A DNA stretch of 61,774 nucleotides, filler included, from Myxococcota bacterium (GCA_023150835.1; 4 parts of 4 records of this genome joined end to end with filler, not necessarily neighbours in it), one strand, 5' to 3'; positions 1-61,774 are shown, numbered from the whole stretch's first letter. Notes: generated by a model not told the origin, from the letters alone. Numbers and translations: made by a program.

Positions 1-130
1 GTTTGTGATAAGAAGCCTCTGGTTTGTGATAAGAAGCCTCTGGTTTGTGATAAGAAGCCTCTGGTTTGTGATAAGAAGCCTCTGGTTTGTGATAAGAAGC
101 CTCTGGTTTGTGATAAGAAGCCTCTGGTTT
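1..130. repeat. Perfect 21-bp tandem repeat (GTTTGTGATAAGAAGCCTCTG x6 plus partial), running off the window start
   Basis: Six identical units at 1-126 plus GTTT; no spacers. Confidence 0.97.
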
Positions 131-174
131 TTATCAAATCATACTTTTCGAATATCGTATGAAGAGTAAAGAAG

Positions 175-203
175 TTGACAAAACTTCGTCTTTGCGCTAT
201 CCA
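175..203 (+). promoter_or_regulatory. Putative sigma70 promoter for the 399-854 gene
   Basis: TTGACA (175-180), 17 bp, TATCCA (198-203); the -10 match is weak. Confidence 0.45.
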
Positions 204-262
204 AAGCGGAAGAGCCGTTTGTTTAGAAAGTGACGGAACGGCAAATTTGATATAAACAAATC

Positions 263-377
263 ATACGAAATCCGCCCGTTGCGTGATCGTAAAAATGTAG
301 GGGCAGCCCTCTGTGGATGCTCAACAATCGGGCGTCTACGCGCTCTATTTCGATCACAGATCACTCGGATGTCGTAT
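263..377 (+). mobile_element. 115-bp MITE/REP-like element, family A (ATACGA-ATCCG terminal inverted repeat around a GTAGGGGCAGCC..GGCTGCCC hairpin)
   Basis: Same-length copies at 17051-17165 and 61408-61522; terminal inverted repeat visible. Confidence 0.8.
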
Positions 378-398
378 CAGATGACGAAGGAGTTTTTG

Positions 399-854
399 AT
401 GAAAATTGACAAGGATACGTTGGATCTTTCAGGTGTTGCGATCCGCAATCTTACAGAACAAGAAAAAAAGCGATTGAAGCGTGTTCGAGAGGGGTACACA
501 GAAAAAGCGAAAGATGTTCTTTTGGCTCTTTCTTCAAAACCGACATCGCTTCGTGTTCCGTCGGTGGATATTCCAGCGATGATCGTGGAAGCCGAGACAA
601 TCTTGCAATTGCAAAAAGCGCTGGCTTGGGTGACTGAAAAGCAAGAAGTTCTTGAAGAAACATTGCGTTGGAAGCAAGACCAACTCAAGAAGCAGATGGA
701 TCTTCTTTCGGACGTTGCCAAGCCGATGTCTACGCAAGAAGATCAGCTTGCGGGTATTTTTGCGGATTACTGGGATTTTTCTGCTGAACCTGCCAAAAAA
801 GCAGCGGTGACGCGCCGCAAAAAAAAGAGTGACTCTTCTCCTGATAATGCTTAG
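399..854 (+). CDS. Small alpha-helical hypothetical protein with basic C-terminal tail (151 aa)
   Basis: AAGGAG RBS before ATG 399; amphipathic helices; ends AKKAAVTRRKKK. Confidence 0.85.
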   Translation: MKIDKDTLDLSGVAIRNLTEQEKKRLKRVREGYTEKAKDVLLALSSKPTSLRVPSVDIPAMIVEAETILQLQKALAWVTEKQEVLEETLRWKQDQLKKQMDLLSDVAKPMSTQEDQLAGIFADYWDFSAEPAKKAAVTRRKKKSDSSPDNA

Positions 855-923
855 TTCTCCGACGAGCGGCGTCTATTCTTTGAAGTGGACGAGCCTTGAC
901 ACGGGTGGATGGGCATTGAAGCA

Positions 924-1385
924 ATGAGTATCACGCGAGAAGAATTGATCGAAACCATCATGTACTATTTCAACGAGCATATCCCTTTTAACAAGCTGGT
1001 TGGGATCGTGGTGGATGAAGTATCGACGGAAGAAGTGGTCTTACGCTTTGCGATGAAGCCAGATCTGGTGGGGAATACGTTCAAAGGCATCTTGCATGGC
1101 GGTGTGACTTCGACGGTGTTGGATGTGGCGGGTGGTTTGGTGGCGATGATCAACGCGATCGATCGGGTGTTTCAAAGCGATCCATCGTTGATCCAAGAGA
1201 AGATGAGCAAGATCGGGACGATCGATATGCGTGTGGATTATTTGCGACCGGGTTATGGGAACGAATTCACTGCTCGGGCCAAGGTTATCCGTCACGGAAA
1301 AAAGATCGCCGTCACGCGGATGGAGTTGCGCAACGAACAAGGCGAAGAGATCGCTTTGGGGACGGCCACGTATCTGGTGGGCTAG
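924..1385 (+). CDS. yigI: Hotdog-fold thioesterase (PaaI/YigI family)
   Basis: IPFNKLVG, GILHGG..LDVAGG, GTIDMRVDYLRPG, ALGTATYLVG motifs. Confidence 0.85.
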   Translation: MSITREELIETIMYYFNEHIPFNKLVGIVVDEVSTEEVVLRFAMKPDLVGNTFKGILHGGVTSTVLDVAGGLVAMINAIDRVFQSDPSLIQEKMSKIGTIDMRVDYLRPGYGNEFTARAKVIRHGKKIAVTRMELRNEQGEEIALGTATYLVG

Positions 1386-1415
1386 GCTTTGCTGATCGAT
1401 AGAAGGGAGTTGCCG

Positions 1416-3236
1416 ATGGTGGGGATGCGTTCTTGGCTGATTCTTGGATTGTTGGGTTGGTTGGGCTTGGGCTTGCTTCGTTGCGTGCCTGTCGGGGTGG
1501 ACGAGCCTTCAGGCGAGTTGGTGGTGATCGGGGAGGGGGTGGGCCGAGATACAGTCACTACGCAGGAGATATCGTCATCGCAAGAAGATACATCGAACGA
1601 GCCTGTTGCGAGCGATCAGGCTAATGATGCGGCAGAACAAGAATCCCTGCCTACGGAAGATTCCGTCGCAGAAGGAACACTTGTGGATGGTTCTTCGGTG
1701 GAGGGAGTTGTGCCAGAAGAACGTGCTTCGCAAGAGGCCGCGCCGCTGGAAGCCTCGGAGGATGGGGGATCTTCCGAGGTTTCGGTTGTAGAAAAGAACT
1801 CTCCTGAGGCTGCGGAGCCGATGCCTGAGCCGACAGTCGAACGCCTTGCAGCGTGTCGAAGTGCCGATGGCAAGGACTTGTGCGATGATGGGAATGCTTG
1901 CAATGGCGTGGAGCGTTGTGAGGATCGGACAGGCCAGTGCATCGCAGGAAAGCCGATGGTTTGTGATGATGGCGATGACTGTAACGGAACGGAGACGTGT
2001 GATCCAAAGCTTGGGAAGTGCGTTGCTGCGTCATCGTGGGTGTGTCCGATCGCACCGAGCGAATGCAATCAGACGGGAGGCGCAGGGCAGCCTGTGGCGG
2101 GGCGGGTGGTTTCGTTTCAACCTGTGGGCGGGTTTCGTTTGCGTGATCTCGAACAATGGTCGTCTTCTGAGCAGATCGCCGATCAGATCGCGGCACATCC
2201 GAGCGTTGCAAAAGTGGCGTTGTCTGCGGTGTTGCAAGATCTCAATCGTTCGGGGAGCAAAGTGAGCGCGATCAACGGTGTTTCTTGTCTTGCGCGGGGC
2301 TATTCGTGGGAGAGCGGGGACAATGCGGTGGCGTATTGGTATCCCCAAGGTCTGACGGGGAGTGCTTCGGCCAACAGCACAGGAAAAGTGGATGGAAAGA
2401 GCGTATTGATCGCCAGTTGGTATCACAAACCCGAAGAAGACAGCAGCACCACCGTCAACAAAGGTGTGCGGGTGAGCATCGTGGACAGCAGCAACCAAGC
2501 GGCGTGGCCGTATCGCCACGCTTTGTTGGTTGAGCCGATGATGAGCAACGGCAAGCCGAGTTATCGACCGATCGAGATCCATGCAGGAGGGATGGCATGG
2601 TTTGGAAATTATCTCTATGTGGCGGATACTTCAAAGGGCTTTCGGGTCTTTGATCTGCGGCGGATCTTGCGCGTGCAGACAGACGATAACAACGCCATCG
2701 GATACGTTGCTGCAAAAGACGAATATCACGGCTTTGGATACAGATATGTGATCCCCCAAGTGAATCTTTACACGCGCTGCTCAGGGTCGTGTTGTGTGCG
2801 CTTTTCTTTTGCTTTCATGGCGGTCTCTGCGCAAAGTCCGTCGCTTTTGTCAGGAGAATACACCAACGTCAATACCAACGCTCGGTTGCATCGTTGGCGT
2901 TTGGACCCCACGAGCGGAAAGCTGGTGGTCAAGAACCGAACAGCCGTTGCGACGGAGATCTTGTTTCCGGGCGTGATCAAGATGCAAGGAGCCGCCATCG
3001 AAGGAACGCGGATCTGGGTATCGAGCAGTCAGCCCAAAAACAGCTCCCCCACTTCGCCCGGGAGCCTGTACACGGGCATGATCGGCGGTGCGATAGCGAC
3101 TTATCGTTATCCGTACCCGCCCGAAGATATGCACCTTTCCCACACCGACGACCTGCTGTGGAGTCAAACTGAAAACCCCAACAGTCGGTATGTTTACGCG
3201 ATCCAACATACGCGCCTTGGTAGCGCCTGTCCGTAG
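1416..3236 (+). CDS. Exported (lipo)protein: acidic linker, Cys-rich CDDG..CNG.E.C repeats and probable beta-propeller-like C-terminal domain
   Basis: Hydrophobic N-terminus ending LLRC; two CDDGxxCNGxExC units; WYPQG, HAGGMAW, YLYVADT and GYRYVIPQ motifs. Confidence 0.75.
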   Translation: MVGMRSWLILGLLGWLGLGLLRCVPVGVDEPSGELVVIGEGVGRDTVTTQEISSSQEDTSNEPVASDQANDAAEQESLPTEDSVAEGTLVDGSSVEGVVPEERASQEAAPLEASEDGGSSEVSVVEKNSPEAAEPMPEPTVERLAACRSADGKDLCDDGNACNGVERCEDRTGQCIAGKPMVCDDGDDCNGTETCDPKLGKCVAASSWVCPIAPSECNQTGGAGQPVAGRVVSFQPVGGFRLRDLEQWSSSEQIADQIAAHPSVAKVALSAVLQDLNRSGSKVSAINGVSCLARGYSWESGDNAVAYWYPQGLTGSASANSTGKVDGKSVLIASWYHKPEEDSSTTVNKGVRVSIVDSSNQAAWPYRHALLVEPMMSNGKPSYRPIEIHAGGMAWFGNYLYVADTSKGFRVFDLRRILRVQTDDNNAIGYVAAKDEYHGFGYRYVIPQVNLYTRCSGSCCVRFSFAFMAVSAQSPSLLSGEYTNVNTNARLHRWRLDPTSGKLVVKNRTAVATEILFPGVIKMQGAAIEGTRIWVSSSQPKNSSPTSPGSLYTGMIGGAIATYRYPYPPEDMHLSHTDDLLWSQTENPNSRYVYAIQHTRLGSACP

Positions 3237-3278
3237 ATAGGACAGTGGTGGGGCTTGTTTTCGGTTCAAGAGAGGGGT

Positions 3279-3560
3279 GATATCCGAGAGAAGTGTACAC
3301 AAAAGGTAGGTGCGATCTGCTGTAAGCGCCCTGTTGTCGGGCAGCCACAGGGGGCTGCCCCTACGTTTTTCGATCACACGATGGGCGGATTTCGTATGGC
3401 GCAGTGTCCCAAAAAAGCCGTGTTCGCGCTCCTTCGAGCGACAGCGTCGTTGGTTTGAAAAACGGTGATCTCTTCGCCGATACGGGGTCAAGGGGCCAAT
3501 GGTCTATGGCGGGGTTTGGTACCTCGTCCCACAAAAACCATCCAAATGCGTAAGTCCTAT
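3279..3560. repeat. Intergenic composite: family A element (minus strand) followed by family B (GGGGTCAAGGG) element
   Basis: GGGCAGCCACAGGGGGCTGCCCCTAC...CGGATTTCGTAT, then AAAAAAGCCGTGTTCGCG...CGGGGTCAAGGGG...TGCGTAAGTCC. Confidence 0.8.
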
Positions 3561-3564
3561 CGGA

Positions 3565-5532
3565 TCAAGAGAACAGGACGTGTTCTTTCAAGAAGGCCAT
3601 GAGTTCGCGGTAATAGGCGAGGATGGTTTCGGATCTTCGCCAGCCGTGCCCTTCGCCCTCGAATAGTCGGTAGATATGGGGGACGCCACGGGCTTTGAGG
3701 GCTTGAGCGATCGATTCGGATTGATCGGGCGGGACGACGCGATCTTCGCTACCTTGGAAGATGGCGATCGGATCTTGGATCTTGTGGGCATGAAAGAGCG
3801 GAGACCATGCGCGGTAGCGATCGGCGGCTTGGGGGAGAGGGCCGATCAGGGAATCGAGATAGTGGGATTCAAACTTGTGTGTATCGGCGGCCAAGGTGAA
3901 GAGGTTGGAGACTCCGAATAGGCAAACGCCCGCCCGAAACAACTTGGGGTGGTGGATTAGGGCATTGAGTACTGTATAACCTCCCGCACTTCCGCCTCGA
4001 ATGATCAAGCGGGTGGGATCGCCCAAGCCTTGATCGATCAAGGCTCTTGCGCCACCTGCGGCGTCTTCAACATCCAACGCGCCCCATTGTTGGCGCAAGG
4101 CGTTTCGATAGGTCTTTCCGTAGCCTGTGCTGCCGCGATAATTGACGGCCAACATCCCGAAGCCTCGGCTTGTAAAGAAGGCGGTATCTGCTGAATAAGA
4201 AGCGATGCGTTGCGCGGTAGGGCCACCGTGTATGTCGACAAGTACGGGGGGCAAGCCTTCACCTTCGCAAGTGGCGGAAGCAGGAGCGTAATACAAGCCG
4301 AAGACTTGGGTGCCGTCAGGAGCCGACCAAGAGATCGGTTTGGGCGTGGGCAAAGCGTCTTCTGTGAAGCGTTCACCGCTGGCGCGGCGCAAGATCAGCG
4401 GTTTCATGGGGGAAAGGGTGGGTTCGCGCTCTCCGTCTGCGGAAAAGGGAGATCTTTCGGGGCTTGTGTAAGGTGAGGTGTCTGCATCGGTGCGCTCCGC
4501 AGCGGGCCACGAAAAGACCACGACGCGCTGCGAGATCTGCGCAGAGGACACCAAACACGCGACCTGTGCGCGAGATGCCGATGTGACGGGCTGCATCAAA
4601 GCGGTGTAGGGGCTTTCGATCGCAAGACAGACGCCGCTTTGGATATCGCAACGCCACAGCGAACCGACGCCTTGATCGTTGCGCAAAAACAAGATCTCGC
4701 GGCTGTCATGCGACCAAGCATACGTGCGCATCCCTTGGCCCCAAGCAGGCTCGATCAAGGTGCATCCAAGATCCAGCAACACCCGCCATTCCCCCGCTTC
4801 GAGGTCATACAACACCAACTGATCCCACTCGCCTTCGTTGATCAGATAGCTGAGATAACGGCCATCAGGCGAAAAACTTGGTTGAAAAACAGGGGTGCCT
4901 TTTCCTCCCGCGATCAAAGTGATATCGCTGCTGTCCGTTCCTGACGCATCGACGTGAGCGATCATCAGGCGGCAGCCATCCCACGGCATATTGGGATGAT
5001 CCCATTCGACCCACGAAACCGTCGCCCCATCCGCATGGATCGTCGGCTGCATATAAAAGTCGGCTCCTGAAAACAATCGATACGGCCAACGTCGGCCTTC
5101 GATATCCACCGTCGCAAGGCAATCTTTGCCCTCATAAGAATGAACATACAGCACCCACCGACCCAACGGATCGATCACAGGTGACGCTGCCGAACCAAAG
5201 GCAGGTGTTAAGGCCCAAGGTGCGCCCGCTTCGATGCGTTGGGCATACAAACGCCCGCTCTTTTCGGCATACACCACATGCCCATGTAGCGCGTCGAAGT
5301 CGCCCCCGCCGTATCCGACACCTGCCCGCACATGGTGTTCTTCCGTCAGATCGTGCGGTGCATCGTCCAAGGCACACCCGACCAAGACTCCCCGATCAGA
5401 ACGCTCTTCGAGCCACACCAACGTATCACTCGAACCATCCCAGCGCAGATCACGAAAACGCAGGCTTTGTGACAAGGCTTCCGCCGAGATCGGACTGGAC
5501 CACAGACCATAAGGAACTTTTTGTTTTGACAT
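3565..5532 (-). CDS. S9 family peptidase (acylaminoacyl-peptidase/DPP-like)
   Basis: PYGLWSSPIS N-terminus, HGGPT, GGSAGG nucleophile, EDRVV, GEGHG. Confidence 0.95.
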   Translation of the reverse strand: MSKQKVPYGLWSSPISAEALSQSLRFRDLRWDGSSDTLVWLEERSDRGVLVGCALDDAPHDLTEEHHVRAGVGYGGGDFDALHGHVVYAEKSGRLYAQRIEAGAPWALTPAFGSAASPVIDPLGRWVLYVHSYEGKDCLATVDIEGRRWPYRLFSGADFYMQPTIHADGATVSWVEWDHPNMPWDGCRLMIAHVDASGTDSSDITLIAGGKGTPVFQPSFSPDGRYLSYLINEGEWDQLVLYDLEAGEWRVLLDLGCTLIEPAWGQGMRTYAWSHDSREILFLRNDQGVGSLWRCDIQSGVCLAIESPYTALMQPVTSASRAQVACLVSSAQISQRVVVFSWPAAERTDADTSPYTSPERSPFSADGEREPTLSPMKPLILRRASGERFTEDALPTPKPISWSAPDGTQVFGLYYAPASATCEGEGLPPVLVDIHGGPTAQRIASYSADTAFFTSRGFGMLAVNYRGSTGYGKTYRNALRQQWGALDVEDAAGGARALIDQGLGDPTRLIIRGGSAGGYTVLNALIHHPKLFRAGVCLFGVSNLFTLAADTHKFESHYLDSLIGPLPQAADRYRAWSPLFHAHKIQDPIAIFQGSEDRVVPPDQSESIAQALKARGVPHIYRLFEGEGHGWRRSETILAYYRELMAFLKEHVLFS

Positions 5533-5655
5533 CTTTGTGCCTTTCTTTCTTCGAGCTTCAGACGCGGAGGCCGATCGAACGGGTGACGAATCCAGCCTCG
5601 AATCACTCGGATGTTTCGAGGTCTTGTGTTTCACTGCTTCGATCGGTCTGTGCTA

Positions 5656-6999
5656 TCAGACGCGGAAGGTGTCGCGGAGGTATTGGGAAAAGGCTTCATA
5701 GGAAGCGTTGATCGAAGTGAAGGATTCTTCGCCGAGCAACGCGGCTTCGATGGCGGGTGGGAGAGGCGGATCGATGCCCAAGATCGCTTGCATCGCTTCG
5801 GGGAATTTGGCGGGGTGCGCGGTTTCGACGACCAATGTCGGGCAGGATGCGCCGTGTCGTTGGCGATATCGCTGCATTCCACACCATGCAACCGCTCCGT
5901 GTGGCTCAAGCAGGATGCCTTCAGACCACGCACTACGCATCGCTGCTGCGGTGTCTGGGTCGCTCACGCTGGTGGAAAAGAAATCTCTTTGGAGTGCAAG
6001 CATCTCGGGTGACTTGTGGATCTGCCCGATCTCGTCCATCTGTCCGTCATAAACGGACACCACACGCGCAAGATTCGAGGGATGTCCAACATTCATCGCA
6101 TTGGATAAACAATTGCGCGAAGGGACGATCTTTTCGTATCGTCCTGTCTGCAAAAAGCGGGGGAACTCGTCATTTTCGTTGACGGCAGCCACGAGATGAC
6201 GCAGCGGCACGCCGCATCTTCGGGCGATCCAAGCGCCCATGATGTTGCCAAAGTTTCCACACGGTACGACCACGCTGATCTCGCCCTGTCCTTGGGTGAT
6301 CTGCGCCCATGCGTAGGCGTAATACACGCTTTGCGGTAACAAACGCCCGATGTTGATCGAATTGGCCGAAGACAAGGGCAGAGAAGAAAAGGTTGGATCG
6401 GAAAAAGCGCGTTTGACGAAGGCTTGGCAATCATCAAACTTGCCGTCCACCGCCACACAGCGGATGTTTCCGTTGAGCGTGGTCATCAGCTTGCGTTGGC
6501 GGAGGCTCACCTCGGTTTCGGGAAACAAGACCACCACTTCGATGCCCGGGACACCATAAAAGGCGTGTGCGATCGCGCTGCCTGTATCTCCCGATGTTGC
6601 GGTCAAGATCAAGAGTTCGCGGCCTTCTTGTTCCAAAAACCGTGACATCATGCGCGCCATCGCTCGGGCGGCAAAGTCCTTAAACGAGGCGGTGGGGCCT
6701 TGATCGAGACGCAGCAGAAAACGCCCCGATCCCGCCTCTTCGATCGGTATGGGAAAAGGGTAAGCTTCTTCACACAACGAAGCCAACGCATCGGACGGCA
6801 GATCGGCTCCGACAAAGGGCTTCAAGATATCGTGCGCCAACGCCGCATAAGACAAGGACGGCCATGTGGCCCGTTCCTCCGCTGAAAACGTCGGATATTC
6901 GGTGGGTAGATACAATCCGCGATCGGGGGCTTGGCCTGCAAGCAGCGCCTCCCGAAACGAGACGAGGGGCGATTGAAGATTGGTGCTGCGATAGCGCAT
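5656..6999 (-). CDS. thrC: Threonine synthase
   Basis: GPTASFKDF (PLP Lys), TATSGDTG, SANSINIGRL, PCGNFGN, ETAHPAKF. Confidence 0.97.
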   Translation of the reverse strand: MRYRSTNLQSPLVSFREALLAGQAPDRGLYLPTEYPTFSAEERATWPSLSYAALAHDILKPFVGADLPSDALASLCEEAYPFPIPIEEAGSGRFLLRLDQGPTASFKDFAARAMARMMSRFLEQEGRELLILTATSGDTGSAIAHAFYGVPGIEVVVLFPETEVSLRQRKLMTTLNGNIRCVAVDGKFDDCQAFVKRAFSDPTFSSLPLSSANSINIGRLLPQSVYYAYAWAQITQGQGEISVVVPCGNFGNIMGAWIARRCGVPLRHLVAAVNENDEFPRFLQTGRYEKIVPSRNCLSNAMNVGHPSNLARVVSVYDGQMDEIGQIHKSPEMLALQRDFFSTSVSDPDTAAAMRSAWSEGILLEPHGAVAWCGMQRYRQRHGASCPTLVVETAHPAKFPEAMQAILGIDPPLPPAIEAALLGEESFTSINASYEAFSQYLRDTFRV

Positions 7000-7117
7000 T
7001 CGCTCTTGTTCCTTTTTTATCGGATCGGTGTGACTGTGATGGTTTGATGGGGTCTTGCAGTTTCAAATAGAACAGGCAATCCTAGGGGCGTGACAAGACG
7101 CATAGAGGATCCATCGT

Positions 7118-8554
7118 ATGTTTGCAACTGCCCAAACAATCTCCCTTTTGGACCTTGCTTTCCAAGGCCCGCTCCACATCGGTTATAGCCTTGCTCTCTT
7201 GTTGTACGGAGCGTTTGCGGGTGTTTGGTTTGTGCGGCGCTTCCGCCATGACCGACAACAAATACAGGCGTCCGTTGAACAAGCACAAGCCACCCTCCAA
7301 CGCCTGCAACAAACTTCTGTCCCGATCGATGCGGCTGCATGGCCCGCATTTTTGCGTGAACACAAACTGTACGAACTGGCTGCAACGCTGGAATCGGGAC
7401 CCTCTTCTGCGACGCTGGAAACCCAGTCTGTGCGTTGGCTTGCACGCACGTCTGCTGACCCCCCCGTCAGTCCGCCGTCATCGTTGCTACCGCCTGCATT
7501 TTTTGTCGCGTTGGGCGTCTTGGGGACGCTGTGGGGGGCGCTGTCTTCGACTTCGCAGACGTGGATGTTTGCGCTGTGGCCCTCGGTCTGCGGGCTTTGT
7601 GTAGCGCTGATCGCCAGCCTGTTCGAGCGCGGGCTTCAATACACACACCAACGCCTTTTGCAACAACACCAAGAAGCCGCTGCCCAACGCCGCGCTTGGA
7701 TTGATCAAGTGATCTTGCCCCAACTACCGAATCTTCGCCGTTCGCGTGGTGTTCATGCACTCGAACATCTCCAACGCACGCTCTCGCAATTTATCGAAGC
7801 GCAGTCTGCCTCGTCGCCTTCGGAGGTGTGGGCTTCCTTGGCTCAACGGCAAGAGCAAACCCAACAAAAGCTTGAGCAGATCCTCCAATCCCTTCAATCT
7901 CTTCAGACCTTACCGCAGATCCTTCAAGGTTGGAGTACGCCTTTTGAGCGGGTCGAGCAAAGCCTTGAGGCGTGGTGCGCGACTCTCGATGGCATGGATG
8001 AAAAATTACAACGATTCTCTCGCGTCCTTGCGGAAGGTCTCGAACCGATCGCCCACAGCGAGCGGCTGCTAAGCGAGCGCATCGCCGCGCTCAGTCGGCA
8101 TTATGTCGCGCTGAGCGATATGCTCGAACGCATCGAACAACACGAACGCTTGCTCCCACAACGCACCGCTGATCTACTCAAGCTCTCCCTGCGGCCCGCA
8201 CACCAACTCCTCCAACGCGCAAGCCTCAGTCTTGTCGGGCTTCTTGAACAGTCGCTGAATCAACAAACGCGTGAACGAGAAGGCTGGCGCCGATTGATGG
8301 GCGAGATGAATGAGCGATTGAACAGCTTTGATCGTTTGACCCACGCTTACGAGAAAATGAACCACGAACTCAGCAGCGTGGCCGATACCCTCACCGAACT
8401 CTCGACACAGATCCGCTTTCGCCCGATCATCCCGACCCTCAACCAACAAGACACACAAAACATCAATGAAGCCCTCGAAACAGAGATCGAACAACTTCTC
8501 AACGATGGCTTCCGCGATCTGCAAGTGCCTCCCCCCTCGCAAGAGCCTTCTTAG
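7118..8554 (+). CDS. MotA/TolQ/ExbB-like (ZorA-like) membrane protein with long helical cytoplasmic tail
   Basis: Three TM segments including P..FVALGVLGTLWG and SVCGLCVALIASL, then about 300 aa Q/L/E-rich coiled coil. Confidence 0.55.
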   Translation: MFATAQTISLLDLAFQGPLHIGYSLALLLYGAFAGVWFVRRFRHDRQQIQASVEQAQATLQRLQQTSVPIDAAAWPAFLREHKLYELAATLESGPSSATLETQSVRWLARTSADPPVSPPSSLLPPAFFVALGVLGTLWGALSSTSQTWMFALWPSVCGLCVALIASLFERGLQYTHQRLLQQHQEAAAQRRAWIDQVILPQLPNLRRSRGVHALEHLQRTLSQFIEAQSASSPSEVWASLAQRQEQTQQKLEQILQSLQSLQTLPQILQGWSTPFERVEQSLEAWCATLDGMDEKLQRFSRVLAEGLEPIAHSERLLSERIAALSRHYVALSDMLERIEQHERLLPQRTADLLKLSLRPAHQLLQRASLSLVGLLEQSLNQQTREREGWRRLMGEMNERLNSFDRLTHAYEKMNHELSSVADTLTELSTQIRFRPIIPTLNQQDTQNINEALETEIEQLLNDGFRDLQVPPPSQEPS

Positions 8555-8596
8555 CCCTCTTGCCACCGCGTCTTGCGATCGCCAAAGGAGTGAGCC

Positions 8597-8989
8597 ATGA
8601 CCGTTCTCGCCGAATGTACCGATGCTTTGCTCTACTTGCTTGATTACATGGTTGGCATCGACAAAAATCTCGACGCCCAAGAAACGCGCTACTTTATCCG
8701 CATCGCACGCCAACTCCACCAAGACGACTTTCTCTCCGTCCAAAAAAAGATCCAACGCATCGCCCAACTCGGCAACGATCCCCAACACGATCCCCAAACC
8801 CTCCTCCAAGAAGCCTGCGCCACCATCCGAAAAGAGCAACGCGCCGAAGAAGCCGTACAGATGTTGCGCAAGATGGCCGCCGTCGACGGCCACATCCACG
8901 ACCGCGAACAAGCACTGTTTGATCAGATCTGCCAACTTCTCGGCATCCCCACGTCCCCTCTGACCCTTGACGCCAACGCCGCCTCTTAA
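8597..8989 (+). CDS. TerB-like (tellurite resistance/DjlA N-terminal) protein
   Basis: YMVGIDKNLDAQE and MAAVDGHIHDREQALFDQICQLLG half-motifs; AAGGAG RBS. Confidence 0.8.
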   Translation: MTVLAECTDALLYLLDYMVGIDKNLDAQETRYFIRIARQLHQDDFLSVQKKIQRIAQLGNDPQHDPQTLLQEACATIRKEQRAEEAVQMLRKMAAVDGHIHDREQALFDQICQLLGIPTSPLTLDANAAS

Positions 8990-9028
8990 CTACAAAGACG
9001 CGAGTGTGCGTGGGCTTTCTCTTGATTT

Positions 9029-9193
9029 GACTTACGCATTTGGTTCGGTTTTGTGGGGTTGGAACCCCACACCCCGCCATAAACTGTCGCCCCTTGACCC
9101 CGTGTTGGCCTCCGTGATCGATGGTTTTTCAAACCAACAGCACAGCCGATCGAGCGTTCGCGAACACGGCTTTTTTTGGCAACTGCGTAAGTC
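9029..9193 (-). mobile_element. Family B MITE-like element bounded by GACTTACGCA/TGCGTAAGTC inverted repeats
   Basis: 10-bp perfect terminal inverted repeat; internal CCCCTTGACCCC and GTGGGG..CCCCAC hairpins shared with about 9 other copies. Confidence 0.75.
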
Positions 9194-9262
9194 CTATCTT
9201 GATTTGACGCACCTGCACGTTCACTTGCGCCCTGCCCCAAACCTCTCGTAAAGGAGTCTGTG

Positions 9263-10012
9263 ATGCTTCTCTCTCGCTCTCTCCGATGGTTGCTTTGTTC
9301 TTTTGTTTTCGCTGCCTCCTTGTCTTACGCCTGCCCTTCGCACGCACAAACAGAAACTTATCTCGTCACGGTTGTTGACGCTCAGATCGCACCCCTCAAA
9401 CAAAACAAACGACGATGGGATGGCGGTTTTGGCAAGATGACTCTCCCTGACGTCTTCGTCCAATTTGAAATCGGCGGAAAGCGCTATCGCACCACCGTCA
9501 TCAACAACACCCTTCTCCCTTCTTGGAAGATGACTTGGACCGTCCAAGCCCGACCCGACGAACGCATCTACATCAAAGTCCTCGACAAAGACCTCTCCGA
9601 CAACGACCTCATCGGCGAAGGTGACGGCCTGATCGGACAAATGCCTCCCAAACTTTTCTTTGGACAAGTTCTCTCCCTCCGCATCACCGTTGAAAAAGTT
9701 TCTCCCCCAAAACCTGTGAAGCCCGTTGTGCCCGTTGTACCTGTAAAACCCATCGTACCTGTAAAACCCGTTGTACCTGTAAAGCCCGTTGTACCTGTAA
9801 AGCCCGTTGTACCCGTTGTACCTGTGAAGCCCGTTGTGCCTGTAAAGCCCGTTGTACCTGTAAAACCCGTTGTGCCCGTTGTGCCCGTTGTACCTGTAAA
9901 ACCCGTTGTGCCCGTTGTGCCTGTAAAGCCCGTTGTGCCTGTAAAGCTCGAACTACCGACAACAAAGCCAGCGGATGTGCCGACGTCTCGGCCAGTTTCA
10001 AGCCCGAAGTGA
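9263..10012 (+). CDS. Secreted C2-domain protein with Pro/Val/Lys repeat tail
   Basis: Signal peptide; [33 protein letters not shown] are C2 hallmarks; (PVKPVV)n at 9710-9945. Confidence 0.8.
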
Positions 10013-10109
10013 GGCGAAACAGGGACCCGCAGAATGGGTGAAGTGCCTTGCTTTTTGGAGGTGGTTGTGCAACCTTCCGTCGAATCGGATAGGTGTGATA
10101 TGTTGACAA

Positions 10110-10226
10110 AAAACGCCATGTTCGTGCCCGTACAAGCGAGAGAGTCGTTGGTGTGAGACGCGACGATCTGTTCGCCAACATGGGGTCAAGGGGCGACAGT
10201 CCCTTGCGGGGTGTGGGGCAGCGCCC
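10110..10226 (+). repeat. Family B element, interrupted by the IS4-like MITE
   Basis: GCCATGTTCG...GATCTGTTCGCC..GGGGTCAAGGGG..CCCTTGCGGGGTGTGGGGCAGCGCCC. Confidence 0.8.
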
Positions 10227-10480
10227 CATACGCGCCTTGTTCAGGTGGAAACCTCGTAGAGTCGGTCTTGATCGCCTTTTTTTTTCTCCCCCCCTCAATC
10301 CCCCCGGCCAACGGGGGGAAGTTGGAACGGGCAGCGTCTGCATTTCGTGCATACAGCGTGCGTCATGAAAAAACAAAATCCCAAAAACAAAATCCCCGAT
10401 GCTTCCGACTTTCGCTCCCTCCCCTGTTCACGGGGGAGGGCGGGGTGGGGGGCTTTCCTCCGCTTCACCTAACGCCTATG
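10227..10480. mobile_element. 254-bp non-autonomous IS4-family (IS231-like) MITE with 11-bp target site duplication
   Basis: Ends CATACGCGCCTTGTTCAG and CTTCACCTAACGCCTATG; GGGCAGCGCCC at both 10216-10226 and 10481-10491. Confidence 0.85.
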
Positions 10481-10586
10481 GGGCAGCGCCCCACCAACCA
10501 TCGAACAAGCGGCACTTGTGAGAAGACGAAACATCCGATCTCGTTAGAACGCTCGCCGTTTACGCATCGAAGAAGGAACGCGACAC

Positions 10587-11789
10587 ATGGCTTCACAGGC
10601 ACAGACAGGACAATATCTCGGTATTCGCTTGACCGTGCAGTGTGATCTTCCGCAAGATCCGTATTACGCGGCCAAAGATTTCTTTCCCTCCGAAGGAGCC
10701 GAAGGAATCCGCGTGGGCCGAACCAAAGACTGCGATATCTTTTTGCAAGACGCGGGTGTGTCGGGGCTTCATTGCCGTTTGAAAAGCGGACCGCAGGGAT
10801 TTTGGTTGGAGGATATGGGGAGCCGGAATGGGACTTATTTGGGGGGGCGGCTGTTGGAGCCAGACGAGCAGGTGATCTTGCAAGACGGCGATGTGATCGA
10901 TCTTCATCCGTATCGGATTACGGTGCATTTGGGGGCCTCGGTGTTCCAAAAACCCGCACCTCCAAGCGATGGGATGGACAGTACGCGAGATCTCGGCAAG
11001 CAGATGCTCCAGAGTATGTTGACAGGCGAAGAAAGCGCAACGCCGACGCTGCAATGGCTCAACGCTCCGCAAGGTCCACAATCTTTTGCGCTCAAGGAAT
11101 ACGAAGACTTTACGATCGGGCGAAGTGATCAATCCTCTTTGTTTCTCAACGACGAAGCGATCAGTCGAGAACACGCGATTATCCGACGCGATTGGACAGG
11201 GGTGACCATCCGCGATCTCGAAAGCCGCAATGGTGTCGTTGTCAACGGTGTGATGGTGCGGCGTGGGAGTGAAGTCGAACTCAAACACAACGACCGCATC
11301 GTCCTTGGTTCGCATCAGTTTGTTTTTCGAGATCCTTTTGCGGCAGAGATGGCCCAAAAACTCAACGCTCTGCCTGTGCATCTCCGCAGTGACGATGATT
11401 CCACGCTGCCGCCTACCGCCATGACCACAGGGGCTTTTGCTTCTTTGGCCGCAGGCGACGAACCGACATCAGGCCAATGGCAAGCCCCAAAGCGCTCTGC
11501 CCCCTCGCCTTCTTTTGTGCCTCCACCCAAACGCTCGATCCCACCGCCCACGACGACGCCTCCTGTTGCGCCTGTCCCTGCAAAAATGCCCGTTGCTTCG
11601 CCTCCACCGATGGCTGTGATGGCTCCATCCTCTCCGCCGTCCACTTCGGCTTTACCCTCTTCGCAGTCTCCCGCTCCTGCACCCGTTGCGGCGCTGCGTC
11701 CTGCACAACAAGTCTTCCTCTGGATCGGCGGCTTTCTCCTTGCCCTTCTGTTGGGGATCTTGGGGTTCTTGTTGTTTTTGTATCCTTAA
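10587..11789 (+). CDS. Double-FHA-domain membrane protein
   Basis: VGR..CDI..VSGLHC..DMGSRNGT and IGRS..ISREHA..DLESRNG; Pro-rich linker; C-terminal TM helix. Confidence 0.92.
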   Translation: MASQAQTGQYLGIRLTVQCDLPQDPYYAAKDFFPSEGAEGIRVGRTKDCDIFLQDAGVSGLHCRLKSGPQGFWLEDMGSRNGTYLGGRLLEPDEQVILQDGDVIDLHPYRITVHLGASVFQKPAPPSDGMDSTRDLGKQMLQSMLTGEESATPTLQWLNAPQGPQSFALKEYEDFTIGRSDQSSLFLNDEAISREHAIIRRDWTGVTIRDLESRNGVVVNGVMVRRGSEVELKHNDRIVLGSHQFVFRDPFAAEMAQKLNALPVHLRSDDDSTLPPTAMTTGAFASLAAGDEPTSGQWQAPKRSAPSPSFVPPPKRSIPPPTTTPPVAPVPAKMPVASPPPMAVMAPSSPPSTSALPSSQSPAPAPVAALRPAQQVFLWIGGFLLALLLGILGFLLFLYP

Positions 11790-11914
11790 TCTGCTGTTGG
11801 GGATCTTTGGGGTTCTTGTTGTTTTTGTCCCATCCACCTTCGGGGGCGCTCTGAGATCCCCAGCCCTACAAGGAGTCGCTCGTTGCAAAGATATCACGAA
11901 AACAGAACAGGTAT

Positions 11915-11943
11915 TTGACAAGGACAGCAAACCTGCGTAGCAT
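11915..11943 (+). promoter_or_regulatory. Putative sigma70 promoter of the kinase gene
   Basis: TTGACA-17 bp-TAGCAT about 40 bp upstream of ATG 11984. Confidence 0.55.
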
Positions 11944-11983
11944 GGCTCCCGATGTCTTTTCACTGCATTTTTAGCGTTGTCGA

Positions 11984-14119
11984 ATGAGTAAACAAAACGA
12001 AACCACACCTTGCCCTATCTGCGAACACCTCAACGCGTCCAACGCTGTTTTCTGCCAAAATTGCGGAAGCAGCCTTCAGGCTCATGATCCTGAAGATCCC
12101 CTTGTTGGCCGGATGGTGGGCAATTATCGCCTCCTTCAGAGAAAAGGGGAGGGCGGATTTGGTGTCGTTTATCGTGCCGAACACCGCGAGCTTCACACTT
12201 CGTTTGCTGTCAAGATCCTTCATCCGCAGTTTTCTGCAAATCGCCAAGCTGCCGAACGTTTCCGCCGCGAAGCCTTGGCTGCGGGAAAACTCCGCCACGA
12301 ACACGTCGTGTACATCGCTGACTTTGGACAAGCCAAAGGCATCGGATACTACTACGCGATGGAGTTCTTGCAGGGCGAAACGCTCAAAGAAGCCATCGAA
12401 AAAGCACAGGTCTTTCCCAAAGAACGCATCCTCCATATCGCCCGCCAAGTGACTTCGGCGATGGATCGCGTGCATGCACTCAAGATCGTCCACCGCGATC
12501 TCAAACCTGAAAACATCTTCTTGATCGAAAAAGACGGATCACCCGACTACGTCAAGCTCGTCGACTTTGGCATCGCCAAGATCATGGACGAGGCCACAGC
12601 CTCGATCACGCGCACGGGACTCAGCGTCGGAACCCCCTTGTATATGTCCCCCGAACAAGCACGCGGAAACCTCCGAACCCTCGACCAACGCTCCGATATC
12701 TACTCGTGGGCCATCATCGTCTACGAGATGTTGACAGGACGCCCCCCCTTCTACAGCGACAATCCGCACGATGTGGTCATGCAACACATCCGCTCCGCTG
12801 TCCCCGCCATGAGCGAGCGTAGCAAGCTTCGCTGCTTTAGCGATGAACTCGAAGACCTCTTCCAACGCGCTCTCGCCAAAGATCCCGAACAGCGGCCCCC
12901 TTCGATGATCGCTTTCTACCAAGAACTCGAACCCTGTTTGCTCGATCCCGACGCCATCGAAGAAAAAAAGCGTACACGCGGCCCGCTGCTTTCTCTTGCA
13001 CGAAAACGCAAGAAGCTCGCCCAAACCACCAAAGAAGAAAATGCCGAACATACGCCTCCGTCGAACCCCAGCGCCCGTGAGATCTTTGGCGGGGCCGCAG
13101 CCGTCACTTCTACAGGCGAGCAACTGACCGCCAACGAAGCGAACAAACCAAACAAATCAAACGATTGGCGCAGTGTCTTCCAAACGCACGATCCCTCTGT
13201 TCAACGCGAAGCTGCGTTGGTGAGCGCCCCCCACGCCCAAGACGCTGCCCAGCCCCGAAGTAGGCTCGCTTTGCCTCCCCACGCAAGCGAGCCTGTCGCC
13301 CTCCAATACCTCAATGCCAGCGTCGAAGACACCATTCTTTCGCTCGCACCGCAACTTGAACCGCACGAAACCTCTCGCCCCGAAGAAGATTCTCACCCCG
13401 AAGAAGACTCCTCTCCGTCCATGCGGATCGCCGATGAGATCACTCTGACCAAGCCTCGACCCGCTCCCCCCCAAAGAGCCGATTTTGACGAAGACGACGA
13501 TATCGCCCGTTATGGCGGAATGACCGCCGTCCAGCGGATGTGGTGGATCTTGGGTGGCGTCGGCTTGATCTTTCTGTTTATCTTGATCTTTATCCCTTCG
13601 CCTCCCCCTCCCACACCTTCGCCCAAACTCCCTCAACCCCACACACAAACCTCGAATCCTCCTGCCCCGATCGTGACGGTTCAACCGTTGCCTTCGGCTC
13701 AACCAAGGACTTCTCCTCGCCCTCAACCCACGCACACTCCCCCGACAACACCCGATGCACGGGTTGTTGGGCCGAGCATTCCTTCCAATGTTCTTGTGAT
13801 CCACGCCCAACCGCGTGCCAAGTGCTTTGTCAACGGCCAACCCATCGGCAAAACGCCTTGTCAGATCCTGCGCACACAAAAGTCCGTCCTACTCGAATTG
13901 AAACAAACAGGCTTTCGCACACACAGCGAGCAGATCGAACCCGCCAAGATCAAACAAGAACGCCTTGAGATCCGCCTCAAACGCAGCAAACCCAAACCCC
14001 GCACTCCAACCGAAACTCCAGTCCCCACACCACCTCGCAAAACAGGGGATATCTTTGAGAACGCTGACAATCCCTTTGGCATCCAACACGATAACCCCTT
14101 CAAAAAACCCAAAAAATAG
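11984..14119 (+). CDS. Hanks-type Ser/Thr protein kinase with N-terminal zinc ribbon, TM helix and PEGA-like C-terminus
   Basis: CPIC..CQNC; GEGGFG, AVKIL, HRDLKPEN, DFG, YMSPEQ, DIYS. Confidence 0.96.
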   Translation: MSKQNETTPCPICEHLNASNAVFCQNCGSSLQAHDPEDPLVGRMVGNYRLLQRKGEGGFGVVYRAEHRELHTSFAVKILHPQFSANRQAAERFRREALAAGKLRHEHVVYIADFGQAKGIGYYYAMEFLQGETLKEAIEKAQVFPKERILHIARQVTSAMDRVHALKIVHRDLKPENIFLIEKDGSPDYVKLVDFGIAKIMDEATASITRTGLSVGTPLYMSPEQARGNLRTLDQRSDIYSWAIIVYEMLTGRPPFYSDNPHDVVMQHIRSAVPAMSERSKLRCFSDELEDLFQRALAKDPEQRPPSMIAFYQELEPCLLDPDAIEEKKRTRGPLLSLARKRKKLAQTTKEENAEHTPPSNPSAREIFGGAAAVTSTGEQLTANEANKPNKSNDWRSVFQTHDPSVQREAALVSAPHAQDAAQPRSRLALPPHASEPVALQYLNASVEDTILSLAPQLEPHETSRPEEDSHPEEDSSPSMRIADEITLTKPRPAPPQRADFDEDDDIARYGGMTAVQRMWWILGGVGLIFLFILIFIPSPPPPTPSPKLPQPHTQTSNPPAPIVTVQPLPSAQPRTSPRPQPTHTPPTTPDARVVGPSIPSNVLVIHAQPRAKCFVNGQPIGKTPCQILRTQKSVLLELKQTGFRTHSEQIEPAKIKQERLEIRLKRSKPKPRTPTETPVPTPPRKTGDIFENADNPFGIQHDNPFKKPKK

Positions 14120-14216
14120 TGTTGTTCTTGTGTTGTTCTCGTCTTTTCTCAACCTTTGTCGCCTCTCTTTGACACCCATGCACAAACGCTTTTTTTGTCG
14201 CCTCTCTTTGACACCC

Positions 14217-15257
14217 ATGTACAGGCTCTTTTTTTCATCCATACACCGCCGCGTTGTTTGCCCTGTGGCCCGCTCTTGGGTCGGGGCTTTGCTTGCTGTG
14301 TGCTGTTTTCTCGTGGCTTCGCGATGTTTCGCCCAAAGCCCTCAACCTCCCCGCAGCGACAGCGATATCATGTCCTCTGGCTTGCTTAAAGAAGCCGAGC
14401 GCCTCTGGCGTGAAGGACTTGTTCTCGCCCGCGAGCGCAAATACCCTGAAGCCTTGACCAAGTTTCTCGCTTCTCGCCGCCTGATCCCTGCCCAAGAACA
14501 GAAGAATGATGTTGCCCGCGCTTTGCTTTCTTATTATATCGGGCGGACTTATCACATCCTCAACAAGCCCCTCCCCGCACGCGACAACTATCGTGGCTAT
14601 CTCCGCATCGCACCCACAGGAAAACATCAAGCGCAGATCCGACTCTGGCTCAAGCAGCTTTATCCGCAGATCCGCGCAAAGCTGCTCCTTGATACCGTCC
14701 CCGCTGCGCGTTGTCGGATCGAACATCCCGCTGGTGTTCACGAAGCCCAAACGCCGATCGAACAAGAAGTCGAAGCGGGTTCTTTGTTTATCCGATGCTT
14801 GAAACAAGACTTCCTCCCCGAAGAGATGCGACTCACTCTTGCCCCACAACAGGAACAAAATCTGCGACTCGCCCTGCGCCCCAAACCCAAGCCGCGCATC
14901 GCTCCGCCTCCGCCCAAACCTCTCGAACTGCGTTGGGTCGGTTATCTTCTTGGCGGTGTTGGGCTTGCCGCGCTCGCAACTGCCGGAGGCTTCGGCATCT
15001 CTGCGATGCTTCTTGATCAAGACGCCCAAAACAACCGCGAGCTACGAACGCCTGCTACTTCTCGCCTTGCTATCGATCAACACAACCAAGCGCAATCCAA
15101 CGCCACCCTTGCCAATGCCTTTTACATCACAGGAGGCGTTCTGACTCTCGCGGGAGTCATCGTCGCGGTCGTGGTGTGGCCGCGTACGCCTCCTCCTCCA
15201 AAAACGCCTGCTATCGGCAAAGATCGTGTGGTACTTCTGGATATCGAAATCAGGTGA
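14217..15257 (+). CDS. TPR plus PEGA-like exported/membrane protein (start uncertain)
   Basis: Signal-like segment, TPR helices (YYIGRTY), beta-rich PEGA-like region, C-terminal hydrophobic hairpin; typical neighbour of myxobacterial kinases. Confidence 0.75.
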   Translation: MYRLFFSSIHRRVVCPVARSWVGALLAVCCFLVASRCFAQSPQPPRSDSDIMSSGLLKEAERLWREGLVLARERKYPEALTKFLASRRLIPAQEQKNDVARALLSYYIGRTYHILNKPLPARDNYRGYLRIAPTGKHQAQIRLWLKQLYPQIRAKLLLDTVPAARCRIEHPAGVHEAQTPIEQEVEAGSLFIRCLKQDFLPEEMRLTLAPQQEQNLRLALRPKPKPRIAPPPPKPLELRWVGYLLGGVGLAALATAGGFGISAMLLDQDAQNNRELRTPATSRLAIDQHNQAQSNATLANAFYITGGVLTLAGVIVAVVVWPRTPPPPKTPAIGKDRVVLLDIEIR

Positions 15258-15309
15258 GTGGAAAAACGCCTGCTATCGGCAAAGATCGTGTGGTACTTCT
15301 GAACACCGA

Positions 15310-16026
15310 ATACAGACAGTTGATCCGCCCCGGACTGGTCCACCAAGCCAACGGCGGTTATCTACTGATCGAAGCGCGCAAGCTCCTGACGCAGCCGTTT
15401 GCATGGGAAAGCCTCAAACGCGCACTCCAACAGTCTGCGATCCGCATCGAATCGCTGGAGCAGATGCTTGCGCTCAACAGCACCATCTCGCTCGAACCAC
15501 AGCCGATCCCGCTTCAACTCAAGGTGATCCTGTTGGGCGACCGAATGCTATATTACCTGCTTTCTTTGTATGATCCTGATTTTGAAACGCTTTTTAAAGC
15601 GGCGGCAGACTTTGGCGAAGAGATCGCTCGGACCTCCGAAAATCAACGCTTGTACACGAGGTTGCTTGCGACAAGATCGAGGGCTTTTTCGACTTGTGCA
15701 AAGCACGCGGTCTGACGGGGACGCAAGGCGTCTTGATCCCTGCTTCCAACGTCAAACACCTGATGTTGCGGCCCGATGTGGTGTATGCCGCGACCCAAGG
15801 ACAATTTCATGTCTATCCGATCAAGGATATCGCCCAAGGGATCGCGCTTTTGACGGGTATCCCTGCGGGTGAGATCGATGAACACGGCGCGTATCCCGAC
15901 GGCAGCATCCATGCTTTGGTGATGGCGCGACTGCGCGATCTGACGCAGAAACGCATCGCGTTTCAACACACCGAAACACAAAAATCCGTGGATCTGTCGT
16001 CAAACAAAGATCCGGATGCTCCATAA
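15310..16026 (+). pseudogene. Remnant of a LonC/YcbZ-type ATP-dependent protease; N-terminus missing, large internal deletion with frameshift near 15672
   Basis: IRPGLVHQANGGYL..LEPQPIPLQLKVIL (AAA part) joined out of frame to KIEGFFDLC..QGVLIPASNVKHLML (Lon C-terminus). Confidence 0.88.
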
Positions 16027-16067
16027 GCAGGTTGAGCGGTACAAAGCAAGCTGAGAGTGCGTGCAAG

Positions 16068-16958
16068 ATGGTGGAACAAAAGCAGATCTTTGGGTCGATT
16101 CTTCCTTTTGAGCGCATCGTGATCGCGCTGGATTCTTCGCCCCATAGCGTTCAGGCCCTTGAGGCGGCCTTGACTCTTGCGAGGTTATGGGATCTCTCGA
16201 TACACGGTGTTTTTGTGGAAGACAGCCAGCTTCATTACGCTGCCGAGATATCGTTTTCCCGCGAAGTCTCTCGCTTTTCCAGTACCCCTCAACCCCACAC
16301 CGCCGTATCCATCGCCCAACAGATCGCCGCGCAACGCAACCGCATCACGCAACATTTTCAACAGTGCGCACAACGCGCAAAGATCGCGGCTTCTTTCCAA
16401 TCGCTTCGCGGCTCTGTTCGCCACATGATCGCGCAAGCTCTTTCGCCACAAGACTTGCTTGGCCTCGGTTGCGCGGGGCATTCATCCTCTCCCTCCAAAC
16501 AAGTCGGTTCCAACACCTTGCACTGGCTCACCCAAACACGTCGCGCTTTGTTGATCGCACACGAAAGCGCCCAATACGGCGAAGAGATCGCCGTATTTTT
16601 TGACGGTCAACCCGCCAGTTTGCGTGCGCTTGATATCGGGGCGGCCTTGGCCTTGCGATCGGGCCGTCAGACGATCCGCGCCTTTCTTCCGCAACAGCCC
16701 GTCGCCAACTTCGAGCAGCGTCTTGCTTTGTTGCAAGAACATACTCGCAAACTACCGTTGTCTGTGCATTTGGTGCTGTTGCCTTCGCCTGTGCTGCTTC
16801 ATCTTGTCCGAGCCATCGAAGCGCACCGATGCGGGTTTTTGTTGTTGCCCGACTCGACAGAAACATCGTCGCACGATCTTTTCCGCTGGATCGGCCTTTT
16901 GTGTTGCCCGCTGTTGGTGATCCGAGAGTCGACTATGCGAGATCCGCAGGGCGCGTGA
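16068..16958 (+). CDS. Universal stress protein (tandem USP domains)
   Basis: RIVIALDSSPHS..AL..A; LLGLG..G...VGSNT; second half IAVFFDG. Confidence 0.85.
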   Translation: MVEQKQIFGSILPFERIVIALDSSPHSVQALEAALTLARLWDLSIHGVFVEDSQLHYAAEISFSREVSRFSSTPQPHTAVSIAQQIAAQRNRITQHFQQCAQRAKIAASFQSLRGSVRHMIAQALSPQDLLGLGCAGHSSSPSKQVGSNTLHWLTQTRRALLIAHESAQYGEEIAVFFDGQPASLRALDIGAALALRSGRQTIRAFLPQQPVANFEQRLALLQEHTRKLPLSVHLVLLPSPVLLHLVRAIEAHRCGFLLLPDSTETSSHDLFRWIGLLCCPLLVIRESTMRDPQGA

Positions 16959-17165
16959 TCGCAAAACGTTAGGGGCAGCCATAGGGGGCTGCCCAAGAAT
17001 CGGGCGTCTACGTGTTCTCCTTTGTGTACGCATTACTCGGATATCGTATTATACGAGATCCGCCCGTAGTGTGATCGTAAAAATGTAGGGGCAGCCCCCT
17101 GTGGCTGCCCAACAATCGGGCGTCTGGGCGCTCTCCTTCGATCACAGATCACTCGGATATCGTAT
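16950..17165 (+). repeat. Two tandem family A elements between convergent genes
   Basis: Two GGGCAGCC..GGCTGCCC hairpins; both copies end CGGATATCGTAT (17049, 17165). Confidence 0.85.
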
Positions 17166-18703
17166 TACTCCGAGAGATTCGAGCATTTTGAGCTTGTCTG
17201 CAAAGGAAGAGTGATCCGAAAACAAGCTCCTGTGGTGTTGCGTGTGTTGTCCGTCACTTCGAGGGTTCCGCCTGCTTCGAGCAGCGTTCGTTGACAGATC
17301 GCAAGCCCGAGGCCCACGCCTTTTCCGGGTTCTTTGGTCGTAAAAAAGGGTTCAAATATCTTTTCGCGCAGCGTTGCGGGGACGCCCGGACCGGCATCTT
17401 CGACGCAAAGCACGAGTAGGGCAGAGCCTTCTGTGGGTTGAAGCGCAGCGGACAGCCAGATCGGCCCCTTGCCCTGTGTCGCATCGGCAGCGTTGAGCAG
17501 AAGGTTGATCAAGACTTGCATCAGGGCAGAGGATTCGATGGGGACGATGGGAAGGTCAGGAGCGACTTCTTGTTGCAAGGTGGCTTGTCGAAAACGCGGT
17601 TGCAAAGACAACAACTCGATGGCTTCTTCGATGGCTTGGTTGGGCCAACAAGAAGCAGTTTGTGTTTGTTTGGGGCGTGCGTAGTCCAGCAGATCCCGAA
17701 TGATCCGATCGATGCGTTTGGCTTCTTTTTCGATGCGCTTAACAAGGTCTCGTTCGGCTTCGCTCCACGTCTCAGAAGTCGCAAGCAGATCGCTGTAGCC
17801 CATGATGGCGCTTAGTGGATTGCCGATCTCGTGCGCAACACCAGCGGCCATCTGCCCGACAGAAGACAGCTTTTCGCGTTGGATCAACTCGTTTTGGGCG
17901 CGTTGAAGGATCTTGTTGGCTTCTTGGAGGGCTTGGAGCTGCGTTTCTCGGGTGGTTTGGTGGACTTGTAAGATCGACTCCATCCCCACAAAAGAACGCG
18001 CAAGATCGCCGATCTCGTCTTGGCGCGTCACTTCGATCTCCAAGCCATCGCTGCGGCCTTTGGCTGCAAGGTGATCCATCGCGTGTCCAAGACGCTCAAG
18101 GGGTCGGACAAGACGCCTCGTAAGAAAAAAAAGTAAGATGAAGAGGATGATCGCGCAAAAGAGAAACAGGTAGATCAGAAGCAGCGTTTGATAAGCAAAA
18201 AATGCCTGTCGATCCAAGGCGATACGCCAGCGGATCCATACCGCGCCGATCTTTTTATTGGCTTCGTACAAAGGAACGCTGCGTTCCCACACTTCGCCGC
18301 GTTGTTGGGGGTCGCGCTGGATCTCAAAACGGGGGGTGGTCGCTTGGTGTGTGGTTTGGATGTAGAGGGTCTTTTCTTGTGCGCGGATCCGCCCCATCTG
18401 CCACACTAGATGTCCCCGTACATCTAGGCAAAAGGCCGCCTCAGGCTGGTGTGGGCGGATCATCCGAAGCCAACGGTGCAGCCACTGCAAACGTTGCGAG
18501 GCCGAAGCTGCGGAGATCGGGTGCGTTTGCCAGCCCACCTCCAAAAATTCCGCCATCTCTTGAAGATGTCGCCGCCGAAGCTGCATATCGCGCACCTGTG
18601 CGACGTACAGCGCAAGAAAGCTCAACCCCATCGATGCCAACAACATCACCAAACCAAGATTAAACGCCAATTGGCTGCGCAGACCATAACGAAAACTTGG
18701 CAT
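17165..18703 (-). CDS. Membrane HAMP sensor histidine kinase (NtrB-type; PilS2-like by position after pilD)
   Basis: Two TM segments, HAMP (RQDEIGDL), AHEIGNPL H-box, [23 protein letters not shown]. Confidence 0.93.
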
Positions 18704-18749
18704 CTCCGCCTCTCTCTCGGTATTGAAATAGATCGAAGCGACTTGTTGG

Positions 18750-18890
18750 GTTTGTTTTGGTTTTGTGGGGCTTTGCCCCACGCCCCACAAGGGACTGTCG
18801 CCCCTTGACCCCTGTGTCGGCGGGTCGAACAGATGTTTTCAAACAAACATCTCTGCCGCTTGGTGTCACGCGAACACGGGAGTTTTTGTC
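18750..18890 (-). repeat. Family B element
   Basis: TTTGTGGGGCTTTGCCCCACGCCCCACAAGGG..CCCCTTGACCCC..CGCGAACACGG. Confidence 0.8.
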
Positions 18891-18911
18891 CACCATACCG
18901 CTCCTGTCTGC

Positions 18912-20108
18912 TCAATAAAAAAGAAAGATCCGTCGTATCGTTTCCATCCACCACGCAACGATGCGCTCTCCCCAAAAGATCACTTCAAACGCACCAAGCG
19001 CCAAAAAAGGCCCAAAGGGGATCGCGACCCGACCCCATCCGATATCTTTTTGCGCCTCTTCCACTTGGGGCGTCTCGGAGGTCTCGGTAGATGGGGCAGC
19101 TTGGGATGTTTCGGAGGTCTCGGTAGATAGGGCAGCTTGGGATGCTTCGGATGTCTCGGTGGATGGGGCGGTTTGGGATGCTTCGGATGTCTCGGTAGAT
19201 AGGGCAGTTTGGGATGTTTGGGAGGTCTCGGTGGATAGGGCAGTTTGGGATGTTTCGGAGGTCTCGGTGGATAGGGCAGCTTGGGATGTTTCGGAGGTCT
19301 CGGTGGGTGGGGGGGAGAGGGGAGAAGGGGCTTGTTCATCCCAATCTTCAGGGACTTGTTCGCGCCATCCGAGGAGATAAAGGAAGATCGCCACGACGAC
19401 ACCTTGGACAGATGCAAGGAAGACGACTGTGAGCGTGTTTTTCCATCCGACGAAAGCCCCGATCAGTGCGAGAAGTTTCACATCGCCAAGCCCGAGACCT
19501 GTTCGTCGCAAGACCCATTCATAAAAGAGATGGATCACCAGCAAAGAACCGCCGCCCAAAGCTGCGCCCAACGCGGCGTCTTGCCACGTCGGCAACAAGG
19601 GAGGCCCAAACAAGGCGGCGGCTCCGATGGCAAGGGGGATCGTCGGAAGAGACAGGACATCGGGGATGATCCAATAAGCCAAATCGATGAACGTGATGAC
19701 GATCAACACGCAGACAAAAGCAAAGATCACGAGACTTTCCCAACGTGGCCCAAAACGCCGAACCACCGCCACCGCCATCACCGCCGTCATCAGCTCAACA
19801 AGCGGATATTGCAGAGAGATCGAGTACTTTTCGCAACGGCAACGGCCTCGCAACCAAAGGTAGCTTAAGATCGGGATGTTGTCGTACCAAGCGATCTGTT
19901 GGTTGCAACCGAAACAGATCGAGCGTGCGGGCGAAAACACAGACATCCCTTCAAGCGGGATGCGGATGATGCAGACATTCAGAAAACTTCCGACAAAGGC
20001 TCCATACACAAAAGCCATGCCGTAGAGATACAGCGGTGGAAGTTGTTCAAAGAGGTTGACGGCAAAGAGCAAGTCGGGACTCCTTTTCGAGACGGCGCGT
20101 GTCCACAA
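18912..20108 (-). CDS. pilD: Prepilin peptidase/N-methyltransferase with inserted 12-aa repeats (start uncertain)
   Basis: GSFLNVCI.RIP, two Cys pairs, FIDL, GLGDVKL, IPFGPFL. Confidence 0.95.
   Translation of the reverse strand: MWTRAVSKRSPDLLFAVNLFEQLPPLYLYGMAFVYGAFVGSFLNVCIIRIPLEGMSVFSPARSICFGCNQQIAWYDNIPILSYLWLRGRCRCEKYSISLQYPLVELMTAVMAVAVVRRFGPRWESLVIFAFVCVLIVITFIDLAYWIIPDVLSLPTIPLAIGAAALFGPPLLPTWQDAALGAALGGGSLLVIHLFYEWVLRRTGLGLGDVKLLALIGAFVGWKNTLTVVFLASVQGVVVAIFLYLLGWREQVPEDWDEQAPSPLSPPPTETSETSQAALSTETSETSQTALSTETSQTSQTALSTETSEASQTAPSTETSEASQAALSTETSETSQAAPSTETSETPQVEEAQKDIGWGRVAIPFGPFLALGAFEVIFWGERIVAWWMETIRRIFLFY
19070..19305 (-). repeat. 36-bp in-frame tandem repeat (STETSETSQAAL, about 6-7 copies) inside pilD
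   Basis: Repeated GTCTCGGT(A/G)GAT at 36-bp period. Confidence 0.92.
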
Positions 20109-20139
20109 GAGAAGGGTATTTCACAAAAGAAAAGCGGAT

Positions 20140-21198
20140 TTAGGGGGTTCGAGGGAAATAAAAGAGGCGGAGTTCTTTCCAAAGGGTTTTGGGATCTTGT
20201 CCCGTGACATCTTGGATGGCTTGCCAAAAAGAGAGTTTGGGGTTTTTTTGAAGGTTTCGCACGATGACCGCGAGGGCTCCGCGACTAAAGCGATCTTCGA
20301 GGTAGCCGAGTACGACCATGCTGAGGCGGATGGCGCGTTCGTGGGCGGCAGGAGGAAGTTTTTTCTGTTGGAAAAGAGACCAATATCGCTGCATCTCGTC
20401 AGGAAAAGGGCGGCCCGATTCTTCGAGGATCATGCGAAATTTGGGCAGGGCGGTTTTGTTGTATTCGGCGTCCAACATGGCGCAGATCCCGCGAAATGCA
20501 AAGTAGGCAGGGATCGCGATGCTGCGCCAAAAGTCGTCGGGATGGGGTTGGCTGTGTTGGGTGATCAGGACGCGGGTGGCGGCATCGACCAAAGCGCTGA
20601 CACGCCCGTAGTTCGAGAGGTAGGGGACTTGGTCGCTGCCTGTGTAGATCACGACCCGAGGTTCCAAGGTTTGGGGTTGAGAGAGGCGAGGCTGTTCCCA
20701 AGGGAAGATCGCATCGGATGGATCGGATTCGGGCATCAAGACGACTTGGATACGCCGCGCAAAGGGGCGATCAAGCCATTGGCGCAAAAAGGCGGTTGCG
20801 CTGTCGGCGACCACAAAAAAGCTGTGGGCGATCATGGCGTTTTCGCGTTGAAAATAGAACTCGAAGGCTTTGCTGCTGCCTTCACGTAACCAAGGTCGTC
20901 CTTGAAGGCGCACAGGTTCGGGTTGGAAGAGACGGCCCGGGAGGGGTTGGCTGATCTCGGTCCAGACGGGAAGATCGGTCGGAACCTTGACTTTGAGTTG
21001 TGCTGCGACGATCTGCTCTTTGGAGGCGGTGCTTTGTTGGTGTTCGGGAAGGCGAAAGCGTTCTTCGTCATCACAACCGAGCAAAAGGCCGAAGCAGGCC
21101 GACCATGATAGCAAAACGATCCACGAAGCGCACAGTCGCTTGGGGAGACGCATTCTACTTTTCCTCCGTTGTTGAGAAACTGTTTTGCGGCGCGTCAT
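20140..21198 (-). CDS. Hypothetical lipoprotein
   Basis: 352-aa ORF with lipobox-like LLLGC after a hydrophobic stretch. Confidence 0.7.
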   Translation of the reverse strand: MTRRKTVSQQRRKSRMRLPKRLCASWIVLLSWSACFGLLLGCDDEERFRLPEHQQSTASKEQIVAAQLKVKVPTDLPVWTEISQPLPGRLFQPEPVRLQGRPWLREGSSKAFEFYFQRENAMIAHSFFVVADSATAFLRQWLDRPFARRIQVVLMPESDPSDAIFPWEQPRLSQPQTLEPRVVIYTGSDQVPYLSNYGRVSALVDAATRVLITQHSQPHPDDFWRSIAIPAYFAFRGICAMLDAEYNKTALPKFRMILEESGRPFPDEMQRYWSLFQQKKLPPAAHERAIRLSMVVLGYLEDRFSRGALAVIVRNLQKNPKLSFWQAIQDVTGQDPKTLWKELRLFYFPRTP

Positions 21199-21903
21199 GC
21201 GCCATCACAAGAGAGCCAAAGTACATTGTTCTATCAAATCCTTCAATGGTTAACACGCCTGCGTCGCGCCTCGGCGTATCCACGCGGGTTTTTCTTTCAT
21301 GGTGTGGTGATCTTTGTATTCACGATCATTCCATTCACGCTGTGGATGCGCCGTTTGCTTGAGTCGCCTGAGGTGCGTTTGGATCGTGAGGCCTTGAGGT
21401 ACTGCCCACCTACGGCCCCTGCTGTGCTTTCGGATGTCTTGCGTTATCCCGAACGCTACCAACTGCGCCCGATCTGGTTGACGGGGATCTTGCGAGAAGG
21501 TGAGCGGCATTGTTTTCAGCGGGCTTGCGCTGCTCGGCAAGCGTGTTGTCATCCTTGCCATGCGCGGTTGCTCTTGGAGTCTGGTCCCGTTCGTCTGCAC
21601 TTGTCGGGATTACCGAAGGAAGGGGGGTTATCGTGTCAAGGAACTTCGTGTGCGATGGTTTGTGGTGCGTATCGGGTCGGACAACCTTATGCGGCGTATG
21701 GCCTGCCGCGCCTGCTGCGGGAGTTCCCCTCGCAGGGAAAGCCGATCGAATTTTCGATGAAAAGCTTTTGGGTGCAACGCCTTTGTAAGATGAATTACAC
21801 CCTACCCACAGCCCCTTACGCTCTGCCTGATCCTCGACTTCCCGCTATGCTTCGTCGCGTCCCTGTTTCCCGCCCTGCTTTGCGCCCTGTTTCGCCTCGC
21901 TGA
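21169..21903 (+). CDS. Hypothetical membrane-anchored Cys-rich protein (start uncertain)
   Basis: TM segment then C.QRAC...ACCHPC and CQGTSCAMVC. Confidence 0.6.
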   Translation: MLRNCFAARHAPSQESQSTLFYQILQWLTRLRRASAYPRGFFFHGVVIFVFTIIPFTLWMRRLLESPEVRLDREALRYCPPTAPAVLSDVLRYPERYQLRPIWLTGILREGERHCFQRACAARQACCHPCHARLLLESGPVRLHLSGLPKEGGLSCQGTSCAMVCGAYRVGQPYAAYGLPRLLREFPSQGKPIEFSMKSFWVQRLCKMNYTLPTAPYALPDPRLPAMLRRVPVSRPALRPVSPR

Positions 21904-22000
21904 AGGGGTGGTGAGTTCTCCATGCGCAGGTATCTGGAGAATTGACCTTCCATCGGGGCGACGTTTTGTTGCGTTGAACGAGGCCTTCGTTGTGTTGGTC

Positions 22001-22352
22001 ATACGATATCCGAGTGGTGTGTGATCGTAAGATAGTGCGTAGACACCCGATTCTTGGGCAGCCACAGGGGGCGAACACTCGGACACATCGTCTGTAAAGC
22101 CCATCGGTCGGGGGGGGGATGGCATGGGCAGATGTCGTCTCACCCCACAGGCATCGGGTTAAGAAAAGAGACCGAACTGTCATACCGATACGAAAAAGGC
22201 CGATGTTCTGGCGCGGGTTTTCCCCCCTCGCCTCTGCGACAGCAGGGAGAGGGGGGCTGGGGGGGTGAGGGTCAAACGACGTATTGCCATTTTTTTCAAC
22301 AAAATCAAATTTTTCGTAAAAAGACGTCCAATTAGTTCGATCAAATGGTATG
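22001..22352. repeat. Cluster of palindromic miniature elements: partial family A copy, then a CATACC..GGTATG-bounded unit (22181-22352) with a CCCCTC..GGGAGAGGGGG hairpin
   Basis: ATACGATATCCGAG start, REP half-hairpin, GC-rich stem-loop at 22221-22270. Confidence 0.6.
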
Positions 22353-22363
22353 GGGGCAGCCCC

Positions 22364-22500
22364 CATACGCGCCTTGTTAAGGTGGAAACCTCGTAGAGTC
22401 GGTCTTGATCGCCTTTTTTTTTCTCCCCCCCTCAATCCCCCCGGCCAACGGGGGGAAGTTGGAACGGGCAGCGTCTGCATTTCGTGCATACAGCGTGCGT
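22364..22500. mobile_element. End of the IS4/IS231-like element, truncated by the contig end
   Basis: Near-identical to 10227-10363; begins CAT-N10-TTAAG after target GGGGCAGCCCC. Confidence 0.85.
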
Positions 22501-22600
22501 NNNNNNNNNNNNNNNNNNNNNNNNNNNNNNNNNNNNNNNNNNNNTTAATTAATTAANNNNNNNNNNNNNNNNNNNNNNNNNNNNNNNNNNNNNNNNNNNN
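22501..22600. other. Artificial contig linker
   Basis: N runs around TTAATTAATTAA (stops in all six frames). Confidence 0.99.
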
Positions 22601-22683
22601 GAAGCAAGGATTCGCGCTCGACTTGCATGTGTTAAGCACGCCGCCAACGTTCGTTCTGAGCCAGGATCAAACTCTCCAGTTAA
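22601..22683 (-). rRNA. rrs: 16S rRNA 5' end (partial)
   Basis: Minus strand reads AGAGTTTGATCCTGGCTCAGAACGAACGTTGGCGGCGTGCTTAACACATGCAAGTCGAGCG (27F site 22656-22675). Confidence 0.98.
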
Positions 22684-22817
22684 ATCCTGCACGCATCATC
22701 TCATTTGGAATGATGCGATTTTTTTGTTGTCGTTGAAAAAGATTCCGTAGAGTCTTTTTCGTTTGACGTGAGCCTTTCTCTCCACTACGCTTTCGCGTAG
22801 CTTCTCTCTTATTATTC

Positions 22818-22832
22818 AGTTTTCAAAGATCA
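22818..22832 (-). promoter_or_regulatory. rrn leader antitermination boxA-like site
   Basis: TGATCTTTGAAAACT between the promoters and 16S. Confidence 0.65.
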
Positions 22833-22849
22833 AGTTTTTTACCGCATCA

Positions 22850-23108
22850 TTTTCGCGGCGGGTGGTCTTTCTAGTCGAAGTTTTCTTCTCTGTCAAGACC
22901 TTTTTTTCTAGCCCGCTTTTTCGCGGCGGGTGGTCTTTCTAGTCGAAGTTTTCTTCTCTGTCAAGACCTTTTTTCTAGCCCGCTTTTTCGCGGCGGGTGG
23001 TCTTTCTAGTCGAAGTTTTCTTCCCTGTCAAGACCTTTTTTCTAGTTTTTTTGATGCCGCTCTCGTGCAGCGGGGGGCTGTTGTACTGGATGGGTTTGTT
23101 TTTGTCAA
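22850..23108 (-). promoter_or_regulatory. Four tandem sigma70 rRNA promoters; three are a 67-68-bp triplication
   Basis: TTGACA-17-TAGAAA (-35 at 22891-96, 22959-64, 23026-31) with GC-rich discriminator; TTGACA-17-TACAAC (23103-08/23080-85). Confidence 0.85.
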
Positions 23109-23199
23109 GCGCTTGTTGTACGAAAGGCAGAGAAATGGACTCAAGTATCCGAACAGAAAGAAAAAAAGTATCTTTCTCATCGAAGTTCCACAGTTGACC

Positions 23200-23330
23200 C
23201 ACAAAACTCCCGTGATCGGACTCGTCCAAGCGAGAGTGTCGTTGGTCTGAAAAGTAGAAAGCGTTTCGCCGACACGGGGTCAAGGGAGCCGCGCTAAGGA
23301 GGCGGGGTATGGGGTGGAATCCCACAAAAC
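23200..23330 (+). repeat. Family B element
   Basis: GTCGTTGGTCTGAAAA..CGCCGACACGGGGTCAAGGG..GGGGTGGAATCCCACAAAA. Confidence 0.75.
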
Positions 23331-23353
23331 CACCGAACTGCGGAAGTTCGATC

Positions 23354-24520
23354 TTATCCAAGCGAAGTTCGTCGAGGCAGAAAGACATGCCAAGAGACTT
23401 TTTGCTTTTCTTCTGTGGAAGAGAGAGAAAATTGCATCGCGCCTTGGTGCTTTCGTAAAATGATCGAACACGCTGATATCATCACGCGCAAAGCATTTTC
23501 TTCTTCGCCGACGGTTGGAGCCAGCAGTTTTGCCAAGGGAGTATCGAACGACTGGCGGAGAGAAAAGCGGCAAGTGATCTCGTCGTGGGTGCCCGGCATC
23601 AATAAGAAGCCGCCAAGCTCAAAAGGCCGAATCTCGTGGTTTGACATGGCGGAAACATGGATCTCCACGCTCCCACCATCGCCTATCAAAAGAATCGATT
23701 CGCCGATCATGCGCCAAAGATCACGCAACAACTCTACAAGTCCCCATATTTCGAGGGATTCGTCGTCAGGTACGTCAAAAACAAGCGTGCTATGGAGTCC
23801 GCCTCGCCAACGAAGATACGCTCTCAAGTCTTCCAAAAGATCGCGCCAAAAGATAGTCGCGGAAGCGTCTGTCAGCTTACGAAGCAAAGACGATGCACGC
23901 GAAGACACCCCAAGCGCGGAGGAAACGGCATTGTGAACCAACTGTCGACTCATCTCGAACAAAGACGCCCCGTCTTCCATCTCTTCCACAAGATCCATTG
24001 CACCAATCACACAGTTCAAGTTGTTGTTGAGATCATGCAACAAAGCACCCAACAACAACCTGCCCCCCATCATCTTTCGCGCTTCTTCGGCTTGGTGCGC
24101 TGCGATCTCCGCGCTCTTGGCATCGCACAACACCCACAAGACGCCGCGTTCTCCTCGACGTTGCCCCCCCAAAACCATGCCCTCTTTCCAACACAACACG
24201 CCCCCACCATGCACACACACCGTTTCTGAGATAGCAACGGTTGCGCCCTCTTCTTCAAGCAACATCCGAGAAAAAAGAGCATCCATTCGCAGTTGAAATG
24301 CGCTCACTTCCTCTCCCGACATCACGGCCTTTTTGGCAGGATCAAAAGACCAACGGCATCCGCGAAAAGCCTCCCAAGACGGCCCTCCCAAGGACGTTTC
24401 ATGAGAAGGCCCCAAGAAAGACGCTGCCAGATCATTCATCCAGACCAGTCGCCCCTGCGCGTCCACCCAAAACATCGCTTCGGCTTTGGAGCGAGACAGC
24501 AACGCGATGCGTTCTCGCAT
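23354..24520 (-). CDS. PAS-domain protein with HisKA H-box and degenerate ATPase domain
   Basis: AMFWVDAQGRLVWMN (PAS), LLHDLNNNL (H-box); no recognisable N/G1/G2 boxes. Confidence 0.7.
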   Translation of the reverse strand: MRERIALLSRSKAEAMFWVDAQGRLVWMNDLAASFLGPSHETSLGGPSWEAFRGCRWSFDPAKKAVMSGEEVSAFQLRMDALFSRMLLEEEGATVAISETVCVHGGGVLCWKEGMVLGGQRRGERGVLWVLCDAKSAEIAAHQAEEARKMMGGRLLLGALLHDLNNNLNCVIGAMDLVEEMEDGASLFEMSRQLVHNAVSSALGVSSRASSLLRKLTDASATIFWRDLLEDLRAYLRWRGGLHSTLVFDVPDDESLEIWGLVELLRDLWRMIGESILLIGDGGSVEIHVSAMSNHEIRPFELGGFLLMPGTHDEITCRFSLRQSFDTPLAKLLAPTVGEEENALRVMISACSIILRKHQGAMQFSLSSTEEKQKVSWHVFLPRRTSLG

Positions 24521-25061
24521 CCACGCTCCTTTTTCTCGCCGCTTTTTGCGCGTTCTCTCCACCACCATCCCCATCCCAACCATCAGGCCGCAACCCTCCC
24601 CTTTTTGTCTCGCTTCACCCGCGCTCACCCACGACGCGAGATATGCCGCACACACCAAAAAGCTCCAAAGATGCGCGATTCCAAGTTGCATTTGCACACC
24701 TACCCGGCTGTCTTGTCTGCCTTCGCCACAACCCTACACACCTTTGTCCCGAAAAGCTGTCGGACTCTTCAAAACAATACCCTACACCACGCAAGACGCG
24801 TTGTTTTCCGAAAAACTTCACTTTTCAAAGAGTGGTGCGATCAAGAAAAAGGAGGCGCAAAGCGACGCATCGGAGAAAAAACGAATCGGATTGCAATCCA
24901 CCCCAAAAAGCTGTAAGAGGTGGGGCATTCAGCCACAGGTGTCGCGGGGGTGGGCCAACGGATGCCCACCGATTCGCGGAGATCGCAAAAAGAGGCTGAG
25001 ACGCGAAAGCACGCCGCCAAAGCGCACGCAAAGAAAGAACAAAACGAAGGAGACCACAAGG

Positions 25062-26921
25062 ATGACCGCATGGTTGGTGGAAAGATTACACCGTGGAGCA
25101 GAACAAGCATTGCGCGAAGCCATCGAAAAGATCGGGGTAAGCGACGCAGGAGAACTGCGCTTGTCTCCCCCCACAGAACCGTCGATGGGCGATCTTGGGA
25201 TGCCGTGCCATCCGTACGCCAAACTCCTGCGCCGTGCGCCCAAACAGATCGCTGAAGAGATCGCTGCCCAAACCCCCACATTTCCCGGACTTGCGAAATT
25301 CGAGGCGCTCAATGGTTACGTCAATCTGCGCTTTGACATGAGCTACGTGATACGAGAGGGATTGCGAGAAGCGTGGAGAACAGACGGAAAGCTCGGTCGT
25401 TCCGAGACATACGCTGGAAAGAAACTGCTGATCGAGTTTTCGGGTCCCAACACCAACAAACCACAACACTTGGGTCATGTGCGCAATAACGTCCTTGGGT
25501 TGGCCGTTTCCAATCTTCTCGAAGCTGTCGGGTATGATGTCGTGCGCGCCAACATCATCAACGATCGCGGAATCCATATCTGCAAATCCATGTTGGCGTA
25601 CCAGCGATTTGGAGAAGATGCAACCCCCGCATCCACGGGCCGAAAAGGAGACTTCTTTGTCGGCGATTACTATGTGTTGTTCGACAAAAAACTGCGCGAA
25701 GAGATGGAAGCGTGGAAGGCTGATCATCCGAGCGAAGAGATCGACGCAGAAGTCTTCTTCACGAAACACTCGAAGCTTGGGGCTGCAGCACAAGAGATGT
25801 TGCGGATGTGGGAAGCAGGCGACACGCAAACACGGACCCTTTGGCAACAAATGAATCAATGGGTGTATGAGGGCTTTGATGCGACGTATGCCCGCCTCGG
25901 AATTCGTTTTGATTGGGTGGATTATGAAAGCGACACCTACATCTTGGGCAAGGATGTTGTGGAAAAGGGCCTTGCGACGGGGATCTTTGAACGACGCGAG
26001 GATGGCGCGGTGGTGTGCGATCTGACGAAGATCGGACTTGAGGGCAAGAAAGTGTTGTTGCGCTCGGATGGAACGAGCGTCTACATCACACAAGATCTCG
26101 GCACCGCGATGCGCCGATTTGAAGCCCACGATCCGCAACGCATGATCTACGTCGTCGCAGACGAACAAAACCACCACTTCCAAGTTCTCTTCGGTCTGTT
26201 GGAGCTTTTGGAGACAGGCAAGGGCAAACGCTGTCATCATCTATCGTACGGGATGGTGGATCTGCCGCATGGTCGGATGAAATCGCGTGAAGGGACGGTG
26301 GTGGATGCAGACCATCTGATGGACGAGCTCGAAGCGATGGCTTTGGAGCGGCTAAAAGAACAAGTACAAAAAGAACGCGAACGGGCCGAAGAACGCGGAG
26401 AAGACTTTGTTGCGCCAACCGACGAAGACATCAAAGAGCGCGCTGAAAAGATCGGTCAATCGGGACTCAAATACTTCATCTTGCGCTTTGGCCCACAAAC
26501 ACGCATCCGCTTTAACCCCGAAGAATCGATTGCTCCCGAAGGCGAAACCGGACCTTACGCGCTTTATTCGTATGCCCGCATCAACTCTATCCTCAAAAAG
26601 AACTACGATCTGACAGCGCTGCCCTCCGATCACATCTTGGATGCGCTCGGAACACCGATCGAGATCGCTTTGATCAAAACGCTGATCCAGTTTCCACGCG
26701 CAGTACACGAAGCCGCCGAACAACTCAACCCCTCGCGCCTTGCGCAGTACCTGTTCCACCTCGCGCAAGCCTTTAGCTCGTTTTACAACGATGCCGATCA
26801 CAACATCGTGAAATCACCTGAACCCCAACGCGAAGCACGCCTCGCTTTGTGCAAAGCCTTCCAAAAAGTCCTTCGTACGGGGCTTTCGCTCTTGGGGATC
26901 GACGTCGTAGAGCAGATGTAA
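25062..26921 (+). CDS. argS: Arginine--tRNA ligase
   Basis: EFSGPNTNKPQHLGHVRN, LLRSDGTSVYITQDLG, RMKSREG, TGPY..YSYARI..IL, LGIDVVEQM; AAGGAG RBS. Confidence 0.98.
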   Translation: MTAWLVERLHRGAEQALREAIEKIGVSDAGELRLSPPTEPSMGDLGMPCHPYAKLLRRAPKQIAEEIAAQTPTFPGLAKFEALNGYVNLRFDMSYVIREGLREAWRTDGKLGRSETYAGKKLLIEFSGPNTNKPQHLGHVRNNVLGLAVSNLLEAVGYDVVRANIINDRGIHICKSMLAYQRFGEDATPASTGRKGDFFVGDYYVLFDKKLREEMEAWKADHPSEEIDAEVFFTKHSKLGAAAQEMLRMWEAGDTQTRTLWQQMNQWVYEGFDATYARLGIRFDWVDYESDTYILGKDVVEKGLATGIFERREDGAVVCDLTKIGLEGKKVLLRSDGTSVYITQDLGTAMRRFEAHDPQRMIYVVADEQNHHFQVLFGLLELLETGKGKRCHHLSYGMVDLPHGRMKSREGTVVDADHLMDELEAMALERLKEQVQKERERAEERGEDFVAPTDEDIKERAEKIGQSGLKYFILRFGPQTRIRFNPEESIAPEGETGPYALYSYARINSILKKNYDLTALPSDHILDALGTPIEIALIKTLIQFPRAVHEAAEQLNPSRLAQYLFHLAQAFSSFYNDADHNIVKSPEPQREARLALCKAFQKVLRTGLSLLGIDVVEQM

Positions 26922-26948
26922 TCACAGCACGGGCAGATCTCGTGTGGC

Positions 26949-29267
26949 TTATTTTTCGAGAGGGGCGTCTTTTTCAAGCAAGTAATAAGACAAGCTGTGA
27001 AGGATACGCGATTCTCCATAACCGTGATCAATCGGAGCCCAGAGCGCCCCTGCACGCTTACAAGCATGGATGATCCGAGTGGTATCATGCCCGCAATAGC
27101 GGATCAACAACAGCACAAGCGTCACTTTTCCACTGGCAATGCGCTCTTCGAGTCGGTCGAGAACACGGGGGTTTCCGCCTTCACGCGGAATCCACTCTAA
27201 ACTTTTCAACCGAAGCATCGATTGAAGGCGTTCACGCGCTTGTTCACGTTCATCTCCCCCAATAATCGCGGCGTTTCGCTCTTGAATCAGAGGAAGCAGA
27301 TTGCGGAGCTTTTTGGCGTCGCGTCGCCGCTGGAGTTGGTAAGAATAAGCTTCGTCGGTGGCTTCGTTTGCGGATATCGGGAGACTCGATTCTCGGGGGT
27401 TCAAAATCTCCCGATCTTCGGGGTTTTGATCTTTGAGCTTGCGCAGATGCCGCCGAAGGTGGCGAAACTCGCTTCCGCTTTGGATCAATTCTTCGTACGG
27501 GTCGATCATATCGAGAAGATCCGTATCCGACGGACTCATCTCCTCTTCGAGGATCTCACGAAGCACTTGCAAAAAAGCACCCACCGCAGGGTCTTCAGGA
27601 CTTGCAGAAGCAGGCAATGCTTGGATGCTGTTGCGCAGCTTGCTCAACCAAGCGTAAACACGCATCTCTTGTTGCCAAGCGCGTTCTTCTCGTTCAGCTT
27701 CCGCAAGTTGCTGGGCTTGCTGTTCTTGGCGAACAAGCAAAAGTCTCTGCTCATGCTCCGCAATATAAGTAGGCCAGTTTGCGAAAAAAGGACGATCCAA
27801 AGGCTCGATCCAATAATCGTCGTGGCCGAGATGTTCTTTTCGGGCGCTGTTGATCCGACCAAAGATCGTGCGCAAAAAGCTTTGAATACCGAACTCGTTT
27901 TTCGGGATCTGTTCTTGAACCCAGCGCGCTTGGGCCGCCCAGATGGTGAACATATGGAAGCGCTCATCAGGGCTATGGCGATCGATGTAGCTCATCGGAG
28001 TTCCACAGACATCATCCACCAGTTTTCGGTACATCGAAAAAAACTTGTCATCAAGCAGATCGCGAAAGCGCCCACGGTATTTGCTATCAGGGGGTTCGTT
28101 GGTGTTTTGAGAAGGCCCTTGTGAAAAAGAAGGCTGACTGCATTTTTGAAGAAATGATCGACAATGACTGAACTTATCCCATTCTTGTTCTTCGACGTGT
28201 ACTTCTTGGGCGCGCTGTACAAGTCGCGCACAGAGATCGTTCCAAACATCTTCTGGGACGGTGCGCTTGGCTTGTTCGAGTTCGTTGATGGCGCAACGAA
28301 ACGAGCTGGTGTCTGCGACTTGTTCGACACGATGGCTGATCCGTTCGATCACAGCAGGGATATCTTTGATCTTGGTTTTGGGGCTACTTTTGGGCGGCGG
28401 GCTAAGGCGAAGAGGATCGAGCGGCTCAGAAAAGGCAACGGGATCAGGGTGTTCTGGACGGGAAGAGATCGCAGCTTCGTTTGGAGGCTGTGGCTTGGGT
28501 TCTAATTTTTCGGAAGAGGCCGGCGGAGAGGAAAGCTGTGGCTCTGCGTGATGTACCGCAGAGGAAGGAGGCGGAGCGATGTTAAGTCGCACGCCACTTT
28601 TGGAGCTTTGCTGGAGAGCAAACAACGTTTGCTGGAGTTCTTCTGCGCTAAGAGGAGAAGGAGGCGGAAGATCGTTGGCGCTTTTCTCGGTAGTAGGTTG
28701 CGTCTCTTTTGGAGAAGAAGGCTTCAGATTATCGTGAAGAGGAGTAATATGCGAAGCATAAGGAGGTTGTAAGATATCATCCTCGGCAGCAAGCGAAGAT
28801 GTAGAAGTTGTAGAAGTTGTAGAAGCGATCTGTTGTATGAATTGTTGAGTTTGCCGGATATCGCGGTGGATATCTTGCAAAAGAGCGCCTAAGCTATCGA
28901 GCAACGGATGTTGGGGATCCAACCAGCGGATCTCTTGTTCTACAGAGAGGAAAGCGTGGCGTAAGTGCTGAAGGACTTGAACGAGTCGCTGGCTATACGT
29001 AGCGACTCGCTCAGGCCAACGCATACGCTCCTCGTGCAATCGCTGTATCATCTCGCGCAAGGTTTGTACGTACGGTAAGAGAGGCGGTAAGGGAGGGGAT
29101 TGTTGTGAGGATTGAAGCGGCGATGTGGGCTTTTGGGCGGAGGGGCTATCTGGAGAGTGTTGTAGGAGGTCAAGGAGAGCGTCTTGTAGCGTATCGGAAG
29201 GATGAGGAACAGGCTCAGATGGGGTCGGGTGGAGAAACCACCACGGATCCATTCGGTGTTCTTGCAT
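26949..29267 (-). CDS. Large hypothetical protein with helical regions and C-terminal DUF2325-like alpha/beta domain
   Basis: 772-aa ORF; C-terminal AIIGG..LEWI..VLLLIRYCGH..ACKRAG..GYG. Confidence 0.7.
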   Translation of the reverse strand: MQEHRMDPWWFLHPTPSEPVPHPSDTLQDALLDLLQHSPDSPSAQKPTSPLQSSQQSPPLPPLLPYVQTLREMIQRLHEERMRWPERVATYSQRLVQVLQHLRHAFLSVEQEIRWLDPQHPLLDSLGALLQDIHRDIRQTQQFIQQIASTTSTTSTSSLAAEDDILQPPYASHITPLHDNLKPSSPKETQPTTEKSANDLPPPSPLSAEELQQTLFALQQSSKSGVRLNIAPPPSSAVHHAEPQLSSPPASSEKLEPKPQPPNEAAISSRPEHPDPVAFSEPLDPLRLSPPPKSSPKTKIKDIPAVIERISHRVEQVADTSSFRCAINELEQAKRTVPEDVWNDLCARLVQRAQEVHVEEQEWDKFSHCRSFLQKCSQPSFSQGPSQNTNEPPDSKYRGRFRDLLDDKFFSMYRKLVDDVCGTPMSYIDRHSPDERFHMFTIWAAQARWVQEQIPKNEFGIQSFLRTIFGRINSARKEHLGHDDYWIEPLDRPFFANWPTYIAEHEQRLLLVRQEQQAQQLAEAEREERAWQQEMRVYAWLSKLRNSIQALPASASPEDPAVGAFLQVLREILEEEMSPSDTDLLDMIDPYEELIQSGSEFRHLRRHLRKLKDQNPEDREILNPRESSLPISANEATDEAYSYQLQRRRDAKKLRNLLPLIQERNAAIIGGDEREQARERLQSMLRLKSLEWIPREGGNPRVLDRLEERIASGKVTLVLLLIRYCGHDTTRIIHACKRAGALWAPIDHGYGESRILHSLSYYLLEKDAPLEK

Positions 29268-29534
29268 GATCGTATGCTCCTTTCGTGGTTCTTTTATTCT
29301 ATTGATTTTCCTCGAAAAAAAGCCGATATCACGGGCTTACACCCCAAAGATATCTCCCAAGGACAGGATGGTTGGAAGCGCGAAATCGCTGCATAAAACG
29401 ACGCGCAACCTCTTTATTGTATGTTTTCTCAGGAGGGATGTCCATTTGTTAAGGTACGGCGACAAGGACAGGATATTTCTGAAAAAGCAAAGAAGAGAAG
29501 GAGGGTTGGTAGAGAAAAGGGGTTGAAAGAGCGA

Positions 29535-30032
29535 TTAGGGGGAGGTGGAGATGGCCGAACATCGGGCTTGTGTGCGCATTAGATCGGTCTTTATCTGTAA
29601 AAACGTCCAGCAGCGTTGTGGATCGGGTGGGGTGTTGGCTTCATTCCAACACGTTGGGCGCGATTGGTGGTTAAGAAAAGAATTGCAGACCCCTGAGACT
29701 TCGCGGCGAGAAGCCGTCGAGGGAGCGAGTTCGCTTGGAGGAAACAACAACGTCGCTTCTTCTTGTGCATCGGCGGGAGGCGGCATCTGGATATCTTCGC
29801 TTGCGCAAGTGGTTTCATCAAGGCAAAACCAAAAACGACGCTCTTTGTATTCAAAGATCCAGATGAGTTCGCTTTTTTGGCGAAAGATCATACAGCCTTT
29901 GCGGGTTTTCGTGCTGAGTGCTTGAAAAGCCGCCTGACAGTTGGCATCAGGAACCATCTCGATCTGTTTCGGTCCACAAGAAAACAACACACCACAAACA
30001 CCCACAAACAAAAGAAAACGGATGACTCGCAT
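29535..30032 (-). CDS. Cys-containing lipoprotein
   Basis: MRVIRFLLFVGVCGVLFSC lipobox; GAGGA upstream. Confidence 0.7.
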   Translation of the reverse strand: MRVIRFLLFVGVCGVLFSCGPKQIEMVPDANCQAAFQALSTKTRKGCMIFRQKSELIWIFEYKERRFWFCLDETTCASEDIQMPPPADAQEEATLLFPPSELAPSTASRREVSGVCNSFLNHQSRPTCWNEANTPPDPQRCWTFLQIKTDLMRTQARCSAISTSP

Positions 30033-30067
30033 CTCGTCATATTCCTCTATCGAAAAAGAAAGATACG

Positions 30068-30865
30068 CTATTTTTGACAAGCAGAACAACGCAAGACGAT
30101 GCGATCTTGTTGAGAGATCCCCACACCGATCCCCACGCCGATCCCGATCACAACAACGCCCCCCACAACAAACCAAGGCCAAAGCGGTACAGAAGCCGTG
30201 CGTTTGGGGACAGGCGGAGAAACAGGACGCTGCGCAACAAGGCGGCGCTCGACGGAAGACTCGGATGGTCGGCGTTCGACGGAAGACTCGGAGGGACGAC
30301 GCTCGACAGGAGCTTCGGATGGTCGGCGTTCGACGGGCTGTGAGGTTGCGAGCAGAGGAGTTCGAGGTTGAGGCAGGCTTGTTACGGAGGCGTCGGGCTG
30401 TGTCACAGGTTGGGTGGTCGGCTGGGTGGTCGGAAGGATCGCTGTGGGGAGAGGCATGGGAAGGAGCCAATGTTGGACGCCTCGGGTGCGCCCTTTGAGA
30501 GGGCGGTGGTAACGGAGAGATTGGCTGCGATACAGCACAGCGATCCAAAGATCGACCTTTTTGTAGGCCACCACGCGAAACTTGCAAGGCGTCACGTTGG
30601 CGGGGAGACAAGGGAGCGGCTTGTTGTCTTGCGTCAGAGCGACAGGAAGGCCTGAAGGAGAGGTCTCCAGAAGGATATCGCTGTAAGTCGTGGGGAGCGC
30701 GGTCAGTGGGTCGTCTTTGTCGTCTTTGCTATCTTTGTTGGTCTGTGCGAGCGCAAGCGTCGAAAACAAGAAACAAAGCAGCATCACCCAACGAGCCAAC
30801 ACAGGCGCTCGCTGAGCATACAACGGCTCAGAAGTGGGCCAAAAGACCGCAAGATCGAAGAACAT
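30068..30865 (-). CDS. Exported/membrane protein with PEGA-like segment, ERRPSE repeats and C-terminal TM helix
   Basis: Signal peptide ending LALAQ; LLETSPSG..VTPC; 27-bp repeats; PLWPWFVVGG TM. Confidence 0.7.
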   Translation of the reverse strand: MFFDLAVFWPTSEPLYAQRAPVLARWVMLLCFLFSTLALAQTNKDSKDDKDDPLTALPTTYSDILLETSPSGLPVALTQDNKPLPCLPANVTPCKFRVVAYKKVDLWIAVLYRSQSLRYHRPLKGRTRGVQHWLLPMPLPTAILPTTQPTTQPVTQPDASVTSLPQPRTPLLATSQPVERRPSEAPVERRPSESSVERRPSESSVERRLVAQRPVSPPVPKRTASVPLWPWFVVGGVVVIGIGVGIGVGISQQDRIVLRCSACQK

Positions 30866-30989
30866 CAGATCGGCTCCATCGGAAAAACTTTTTGAAAACA
30901 GAATCGAAGCGATGCAGTTGAAAAAGAGAAAGACCTGTTCGCGGCCCCCGCCCAATCGCAGTAACAAGATGTACCGAGCAGGAGAGACT

Positions 30990-31310
30990 CCCACAAAGGT
31001 GCAGACTTCGTTTGCACAGCGGTACACCCGCCCCTTGGGTTTGTGTTTCTGCCCACACTTCGGGCAGGTTTGGCTGGATTTGAAGAGCGTGCTGCGGAAA
31101 CGCTTGCGCTTGTAAGGGAAGCGAGCGTTCGTGTCTTGTTTGCGAAGTTCGCGGGCCGTTTTGATGGCCTTGTAGAAGCCCTGTTGAGCGGCGTCGATGC
31201 TGTGGGAGTGAAGGATGGAATCGGTGGAGCCGAGGGCATCATCGACACGCTCGGCTTTGGAGGTGGACATCCAGACGCCGTGTTTGCGATAAAAGCGCCA
31301 ATTTAGAGTG
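30990..31310 (-). pseudogene. tnpB: Internally deleted IS200/IS605 tnpB remnant
   Basis: WRFYRKHGVW..LHSHSIDAAQQGFY..RFPYKRKRF (N-terminal helical part) fused in frame to SQTCPKCG..KPKGRVYRC..C (zinc finger); RuvC absent. Confidence 0.85.
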
Positions 31311-31930
31311 CCTTGAGAAAGTGACCCTTTTTTTTGAGGGTCACGCGCCGTGTGTCTCGAATGCAACGACACACAATATACATAAAAGGCGCATGATTTA
31401 AGGTGCATTCAACGTTTCTTTACCCTAAAACAGGGTTGCGCTCGTTTGCAAAAACAAGCGCATTGGACGGGGAGGTTGCTTCAGACAAACGTTCGAGCAT
31501 CTCGGCGTTTGCTGCGACCTGTGAGCCGTCAAAAAAGAGGGTCACTTCTGATCCGAAGCTCGGCGCTTTAGAGCCGAGTCGTTCACCAAAGAGAAGGATA
31601 CGCAAACGCTGAGCAATTTGCAACTCTTTATTTCAGCAGAAACAAAAGAAGCAACGGCTTACCACTGGGGTGAAACCCCCGTGGCTTACGAAGCGTGAAA
31701 CTCCCTTTGGTCGTTTTGCGCCGTTATTTTTCTGCCAAGAGCAGGCGGGGATGTAGAGAGAGGAACGGTGCGTCAGTTCGACGAGAAGAAAGCGGGTAAA
31801 AAACAGCGTAAAGGTCCGTATGATAAGAAATCCGAGTGACGCGTGCACGAAGCATCGTTCGCAGACGCCCTGTTTTGGGCAGCCATAGGGGGCCCTACGT
31901 TTTACGATAACGAAACGAGCGGAGAGCGTA

Positions 31931-33250
31931 TTATTCGTCTTCTTCGTCGCTCCAAGAGCCGTGATGGAAACGATCGAAGAGAGCCTGTTCGAGCTTTTTG
32001 TGAAGGCCACCGAAGCCACCATTGGACATCACAACGATCACGTCGTCAGGTCGGGCTTTTGCGGTGATATAAGACACGATCTGATCGACTTCGGGGAAAG
32101 CGATCGCACGTTTTCCCCGTTGTTTGAGATCATGAACCACTTTTTCGATATCAAGGCGTTCGTCCGAGGCCATCTTGTCGAAGAGATAGGGCCAAGAAAA
32201 CAAGGCGATGTCGCAGGCGTCGAAGCTACGGGGAAGATCCTCTTGAAAGACGTTGCGTCGAGCGGTGTTGCTGCGCGGTTCAAAGATGCCCCAGATCCGA
32301 CGAGAAGGAAAACGCTCGCGGATGGCTTGGGTCGTCACACGGATGGCGGTGGGATGATGGGCAAAGTCATCGATCAGGACGATATCACCGACGCGTGCGA
32401 AGATCTCTTGACGCCGCTTGATCCCTTGGAAGCTGGACAGACCCTCTTGGATCGCAAGCGGAGAGAGACCGAGATCCAACGCAACACCGATCGCTGCGAT
32501 GGTGTTTGCGATGTTATATCGCCCGAATATCGGGACTTCAAAGGGAGCGATCTCACCGTTTGGATCGCACAAGGTAAATTGAGCGCCCGCTTCCGTCATG
32601 CGGATATCTTTGGCGTAAAGATCGGCCTGCGTTTCTGCACTATAGGTTCGGACAGGGGCTTGGGCGGCTGCGGCCACTTCCATCGCCATCGGATAATCGC
32701 GGCAAACCCATAACTGTCCGTCTGAAGGGATGCGCTGCATCAGAAGAAGAAAAGCCGCTTTGACAGCATCGATATCTTTGTAGATGTCGGCATGATCGAA
32801 CTCTACCGAAGTTAAGATCACGCGTTTTGGGTTGTAATGGACAAACTTGGGTACTTTGTCAAAAAGCGCAGAGTCATATTCGTCGCCTTCGATCACAAAG
32901 TCTCGGCCTTTGGGGAGCAGATAAGAGCCTTCAAAGTTGCCGCAGATCCCGCCCACAAGGACGCCGGGATCCCGCTTTGTGGAGGCAAGCAACCAGCCCG
33001 TCAGTGCGGTCGTTGTGGTTTTTCCATGAGTACCCGCCACCACCACGACGTCGCGTTGTTGCAAGAAAAGGTCGTGGATAGCGCGAGGCATCGAAGTACA
33101 GGGGATGCCTTCGGTGATGGCGGCTTGGGCTTCGGGGTTGGAAGGCCGACAAGCGTTGCCGATGATCACAAGATCGGGACGAGGTTGTAGATGTGTGGGG
33201 CTAAAGCCCTGCTGCACCTTGATCTTCCACGTCGCAAGTTGATCGCTCAT
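31931..33250 (-). CDS. mpl: Murein peptide ligase (MurC/Mpl family), 5' truncated at the contig end
   Basis: VAGTHGKTTT, IEGDEYDSA.FDK.PKF.HY, EFDHADI, DDFAHHPTAI, FEPRSNT, MSNGGFGG. Confidence 0.93.
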   Translation of the reverse strand: MSDQLATWKIKVQQGFSPTHLQPRPDLVIIGNACRPSNPEAQAAITEGIPCTSMPRAIHDLFLQQRDVVVVAGTHGKTTTTALTGWLLASTKRDPGVLVGGICGNFEGSYLLPKGRDFVIEGDEYDSALFDKVPKFVHYNPKRVILTSVEFDHADIYKDIDAVKAAFLLLMQRIPSDGQLWVCRDYPMAMEVAAAAQAPVRTYSAETQADLYAKDIRMTEAGAQFTLCDPNGEIAPFEVPIFGRYNIANTIAAIGVALDLGLSPLAIQEGLSSFQGIKRRQEIFARVGDIVLIDDFAHHPTAIRVTTQAIRERFPSRRIWGIFEPRSNTARRNVFQEDLPRSFDACDIALFSWPYLFDKMASDERLDIEKVVHDLKQRGKRAIAFPEVDQIVSYITAKARPDDVIVVMSNGGFGGLHKKLEQALFDRFHHGSWSDEEDE

Positions 33251-33253
33251 CGG

Positions 33254-33353
33254 NNNNNNNNNNNNNNNNNNNNNNNNNNNNNNNNNNNNNNNNNNNNTTA
33301 ATTAATTAANNNNNNNNNNNNNNNNNNNNNNNNNNNNNNNNNNNNNNNNNNNN
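33254..33353. other. Artificial contig linker
   Basis: N runs around TTAATTAATTAA. Confidence 0.99.
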
Positions 33354-33405
33354 TGAAGAAAACAACGAAAACTCGATGGGTTCGTTCAAAACAGATAGCG
33401 ATGAA

Positions 33406-33666
33406 GAGGTCACCGACGCAACAGAGATCGGGCAGGCACACCTGTCTGCCCCTACAAAACACCGTGTGATTTCCAACACGTAGGGGCAACCATGTGTGGT
33501 TGCCCTCGCTGAGGTTGGTTTGAACGGACCCACTCGAGGTCACCGACGCAACGGAGCGAGGGCAGGCACGGGGGCCTGCCCCTACAAAACACCGTGTGAT
33601 TTCCAACATGTAGGGGCAACCAGGTGTGGTTGCCCTAGCTGAGGTTGGTTTGAACGGACCCACTCG
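33406..33666. repeat. BIME/REPIN-like cluster: two 130-bp units, each with an inverted pair of GTAG-REP hairpins
   Basis: GGGCAGGC..TGCCCCTAC-linker-GTAGGGGCAACC..GGTTGCCC repeated at 33406 and 33536. Confidence 0.88.
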
Positions 33667-33800
33667 ATCAAAAACGTCGCTCATGAGGTTCCTTAGAAGA
33701 CCTCAAAACACAACATGAGCCTCTGCGAAGATATCCCCCAACCAAACACTCGTAATGGTTTGCTAACCCTTTGGTTTTGAAACGAAGCTTTCGTATCGGG

Positions 33801-33828
33801 TTGACAGCGCCCAAGAAAAAAGTACACT
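33801..33828 (+). promoter_or_regulatory. Putative sigma70 promoter of the 33903-34628 gene
   Basis: TTGACA-16 bp-TACACT. Confidence 0.6.
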
Positions 33829-33902
33829 CCCCTCCAGTCCCGATGGTATCCCAACCCAAGCCCGCGCATCTTGATTTCTTGCATCCCCTCATGGAGGTCA
33901 CG

Positions 33903-34628
33903 ATGTCTCTTTCGTCTCTGAGTACTGGCTCGATGATCCTTGTCCTCAAGCATCTCCTTCAACCCGAATCCCGCAAGATCCTCGAACAAATCCCTCTTCT
34001 TCAACCCTTCATCCCCGAACTGGAACGCGTCCTCTCCGCCCTCGAATCAAGCCGCCCTGACAAAGCAAGCTCCGATGAAGCCGAACGCATCATCCGCAAA
34101 ATCCTCAACGACTGCGATCGCAAGCACGATACCCTCAACCGTCACCTCTATCGCTTGCTTGAGATCACCACAGACGCCCTCCCTGAATCGATGAAACCAC
34201 AATACCAAGCCGTACACGAGCGGCTTTTTCCTCTCGGCTTGGCCGTCAATCGTTTGCGTTGGGTTGACGAGGCTGGCGAAGTTGCCCGCTTCGAAAAGCA
34301 ACTTCGTTCCGATGCCAACCTCTCTCGTATGCTCCTTGAAATGACCCTCACCGTCGGCGGTGTCGAACGCCTCAATGGCCTTGCTCTCGCAGAAGCCCTG
34401 ATCCAAGTCGGCAAAGACATGGATCAAAAACTTCTTGAACTCAACAAGCTCCAATCGGGCGGCACGACCGCTGAAACACAAGCCCGACGCGACTTCGTTC
34501 GTTGGGTGACGCGCTTCGTTGACCTCGCGCAGATCGCTCTCGCCGCACAACCCATCCTCTTGCAAAAATTGCTTGTTGAACTTCAAAAGCAGCTTGACGA
34601 TGTCCCCTCCGAACCCTCCAAATCCTGA
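33903..34628 (+). CDS. All-helical hypothetical protein (241 aa), loosely DUF6261-like
   Basis: GGAGG RBS; D..HD...R.LY..L and LFP.GL....W.DEAGE motifs; family call is from memory. Confidence 0.85.
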   Translation: MSLSSLSTGSMILVLKHLLQPESRKILEQIPLLQPFIPELERVLSALESSRPDKASSDEAERIIRKILNDCDRKHDTLNRHLYRLLEITTDALPESMKPQYQAVHERLFPLGLAVNRLRWVDEAGEVARFEKQLRSDANLSRMLLEMTLTVGGVERLNGLALAEALIQVGKDMDQKLLELNKLQSGGTTAETQARRDFVRWVTRFVDLAQIALAAQPILLQKLLVELQKQLDDVPSEPSKS

Positions 34629-34671
34629 CACTCTTCAAACCACACGCCCCTTTTGTTCTGCGCTCCCGCCC

Positions 34672-34980
34672 AGAACGCTAAAAAGAGCGTGTTATCGCAG
34701 ATCGTTTGCAATAGAACGCTAAAAAGAGCGTGTTACCGCAGATCGTTTGCAATAGAACGCTAAAAAGAGCGTGTTATCGCAAGTCGTTTGCAATAGAACG
34801 CTAAAAAGAGCGTGTTACCGCAGATCGTTTGCAATAGAACGCTAAAAAGAGCGTGTTATCGCAAATCGTTTGCAATAGAACGCTAAAAACAGGGGTGGAA
34901 CTTGGGCGTTGGAGGAAAAATCGCTAAAAGCAGGGGTGTAACTTGGGGATTGGAGGGAAAATCGCTAGAAGCAGCGGTAG
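34672..34980. repeat. 41-bp-period tandem array: 5 near-identical units, then 2+ units of a different sequence in the same phase
   Basis: AGAACGCTAAAAAGAGCGTGTTAYCGCARRTCGTTTGCAAT at 34672/34713/34754/34795/34836; CGCTA(A/G)AA anchor continues at 34881/34922/34963. Confidence 0.95.
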
Positions 34981-34996
34981 AAGTGGGCGGTTGGCC

Positions 34997-35145
34997 AAAA
35001 AAAGCCGTGTTCGCGCAGTTTGAAGCGACAGAGTCGTTTGTTTTGAAAACCTGTGATCTTTTCGCCCACATGGGGTCAAGGGGGTTAAGACCCCTTGTGG
35101 GGTGTGGGGTGAAACCCCACAAAATAAGCCCGCTGCGTAAGGCCG
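34997..35145 (+). repeat. Family B element
   Basis: AAAAAAGCCGTGTTCGCGC..GGGGTCAAGGGG..CCCCTTGTGGGGTGTGGGGTGAAACCCCAC..TGCGTAAG. Confidence 0.8.
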
Positions 35146-35213
35146 AAGGTGGTCGGAGATGAGCGAAAATTTGGGTGTGGAGTGTGAAAGGTTCGGTTGA
35201 GAGGGGATATCAC

Positions 35214-35242
35214 TTGACAGGAAGGGGAAGGGAGCATAGCCT
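35214..35242 (+). promoter_or_regulatory. Putative sigma70 promoter of the rpiB-nusB operon
   Basis: TTGACA-17 bp-TAGCCT. Confidence 0.55.
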
Positions 35243-35311
35243 TTGCGCGCCTTGTGGGGTACGCAGTGAGAACAGGCGATAGAATTGTTTGTGAGAAAGA
35301 GGAGTTGCGCG

Positions 35312-35767
35312 ATGTGGAAGGTAGCGACAGGCTCGGATCATGCGGGGCGGCGATTGCGAATGCAGGTGCAGGAGTGGTTGGCAGCGCGTGGTGTGGAGGT
35401 CGTGGATTGTGGGGTGCATGAGCAGGAATCGGTAGATTATCCGTGTTATGCGGCTCCGGTTGCGCAGCGAGTCCGAGCAGGCGAGGTGGCGTGGGGCGTG
35501 TTGGTGTGTGGTAGCGGTTTGGGGATGAGCATGGCGGCGAATCGTTATGCGGGGATTCGGGCGGCTTTGTGCCGAGAAGAACACAGCGCACGGATGGCAC
35601 GGATGCACAACGACGCGAATATCTTGGTGTTGGGAGAGCGATTTACAGGAGAATCGCTTGCGGAGGCGATCTTGGATGCGTGGATGGCGGCGTCTTTTGA
35701 GGGGGGTCGCCATGCGCGCCGAGTGGAATTGATGGATACGCTGCCTGTCGAGACAAGCAAGGCGTAG
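35312..35767 (+). CDS. rpiB: Ribose-5-phosphate isomerase B
   Basis: GSDHAG, VDYP, CGSGLG, ARMHNDAN, FEGGRH. Confidence 0.97.
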   Translation: MWKVATGSDHAGRRLRMQVQEWLAARGVEVVDCGVHEQESVDYPCYAAPVAQRVRAGEVAWGVLVCGSGLGMSMAANRYAGIRAALCREEHSARMARMHNDANILVLGERFTGESLAEAILDAWMAASFEGGRHARRVELMDTLPVETSKA

Positions 35768-35854
35768 CGTGGAGGAATCCGTCAGAAAGAACTGTTTGCA
35801 ACAGGAATGGCCGCCGAACCCGGATGGGGGTGTGCCGCGAAGGAGAGAGGGCCG

Positions 35855-37132
35855 ATGTATCAATCGTTAGCGAAGACAGATCCCGAAGTGTTTTCGAGTT
35901 TGCGTCATGAGTTGCACCGCCAAGAAGAAGGTTTGGAGATGATCGCGTCGGAGAACTTTGTGTCGCGAGCGGTGATGGAAGCGGTGGGATCGCCGTTGAC
36001 GAACAAGTACGCGGAAGGGTATCCAAAGGCGCGGTATTATGGTGGATGCGAGTATTACGACGAGATCGAGACGTTGGCGATCCAGCGAGCCTGCAAGTTG
36101 TTTGGGAGCGATCATGCGAATGTGCAACCGCATTCGGGCGCGCAAGCCAACATGGCGGCGTATCAGGCATTGTTGAAGCCGGGGGATACGATCTTGACGT
36201 TGGAGTTGGCGCATGGGGGCCACTTGACGCATGGGAGTCCCGTGAATGGTTCGGGCAAGTTGTACAATGTAGTGCATTATCGGGTGCGACAGGACGATCA
36301 GCGGCTGGACTACGATCACATTGCAGAGCAAGCAGCGGCCCACAAGCCGAAGCTGATCGTGGCAGGCGCGAGCGCATATCCGCGAACGATCGACTTTGCG
36401 CGATTTCGACAGATCGCAGACAGCGTGGGGGCGTTGTTGATGGCGGATGTGGCGCATGTAGCAGGTTTGGTGGTGACGCAGCTTCATCCTGATCCGATGC
36501 CGTATTGTCATGTGGTGACGACGACAACGCACAAGACGCTGCGCGGTCCTCGGGGCGGGTTGATCTTGACGTCGGAGGATTATCGCAAAGCGATCAATTC
36601 GGCGGTGTTTCCCGGGATGCAGGGCGGGCCATTGATGCACGTGATCGCGGGAAAAGCGGTGGCGTTTGGCGAGGCGTTGTTGCCGTCGTTTGCGGCGTAT
36701 CAGCGGCAAGTATTGGCGAATGCGCAGACGTTGGCCAAGGTGCTGTCCGACGGTGGAGTGCGTTTGGTGACGGGAGGAACGGACAATCACTTGATCTTGA
36801 TGGACGTGGGGAGTCTGGGCCTGACGGGTCAACAATGCGAGCAAGCTTTGGAGCAATCGGGCTTTACGGTGAACAAGAATATGATCCCCTATGATGCGCG
36901 CCCGCCGAAGGTGACGAGCGGGATCCGCGTGGGAACCCCCGCGCTGACATCGCGTGGGATGGGCGTGGCAGAGATGAAGCAGATCGGCGCGTGGATGTTG
37001 GAGATCTACAAAGATATCGAGAATGAAGGATTGCGCGGGCGGATTCGTGCAGAAGTGGCGGCGATGAGCAAGCGTTTTCCGTTGTATCCGGCGTTGGTTT
37101 CGGCGGCAGATAGTTTGGGGGGGCAAGGCTGA
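35855..37132 (+). CDS. glyA: Serine hydroxymethyltransferase
   Basis: [28 protein letters not shown]. Confidence 0.99.
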
Positions 37133-37138
37133 GGCCCG

Positions 37139-37621
37139 ATGCGATGTCCTAATTGTCAAGCGGAAGAGACGCGAGTGATCGATTCGCGAAGTAGCAAGGA
37201 TGGCTACGTGGTGCGTCGTCGTCGGGTGTGCGAAGAATGCAAAGGCCGATTTACGACGTACGAAAAGATCGAGCAGATGTTGCCGATGGTGACGAAGAAA
37301 GATCAACGGCGAGAGTTGTTTGCGCGGGAGAAGATCACGCGAGGGATCATGCAGGCGTGTCAAAAGCGGCCCGTGAGCATCGAGCAAGTCGAGCAGATCG
37401 CCGATGAGATCGAGCGTTTGGTGTCCGAACGCAGCGAGCGAGAGGTGGAGAGCCAACAGATCGGCGCGTGGGTGATGGAAAAATTGCGCGATGTGGATCA
37501 GGTGGCGTATGTACGTTTTGCGAGTGTGTATCGGGAGTTTCGGGACGCCGAAGAGTTTATGGCGGAGTTGCGGGGGCTTTTGCCAGAAGGGGAAGGGGGA
37601 AGACCCCAAACGCAAGGGTGA
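37139..37621 (+). CDS. nrdR: Transcriptional repressor NrdR
   Basis: MRCPNC..RRRRVCEEC..RFTTYE, ATP cone, VAYVRFASVYREF. Confidence 0.98.
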   Translation: MRCPNCQAEETRVIDSRSSKDGYVVRRRRVCEECKGRFTTYEKIEQMLPMVTKKDQRRELFAREKITRGIMQACQKRPVSIEQVEQIADEIERLVSERSEREVESQQIGAWVMEKLRDVDQVAYVRFASVYREFRDAEEFMAELRGLLPEGEGGRPQTQG

Positions 37622-37684
37622 TGAGAGGCGTTGTGTGGAGTGTCCCTTGGATGGGCAGTCGAAACGTCCGCAAACGCAAGGATA

Positions 37685-38827
37685 ATGGAGAGACCTTCTG
37701 TGGATCGAGATGTGTATTATATGTCGCTGGCGCTTGAAGAAGCGGCGCGAGCGAGAGGTCGAACCCGTCCGAATCCGATGGTGGGTGCGGTGGTCGTCAA
37801 AGAGGGCGAGATCTTGGCGCGGGGGTACCACCATCGCGCAGGTTTGCCGCACGCGGAGGTGGAAGCGTTGTCACAGATCGGTGAGGCAGCGCGTGGTACG
37901 ACGATGTATGTGAACTTGGAGCCATGCAGCCATTATGGTCGGACGCCACCTTGTGCGGATCGGTTGATCGAGGCGGGTGTGGCGCGGGTGGTGGTGGGGG
38001 TGACGGATCCGAATCCTCGCGTGGATGGCCGAGGTATCGAGCGTTTGCGTGCGGCAGGGATCCAAGTTGACGTTGGCGTGTTGGAGTCGGCGTGTGCGGA
38101 TCTGAATGCGCCATTTTTTACATACATCCGAGCGGGCCGTCCGTATGTGCAGCTCAAGATCGCGATGAGTTTGGATGCGCGGATCGCGACGAGGACGGGG
38201 GATTCGCGTTGGTTGAGCGGAGAAGAGGCTCGGCGTTGGGCGCACCAGTTGCGCGATCATGCGGATGCGATCTTGGTGGGTGTGGGGACGGTGATCGCGG
38301 ATGATCCTGCGTTGACGGTGCGTTGGGTGGAGGGGCGCGATCCGTTGCGAGTGGTGTTGGATTCGACGTTGCGAACGCCGCTGTCGGCGCAGATCGTGGT
38401 GGGAGAACAGGCTGCGGGGACGGTGGTGTTTTGCTGTCGCCCTGATGTGGAGAAGCAAGCGGTGTTGGAAGCGCGGGGCGTGCGCGTCGAGGTGGTCGAG
38501 GCGGATGCTGCGGGGCAAGTCTCGCTCGAAGCGGTGTTGCGTCGTCTGCATGGGATGGAATGTTTGCATCTTTTGGTGGAGGGCGGTGGCGGTGTGCATG
38601 GCGCATTTTTGCGGTCGCGTCAGGTGGATCGGTTGTCGCTGGTGTTGACGCCTTGGTTACTCGGCTGCGACGGGATCGATGCGTTTCGTTTTGCAGGAAC
38701 GGATCTGTTGAAAGATGCTTTGAAGCTGCGGGGTTTGCGAACGCAACGTTTGGGGGAAGATATCTTGTTGGAAGCGGAGATGCCGAAGATGGAGCGCGAG
38801 AGCGTAGGATCAGGTGAAAGCCGCTGA
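37685..38827 (+). CDS. ribD: Riboflavin biosynthesis deaminase/reductase
   Basis: [35 protein letters not shown]. Confidence 0.97.
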
Positions 38828-38865
38828 TGTGTTGGGATATTTGGAAGGTTTGCGCGTGGTGTTGA

Positions 38866-40065
38866 ATGGAGGGTGCTGTGAATAGCAAAGAGCGTGTAGA
38901 GCGGGCATTGGAAGAGATCCGCAAGGGCAAGATGATCGTCTTGGTGGATGATGAAGATCGAGAGAACGAAGGCGATCTGTACATGGCGGCAGAGAAAGTG
39001 ACACCCGAAGCGATCGCGTTTATGGCATCGCGAGGTCGGGGATTGATTTGCTTGACGTTGACGGATCAGCGGTGTGCTGAGCTTGCGTTGTCGATGATGG
39101 TGACGGAGCAGGACAATCACACGCCCTACGGGACGGCATTTACGGTCTCGATCGATGCACGTGAAGGGATATCAACGGGGATCAGCGCGCATGATCGGGC
39201 GTTGACGATCAAGTTGGCGATCGATCCAAAGACGCGACCAGAGCAGTTGGTGCGACCGGGCCACATTTTTCCGTTGCGTGCGCGGGAGGGTGGGGTGTTG
39301 GTGCGTGCGGGGCAGACGGAAGGGTCGGTGGATTTGTCGAGGATGGCGGGTTTGCATCCGTCAGGTGTGATCTGCGAGATCATGAAAGAAGATGGGACGA
39401 TGGCGCGGATGCCGGATCTGGAGGTATTTGCGTGTGAACATGATCTGATGATCTTGACCATTGCGGATCTGATCGAGTATCGGATGCGGCATGAATCCTT
39501 GGTGCAATGCCAACAGGAGTTTGCGTTGACGACGGAGACAGGCGCACGATTTCATGCAAGCGTTTGGCGCGATGTGATGGCTGAGCGCACGCATTTAGCG
39601 ATCCGTCTTGGCGAATGGAGCGAAGAAGAAGAGGTGTTGGTGCGGGTGCATCGCAGCAGTTTGTTGAGCGATGTGTTTGGATTTCACCGTCCCCACGCTT
39701 CGCCATCGCTGCAAGGGGTATTTGAAACGCTCGAAGAAGCAGGAAAAGGCGTGGTGCTTTATTTGGTGTATCCCGAACCCGGGACGGATCTGATCTATCC
39801 GTTGGCTTCGTATGAAGAACGCGAAAGATTGGCCTTGCCCCAAGCGATGCGAGAGTTGCGGGAATATGGGATCGGCGCACAGATCTTGTCGCGTCTCGGC
39901 TTGCGCAATATCCGATTGATGACCAACAACCCGAAGCGGCTTGCAGGGATCGATGGTTATGGCCTGACGATCGTTGAACAAGTTTCGATCCCACAAGATA
40001 CACAGCGACGTGCGGGTCTGACCGTGACCTCGGTGGCTGTCCACGAAGACGGAGACAAGGTGTGA
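38866..40065 (+). CDS. ribB: DHBP synthase fused to a degenerate GTP cyclohydrolase II-like domain (RibBX type)
   Basis: [25 protein letters not shown] intact; [14 protein letters not shown] lacks the zinc-binding Cys residues. Confidence 0.92.
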
Positions 40066-40550
40066 ATATGCCAGAGATCATAGAAGCCAATCTGGTGGTC
40101 GATCCAAATGCGCGTTTTGCGCTGGTGGTGTCGCGCTTCAATGAAACGATCTGCGAGCGTTTGTTGAGCGGTGCGATGGATGCGCTGGTGCGTCATGGCG
40201 GAAAAGTCGAGCAGATCGTGGTGGTGCGCGTGCCGGGAGCTTTTGAGATCCCGTTGGTGGTGCGTCGTTTGGCCCGCAGCAAGCGCTTTGATGCCGTGAT
40301 CGCGCTTGGGGCAGTAATTCGTGGCGGAACGCCGCACTTTGAATATGTTTGTTCGGCGGTGACTTCGGGGCTGAATCAGGCCCAGATGGAAACCGATATC
40401 CCTGTTGCGTTTGGGATCTTGACAGCAGATACCACAGAGCAAGCGACGGAGCGGTCGGGGATCAAGATGGGAAACAAAGGCATCGAGGCTGCCCTTGCTG
40501 CCGTGGAGATGGTGAACTTATTGAAACAGGTCGATGCGCATGTCTATTAG
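40062..40550 (+). CDS. ribH: 6,7-dimethyl-8-ribityllumazine synthase
   Basis: [28 protein letters not shown]. Confidence 0.98.
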
Positions 40551-41121
40551 ACGAAAAGGTCGTGAGTTGGCGTTGATGGTGTTGTATGCGTTGGATGGCG
40601 TGCCGACGTTTGAACGGCGAGAGGCTCTGGCGCGTTTTTGGGCGTTGTTCGATGAAGATCGCGTCTGGGAAGTGTTTTTAGAAGCGGAACCTGCGATCGA
40701 GCATCCGCTAGAACCGCCGCCGTTGTGGTCGCTGTTTGACAGCCTTTCGCTCGAAGCCAGCCCGCGCCAAACCCCCCCACCCTTCGAGCAAGCCCGCCTT
40801 ACCACCGAGTTTGCACAGGTGCGGATCGATGGGGTGTTGGATCATCTCTCGATCCTTGACGAAGAGATCGGGCGCGCAAGTCGAGGTTGGCGGATTCAAC
40901 GCATGGCGCAGATCGACCGAAATATCTTGCGGATCGGAGCCTACGAGATCTTGCATTGTTCGGATATCCCCGGGCCTGTGATCATCAACGAAGCCCTCGA
41001 ATTGAGCAAACGCTTCTCCTCTCGCGAGTCTCGCTCCTTTATCAACGGTGTTCTTGATCGGATCTTGCGCACCCGAAACGAAGGCCCCGCCGTCACCACC
41101 CGCCCATCCCGCCGCAATTAG
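40540..41121 (+). CDS. nusB: Transcription antitermination factor NusB
   Basis: [44 protein letters not shown]. Confidence 0.96.
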
Positions 41122-41158
41122 CTTCCCGCAAAGAAAAGCACACGGAAAGCACTGACAT

Positions 41159-41353
41159 TGTTGGGCAGCCACATGGGGCTGCCCCTACGTTTTACGAACG
41201 AAGATTAGTGCGTAGACGCCCGATTGTTGGGCAGCCACAGGGGGCTGCCCCTACGTTTTACGAACGAAGATTAGTGCGTAGACGCCCGATTGTTGGGCAG
41301 CCACAGGGGGCTGTCCCTACGTTTTACGATCACACGATGGGCGGATTTCGTAT
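41159..41353 (-). repeat. Three tandem REP hairpins (about 67-bp period) ending in the family A terminus
   Basis: TTGGGCAGCCAC..GGGGCTG(C/T)CCCTAC x3, then CGGATTTCGTAT; lies between convergent genes. Confidence 0.9.
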
Positions 41354-41814
41354 TAGCGCTTTTTGTTGCGGAGAAAGTCGCCTGCATCGTCGAGGGCTTT
41401 GAGGAAGGCGTGAAGTAGGTCATGGGAGGAGATGATGCCGATGGTTTTGCCGGTCTTGTCGAGGACAGGGAGCGCGTTGAATTTGTGCTCGGTCATCATC
41501 TTGAGGGCTTTTTCGAGGGTGTCTTGGGGAGTGACGGTTTTGACTTCGCGGGTCATGACGTAGCGGACTTCGTAGTCGTCATCGAGGTTGTAAAAGTCAT
41601 TCCATCCGTCGGGTTCATCGGAGATATCGGGGCGTCGGAGATCGCGATCCGAGAGGATGCCCACCAATCGGCCCTCTTCTTCGACGAGTAGATGTCGATA
41701 ACCATCAAGGCGCATCTTAAAAAAGGCCGAACGGACGGACATATCAGGCGGAATGGTTTCAGGGTTGGGGGTCATCCATTGGCCAACCGACCAGAGATCT
41801 TTGCGCTCTTGCAT
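41353..41814 (-). CDS. CBS-pair protein
   Basis: MTPNPETI..RHLLV..LVGILSDRDL; MTREV..LPVLD..IGIIS. Confidence 0.93.
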   Translation of the reverse strand: MQERKDLWSVGQWMTPNPETIPPDMSVRSAFFKMRLDGYRHLLVEEEGRLVGILSDRDLRRPDISDEPDGWNDFYNLDDDYEVRYVMTREVKTVTPQDTLEKALKMMTEHKFNALPVLDKTGKTIGIISSHDLLHAFLKALDDAGDFLRNKKR

Positions 41815-42157
41815 AGGGACTCCTTGTGTTGAGGGTCATGACGATAGTGCATGGGCCGAGAGGACGGCCTGTTGCATGGTTCGGGGAACGAAGATGGCCT
41901 TGGTTGTAAAAGGCCGATGTGTCGTACACGCCGTCGCACAAGGCTGATTCGCGAAGTGCGCGGTGGTAACGGGCCGATACACGGTGCGTGCGGTTGTGTA
42001 TAACGTGAAAGGCGCGGTCTGACAAGTCCACAGCAAGCATCACACCGCTCTTGGCAAAGAGCCGATGGGTGGGTTAAAAGATTCGTGTTGTGTGCGTTGC
42101 GTAAGGCGGCGTGCGAAAGCAGCGAAGCGATAGACTTGTAGTGAGTTGGAGGCGGAG

Positions 42158-42712
42158 ATGGCGAGACGAGCGGAGTTTGGGAAGCTCAACGTGGGAGATC
42201 GATTGTTTGAAGTGCAGTATTACGAGGTGGTGGAGATCGATCGAGAAAAGCGCGAAGCAGTGTTGCGCAACGAGCGGGGCTATGAGTTGGAAGTGACGCA
42301 CGACGTGATCGAAGAAGGGATGTACACGGCCAACCAATACAACAGCGAAGAACGCCTCCCACGCACGCAGATCGTGGAGATCTTGGAGAACGCCAAAGAC
42401 ACGATCTTCACCGTGAACTTTCACAAACAGCCAAAAGAAAAAGAAGTGTTGGAAGAAGCGTTGGCGGTGATTCGAGCCGAAGGTACGGGAGATCCGAAGG
42501 TGTTTGAGAAACATCTTGGAGAGGCGATTAAGCGCGGCATACACGGCGAAGAACGAACCTTGGTGGGATATCTGATCCAGACCGAGCCAAAGATGGGACG
42601 CAGCCAAGTGATCGATCTTGAAGCGCCCACCGCCGCCCAACGCATCCGCTTGATCGATCATCGCACGATCAATTGGATCGTGATCAAAAATGTGAAATAC
42701 ATCGTCAAGTGA
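42158..42712 (+). CDS. Conserved-looking hypothetical beta-rich protein
   Basis: GGAGG RBS; FTVNFHKQ, GEERTLVGYL, GRSQVIDL, RLIDHRTINWI..NVKY. Confidence 0.85.
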   Translation: MARRAEFGKLNVGDRLFEVQYYEVVEIDREKREAVLRNERGYELEVTHDVIEEGMYTANQYNSEERLPRTQIVEILENAKDTIFTVNFHKQPKEKEVLEEALAVIRAEGTGDPKVFEKHLGEAIKRGIHGEERTLVGYLIQTEPKMGRSQVIDLEAPTAAQRIRLIDHRTINWIVIKNVKYIVK

Positions 42713-42762
42713 GCCACGGTGTTTGCTTCGGAACTGGGGGAGGAATCGTTTATGAAGTCTTG

Positions 42763-42990
42763 TTAGTGTTTGGGAGGGAGAGGCTCGATGGGGTATTGTT
42801 CTTTCCAAGTGTGACGGCAGAGGGGGCATTGGACAAGGCCGGTGGGTCGGCTCCAAAACAGCACACGGCGTTGTTCGGGGACAGGGCGAACCCATACGCG
42901 GCATTGAGGGCATTGGCGGCGAGAGCGGAGTTCGCGCACGACCCACCAGAGGCCCAAAAACAACAATGCGAAGGGAAGAAGTTTGAACAT
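42763..42990 (-). CDS. Small membrane-anchored zinc-ribbon protein
   Basis: N-terminal TM, CPQC and CPLC; GAGG upstream. Confidence 0.6.
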   Translation of the reverse strand: MFKLLPFALLFLGLWWVVRELRSRRQCPQCRVWVRPVPEQRRVLFWSRPTGLVQCPLCRHTWKEQYPIEPLPPKH

Positions 42991-43030
42991 CGGAGCCTCG
43001 TTGTGGGTTGAAGAGGCGCGGGAGCGGGGA

Positions 43031-43687
43031 TTATCCGCGAGTGGCTTGGCGGATGACTTCGATCAGGATGGGTTTGCTGCCCGCGATGATGAACTCGACG
43101 GCGATCACCATGACGATGAGACCCATGATGCGTTTTGCGACTTTGAGCCCCGTTTCGCCAAAGAAGGCGATCAATCGGTCGCCTGCGAGCAGGATGATAT
43201 AGGTCAGAAACAAGATCAACAAGATCGTCGCAATCAAGATGACGAGCTGGATGTTGCTGTGGGCGTCACGAGTCATGATGATGGCGTTGGAGATCGAGCC
43301 GGGACCGCAGATCATCGGGATCCCAAGCGGAGTGATGCCGACGTCAGGGCCTTTTTGCATGGCGGCTTGTGTTTCGCTTGCGGTGCTTTTGAAGGCGGTG
43401 TCTTTGGCTTGAAGCATGTCGTAGCCCATGCCAAAAAACAAAACTCCCCCCGCGATACGGAAGCCGTGAATGCTCAACCCAAAGAACTTGAAGATCACTT
43501 CGCCCAAAACCACAAAGATCACCAACGTGATCGCCGCCGTCAGCGTCGCCTTGAACGCAATCTGCCGCTTTAACGTTCGATCAAGACCCTCCGTCAAACC
43601 CACAAAAACAGGAGCCACCGCCAGCGGATTGATCAAAGAAAAAAAACTCGAAAAAGCCAAAAGAAAAAAACTCAAATACATCGTCAT
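43031..43687 (-). CDS. MarC family membrane protein
   Basis: INPLA..PVF, FRIAGG, PLGIPMICGPG, RIMGLIV. Confidence 0.95.
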   Translation of the reverse strand: MTMYLSFFLLAFSSFFSLINPLAVAPVFVGLTEGLDRTLKRQIAFKATLTAAITLVIFVVLGEVIFKFFGLSIHGFRIAGGVLFFGMGYDMLQAKDTAFKSTASETQAAMQKGPDVGITPLGIPMICGPGSISNAIIMTRDAHSNIQLVILIATILLILFLTYIILLAGDRLIAFFGETGLKVAKRIMGLIVMVIAVEFIIAGSKPILIEVIRQATRG

Positions 43688-44048
43688 CGCAAACAACTCC
43701 TTCTGTTCGGCGTGCGAAATAGACCGATACATCGGTGCTTTTTGCACTCCTTGGCGCTTTCCTTGGCGCAGGGGGATTCAGCGCGCAAAGCAATAATCAC
43801 CGCTCGATCAAAAATCAAGAAGAGTCCACGGAAAGCACGGAAAGCACGGAAAGGGGCAGAAAAGGGGGGCAGGAAAAGGCGTTCGCTCAACCATGAGAGG
43901 TACTCTCGAAGCAAGTCTTTGTTGTGGGATGGTTGGCGATCTGTGATCTCGGTGGGTTTTTCGGTGCTGATGTGTTGGTGCCAGAAGGTATGGTGATTTT
44001 CGGGATCGTATGTATTGGAAGCGCCCTTGCTGTGTGGAGAATTCCAGA

Positions 44049-44303
44049 TCAAGCGGTATCGTTCGTTCTTTTCTGTGGCGGGCCATCGGTGAGCGGCTTG
44101 TTGTACTGCGAACGCATTGATCCTGCGAACGTTTGAGATTCGGGAGTATGCACGGATCGCGCAGGCAAACGTTGTGTTCGTGTGGCTTCTTTGATCTTCT
44201 CCTCAGACAGCATCGGAAGCCGTTCGTGTGGGGGAACATCGTTTTGTTGGGGGCGGAAGAGGCCTTTTGCGGATGGCCCGAGGGTGTGTAGTTGGAGCGT
44301 CAT
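44049..44303 (-). CDS. Possible small hypothetical protein downstream of ccoS
   Basis: Strong AAGGAG RBS before the ATG; no recognisable motif. Confidence 0.3.
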   Translation of the reverse strand: MTLQLHTLGPSAKGLFRPQQNDVPPHERLPMLSEEKIKEATRTQRLPARSVHTPESQTFAGSMRSQYNKPLTDGPPQKRTNDTA

Positions 44304-44368
44304 AAAAAACTCCTTTTTTTCGATGGGTGCGCTGGTTATGGTATGAAATACAAGCGTATAGCTCTGAT

Positions 44369-44602
44369 CTATTTTTGTTCATCGTTTGGTGTGTGAAAGG
44401 GCGGAGGATGCGGGTGGGTTGGAGGAGTTGTGTGGTTGGGAGGGTTCGTTTTTTTGGTGTGTTTGTTTTCATCGAAGAGGATGCGCATGGCGGGTGTATC
44501 GAGGTCATCGAACTGGCCATTTTTGGCGGCCCAAACGAAGAAGCCGACAGCAGAGGCAGAGAAAAGCAAGGCAAGGGGGAGGACAAGGTAAAGCGCTTCC
44601 AT
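44369..44602 (-). CDS. ccoS: cbb3-type oxidase maturation protein CcoS/FixS
   Basis: LYLVLPLAL..FVWAAKNGQFDDLDTPAMRILFD. Confidence 0.95.
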   Translation of the reverse strand: MEALYLVLPLALLFSASAVGFFVWAAKNGQFDDLDTPAMRILFDENKHTKKTNPPNHTTPPTHPHPPPFHTPNDEQK

Positions 44603-44629
44603 GAAGCAGGTTCCTTTCGATGGATCGCG

Positions 44630-47293
44630 TCAAGATGACGAGAGCGCGGAGTGTGGGGGAAGTATGGGGCAAGCCGCGTTGGGATCGACGGCAGCAGTTG
44701 TGGGGAAAGTATAGGCGCGAAAAGAGAGGGTGACGACGGTGAGAGAAGAAAGGGGCATGAGGATGGCGGCGGCCAAAGGGCCGATCATTCCGGCGACAGC
44801 GAGGGTTGCGCCGAGGATATTGTAGGAGAGAGAGAAGCGGAGATTGCGTCGGATGGCGTGGAGGGTGTGTTGTGCGCCGTCAAGAAGCTCGTGAAGAGGC
44901 GTCATGCCGGGGCGCGAAAGGAAGATATCTGCGATGGCAAGGCAGGCTTCTGCGCCTCCGTGAACGCCGATACCGACGGTTGCAGCGGAGAGTGCAGCGG
45001 CATCATTGACGCCATCGCCGACCATGACGACAGGAGCGGGGGTTTGGTTGACGATGCGCAGTTTGTCTTCGGGAGATAGGCCACCGTGACAGCGTTGCAA
45101 GTCGATCTGAAGGCGTTTGGCGACAGCGTGGACGACGTGCGGATGATCACCCGAAAGGATACCGATACGCCAGCCTTTGCGTTGGAGGGTTTGGAGCGTG
45201 GAAGCGGCGTCTTTGCGGATCGGATCGCCAAGCGCAACGATGGCGGCGATCTGTTGGTTGACGGCGATCAGGGCGGGTGTAAGGGCGTCTTGGGTGATGG
45301 TCTCAAGGGTGACTTCGGCCTGCGGGGGCAGAGGCCCAAAGCGGCGAACAAAAGCCGAAGGAGAAAGCACCGCAAGAGTATCGTTGCCGAAACGTGCGGT
45401 GATGCCTTCGCCGACGGTGTATTGGACATCGGAAAGGCCGGTTGTTTGGGATTGAGGGAGAGCCTGCGCGAGTGCGAGAGCGATGGGATGGGCGATCTGG
45501 GATTCGAGGGCTTGGACGAGTGCAGGCAAAGAAGGCTGCCCGTCGTGTTCGGTCGGAAGTTCGGCGATCGGATGGGGAATGGGCGAGAAGATGGCGGAAG
45601 ATGCAGGAGTGTTGGGATATGGATGGGGTGTTGAAGCGTCGGAGAGTCGGGTGGTGCCAAACCATTGGATGAGGCGGAAGTTGCCTTCGGTGAGCGTGCC
45701 GGTTTTGTCGAGCCAGAGCGTGCCGGGAGTGGCGAGGGATTCGAGGAGCGCGCCGCCTTTGATCAGGATGCCACGTCGTGCAGCACGCCCGATGCTAACG
45801 CCGATGGCAAGGGGCGTTGCGAGAGCCAGAGCGCAAGGGCAACAGATGACCAAGAGCGCGACGGCGTGTTCGAGAGCAAGGGAGGGATCGAGGTATGACC
45901 ACAAGATCGCCGTGATGATCGCAAGGATCACCACCACCACCACAAAGCGACCCGCGAGGCGATCGGCGAGTTGGACGATGGGAGCGCGTTTTTGACTGGT
46001 TTCTTCGACTTCGCGCAAAAGCTGTCCGAGGCGAGTTTCGCTGCCAGCGCGTTGGATGGTCACACGAACAACGGCGCTCAAATTGAGCGTACCCGCGAAG
46101 ATCGAGTCGCCTTCGTTGCGGTGTGTGGGGCGAGATTCACCCGTTAGGATCGCGCTATCGATCAGGGTGTGGCCTTGGCAGATCAGGCCGTCTGCGGGGA
46201 AGGTTTCACCTGCGAGGACTTCGACGATATCGCCCGATTGAAGGGCTTCGACAGAGACGGATTGTCGCTGTTCACCGTTGATTCGCGTGGCACGCGATGG
46301 AGAGAGGCTGTAGAGCAACTCGGTGGCTTGTGCAGCCATCCGTTGCTGGCGGCGTTGCAGCCACCGCCCAACAAGCAAGAGGAAGATCAGGGCCGTCACC
46401 GAATCGAAGTAGATCTCGCCGTGTCCGCGAAAAGTGTTGACGGCCCCCGAGAGAAAGCCGGCAGCCAAGCCCAACGCGATCGGTTGGTCGATATGCAGGC
46501 TTTGCGCACGCAAGGCCCCGATCGCGCTGCGAAAGAACAATGATCCTCCCCAGATCATCGACGGGATGGTGAGCAAAAAGCTGATCCAGCGAAAGAGGTT
46601 GCGATAAGCGGGTTCCATGCCGGAGAATATGCCGCTGTAGAGGGCAAAAGCCAACAGCATGACGTTTCCCGCCACAGCCCCCGTCAAAGCGATGCGGATC
46701 AACATCTGCCGATCTTCTTTTTGTTGATGGGAGCCCTTGTAGAGATCGCGGTAGGGATGGGGCAGATAACCAAGGCGATCTAAGAAGATCGCGATCTGTG
46801 AAAGGCGTTGGTGTTCGGGATTCCAGATCAAGCGCAAAGCGGATCGGCGAAAGTCGACCCGCGCTTCGTGAACCCCCGCGAGAAGAGAAGGCAACTTTTC
46901 GAGCAGCCAGATACATGCGGCACAATGGATGCCTTCGAGATAAAGTTCGATCTCTTGAAGCTGGCTGTTTTTGTATGGTTGTGTGTAGAGCTTTTGAAAC
47001 ACAGCATCGTCGAAGTGAGCGTATGGTTCGGGTTCTTGGGCGGCTTGGGGTCGTGTGGGCTTTCCTTGGAGCGTTTGAGCATAGAGCGCCTCAAGACCGT
47101 GTTTGTTGAGCAACAAAGCGGCCATCTCGCAGCCGTTGCAGCAGTATTGGGCTGTTCGGTCGGCACGCAACAAGCCCTTGGGGACGGGCAGACCACAGTG
47201 ATCGCAAGGGATCTCGCCGTTTGAGGGAGCGGGCGGATCGGCGGTGGGAGCAATGGAGTCGGTGGGTGGGCTGTTGGGCTTGGTGGATGTCAA
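44630..47293 (-). CDS. ccoI: P1B-type copper ATPase CcoI/FixI (probable TTG start at 47293)
   Basis: CDHCG..CCNGC, HCAAC, TGES, CPCAL, DKTGT, GDGVND; AAGGA before TTG. Confidence 0.95.
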   Translation of the reverse strand: MTSTKPNSPPTDSIAPTADPPAPSNGEIPCDHCGLPVPKGLLRADRTAQYCCNGCEMAALLLNKHGLEALYAQTLQGKPTRPQAAQEPEPYAHFDDAVFQKLYTQPYKNSQLQEIELYLEGIHCAACIWLLEKLPSLLAGVHEARVDFRRSALRLIWNPEHQRLSQIAIFLDRLGYLPHPYRDLYKGSHQQKEDRQMLIRIALTGAVAGNVMLLAFALYSGIFSGMEPAYRNLFRWISFLLTIPSMIWGGSLFFRSAIGALRAQSLHIDQPIALGLAAGFLSGAVNTFRGHGEIYFDSVTALIFLLLVGRWLQRRQQRMAAQATELLYSLSPSRATRINGEQRQSVSVEALQSGDIVEVLAGETFPADGLICQGHTLIDSAILTGESRPTHRNEGDSIFAGTLNLSAVVRVTIQRAGSETRLGQLLREVEETSQKRAPIVQLADRLAGRFVVVVVILAIITAILWSYLDPSLALEHAVALLVICCPCALALATPLAIGVSIGRAARRGILIKGGALLESLATPGTLWLDKTGTLTEGNFRLIQWFGTTRLSDASTPHPYPNTPASSAIFSPIPHPIAELPTEHDGQPSLPALVQALESQIAHPIALALAQALPQSQTTGLSDVQYTVGEGITARFGNDTLAVLSPSAFVRRFGPLPPQAEVTLETITQDALTPALIAVNQQIAAIVALGDPIRKDAASTLQTLQRKGWRIGILSGDHPHVVHAVAKRLQIDLQRCHGGLSPEDKLRIVNQTPAPVVMVGDGVNDAAALSAATVGIGVHGGAEACLAIADIFLSRPGMTPLHELLDGAQHTLHAIRRNLRFSLSYNILGATLAVAGMIGPLAAAILMPLSSLTVVTLSFRAYTFPTTAAVDPNAACPILPPHSALSSS

Positions 47294-47297
47294 GAAG

Positions 47298-48146
47298 TCA
47301 GTCCTTTTTCGGGTTGTGGGGCTTGAGAGGCCGAGAAGTTGGGCGCGGTGGTGAGGAGAGGCAAGGGGCGGGTGTTTCGGGCTTGCGGATGCGCGGATCG
47401 AGGATTGGGTCGGTATCGTAAGCGGGCGGAAGTAGAGGGGCGTGAGAGTGGCGATGGGAGTGGGTGTTGGGGAATAGAGCGATCTTGGCGCGTTGGGAAA
47501 AGGCAAGCCCGCCGATGACGATCAAAGCGATCGCACTCAAGCGCGGAACCCACGCACCAAGGGCAAGGCTGAGGCGTCGGATGCCAAGGCCAAGCGCAAG
47601 CAAGGCAGGGACAGTACCCGCCCAAAAAGCGTACATGACCAACGCACCACGTATGGGATCGCCCGTGGAAGCGGCGCTGACAACGAAGGCATACAACCAG
47701 CCGCATGGAAGGGCGGTTGTGAGCAAGCCTAACCACAAAGCACGTCGATGGTTCGGCTGTTCGCGGAGCGTTTTGTAGGCGAGAAAGACGATGCGTTGAA
47801 AGCCCGCAGGGAGGCGTGTTTGGAGCGAGAGGTAGCCGCTTTGTTGGGCAAGCATCCCAAGGCCCCAAAGGATCAACAAGATCCCCGTGATGTAGAGCGC
47901 GGCGTGTTGGAATCCCGCAAAAGCGCCGAGGCGATTGAGGCCCGCTCCCACAAGACCCGCGAGCGCTCCAAGAGCGGTGTACGTCAGCAGCCGCCCGAGA
48001 TGATAAGCCGTATGTGCGCCGATACCGCCTTGTTTTCCATCGCCTTGGTCGCCTGCGTAAAAGGCCACAAATCCCCCGCACATCCCGACACAATGGAGGC
48101 TACCGATCAAACTCGCAAGAAAGACACTACCAAGAAGAGATCCCAT
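47298..48146 (-). CDS. DsbD_2/TauE-like membrane protein of cco clusters
   Basis: GSLHCVGMCGG, YHLGRLLTY, LPCGWLY, FWAGTVP. Confidence 0.92.
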   Translation of the reverse strand: MGSLLGSVFLASLIGSLHCVGMCGGFVAFYAGDQGDGKQGGIGAHTAYHLGRLLTYTALGALAGLVGAGLNRLGAFAGFQHAALYITGILLILWGLGMLAQQSGYLSLQTRLPAGFQRIVFLAYKTLREQPNHRRALWLGLLTTALPCGWLYAFVVSAASTGDPIRGALVMYAFWAGTVPALLALGLGIRRLSLALGAWVPRLSAIALIVIGGLAFSQRAKIALFPNTHSHRHSHAPLLPPAYDTDPILDPRIRKPETPAPCLSSPPRPTSRPLKPHNPKKD

Positions 48147-48168
48147 CAAAAGCCATCCTTTCGGTGCG

Positions 48169-48690
48169 TTAGCTTTTGGAGACGGGGAGTTTGAGCATCT
48201 TGCGAGACTGAGCCGCAAAGCGTTGGGGGCCGCGTTGTGCATGGAGGCGGAAGATCCAAAGTCCGGGCCGATGGGCCAATATCGGAGAAGTATAACGTCC
48301 TTTGCCGGTGGGTTTGAGCGTAAGGCGGAGAGGTTGGCTGGCTTGGGCATTGTGAAAGGCGCGAACGGTGACATCGGCATCTTGGAGTGGTGAGCCATCT
48401 TGGGCCTGCAAAGTAACGGAGAGGATCTGGAGGGTTGGGCGCGTTGGATGGGGCTTGAGCGTTAGATCAAAACGCCAGCCCAGTCGTGTGCTTTGGGTGT
48501 TTTCATCGACTTGTTTGTCCCATTCGACGGCTTTTTTGTAATAGTTGTCTTCGACGGCGAAAGAAGGATCGTTGATGGCGATCACGACCATCAAGAGGCT
48601 TCCGCCAGAACTGATCGCAAGAAGGCCGACGAGCAGCCAAGGCCAAAACCAGCCTTCGCTGCGTTGGGGAGAAGGTGTGGGGGTCATCAA
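48169..48690 (-). CDS. ccoH: FixH/CcoH family protein
   Basis: WPWLLV TM, DPSFAVEDNYY, LGW, G.Y..PGLW. Confidence 0.85.
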   Translation of the reverse strand: MMTPTPSPQRSEGWFWPWLLVGLLAISSGGSLLMVVIAINDPSFAVEDNYYKKAVEWDKQVDENTQSTRLGWRFDLTLKPHPTRPTLQILSVTLQAQDGSPLQDADVTVRAFHNAQASQPLRLTLKPTGKGRYTSPILAHRPGLWIFRLHAQRGPQRFAAQSRKMLKLPVSKS

Positions 48691-50681
48691 AAGCTGCTCC
48701 TAGAGGGTGGGGCTTGACGGAGTGTGGGCGTGGTCGGGAGTGAGGCAGGCGGAGCGATCGGAAGAGAGGCTGCGGAAGGAAGGGTTGTCGAGGTGGGAGG
48801 TGCGGATGGGCGGGATGTAGGGGCCGTCGTGTTGTTGGGAGATGCGGAAGGACGGGATGTATGGGCCGTCGTGTTGTTGGGAGATGCGGAAGGACGGGAT
48901 ATATGGGCCGTCGTGTTGTTGGGAGATGCGGAAAGACGGGATGTATGGGCCGTCGTGTTGTTGGGAGATGCGGAAAGACGGGATGTATGGGCCGTCGTGT
49001 TGTTGAGAGGTGCGGATGGAGGCGGTACTGCGGGTGTGGTGGATGTAGAAGATGCGGAAGGGTGGGGTGTTGTGGAAGCATACGGACGAGGCGGCCCGAT
49101 TAGCGGGAAGTTGCGTTCCCAAGTGAAGCCTTTGCCATCGGAGACGCGGATCTTGACGGTGTAGGGGTTTTGATCGTGGGCGGAGCGCGGGATCATGGTA
49201 AAGACGTTGGCTTTGTCGAGTCCGTAGGCATCGATCTCGATGGGATTGATGGGGATGATGGAACGCAGGGGGCGATCTTTGGGGCCGATGATCTCGATGC
49301 GGTAGGATTGTTTGGAGGCGGTACGGTTGGCGACGCGGATGTGGAGGTGGTTGCTGAGGCTACCGTCGCCAAGGAGCTTGTAGGGTTCGCTGCCAGCGCG
49401 CAATATGGAGGCTTCGGCACGGGTGCGGCTGGTACGGGTCATGGCGAAAGCAAGGACCGAAAAGAGGAAAAGGATCAGAACGGAATAGACCAGAGTGCGC
49501 GGTCTTTTGAGGCGGAGGCGCGGCCCGCCTTCGATTTCGGCTTGCGAAGCATAACGGATCAGGCCCTTGGGTTTGTTGACTTTGGTCATGATGGCGTCGC
49601 AAGCGTCGATACATTGGGCGCAATTGATGCACTCCATTTGTAATCCCTCGCGGATATCGATCCCCATCGGGCAAGCGACCACGCAAGCGCCACAGTCGAT
49701 GCAGTCTCCCCACTCGTTGGCCGAAGGGGCCGAAGTGGCGGAGGATACGGAGCTTAGGAGAGAAGCGGTCGGAGCGGCGGATGGCGTCGAAGAAGTTGGT
49801 GGAACGGAAGGGGTAAGCTGTGTCGAAGAAGACGGTGGGATGGAAGGGATAGGCTGTGCCGAAGAAGACGGTGGGATGGAAGGGATCGGCTGTGCCGAAG
49901 AAGACGGTGGGGCGGAGGTTTTGCGCAGGGCGGCGCGTCCGCGTGGCTCACCACGGTTGGGGTCGTAGCCGACGATCAGGGTGTTGCGGTCAAGGAGGGC
50001 GGACTGGATGCGTCCATAAGGGCAGGCGACAAGGCAGGTTTGTTCGCGGAAGTAGGCGAAGTCAACGAAGATAAGGAGGGTGGTGATCAACATGACAAGG
50101 AAAGGAGCGGGGTGTTTGAAAGGGGATTCACGGACCCAGATCCAGAGGACTTCGGGGCTGACAAAGTAGGCGAGGAAGCTGTTGGCGAGGATGGCGGCGA
50201 TCAGCAAAAAGATCGCGTATTTGAGTAAGCGGATGGGGGAGAAGAAGCTTTCGCGATCGCGTTTGAGGCGTTGAGCGGGGGGGCCTTCGAGCCAGTGTTC
50301 GATCGGTCGGAAGAGGAATTCCATGTAGACGGTTTGAGGACAAGCCCATCCGCACCAAACGCGGCCAAAGAGGGCGGTAAATAAAAAGATGGCAAGGCCG
50401 ACAGCAAGCAAAGACAGCCAAAGGATCAAGGTATCGGTGGGGAAGAAGGTAAAGCCGAAGATCGTAAAACGGCGAGCGGTGAGATCGAGCAAGAAGAGAT
50501 GTTTGCCGTTCCAGCGCAGGTAGGGCAAGACGACAAAGATCAGCATCAAGAAGTAGGCAAGCCACTTTCGCTGTGCATGGAGCTTGCCGGTGGAAAGTTT
50601 GGGGTGGATCCAACGACGGGTGCCGTCTTTGTTCATGGTGGGTAGGACACGTTCGTTGGAAGTGGGGGTTGGGTTGTTCAT
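48687..50681 (-). CDS. ccoG: Cytochrome c oxidase accessory protein CcoG/FixG with low-complexity insertions
   Basis: GRVWCGWACPQT, CPYGRIQ, CIDCGACVVACPMGIDIR, ECINCAQCIDAC. Confidence 0.96.
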   Translation of the reverse strand: MNNPTPTSNERVLPTMNKDGTRRWIHPKLSTGKLHAQRKWLAYFLMLIFVVLPYLRWNGKHLFLLDLTARRFTIFGFTFFPTDTLILWLSLLAVGLAIFLFTALFGRVWCGWACPQTVYMEFLFRPIEHWLEGPPAQRLKRDRESFFSPIRLLKYAIFLLIAAILANSFLAYFVSPEVLWIWVRESPFKHPAPFLVMLITTLLIFVDFAYFREQTCLVACPYGRIQSALLDRNTLIVGYDPNRGEPRGRAALRKTSAPPSSSAQPIPSIPPSSSAQPIPSIPPSSSTQLTPSVPPTSSTPSAAPTASLLSSVSSATSAPSANEWGDCIDCGACVVACPMGIDIREGLQMECINCAQCIDACDAIMTKVNKPKGLIRYASQAEIEGGPRLRLKRPRTLVYSVLILFLFSVLAFAMTRTSRTRAEASILRAGSEPYKLLGDGSLSNHLHIRVANRTASKQSYRIEIIGPKDRPLRSIIPINPIEIDAYGLDKANVFTMIPRSAHDQNPYTVKIRVSDGKGFTWERNFPLIGPPRPYASTTPHPSASSTSTTPAVPPPSAPLNNTTAHTSRLSASPNNTTAHTSRLSASPNNTTAHISRPSASPNNTTAHTSRPSASPNNTTAPTSRPSAPPTSTTLPSAASLPIAPPASLPTTPTLRQAPPSRSSF
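48800..49020 (-). repeat. 42-bp in-frame tandem repeat (PNNTTAHTSRPSAS, about 5 copies) in the ccoG tail
   Basis: GGGCCGTCGTGTTGTTG recurs every 42 bp. Confidence 0.92.
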
Positions 50682-50804
50682 CTTAGACCTTTCGCCACCG
50701 TGGGGAGGTGGCTTGCCCATCCGTGAGCATGGGAAAGAGAACGGGCGATCTTGCGGGATACACCCTTTCTTGAGGGACTGTGATTTGGAGCGACGCAGTT
50801 TCCA

Positions 50805-50923
50805 AAAAAGCCATGTTCGCGCCAGATCAAGCGAGAGAGTCGTTTGTGTGAAAAGCGTTTGTTCGTCTCGCCGATGCGGGGTCAAGGGGCGGGAGGTCCC
50901 TTGTGGGGTGTGGGGCGCTGCCC
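50805..50923 (+). repeat. Family B element ending in the IS target GGGCGCTGCCC
   Basis: AAAAAAGCCATGTTCGCGC..GGGGTCAAGGGG..GGGGTGTGGGGCGCTGCCC. Confidence 0.8.
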
Positions 50924-51163
50924 CATACGCGCTAGGTTAGCGCTATAGATACTTGAAAAGACAAAAAAAAGGATATGCTTCATGGTTCAAACCCTTTTTT
51001 CCAACAGAGGAGAAAAGCCATGAAGCACACCCAAAAAGAACATACCTCGTCTCTTCTTTTCGAGCAACAACGTACACCGATCGAAGAGCTTGCACAGAAG
51101 CACGGCATTTTGAAGCGGAGGAGACAGATCCGCTGCATCGGTGAGCTCTTTACCACAAGATGA
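50924..51163 (+). mobile_element. Left end and truncated transposase N-terminus (51020-51163) of an IS4-family element
   Basis: End CATACGCGCTAGGTTAGC directly after GGG-N5-CCC; GAGGAG RBS; IEELAQKHGILKRRRQI resembles IS4 transposase N-termini. Confidence 0.6.
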
Positions 51164-51288
51164 GCGGGAAGGCTCCCACCACAGGCGTGTGTGAGCGAAG
51201 CGAACAGGCTTGGTGGGAGATGAAAGCGAATGCTTCGGGTGCTTCGGGTGCTTCGGAGGCTTCAGAAAGAATTGGGTTGCAGAAATCG

Positions 51289-51388
51289 NNNNNNNNNNNN
51301 NNNNNNNNNNNNNNNNNNNNNNNNNNNNNNNNTTAATTAATTAANNNNNNNNNNNNNNNNNNNNNNNNNNNNNNNNNNNNNNNNNNNN
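51289..51388. other. Artificial contig linker
   Basis: N runs around TTAATTAATTAA. Confidence 0.99.
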
Positions 51389-51519
51389 GCCCTGTGATTG
51401 GGCAGCCACACCTGTCTGCCCCTACTTTTTCACGTACTTCACGGACGGAACTCGTAGAAACTGTTTGCTTTGAAAAAAGCAGCCGTCAAAGCGAACAGTC
51501 CGGAGCAGAAACCTCGTTA

Positions 51520-51630
51520 CGCAGGGAACTATGGGGTTCCACCCCACGCCCCGCAAGGGGTCGCAGCCCCCTTGACCCCGTATCGGCGGAGCGGATAAAA
51601 GTGTTTCAAACGAACGACTCTGCCGCGTGA
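51520..51630 (-). repeat. Family B element (a GTAG-REP hairpin also lies at 51389-51425)
   Basis: GGGGTTCCACCCCACGCCCCGCAAGGGG..CCCCTTGACCCCG. Confidence 0.78.
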
Positions 51631-51804
51631 AGCCTCCTCCGCTCGACAAAGACCTTGTGCAGGCTTAGTTAGAACAAGGCTCGACAACTCAAAAACGCGC
51701 CACACGGCACCGCTTTTCCCTAAAACTGCCTCGCTTTGTGCGATGCCCTCTTGAAGTCGCGGCCCAAAGACCCGTTCTACCGCCCAAACCAAGGACGATC
51801 CATC

Positions 51805-52221
51805 ATGATCAAGAAACTCGATCACATCGCCATCGCCGTACGCAACATCGAAACCGCCTCCAAGTTTTATACTGAGCATCTTGGCCTATCCATCGCCAAG
51901 ATCGAAGAAGTCCCCACCGAAAAAGTGCGCGTCGCCTTTATTCAAGTCGGCGATATCTGGATCGAATTACTTGAACCCACTGCGGAGGATTCCCCGATCT
52001 CCAAATTCCTCGACAAACGCGGCGAAGGACTCCATCACCTCTGTCTTCAAACCCACGATATCCAAGAATCGATCACAAACCTCCACCAACACGGTGTCCG
52101 TATGCTCGATGAATCGCCGCGAATCGGTGCAAAAGGAACCCAAGTCGCTTTCGTGCATCCCAAGGCCAACGCTGGCGTCTTAACCGAGCTTGTCCAATAC
52201 CCCGAAGGCGAAAGCCACTAG
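51805..52221 (+). CDS. mce: Methylmalonyl-CoA epimerase
   Basis: DHIAIAV, IELLEP, SPISKFL.KRGEGLHH, AFVHPK..GVLTELV. Confidence 0.95.
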   Translation: MIKKLDHIAIAVRNIETASKFYTEHLGLSIAKIEEVPTEKVRVAFIQVGDIWIELLEPTAEDSPISKFLDKRGEGLHHLCLQTHDIQESITNLHQHGVRMLDESPRIGAKGTQVAFVHPKANAGVLTELVQYPEGESH

Positions 52222-52405
52222 GCTCTGTTGGCTGCGCTTGACCGCTCCCTCGATCACAAGACAAGGCGCGTCAACCCAAACGAACCGCTCTCGCACCCAA
52301 GCAAACCTCTCTCGATTCGGTTGAGCGCACTGATCCGTTCCTTCGATCACAAAAGCCTCAAACGAGGCTGTTGACCCAACACCGCACACGACAGGAGCCC
52401 AAACC

Positions 52406-53674
52406 TTGCTCACCACATCCACAAATCACCCATCCAACGCCCTCCCCCAAGAAGTCCTCACCCACGCCGCGATGCGCGCTTTCTTTGAAATGGCTTACAA
52501 ACCCCGTGAACGGTGGCGGATCGGTTGCGAATACGAGATGAGCGGCGTCTTCAAAGACGACCTCCAACCCCTACCCTTTCGCGGCGAGCGCAGTATCGCG
52601 TACATCACCGACCGCTTGCGTCAGCGCTACGGTGAAAAAGATCCCTCCGTAGAAAACGGCTATTACTACGGCTTTACTCTCCCCTACGGCCACATCTCTC
52701 TCGAACCCGGCGGACAAATCGAGTTTTCTTCCCATCCCGTCGCACAGATCGCCGAGATGGAAACCGCCTTCCGCCAATTCCTTTACGACGTCTGCACGCT
52801 CGGCGAAGAGATCGGCGTCCACTTCTTTATCGCGGGTGTCGATCCCTTCCACGACGTCACACAGATCCCTTGGAGCGAAAAAGGCCGATACAAGGTCATG
52901 CGCGAATATCTGATCAAGCGGGGACGCTTCGCCCATCACATGATGAAACAAACCATGTCTTTGCAGTTCAACATCGACTACGCCGACGAAGCCGATGCTG
53001 TCCAAAAATACATGACGGCTCTCCGCCTTTATCCCACCCTCGAGTTTCTCACCTACAACTCCTTTGTCTACAATAACACCATCCTCGATCATCCTTTCCG
53101 CCCCAAGATCTGGACCGAAATGGACCCCGACCGCTCTGGTCTTCCTCCAAGCATCCGTAGCTTCGACGATTACATCGATTACGCCCTTGATGTCCCGATC
53201 TTTTTCCTCAACCGCGCAGCATCCATCCTCCCCGTCGCCAATGGAACCACCTTCCGCCAATTCATGCAGAGCGGATTCCAAGGACACACCGCCACTTACG
53301 CCGATTGGACTCTCCACCTCTCCACCCTCTTCCCCGAAGTTCGCTTCAAAAAAAACGCCCTCGAACTACGCATGTTCGATGGCAACCGCCCTGAGATGCT
53401 ATTTGCCTTTGCAACCCTCGTTCGCGCAATCTTCTATCACACCGAAGCGATCGAGGCTATCGCTAACCAGACCTTCGACCGCTCTTGGGATGCCGCCGAA
53501 CGCCTTCTCTCTCTCACCCAACAATACACCCCCGCCGAAGAACAACATTACCTCCTCCCCCTCCAAAAAGAACTCCAACGCCGCACACAGCCCGGACTCC
53601 TCGCCGTTGAACACTTCCGCAATCACAACCTCGATCCCCACGCCCTCCTCGCTTACCTTCGCATCCAACCCTGA
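52406..53674 (+). CDS. gshA: Glutamate--cysteine ligase (GCS2, plant/alphaproteobacterial type)
   Basis: IGCEYE, ISLEPGGQIEFS, KGRY..M, LQFNIDY, HLSTLFPEVR.K..LELR..D. Confidence 0.9.
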   Translation: MLTTSTNHPSNALPQEVLTHAAMRAFFEMAYKPRERWRIGCEYEMSGVFKDDLQPLPFRGERSIAYITDRLRQRYGEKDPSVENGYYYGFTLPYGHISLEPGGQIEFSSHPVAQIAEMETAFRQFLYDVCTLGEEIGVHFFIAGVDPFHDVTQIPWSEKGRYKVMREYLIKRGRFAHHMMKQTMSLQFNIDYADEADAVQKYMTALRLYPTLEFLTYNSFVYNNTILDHPFRPKIWTEMDPDRSGLPPSIRSFDDYIDYALDVPIFFLNRAASILPVANGTTFRQFMQSGFQGHTATYADWTLHLSTLFPEVRFKKNALELRMFDGNRPEMLFAFATLVRAIFYHTEAIEAIANQTFDRSWDAAERLLSLTQQYTPAEEQHYLLPLQKELQRRTQPGLLAVEHFRNHNLDPHALLAYLRIQP

Positions 53675-53699
53675 TCCTTGCAGGATCAAAGTGGCCTGT

Positions 53700-53830
53700 T
53701 CACCCGATTTTGTGGGGTTTCACCCCACGCCCCACAAGGGAGCGCTGCCCCCTTGACCCCGTCTTGGGCGAACAGATCGCTGGTTTTCCAATCCAGCAAC
53801 GCTCTCGCTCCAAGTTGAGGCGCAAAAGAG
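53700..53830 (-). repeat. Family B element
   Basis: TTTGTGGGGTTTCACCCCACGCCCCACAAGGG..CCCCTTGACCCCG. Confidence 0.8.
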
Positions 53831-53837
53831 CTGTCGC

Positions 53838-54326
53838 TCACTTCCGAAATGAGGCGATATAGGCTGTAGTGTGGGCGCAAAGAGAAGTTGCAAAAGCTGT
53901 AAAGCCGAATCCTTGGTTTGGCTCTCGATAAACTCCTTGCAACCCGCTCTCTTGTTCGGAAAGAAGAAGGCAAGCTCGATCATACAAACGTTCTCTCACG
54001 AGACGCTCGCAAAACAGTTCGTAGCGCCTAGCATACGAAGAATCCCTGAATTCCTCGAATGCTGTGACGACAAGATCCCAATCTTTGGTGGGGCGAAAAT
54101 AACCGGGCAATGTTGTGGCGGTTGTGTGGATCGCCTCTCTAGGCAGGCCGGACTCGCAAAGCAAATCGACCAAAAGGTTTGCAAAACCGTCCAAGTGCCG
54201 CCCTCCCGTGACGGCTCTTCGATTGCCAGAGTCTCTTCTCCCTGATGTTCGGCCTTGCGCTTGCTGTTGCTGGGTTCTTGTTTCCCAAAAGAACCTCACA
54301 GCCTGCTCGACACGGTGTTTATCCAT
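53838..54326 (-). pseudogene. XhoI/PaeR7I-family restriction endonuclease with in-frame internal deletion
   Basis: AV..FW.TR, R.AVTGG.HLDGF, LPGYFRPTKDWDLVV joined directly to FEEF..SSYARRY..C.RLVRERLY; E.KSQ.GSFGNN core absent. Confidence 0.85.
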
Positions 54327-54756
54327 CGGATGGGCTCCTTGTGGTTTTGAGCACCATGCGAGAAAACAAAGAAACGCTTGCGTTTTGGATGCGCGTTTGC
54401 GCCATATCGAGATAGCGTGGATCGACTTCGATACCGATGGAATGCCGCCCCCACCTCGCGGCAGCGACAACGGTCGTCCCCGTACCCACAAAGGGATCAA
54501 GCACAGTATCCCCAACAAAAGAAAACATACGGATCAACCGCTCGGCGAGCTCTTCGGGGTAAGGGGCAGGATGATTGCGGGTAGAAGCTCCCGTCAAACC
54601 AGACCAAATCGATTGAAACCACCGTTTGTGATTCTCTTCGGAGATCACCGACAAGACACGCCACACGCATCGAGATCCCTTGTGCAGCCGAGGGCGGAGA
54701 TTGCGATGGATGCGATGCCATCGGTGGTTGCGCAGGATTTGGCGCGTCAGAGGCAT
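54319..54756 (-). pseudogene. Beta-class N6/N4 DNA methyltransferase, C-terminal part only
   Basis: HPAPYP..LAERLIRMFS..GDTVLDPFVGTGTT present; SPPY/DPPY catalytic motif absent. Confidence 0.85.
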
Positions 54757-55108
54757 GGGGCGACAACGGTTGTGGTTGAGAAGACGATGCAGAGGCCTGT
54801 GGGCCTTGCAAAAGAGGCGCGTGTGGATCTTGTGCGAAGGGTTGGCGTGCCAGAAAGCGCGCCAGTTCTTCTGACGGAAAGCGCATATCCTGTGTGGTCT
54901 TGTCCAAAGCTACCTCGGAAATAGACAGCGGGGCTTGTTGGTTGACGTCACGTTGGGCGAGGGAGGCTTGTTGGGCAACGTCACTTCCATCCAACCGATC
55001 TGCTGGGAAATCCATCATCTGCGTGCCCTTTTGCTTTTCTCCTGTGTGCTATGGACTTTTTGCGGGGTGCGCCGACAACAAAAAATCAGAACACGAAGAA
55101 GACGAGCA

Positions 55109-55600
55109 TCAGCCTTGGCAGGAGCATTGGAGGGGTTTGAGAGGTTCGGTGGAAATGGAGGTGGCGCGTTCGCGGGCTTTTTCGATGTCATCAAGGCTCA
55201 TGCCGAGCGCAAGCTGAACCGACCGCAGCAGCTTGCTTTCGCGCACATCGACGTACTTGTCAGCGAGCAAGATCCGCCAGAGATCTTCGATCAAAGACAG
55301 TTTGTCCTCTTGGGAAAAGCCGCTGGCGACGGTCTTTGTGCAAGGCCGATGGTCGTAATCTTTTTGCATCATCTCATGGGCTTGGCGCAACAAAAGCAAC
55401 GCCTCTTCTTCTTTGAGGCTCAACCGCTCTTGGACGATGTGTTTGATCATCTGCATCTCGCGCTCGTCCAGTTGAGCGTCAGCGTAGGCCATCTCGACAA
55501 GTAGCCCAACAAAGGCCATCTCACGAGACAAACAAGGAGCCTCTTTGCCTGTTTTTTTGGCAGGAAAGAAGCGAGAAAAAAGCGAGGACAACGGGATCAT
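55109..55600 (-). CDS. TerB family protein
   Basis: LLVEMAYADAQLDERE, LWRILLADKYVDVRESKLLR. Confidence 0.88.
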   Translation of the reverse strand: MIPLSSLFSRFFPAKKTGKEAPCLSREMAFVGLLVEMAYADAQLDEREMQMIKHIVQERLSLKEEEALLLLRQAHEMMQKDYDHRPCTKTVASGFSQEDKLSLIEDLWRILLADKYVDVRESKLLRSVQLALGMSLDDIEKARERATSISTEPLKPLQCSCQG

Positions 55601-57234
55601 AGTCGTTTGTTCTTCCTTGGCATCGAGGGGACGGGCATTTTCCCCGAGGAGGATTGGATCACACGCAGCGCACGTTCAGCAGCTTGGCGGATGATCGGTT
55701 CGTGGGCTGTAAGCTGCTTTTGCAAAGCAGGGATCGCTGCGACGGCTTGGGGTCCATACCAACGCAGCGCAGCAATCGCCCCATAGCGCACTTGCCACTG
55801 CCCGTCAAGCAAGGCGCGGATCAATTCGGATATCGCGTGCTTTGCGGGCCAATAGCGCAAAAGATCCCGTCCGATGGTCGGGATCGCAAACGCTGCCGAA
55901 CGCCGAACTTGCCATTGGGTATGATGCAGCCCTTGCAAAAGGCCCAAAGCCGCAGGAGCCGCAGCAGGCCCGATCGCCCCCAGCGCATCGATCGCCGCCA
56001 CCCGCCACCACCACGAGTCCAACAAAGCTGCTTTGCGCAACGCTGGCACCGCTGCTTTGCCGATCCGACTCAACGTCCATATCGCACCTTGGCGCAAGGC
56101 CGCTTGGGGCGCATTGAGATAAGGGATGAGCGCATCTACCGCAGAAGCCCCCGATTGTTCGGCGCTTCCGACAGCCAAGATCGCAGCCTCTTGGACAAGG
56201 AGGTCTTTGTCTTCGAGAGCCTTGCGCAAGATCGCAAAGAATGCGGGGTGTTGTGCGCGTTCTTCCAAAGCTTTGATCGCCGCCAACCGCACTTCTCTTC
56301 GCGGATCACGCAACGCCTTTTGCAACACCACCAAACTCCGCTCCCCGATCTGCGCCAAGGTATGCCCCGCCGCCATCCGCACCGGCAACTCAAGATCCGC
56401 CAACGCCGCCCCAAGATCCCCCACCAACGGCTCCACCACATCCCCCAACCCTGCAAGCATACCGCCCCATCCCGCGAGCGTTTTTGCCACCAATGTCCGC
56501 GTCAGATAATCCTTGCTTTTGAGCAGATCACGCAGTCGACCGATCAACGCATCCGTCTGGGGCGATGCCTTGACGGATCTCGGAAACATCGGTCGGATCG
56601 CAACGATGGCCTCTTGATGGACGGAGGTATGGGGATCGCGCAGCGCATGAAGCAAAGTCGGCAAAGCAGACCGCGCACGCACGCCCAAACGCCCCAAAGC
56701 CTCCACCGCCGCAACCCGCACTTCGGGTCGTGTGTCATGCACCAACGACACCAACCACGGAAAACACTTGGCAAAGCCTCTCTCGTGTTGTGCGGCTTGA
56801 AACAACACTTGCACCGCCGCCATCCGCACCCTCCAATGCGACTCAAGGCTCGCCGCTCTTACCCATGACAGATGCGGCCCGATCTCTTTGGCCCCCACAT
56901 CACCGAGCGCAAGCAACGCCGCCCGCCGAATCACAGACGATCCGTCCTTCAACGCCCCAAGCAGCGTCGGGATCGCAGATTTCCCTTTATGTCCCAATCG
57001 ACCGATCGCATCGAGGTATTCGACCTTTGCAGAGACTGTCGATGCCGCCTGATAGCTCCGCACCAAAGCCTTCCATGATGGATCTCCCCCTGCTTCCGAT
57101 ATCCCAAGCCATCCCCACAACACCAGCCAAACGCACACACACCACGCCACGCCTTGCTGCAAAAAGCCCCTCACAACGCGCTCTCTTCGCCACAACACGA
57201 TCTCACCAAAAAACATCTCTGTCTGACTTTCCAT
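55597..57234 (-). CDS. Exported HEAT/PBS-lyase-like repeat protein (start uncertain)
   Basis: About 12 LxDxxxxVRxAAxxALGxIG repeats after a hydrophobic signal-like segment. Confidence 0.9.
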   Translation of the reverse strand: MESQTEMFFGEIVLWRRERVVRGFLQQGVAWCVCVWLVLWGWLGISEAGGDPSWKALVRSYQAASTVSAKVEYLDAIGRLGHKGKSAIPTLLGALKDGSSVIRRAALLALGDVGAKEIGPHLSWVRAASLESHWRVRMAAVQVLFQAAQHERGFAKCFPWLVSLVHDTRPEVRVAAVEALGRLGVRARSALPTLLHALRDPHTSVHQEAIVAIRPMFPRSVKASPQTDALIGRLRDLLKSKDYLTRTLVAKTLAGWGGMLAGLGDVVEPLVGDLGAALADLELPVRMAAGHTLAQIGERSLVVLQKALRDPRREVRLAAIKALEERAQHPAFFAILRKALEDKDLLVQEAAILAVGSAEQSGASAVDALIPYLNAPQAALRQGAIWTLSRIGKAAVPALRKAALLDSWWWRVAAIDALGAIGPAAAPAALGLLQGLHHTQWQVRRSAAFAIPTIGRDLLRYWPAKHAISELIRALLDGQWQVRYGAIAALRWYGPQAVAAIPALQKQLTAHEPIIRQAAERALRVIQSSSGKMPVPSMPRKNKRL

Positions 57235-57509
57235 CGCTACCACAAACTCCGCAAGATTCGTATGTTCCGAGCCAAAGACACCGAAGCAGCACGCCCCAAC
57301 GCCTCGCAAAGGCTGTTATGGTGGAGCAGAGTCCACTCCAATGCAACCCTCCGCTGCTTCGCGATCCTCCGCTGCTTCTGCGCAAGGCGCTCGGCGCTTG
57401 CATCTTAGCCCCCAAACCCCGATGTTCTGAGAGCGGCAACTCTTTTGCCGATGTCGCTTGGACGGGTGAGAACGCGGGGGTTTTTGGCAACCGCGCAAGC
57501 CTATGCTTT

Positions 57510-57769
57510 ATACGATCTCCGAGAGAAGTGTGCTTAAAGGATAGGTGCGATCCGCTGTAGACGCCCTGTAGTTGGGCAGCCACAGGGGGCTGCCCCTACA
57601 TATTGGCGCACACGATGGGAAGATTTCGTATGTTTTTTTCTGGATAGGAGAGGATGGATGCGATAGACGCCCTGTGGTTGGGCAGCCACAGGGGGCTGCC
57701 CCTACATATTGGCGCACACGATGGGAAGATTTCGTATGTTTTTTCTGGATAGGAGAGGATGGATGCGAT
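57510..57769 (-). repeat. Family A element with a 106-bp tandem duplication that includes the next gene's RBS
   Basis: TAGACGCCCTGT..GGGCAGCCACAGGGGGCTGCCCCTAC..AGGAGAGGATGGATGCGAT at 57558 and 57664. Confidence 0.88.
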
Positions 57770-60700
57770 TGGGTTTGTGTTTGTGGTGTTGGGTGGGTTT
57801 GTGTTTGTGGCTTCCAGCGCAGGCGCACGCTCACACCAATCTGTATATCCCGCTCACCTTGCAAGAAGCTCTGCCGAACAATCCCGATAGTCCGACATTT
57901 CAACTGATCAAAGGCATGGATCGTTTGGATGAACCCGTCACGTTCACGATCCCGCTCGATCCCGATCTTGAAAGCATCAACTATGTGCTGATCGGCGCAA
58001 AGTACGCCCAGATCACACCTCTGACCGCATGGCCGAATGGAAGACCCCGCTGGATCAAGATCCATTCGCTTGTCGATCTGCGTGGCGGGGAACAATACCA
58101 AAAGATGTTCTTTACCCTCGGCGAAGGGAACCTCACCGCGCCCGATATGGCGAAAGATTCACCCGACAAGATCACAGTCGACACAGGGGCCGCCCAATTC
58201 ACTGTCCGAAAAACCCAATTCAACGGCCTCGATCAAGTCCAGATCGGCGAGACCACGCTTTTACGCAACGCCCCGCTGTCTGGTCTGATCGCCGAAGATG
58301 CCGACGGCAAGACCTATTCTGCCGAGTCCGATCCAAACCTACGCGCCGTCATCGAAGAAAATGGCTCTGTTCGTTCAATCCTGCGTATCCAAGGGACATT
58401 GCGCAACACCGCCCAAGAAAGCCTAGCGGATTTCACCCTCCGTCTGGCCTTTACACGCTCCCGATCGGACGTTCGTCTCACGCTCACACTCCAAAATGCC
58501 AGCAAACAGCGCATCCGCCATCTTCGTTTGCGTAGCCTGCGCTTTTCCCTTGCAAGCAAGATCAGCGCACCACGCACCACCTTTTCAACGCACACCACCC
58601 CGTTCTCCACCACTCTCCAATCCAACGACGCTCCCGTCACCCTATTTCAAGGGCGCAATCGCCTCCCCACCCTTGGACTCGATCTCTATCCTGCGGACAA
58701 ACACCCCGCACGCTCCGATGGATACACCCTCCAACAAGCACAACAGCCCCTTGCTTCGGGAACAGCAGCACAACCCATCGCTCTGTTTTTTGCTCAACTC
58801 TCCGCAACACAACCCGACCAAGGCGTGATCACCTTCGGTACGCGCTTCGCGGCACAATACGCCCCCCAAAGCCTAGAGATCAACGCCGACGGGCGCTTCA
58901 CCCTTTACGCCCTGCCACCACAGATCGGCCACACTTACACCTTGCGCTTTGGAAGCCACCACACCACCGAACACCTCTTGGACTTCGCCACCAAAACGAC
59001 CGATGCTTCGGCCTCTTTCTTTCGTTATCAATATCCGCTCGTGATCCGCCCCAAGACACCCGAGTGGCACAATGAAGCCTTCTCCGCAGGCATCGATCGC
59101 CTGATCTCATTTAAGGAAGAAGAAAGCTACTTCACCGCCCGCAACTGGAAGGTGACAGGCGATCCCCTCGCGATCCAAGATCGCCGCCCACAATTTGCTC
59201 CTGTGCGCGCCCTTCAATGGGACGCGACCGCACCGCTACTCCATGACCCCGCACGCATCGACCTCTTGAACTATTTTCGCCAAGAAGCCCCTCACGCAGG
59301 AACCTATTATCTCCAAGCCCGCCAACGACTCGCGTATTATGCCGATCAATCGGTCTTCCACAGCGACGACTTTGAGGCTTCGGATCGCTGTCAACAAGCC
59401 GCTGCCCTCTGTAAAAACAACCAACCCACCCCCGATGCCGATCTCGCAGGAGCCGAGGGCCTACCGCCCTTCCAACCGCGCTTTCCGATCCATGACCGTC
59501 ACGCTTACAGCCTTGCTCTCGGCTATCACACCACAGGCGATCCCCGCCTGCGCGATGCTTTTTTGGCGTGGGGCGAACACCTCCTGTACGAAAACCAACA
59601 AGAACCCACCGAGACCCTCCGCTCTTATGCGTGGAAGCTGCTCAACCTAACAAAGCTGTATGTGATCTCGAAAGAAGCTCGCTACCAACAAGCAGCTTGG
59701 GCGCTCTTGCAACGCGAAAGCCTTGACAAATCGGCCAAAGTCGGAGAGTCGAGCGGCACCGATTGGAGGCGCGGTTTTTTTGTGCCTTCGTCACAAGCCA
59801 AAGAGGCCCAACGCATCCAAAGCACCGAAGAGATCGCCGAACTGCTGTTGCGTGCCTATGCCAGTTTTCTCGATGACGCGGCCCTCGACGAGACACAACG
59901 CGACAAGACACGCAGCTTGCTCGAAGGTCTTGCTCGCTTTGTTTCACATGAGCTTTGGCGTCCAAACACCCAAAACCCTGCTGCATCGGGCTATCCCAAG
60001 CAATATAACCTCGATACAGCCCCACCCATCGACCCCACCACGCTTCCTGACTGGCAAGACGGCTTGCGGGCGGGATACCTCGGCTTTTTCTTCACCTACC
60101 TTTTTTCCCGAGACAAGCGCTGGTTAGAAAGCGCTGAACGCCTTCAAGAAGCCACCGCCAACAACCAAGCCAAACGCGCAGATCTGCCCGATCATCCGTC
60201 TCGACAAACCCTTCACCACGCCCAAGAAGCCACCATCCTCTATGCCGCTTGGCGTCCACTGCCTTTGCGCATCGACCGCGAAAGCGATGGCACCTACATC
60301 TTGCGTTGGCTCGCCCCACCCGCCGCCAAAACCTACCAGTTCAAATACGCCCAAACACCGATCGTCGACTGGCTTGATTACAACCCACAAACCCGCACCT
60401 TCGGCAAAGATCCCGCCCAACATACCGCGTTTTTCGCCGCCCAAGATATCCTCCAAGAACCCACTCCCACCGAGCACGGTACACTCCAGTCCATCCGACC
60501 CGACAAACTCCCCAAAGATCAGCCTCTGTTCTTTGCCGCACGCTACGCCAGTACCGACCCCCGCGCTCCGACCCCCCTCGATCCCGAAGCCGATCTCGAA
60601 GCTCTCCAAGAATCCCCATCCACCGAGACCACCGCTGATGCCTCGGTCGACGCCTTGACCGATACCCTCACCGACAACCCCCCCCAAGATCCCACTCCAC

Positions 60701-60813
60701 CCCACAACGGATGCCGCTGCGAAGCCCTCTCTCCCCACGAAGGGCTTGTCTGGCTCGGCCTGTTCGGACTCTTGCTTACGTACCGCAAAAGACGCATAGT
60801 CCCCGAAAGATAA
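57763..60813 (+). CDS. Large surface protein: PcRGLX/YetA-like N-terminal domains, helical barrel-like core, MYXO-CTERM-like sorting tail
   Basis: Signal peptide AQAHA; WPNG..RW, ITVDTG..F.V, IEENG.VR; C-terminal GCRC + TM + RKRR. Confidence 0.75.
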   Translation: MRLGLCLWCWVGLCLWLPAQAHAHTNLYIPLTLQEALPNNPDSPTFQLIKGMDRLDEPVTFTIPLDPDLESINYVLIGAKYAQITPLTAWPNGRPRWIKIHSLVDLRGGEQYQKMFFTLGEGNLTAPDMAKDSPDKITVDTGAAQFTVRKTQFNGLDQVQIGETTLLRNAPLSGLIAEDADGKTYSAESDPNLRAVIEENGSVRSILRIQGTLRNTAQESLADFTLRLAFTRSRSDVRLTLTLQNASKQRIRHLRLRSLRFSLASKISAPRTTFSTHTTPFSTTLQSNDAPVTLFQGRNRLPTLGLDLYPADKHPARSDGYTLQQAQQPLASGTAAQPIALFFAQLSATQPDQGVITFGTRFAAQYAPQSLEINADGRFTLYALPPQIGHTYTLRFGSHHTTEHLLDFATKTTDASASFFRYQYPLVIRPKTPEWHNEAFSAGIDRLISFKEEESYFTARNWKVTGDPLAIQDRRPQFAPVRALQWDATAPLLHDPARIDLLNYFRQEAPHAGTYYLQARQRLAYYADQSVFHSDDFEASDRCQQAAALCKNNQPTPDADLAGAEGLPPFQPRFPIHDRHAYSLALGYHTTGDPRLRDAFLAWGEHLLYENQQEPTETLRSYAWKLLNLTKLYVISKEARYQQAAWALLQRESLDKSAKVGESSGTDWRRGFFVPSSQAKEAQRIQSTEEIAELLLRAYASFLDDAALDETQRDKTRSLLEGLARFVSHELWRPNTQNPAASGYPKQYNLDTAPPIDPTTLPDWQDGLRAGYLGFFFTYLFSRDKRWLESAERLQEATANNQAKRADLPDHPSRQTLHHAQEATILYAAWRPLPLRIDRESDGTYILRWLAPPAAKTYQFKYAQTPIVDWLDYNPQTRTFGKDPAQHTAFFAAQDILQEPTPTEHGTLQSIRPDKLPKDQPLFFAARYASTDPRAPTPLDPEADLEALQESPSTETTADASVDALTDTLTDNPPQDPTPPHNGCRCEALSPHEGLVWLGLFGLLLTYRKRRIVPER

Positions 60814-60824
60814 ACAGATGATGT

Positions 60825-61397
60825 ATGGAGGTTTTGATGTACACATCCCCTGTTGCTTTCTCTCGTATCTTTCGCCTGTTCAGCATCTTTCTTCTTCCCA
60901 TGATCGCCGCATGGAGCCTTATGACGGCCTGCCCCGCTCCCAACGCCACCCCCGACGGCAGCACCGAAACCACCCCCGACGGCAGCACCGAAACCACCCC
61001 CGACGGCAGCACCCAAGAAACCATGTCCGAAGCCACTCCCGAAGGCAGCGGTGCGATCCGTTCGCTTGTCACCAAAGAAGGCACTTACCGCGTGGTCTAC
61101 GTCCCTGCCCCCGATCCCATCCCCCTCAACGAAAACTTTGCGATCAACTTCACCGTCACCTACGCGGATGGCCGTGAGATGGCCCTTCCCGCCGATCTTG
61201 AATTAAAAGCCGACGCCACCATGCCTGCCCACAAACACGGGATGCTCCAAAAACCCACGATCCAAAAAGAAACGACCGGAAAGTACAAAGTCGACGGGAT
61301 GAAGTTCCACATGCCCGGTCAATGGGTGATGAAAGTCGACCTCACTTCGGGCGCAAAAACCGAAACTGTCGACTTCGAGATCAATCTGTCCAACTGA
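60825..61397 (+). CDS. YtkA/FixH-like lipoprotein with TPDGSTET repeats
   Basis: LMTAC lipobox; DATMPAHKHGM, G.Y...FHMPGQW. Confidence 0.85.
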   Translation: MEVLMYTSPVAFSRIFRLFSIFLLPMIAAWSLMTACPAPNATPDGSTETTPDGSTETTPDGSTQETMSEATPEGSGAIRSLVTKEGTYRVVYVPAPDPIPLNENFAINFTVTYADGREMALPADLELKADATMPAHKHGMLQKPTIQKETTGKYKVDGMKFHMPGQWVMKVDLTSGAKTETVDFEINLSN

Positions 61398-61407
61398 TCG
61401 AGGAGTC

Positions 61408-61656
61408 ATACGAAATCCGCCCATCGCGTAACCTTAACGGTGTAGGGGCAGACAGATGTGGCTGCCCAAGAATCGGGCGTATACGCAATATCTTACGATC
61501 ACACATCACTCGGATATCGTATGACGCATTCGGCCCCCCAAAAACCGTGTTCGCACCCTTCCAAGCGAGAGCGTCGTCTGTTTGAAAAACTACCGATCTC
61601 TTCGCCAATACGGGGTCAAGGGAGCCGCGCTCCCTGCGGGGCGTGGGGCAGCGCCC
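61408..61656 (+). repeat. Family A element (61408-61522) followed by a family B element
   Basis: ATACGAAATCCG..CGGATATCGTAT; AAAAACCGTGTTCGC..CGGGGTCAAGGG..GGGCAGCGCCC. Confidence 0.85.
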
Positions 61657-61774
61657 CATACGCGCCTTGTTAAGGTGGAAACCTCGTAGAGTCGGTCTTG
61701 ATCGCCTTTTTTTTTCTCCCCCCCTCAATCCCCCCGGCCAACGGGGGGAAGTTGGAACGGGCAGCGTCTGCATT
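61657..61774. mobile_element. End of the IS4/IS231-like element, truncated by the window end
   Basis: Matches 22364 onward; begins CATACGCGCCTTGTTAAG after GGGCAGCGCCC. Confidence 0.85.

Follow-up and report, generated by a model that had tools for sequence, protein, structure and literature searches.

Why would the gene of a small helical protein be followed by a row of short repeats that keep their length from locus to locus while their sequence changes? The question is raised by a locus of a Myxococcota bacterium (GCA_023150835.1), studied here within a window of 61,774 nucleotides, the whole stretch of DNA that was analysed. The genome assembly comprises 239 contigs (7.56 Mb) and the window joins four of these with N spacers between them. 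The locus lies on contig C126, which begins at window position 33354, so that the Mur-ligase gene found upstream is no true neighbour; the neighbours, by Pfam matches, are rpiB, glyA (SHMT), nrdR and ribD. Our results show that gene and repeats form a real conserved module: the gene encodes a helical protein of the DUF6261 superfamily, and beside it lies a non-coding array whose units of 41-44 bp each contain a short dyad.

The features of the module are listed in Table 1. The 241-aa open reading frame with its ribosome-binding site, as announced in the original prediction, was found with GGAGG placed 5 nt ahead of the ATG; we refer to its product as P0001. The promoter proposed together with it, TTGACA-16-TACACT, is present and the box is retained in L097, a metagenome contig that carries an 85%-identical ortholog of P0001, but the scan gave 1 such site against 1.3 expected in shuffles and the match alone is therefore not beyond chance. 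Homology with the 5' region of L097 amounts to 85.6% over 188 nt starting at window position 33722 (C126:369), and upstream of this point there is none. The REP/MITE-type hairpin at the far end is not specific to the module; many contigs contribute to its depth of 150-450, and loose ends occur at 35092-35131. Synteny of the module does not extend from one genus to another: the rpiB-glyA locus is without it in three genomes (G004, G005 and G003), and G001 and G002 gave no match at all. We also considered that contig C234, which holds a module of a second gene family (see below), might adjoin C126 upstream of the P0001 module. This adjacency is not established, because REP units of ~90% identity are all that the contig ends have in common, and in L097 a family-2 gene is missing upstream.

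Table 1. Features of the module, in positions of the window.
Feature	Position	Strand	Remarks
Conserved 5' region	33722..33902	+	promoter-like TTGACA-16-TACACT (33801-33828) and GGAGG ribosome-binding site; homology with ortholog L097
P0001 gene; 241-aa helical protein, distant DUF6261 superfamily member by profile searches, predicted homodimer	33903..34628	+	RNA-library contigs cover the gene
Stop-to-array spacer	34629..34671	+	no terminator-like site on the + strand
Array A; 5.3 units of 41 bp, two small hairpins per unit	34672..34889	+	TRF
Array B; 2.8-3 decaying 41-bp units in register with A, the older unit type, common to L097	34881..35003	+	
Degenerate A-like unit remnant with ~13-bp insertion	34998..35040	+	repeat families D2 and D4
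Multi-copy REP/MITE-type hairpin	35066..35100		closes the covered stretch of the RNA library

The array consists of two adjoining parts of equal period. TRF reports a first array with 94% matches over its 5.3 copies of 41 bp and a second one at 34881-34994, again of period 41, with 2.8 copies and 81% matches. The motif CGCTARAA, described beforehand as an anchor recurring every 41 bp, stands at eight sites in constant 41-bp steps (34676, 34717, 34758, 34799, 34840, 34881, 34922 and 34963); in the whole window it has 10 matches for 2.48 expected, a number reached in 0 of 100 shuffles. This anchor is the 5' arm plus the loop of a dyad, ACGCT-AAAAAG-AGCGT in unit A, and is accompanied by a second small hairpin, GCARR-TCG-TTTGC, so that the five units with two small inverted repeats first noticed here are borne out. 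Part of the spacer, 34642-34654, is 85% complementary to the unit A anchor. Stop codons on both strands of the unit and a period that is not a multiple of 3 make the array non-coding, as had been proposed. Unit A is found nowhere else in the genome (5 matches, all at the C126 locus).

It had been suggested that the body of the unit is replaced after unit 5 under a conserved anchor. Anchor and period are indeed kept, but B aligns with A over its full length and brings in no new content. Units A, B and L097 can be aligned along the full 41 bp, with 18 of 42 columns invariant across six units, and agree in three places: the hairpin, which takes up the first 17 nt, a block CGTT.G and an A-rich end; A and B are therefore two sub-families of one ancestral 41-bp unit. 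Each has been homogenised locally and in register, B being the older type and in decay here. The ortholog L097 has a downstream array of 41 bp x 4.2 (99% matches, cut by the contig end), whose unit is identical to window unit B1 at 35 of 41 positions (85%), as compared to 66.9% identity at third codon positions between the P0001 and L097 genes, and the unit thus diverges more slowly than near-neutral sites. Between unit A (ACGCT-AAAAAG-AGCGT) and L097 (ACCGCT-AAAAAC-AGCGGT) the dyad has undergone a compensatory change. In the second hairpin of unit A the variants GCAGA, GCAAG and GCAAA lie opposite TTTGC, and pairing is held only if G.U is allowed on the + strand. The variable cargo proposed beside a constant anchor is not CRISPR-like: units are near-identical within an array and fall into the A and B sub-families, and the C126 array is not a CRISPR, its whole units being 94% alike with no pattern of constant repeat and unique spacer. 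By contrast, in a real CRISPR array of the same genome a 37-nt repeat alternates with unique spacers, and the period is 72-75. Variation of array copy number between samples is unreadable, as sequencing contigs break inside the arrays. Two other properties were tried and set aside. Folded as RNA, the array gave on either strand (z -4.2 and -5.2) one long fold-back in which the units pair with one another, which arises because the units are dyads and carries no functional information. A-tract phasing was too weak: of 50 non-coding units of 40-44 bp, 17 have an A5/T5 tract, compared with 22% of 42-mers drawn at random outside long ORFs.

P0001 matches no Pfam family at E<=0.01 and its own score lies under the curated cut-off of PF19775 (27 bits). 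A profile built from nine close relatives recruits 758 representative clusters when the limit is E<=1e-3 and 358 when it is E<=1e-10, and an iterated HMM seeded with relatives of P0001 reaches the paralog on contig C213 at E 5e-56, which on PF19775 scores 27.4 bits for a cut-off of 27. Among the 42 family representatives scanned of 149 stored, one (P0069) matches PF19775, at 27.4 bits, and in a language-model atlas 28 of the 30 nearest clusters belong to the DUF6261 set (top score 0.96). Through such profile searches P0001 can be placed as a distant member of DUF6261 (PF19775) at superfamily level; of the DUF6261-like resemblance noted at the outset this link stands, but P0001 itself has no Pfam match. 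Used as a single query P0001 returned nothing from the metagenome contigs, and profile A2 found no family member in 395 sampled genomes of other groups.

The AF2 model of P0001 (pLDDT 86.7) is all-helical as foreseen, except for one beta hairpin at residues 148-158. With this model Foldseek gave nothing against the PDB at E<=1e-3, and a wide structure search gave generic four-helix bundles only (Z 7-9.5, all <10 and below the meaningful level for helical proteins). Two copies of P0001 are predicted as a symmetric dimer that is held by helix 77-97 and the beta hairpin (146-157), with an ipSAE of 0.60 against 0.00 for the best control, runs that agree on at least 97% of contacts, and pLDDT of at least 83. 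The 0.60 mark is attained by 20 of 30 solved homomers and by 1 of 23 solved monomers. On this modelling P0001-type proteins probably form symmetric dimers. The family is acidic (median pI 5.56, with 76% below 6; n=152 proteins), and a conserved catalytic histidine is unlikely because His75 is replaced by Phe in several members.

To what extent do gene and array belong together? The genome contains seven family members, as found by the iterated HMM over all six-frame ORFs, and for six of these an array of 41 or 42 bp lies no more than 500 bp away, as compared to 178 of 5099 control ORFs of 230-400 aa (3.5%). The probability of at least six in seven is 1.2e-8, a value to be read with the paralogs not being independent. 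The array lies on the 3' side at C126 and C138 and on the 5' side at C44, C97, C82 and C213, in the last case between divergent genes; C70 is without array. An automatic count gave five of seven within 600 bp because the C138 array is stored as period 126. A second Pfam-less helical family, with 14 paralogs, behaves alike: ten have a 41-43-bp array within 600 bp, and enrichment beside the two families is 20- to 25-fold over controls. The two families may be homologous, hhalign giving a probability of 40-46% locally and 67% globally; a word-index search for the second returned a near-identical protein only. Half of the family-adjacent consensus units (7 of 14) have a dyad of at least 5 bp, for 16% of shuffles. 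Scans at three loci with 5' arrays showed no promoter-like site and no terminator or promoter pattern, and in the absence of promoter-like sites these arrays are not placeable with respect to transcription starts.

The pairing recurs in other genomes. In two sister genera homologs are accompanied by arrays of 41 bp x 6.5 (L007), 43 x 5.5 (L054), 42 x 7.9 (L055) and 41 x 4.2 (L058), and at L011 an array of 43 x 4.0 is followed by a different one of 43 x 3.0; L008 has a weak 42 x 1.9 array and L009 none. A homolog search in named genomes gave 23 loci, all of them in Myxococcota. Sixteen are from Sorangium and represent one syntenic locus, and in every one (16/16) a 42-44-bp array of 2.7-15 copies adjoins the 3' end of the gene; in many cases a second array comes next, equal in period and different in unit. 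In 2 of the 16 the protein match is limited to about the first 98 residues. In the Sorangium arrays the half-site ATCCGT stays constant and returns every 43-44 bp while its partner arm varies, two unit types standing side by side. In So ce56 the array begins 9 bp past the stop codon and an ETF gene comes next. This genome has eight matches to the family profile, with 43/44/84-bp arrays at five, a 32-bp array at one weak match and none at two, and the arrays that adjoin its paralogs have unrelated units. The copy encoded at 0.896 Mb (L035 3002-3816) has an array of 44 bp. Outside Sorangium an array was found at one of seven Myxococcota loci (Lujinxingia L047, 42 x 6.0). L092, L093 and a true DUF6261 gene in another phylum (L053) have no adjoining array. 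The link between gene and array is thus strong and recurrent, yet not universal. Across loci the unit sequences differ and the period of 41-44 bp and a short dyad persist, as was anticipated for homologs with adjacent arrays of unrelated units and periods near multiples of 10.5 bp. The proposal of a gene-plus-array module is upheld by the six of seven paralogs, the sister genera, the Sorangium loci and the paralogs of So ce56, and since it recurs both among paralogs and in soil bacteria that are only distantly related, a two-part system not yet described is indicated.

How the two parts work together can be read in several ways. The genome-wide background of repeats bears on one of them, in which the array would belong to a large set of minisatellites of MIRU/VNTR type, selfish or neutral, and would meet the gene through a shared mutational hot spot or mobile context. 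The genome is exceptionally rich in tandem repeats, with 1084 arrays that have a period of at least 15 and at least 2.5 copies, or 143 per Mb. Among non-coding arrays the periods 41 and 42 form a peak (22 and 17 arrays, against 2-5 for periods 37-40 and 43-44) which is mostly distant from family genes and made of units unrelated to one another. Of 47 non-coding arrays of 40-43 bp, 27 have the 3' end of an ORF no more than 120 bp away, and 20 such ORFs that were scanned belong to unrelated families, among them tetrapyrrole methylase, HsdM, MotA/ExbB, integrase, histidine kinase and M42 peptidase. One unit family occurs at the unlinked C213, C12 and C146 (91-93%) without homology of the flanks, and in So ce56 arrays with the same anchor lie at 0.90, 2.16, 3.75 and 4.80 Mb with a family gene beside only one; identical units at unlinked loci without flank homology suggest transposition. 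A GC-hairpin REP motif is likewise enriched near family genes (3/7 and 7/14 for the two families, 11.5% for controls), and the lack of synteny between genera as well as the decay of array B fit such an origin. MIRUs are intergenic tandem repeats of at least 40 bp scattered over unlinked loci, in many cases immediately behind a gene, and the present arrays are similarly dispersed, intergenic and often directly 3' of genes; they differ from MIRUs by a sharply preferred period and by their link to DUF6261-like genes, and we know of no gene family that travels with MIRUs. We consider a purely neutral array unlikely in view of the enrichment beside two gene families, the recurrence at the syntenic Sorangium locus and at paralogs with unrelated units, the higher conservation of the unit (85%) than of third codon positions (67%) between species, and the dyad kept by compensatory change between L097 and unit A. 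Moreover, mutation alone leaves one preferred period across lineages of 55% and ~70% GC unexplained.

The array could also act as RNA, in the form of a 3' (or 5') extension of the mRNA whose hairpins stabilise or terminate the transcript, or which is bound, and perhaps cut to unit length, by the encoded protein. A metatranscriptome contig (X6; 824 nt, depth 96.9) covers 33888-34704 with no mismatch and extends 76 nt past the stop codon into unit 1. Later X6 pieces have depths of 81, 43 and 12.6, falling to 0 over 35157-35300, uncovered parts being no evidence either way. A contig of a second study (X14) covers 34454-34735. The array is thus co-transcribed with the gene, at least in part. As these are assembled RNA-library contigs, strand, ends and level are not readable from them, and all sequence ahead of a terminator gets transcribed. 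Consistent with a joint transcript, the terminator scan found no terminator-like site on the + strand between gene and array, and most arrays begin 9-63 bp past a stop codon. Stem pairs in Sorangium, counted as distinct variants on the sense strand, comprise 163 Watson-Crick, 32 GU, 8 AC and 21 other pairs, and the excess of GU over AC fits RNA, as do the second-hairpin variants of unit A that pair only through G.U on the + strand; mutation bias could be another source of the wobble bias, which is absent in the lineage of the window (GU 6, AC 7, no strand bias). Stabilising or terminating hairpins would be likened to REP elements, and a protein-bound array to the repeat antitoxins of type III systems; either analogy is possible, if somewhat unlikely. 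In type III systems the array stands ahead of the gene of an endoribonuclease toxin, and a terminator separates the two. The array of P0001 lies downstream of its gene and the protein appears to be unlike the ToxN-type RNases, an acidic helical bundle with no nuclease signature in Pfam or the structure searches and with His75 changed to Phe in several members; some paralogs have 5' arrays, yet no terminator or promoter pattern was seen there. The resemblance is that of a protein gene beside a short tandem array whose sequence varies between families. Indeed, type III loci (toxIN, cptIN, tenpIN) are described in PMC8860590 and PMC12283969 as having a short tandem array by the protein gene, with a unit length set by the complex, and the former portrays their antitoxins as tandem RNA repeats that assemble with the toxin. 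Other data argue against RNA as the acting form: several arrays precede their gene or separate divergent genes, nothing obvious about RNA would call for a period near four DNA turns, and Rfam, searched at E<=1 with five loci, gave no relevant family, the sole matches being chance miRNA matches on a long inverted repeat in L047. On balance we regard action as RNA as rather unlikely.

The reading that we favour, and hold tentatively, is that the array acts as DNA. The units would present dyad sites at intervals of four helical turns, all facing the same side of the DNA, and the encoded protein would assemble on them cooperatively as dimers. Remote arrays with an equal unit would be further sites for the same paralog, and the assembled complex may serve in local chromosome organisation, insulation or regulation as candidate roles. 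Such a DNA platform is favoured because deep lineages that differ greatly in GC all retain a period of 41-44 bp, close to four helical turns, because arrays occur 3' or 5' of the gene and even between divergent genes, and because a dyad in the units would match the predicted symmetric homodimer. The lack of strand bias among stem pairs in this lineage and the recurrence of unit families at unlinked loci without flank homology, here and in So ce56, argue in the same direction. A further reason is that the build matches sopB-sopC of the F plasmid (type Ia ParABS), in which tandem ~43-bp units with an inverted repeat lie directly downstream of the protein gene. According to PMC3177203, sopC measures 12 x 43 bp and SopB binds an inverted repeat of 16 bp in each unit; the Sorangium arrays compare with 43-44 bp x 5-15 copies and arms of 6-7 bp. 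The differences are that P0001 is not ParB-like (no ParB or HTH match in Pfam), that binding of protein to array is here a prediction, that no ParA ATPase gene is adjacent, and that the module is chromosomal, with 7-8 paralogs per genome that each have their own unit. The DNA platform is weakened by the protein being acidic and having no recognised DNA-binding domain in Pfam, Foldseek or the wide structure search, by the partial co-transcription of the array together with the wobble bias of Sorangium, by the many arrays that follow ORFs of unrelated families, and by an association that is not universal (C70, L009, L092, L093, six of seven non-Sorangium Myxococcota loci and L053). The acidity of the protein and its lack of a recognised nucleic-acid-binding domain also count against action as RNA.

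Bacterial repeats of fixed size and variable sequence are an acknowledged puzzle. Subirana and Messeguer, in the portions of PMC8161180 that concern them, describe such repeats with sizes of 20-21 and 52 nt only and with no known partner protein, and propose a polymerising DNA-binding protein or small RNAs, no Cas-like partner being known. The arrays reported here are like theirs in that many non-coding arrays of one period and unrelated sequences occur in a genome, with short motifs and their reverse; they differ in a length of 41-44 nt (41-42 here and 43-44 in Sorangium) and in a linked gene family, although the 2020 survey of 1241 genomes by the same authors might list a 41-44-nt class. The claim of an undescribed system has to be narrowed accordingly: repeats of constant size and variable sequence are already in print (PMC8161180, in those portions), and what is added is a third size class of 41-44 nt, about four DNA turns, with a candidate partner. 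This partner is a widespread uncharacterised family (the 758 clusters at E<=1e-3) that has array-flanked members in at least two deep lineages. PMC6749651 makes no mention of Sorangium or Myxococcus, and in literature on DUF6261, on Sorangium tandem repeats and on Myxococcota minisatellites we found no description of a link between DUF6261 and arrays. A partnership with arrays would give DUF6261 its first functional lead, and since Sorangium cellulosum So ce56 is cultivable and genetically tractable the relation of gene and array is directly testable there.

A bolder possibility, which we think improbable and offer as speculation, is that proteins of the DUF6261 superfamily supply the missing reader for repeats that keep their size and vary in sequence. 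Dimers of each paralog would then polymerise on their own four-turn array and on its remote copies, giving addressable nucleoprotein landmarks, and one use of these might be in the architecture of CRISPR leaders. In the genome studied here one paralog and its 42-bp array lie exactly between cas1-cas4 and a CRISPR array of 54 repeats, and a second 42-bp array lies between cas1-cas2 and another CRISPR array. A 42-bp array is found at two of four cas1 loci in this genome and at two of seven across the family of genomes.

One member of the gene family under study lies inside a CRISPR-cas locus of the source genome. The locus, on contig C138, is type I-B-like, and reading along its minus strand we found cas1, cas4, the paralog, a 42-bp array and finally the CRISPR array. 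About 190 bp separate the 42-bp array from the CRISPR array, which has about 54 repeats of 37 nt with a period of 72-75. The cas8b and cas3 genes lie on the strand opposite to cas1, cas4 and the paralog, and no separate cas2 was seen at this locus. A 42-bp array also occurs next to cas genes on contig C183, where the order is cas1, cas2, 42-bp array and CRISPR array. Here the array (5.5 copies) lies 275 bp past cas2, with 1.66 kb between it and the CRISPR array, and its unit is 79% like the one adjoining the family paralog on contig C44. An AEP-TOTE primase-like gene is located ahead of cas1. No 42-bp array of this kind was seen at the cas1 loci on contigs C237 and C149 or in the related genomes G003 (two loci) and G004 (one locus), so that two of seven cas1 loci carry one.

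The source genome also encodes a second lineage-specific helical family whose 14 paralogs have proline-rich C-terminal tails and no match in Pfam; ten of them have a 41-43-bp array at most 600 bp away. Weak DUF6261-like matches were observed in two distant genomes, on contig C154 and in Sorangium cellulosum So ce56. Each is followed by a 32-bp array (12.6 and 9.5 copies, respectively), a period of about three helical turns. At the loci L048 and L052 of two Sorangium genomes the family-protein match is confined to roughly 98 residues at the N terminus. A 43-44-bp array begins directly past this match, giving the impression that the remainder of the family gene has given way to the array or to a deletion.

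Features of the window (W), of contigs of the source genome (G000) and of So ce56
Feature	Position	Strand	Remark
CRISPR-cas locus	C138:25407-33606		loci L078, L125, L126
Family paralog	C138:29908-30696	-	between cas4 and 42-bp array
42-bp array, x8.1	C138:29538-29878	-	after paralog
cas1-cas2 locus	C183:45531-51091		L127
Weak DUF6261-like match	C154:9032-9431		L059
Weak DUF6261-like match	So ce56		L096
Second helical family	C3, C7, C32, C48, C56, C58, C91, C101, C120, C160, C162, C229, C231, C234
N spacers	W 22501-22600, 33254-33353, 51289-51388
Join-spanning ORF	W 33298-33684	-	artefact
446-aa ORF	W 30068-31408	-	contig C124
42-bp array, x5.4	W 48794-49020
36-bp array, x6.8	W 19064-19306
67-bp array, x2.9	W 22850-23045
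21-bp array, x6.2	W 1-130		contig start
REP/MITE copies	W 16934-17175, 33406-33667, 35066-35100, 41157-41329, 57558-57769

The window consists of contigs C112, C124, C126 and C127 with N spacers between them, and ORFs or repeats spanning these joins are artefacts. It holds further tandem arrays, and several contigs of the assembly start or stop within such arrays. The 446-aa ORF may be a TnpB-like gene; it scored 17.2 bits against a Cas12f1-like TNB domain, below the cut-off of 26.3. We also observed a family of GC-rich hairpin REP/MITE elements with the motif GGGCAGCC...GGCTGCCC, which has 604 matches genome-wide. One such element is inserted in the first array unit at L097, the metagenome contig carrying an ortholog of the 241-aa protein gene.
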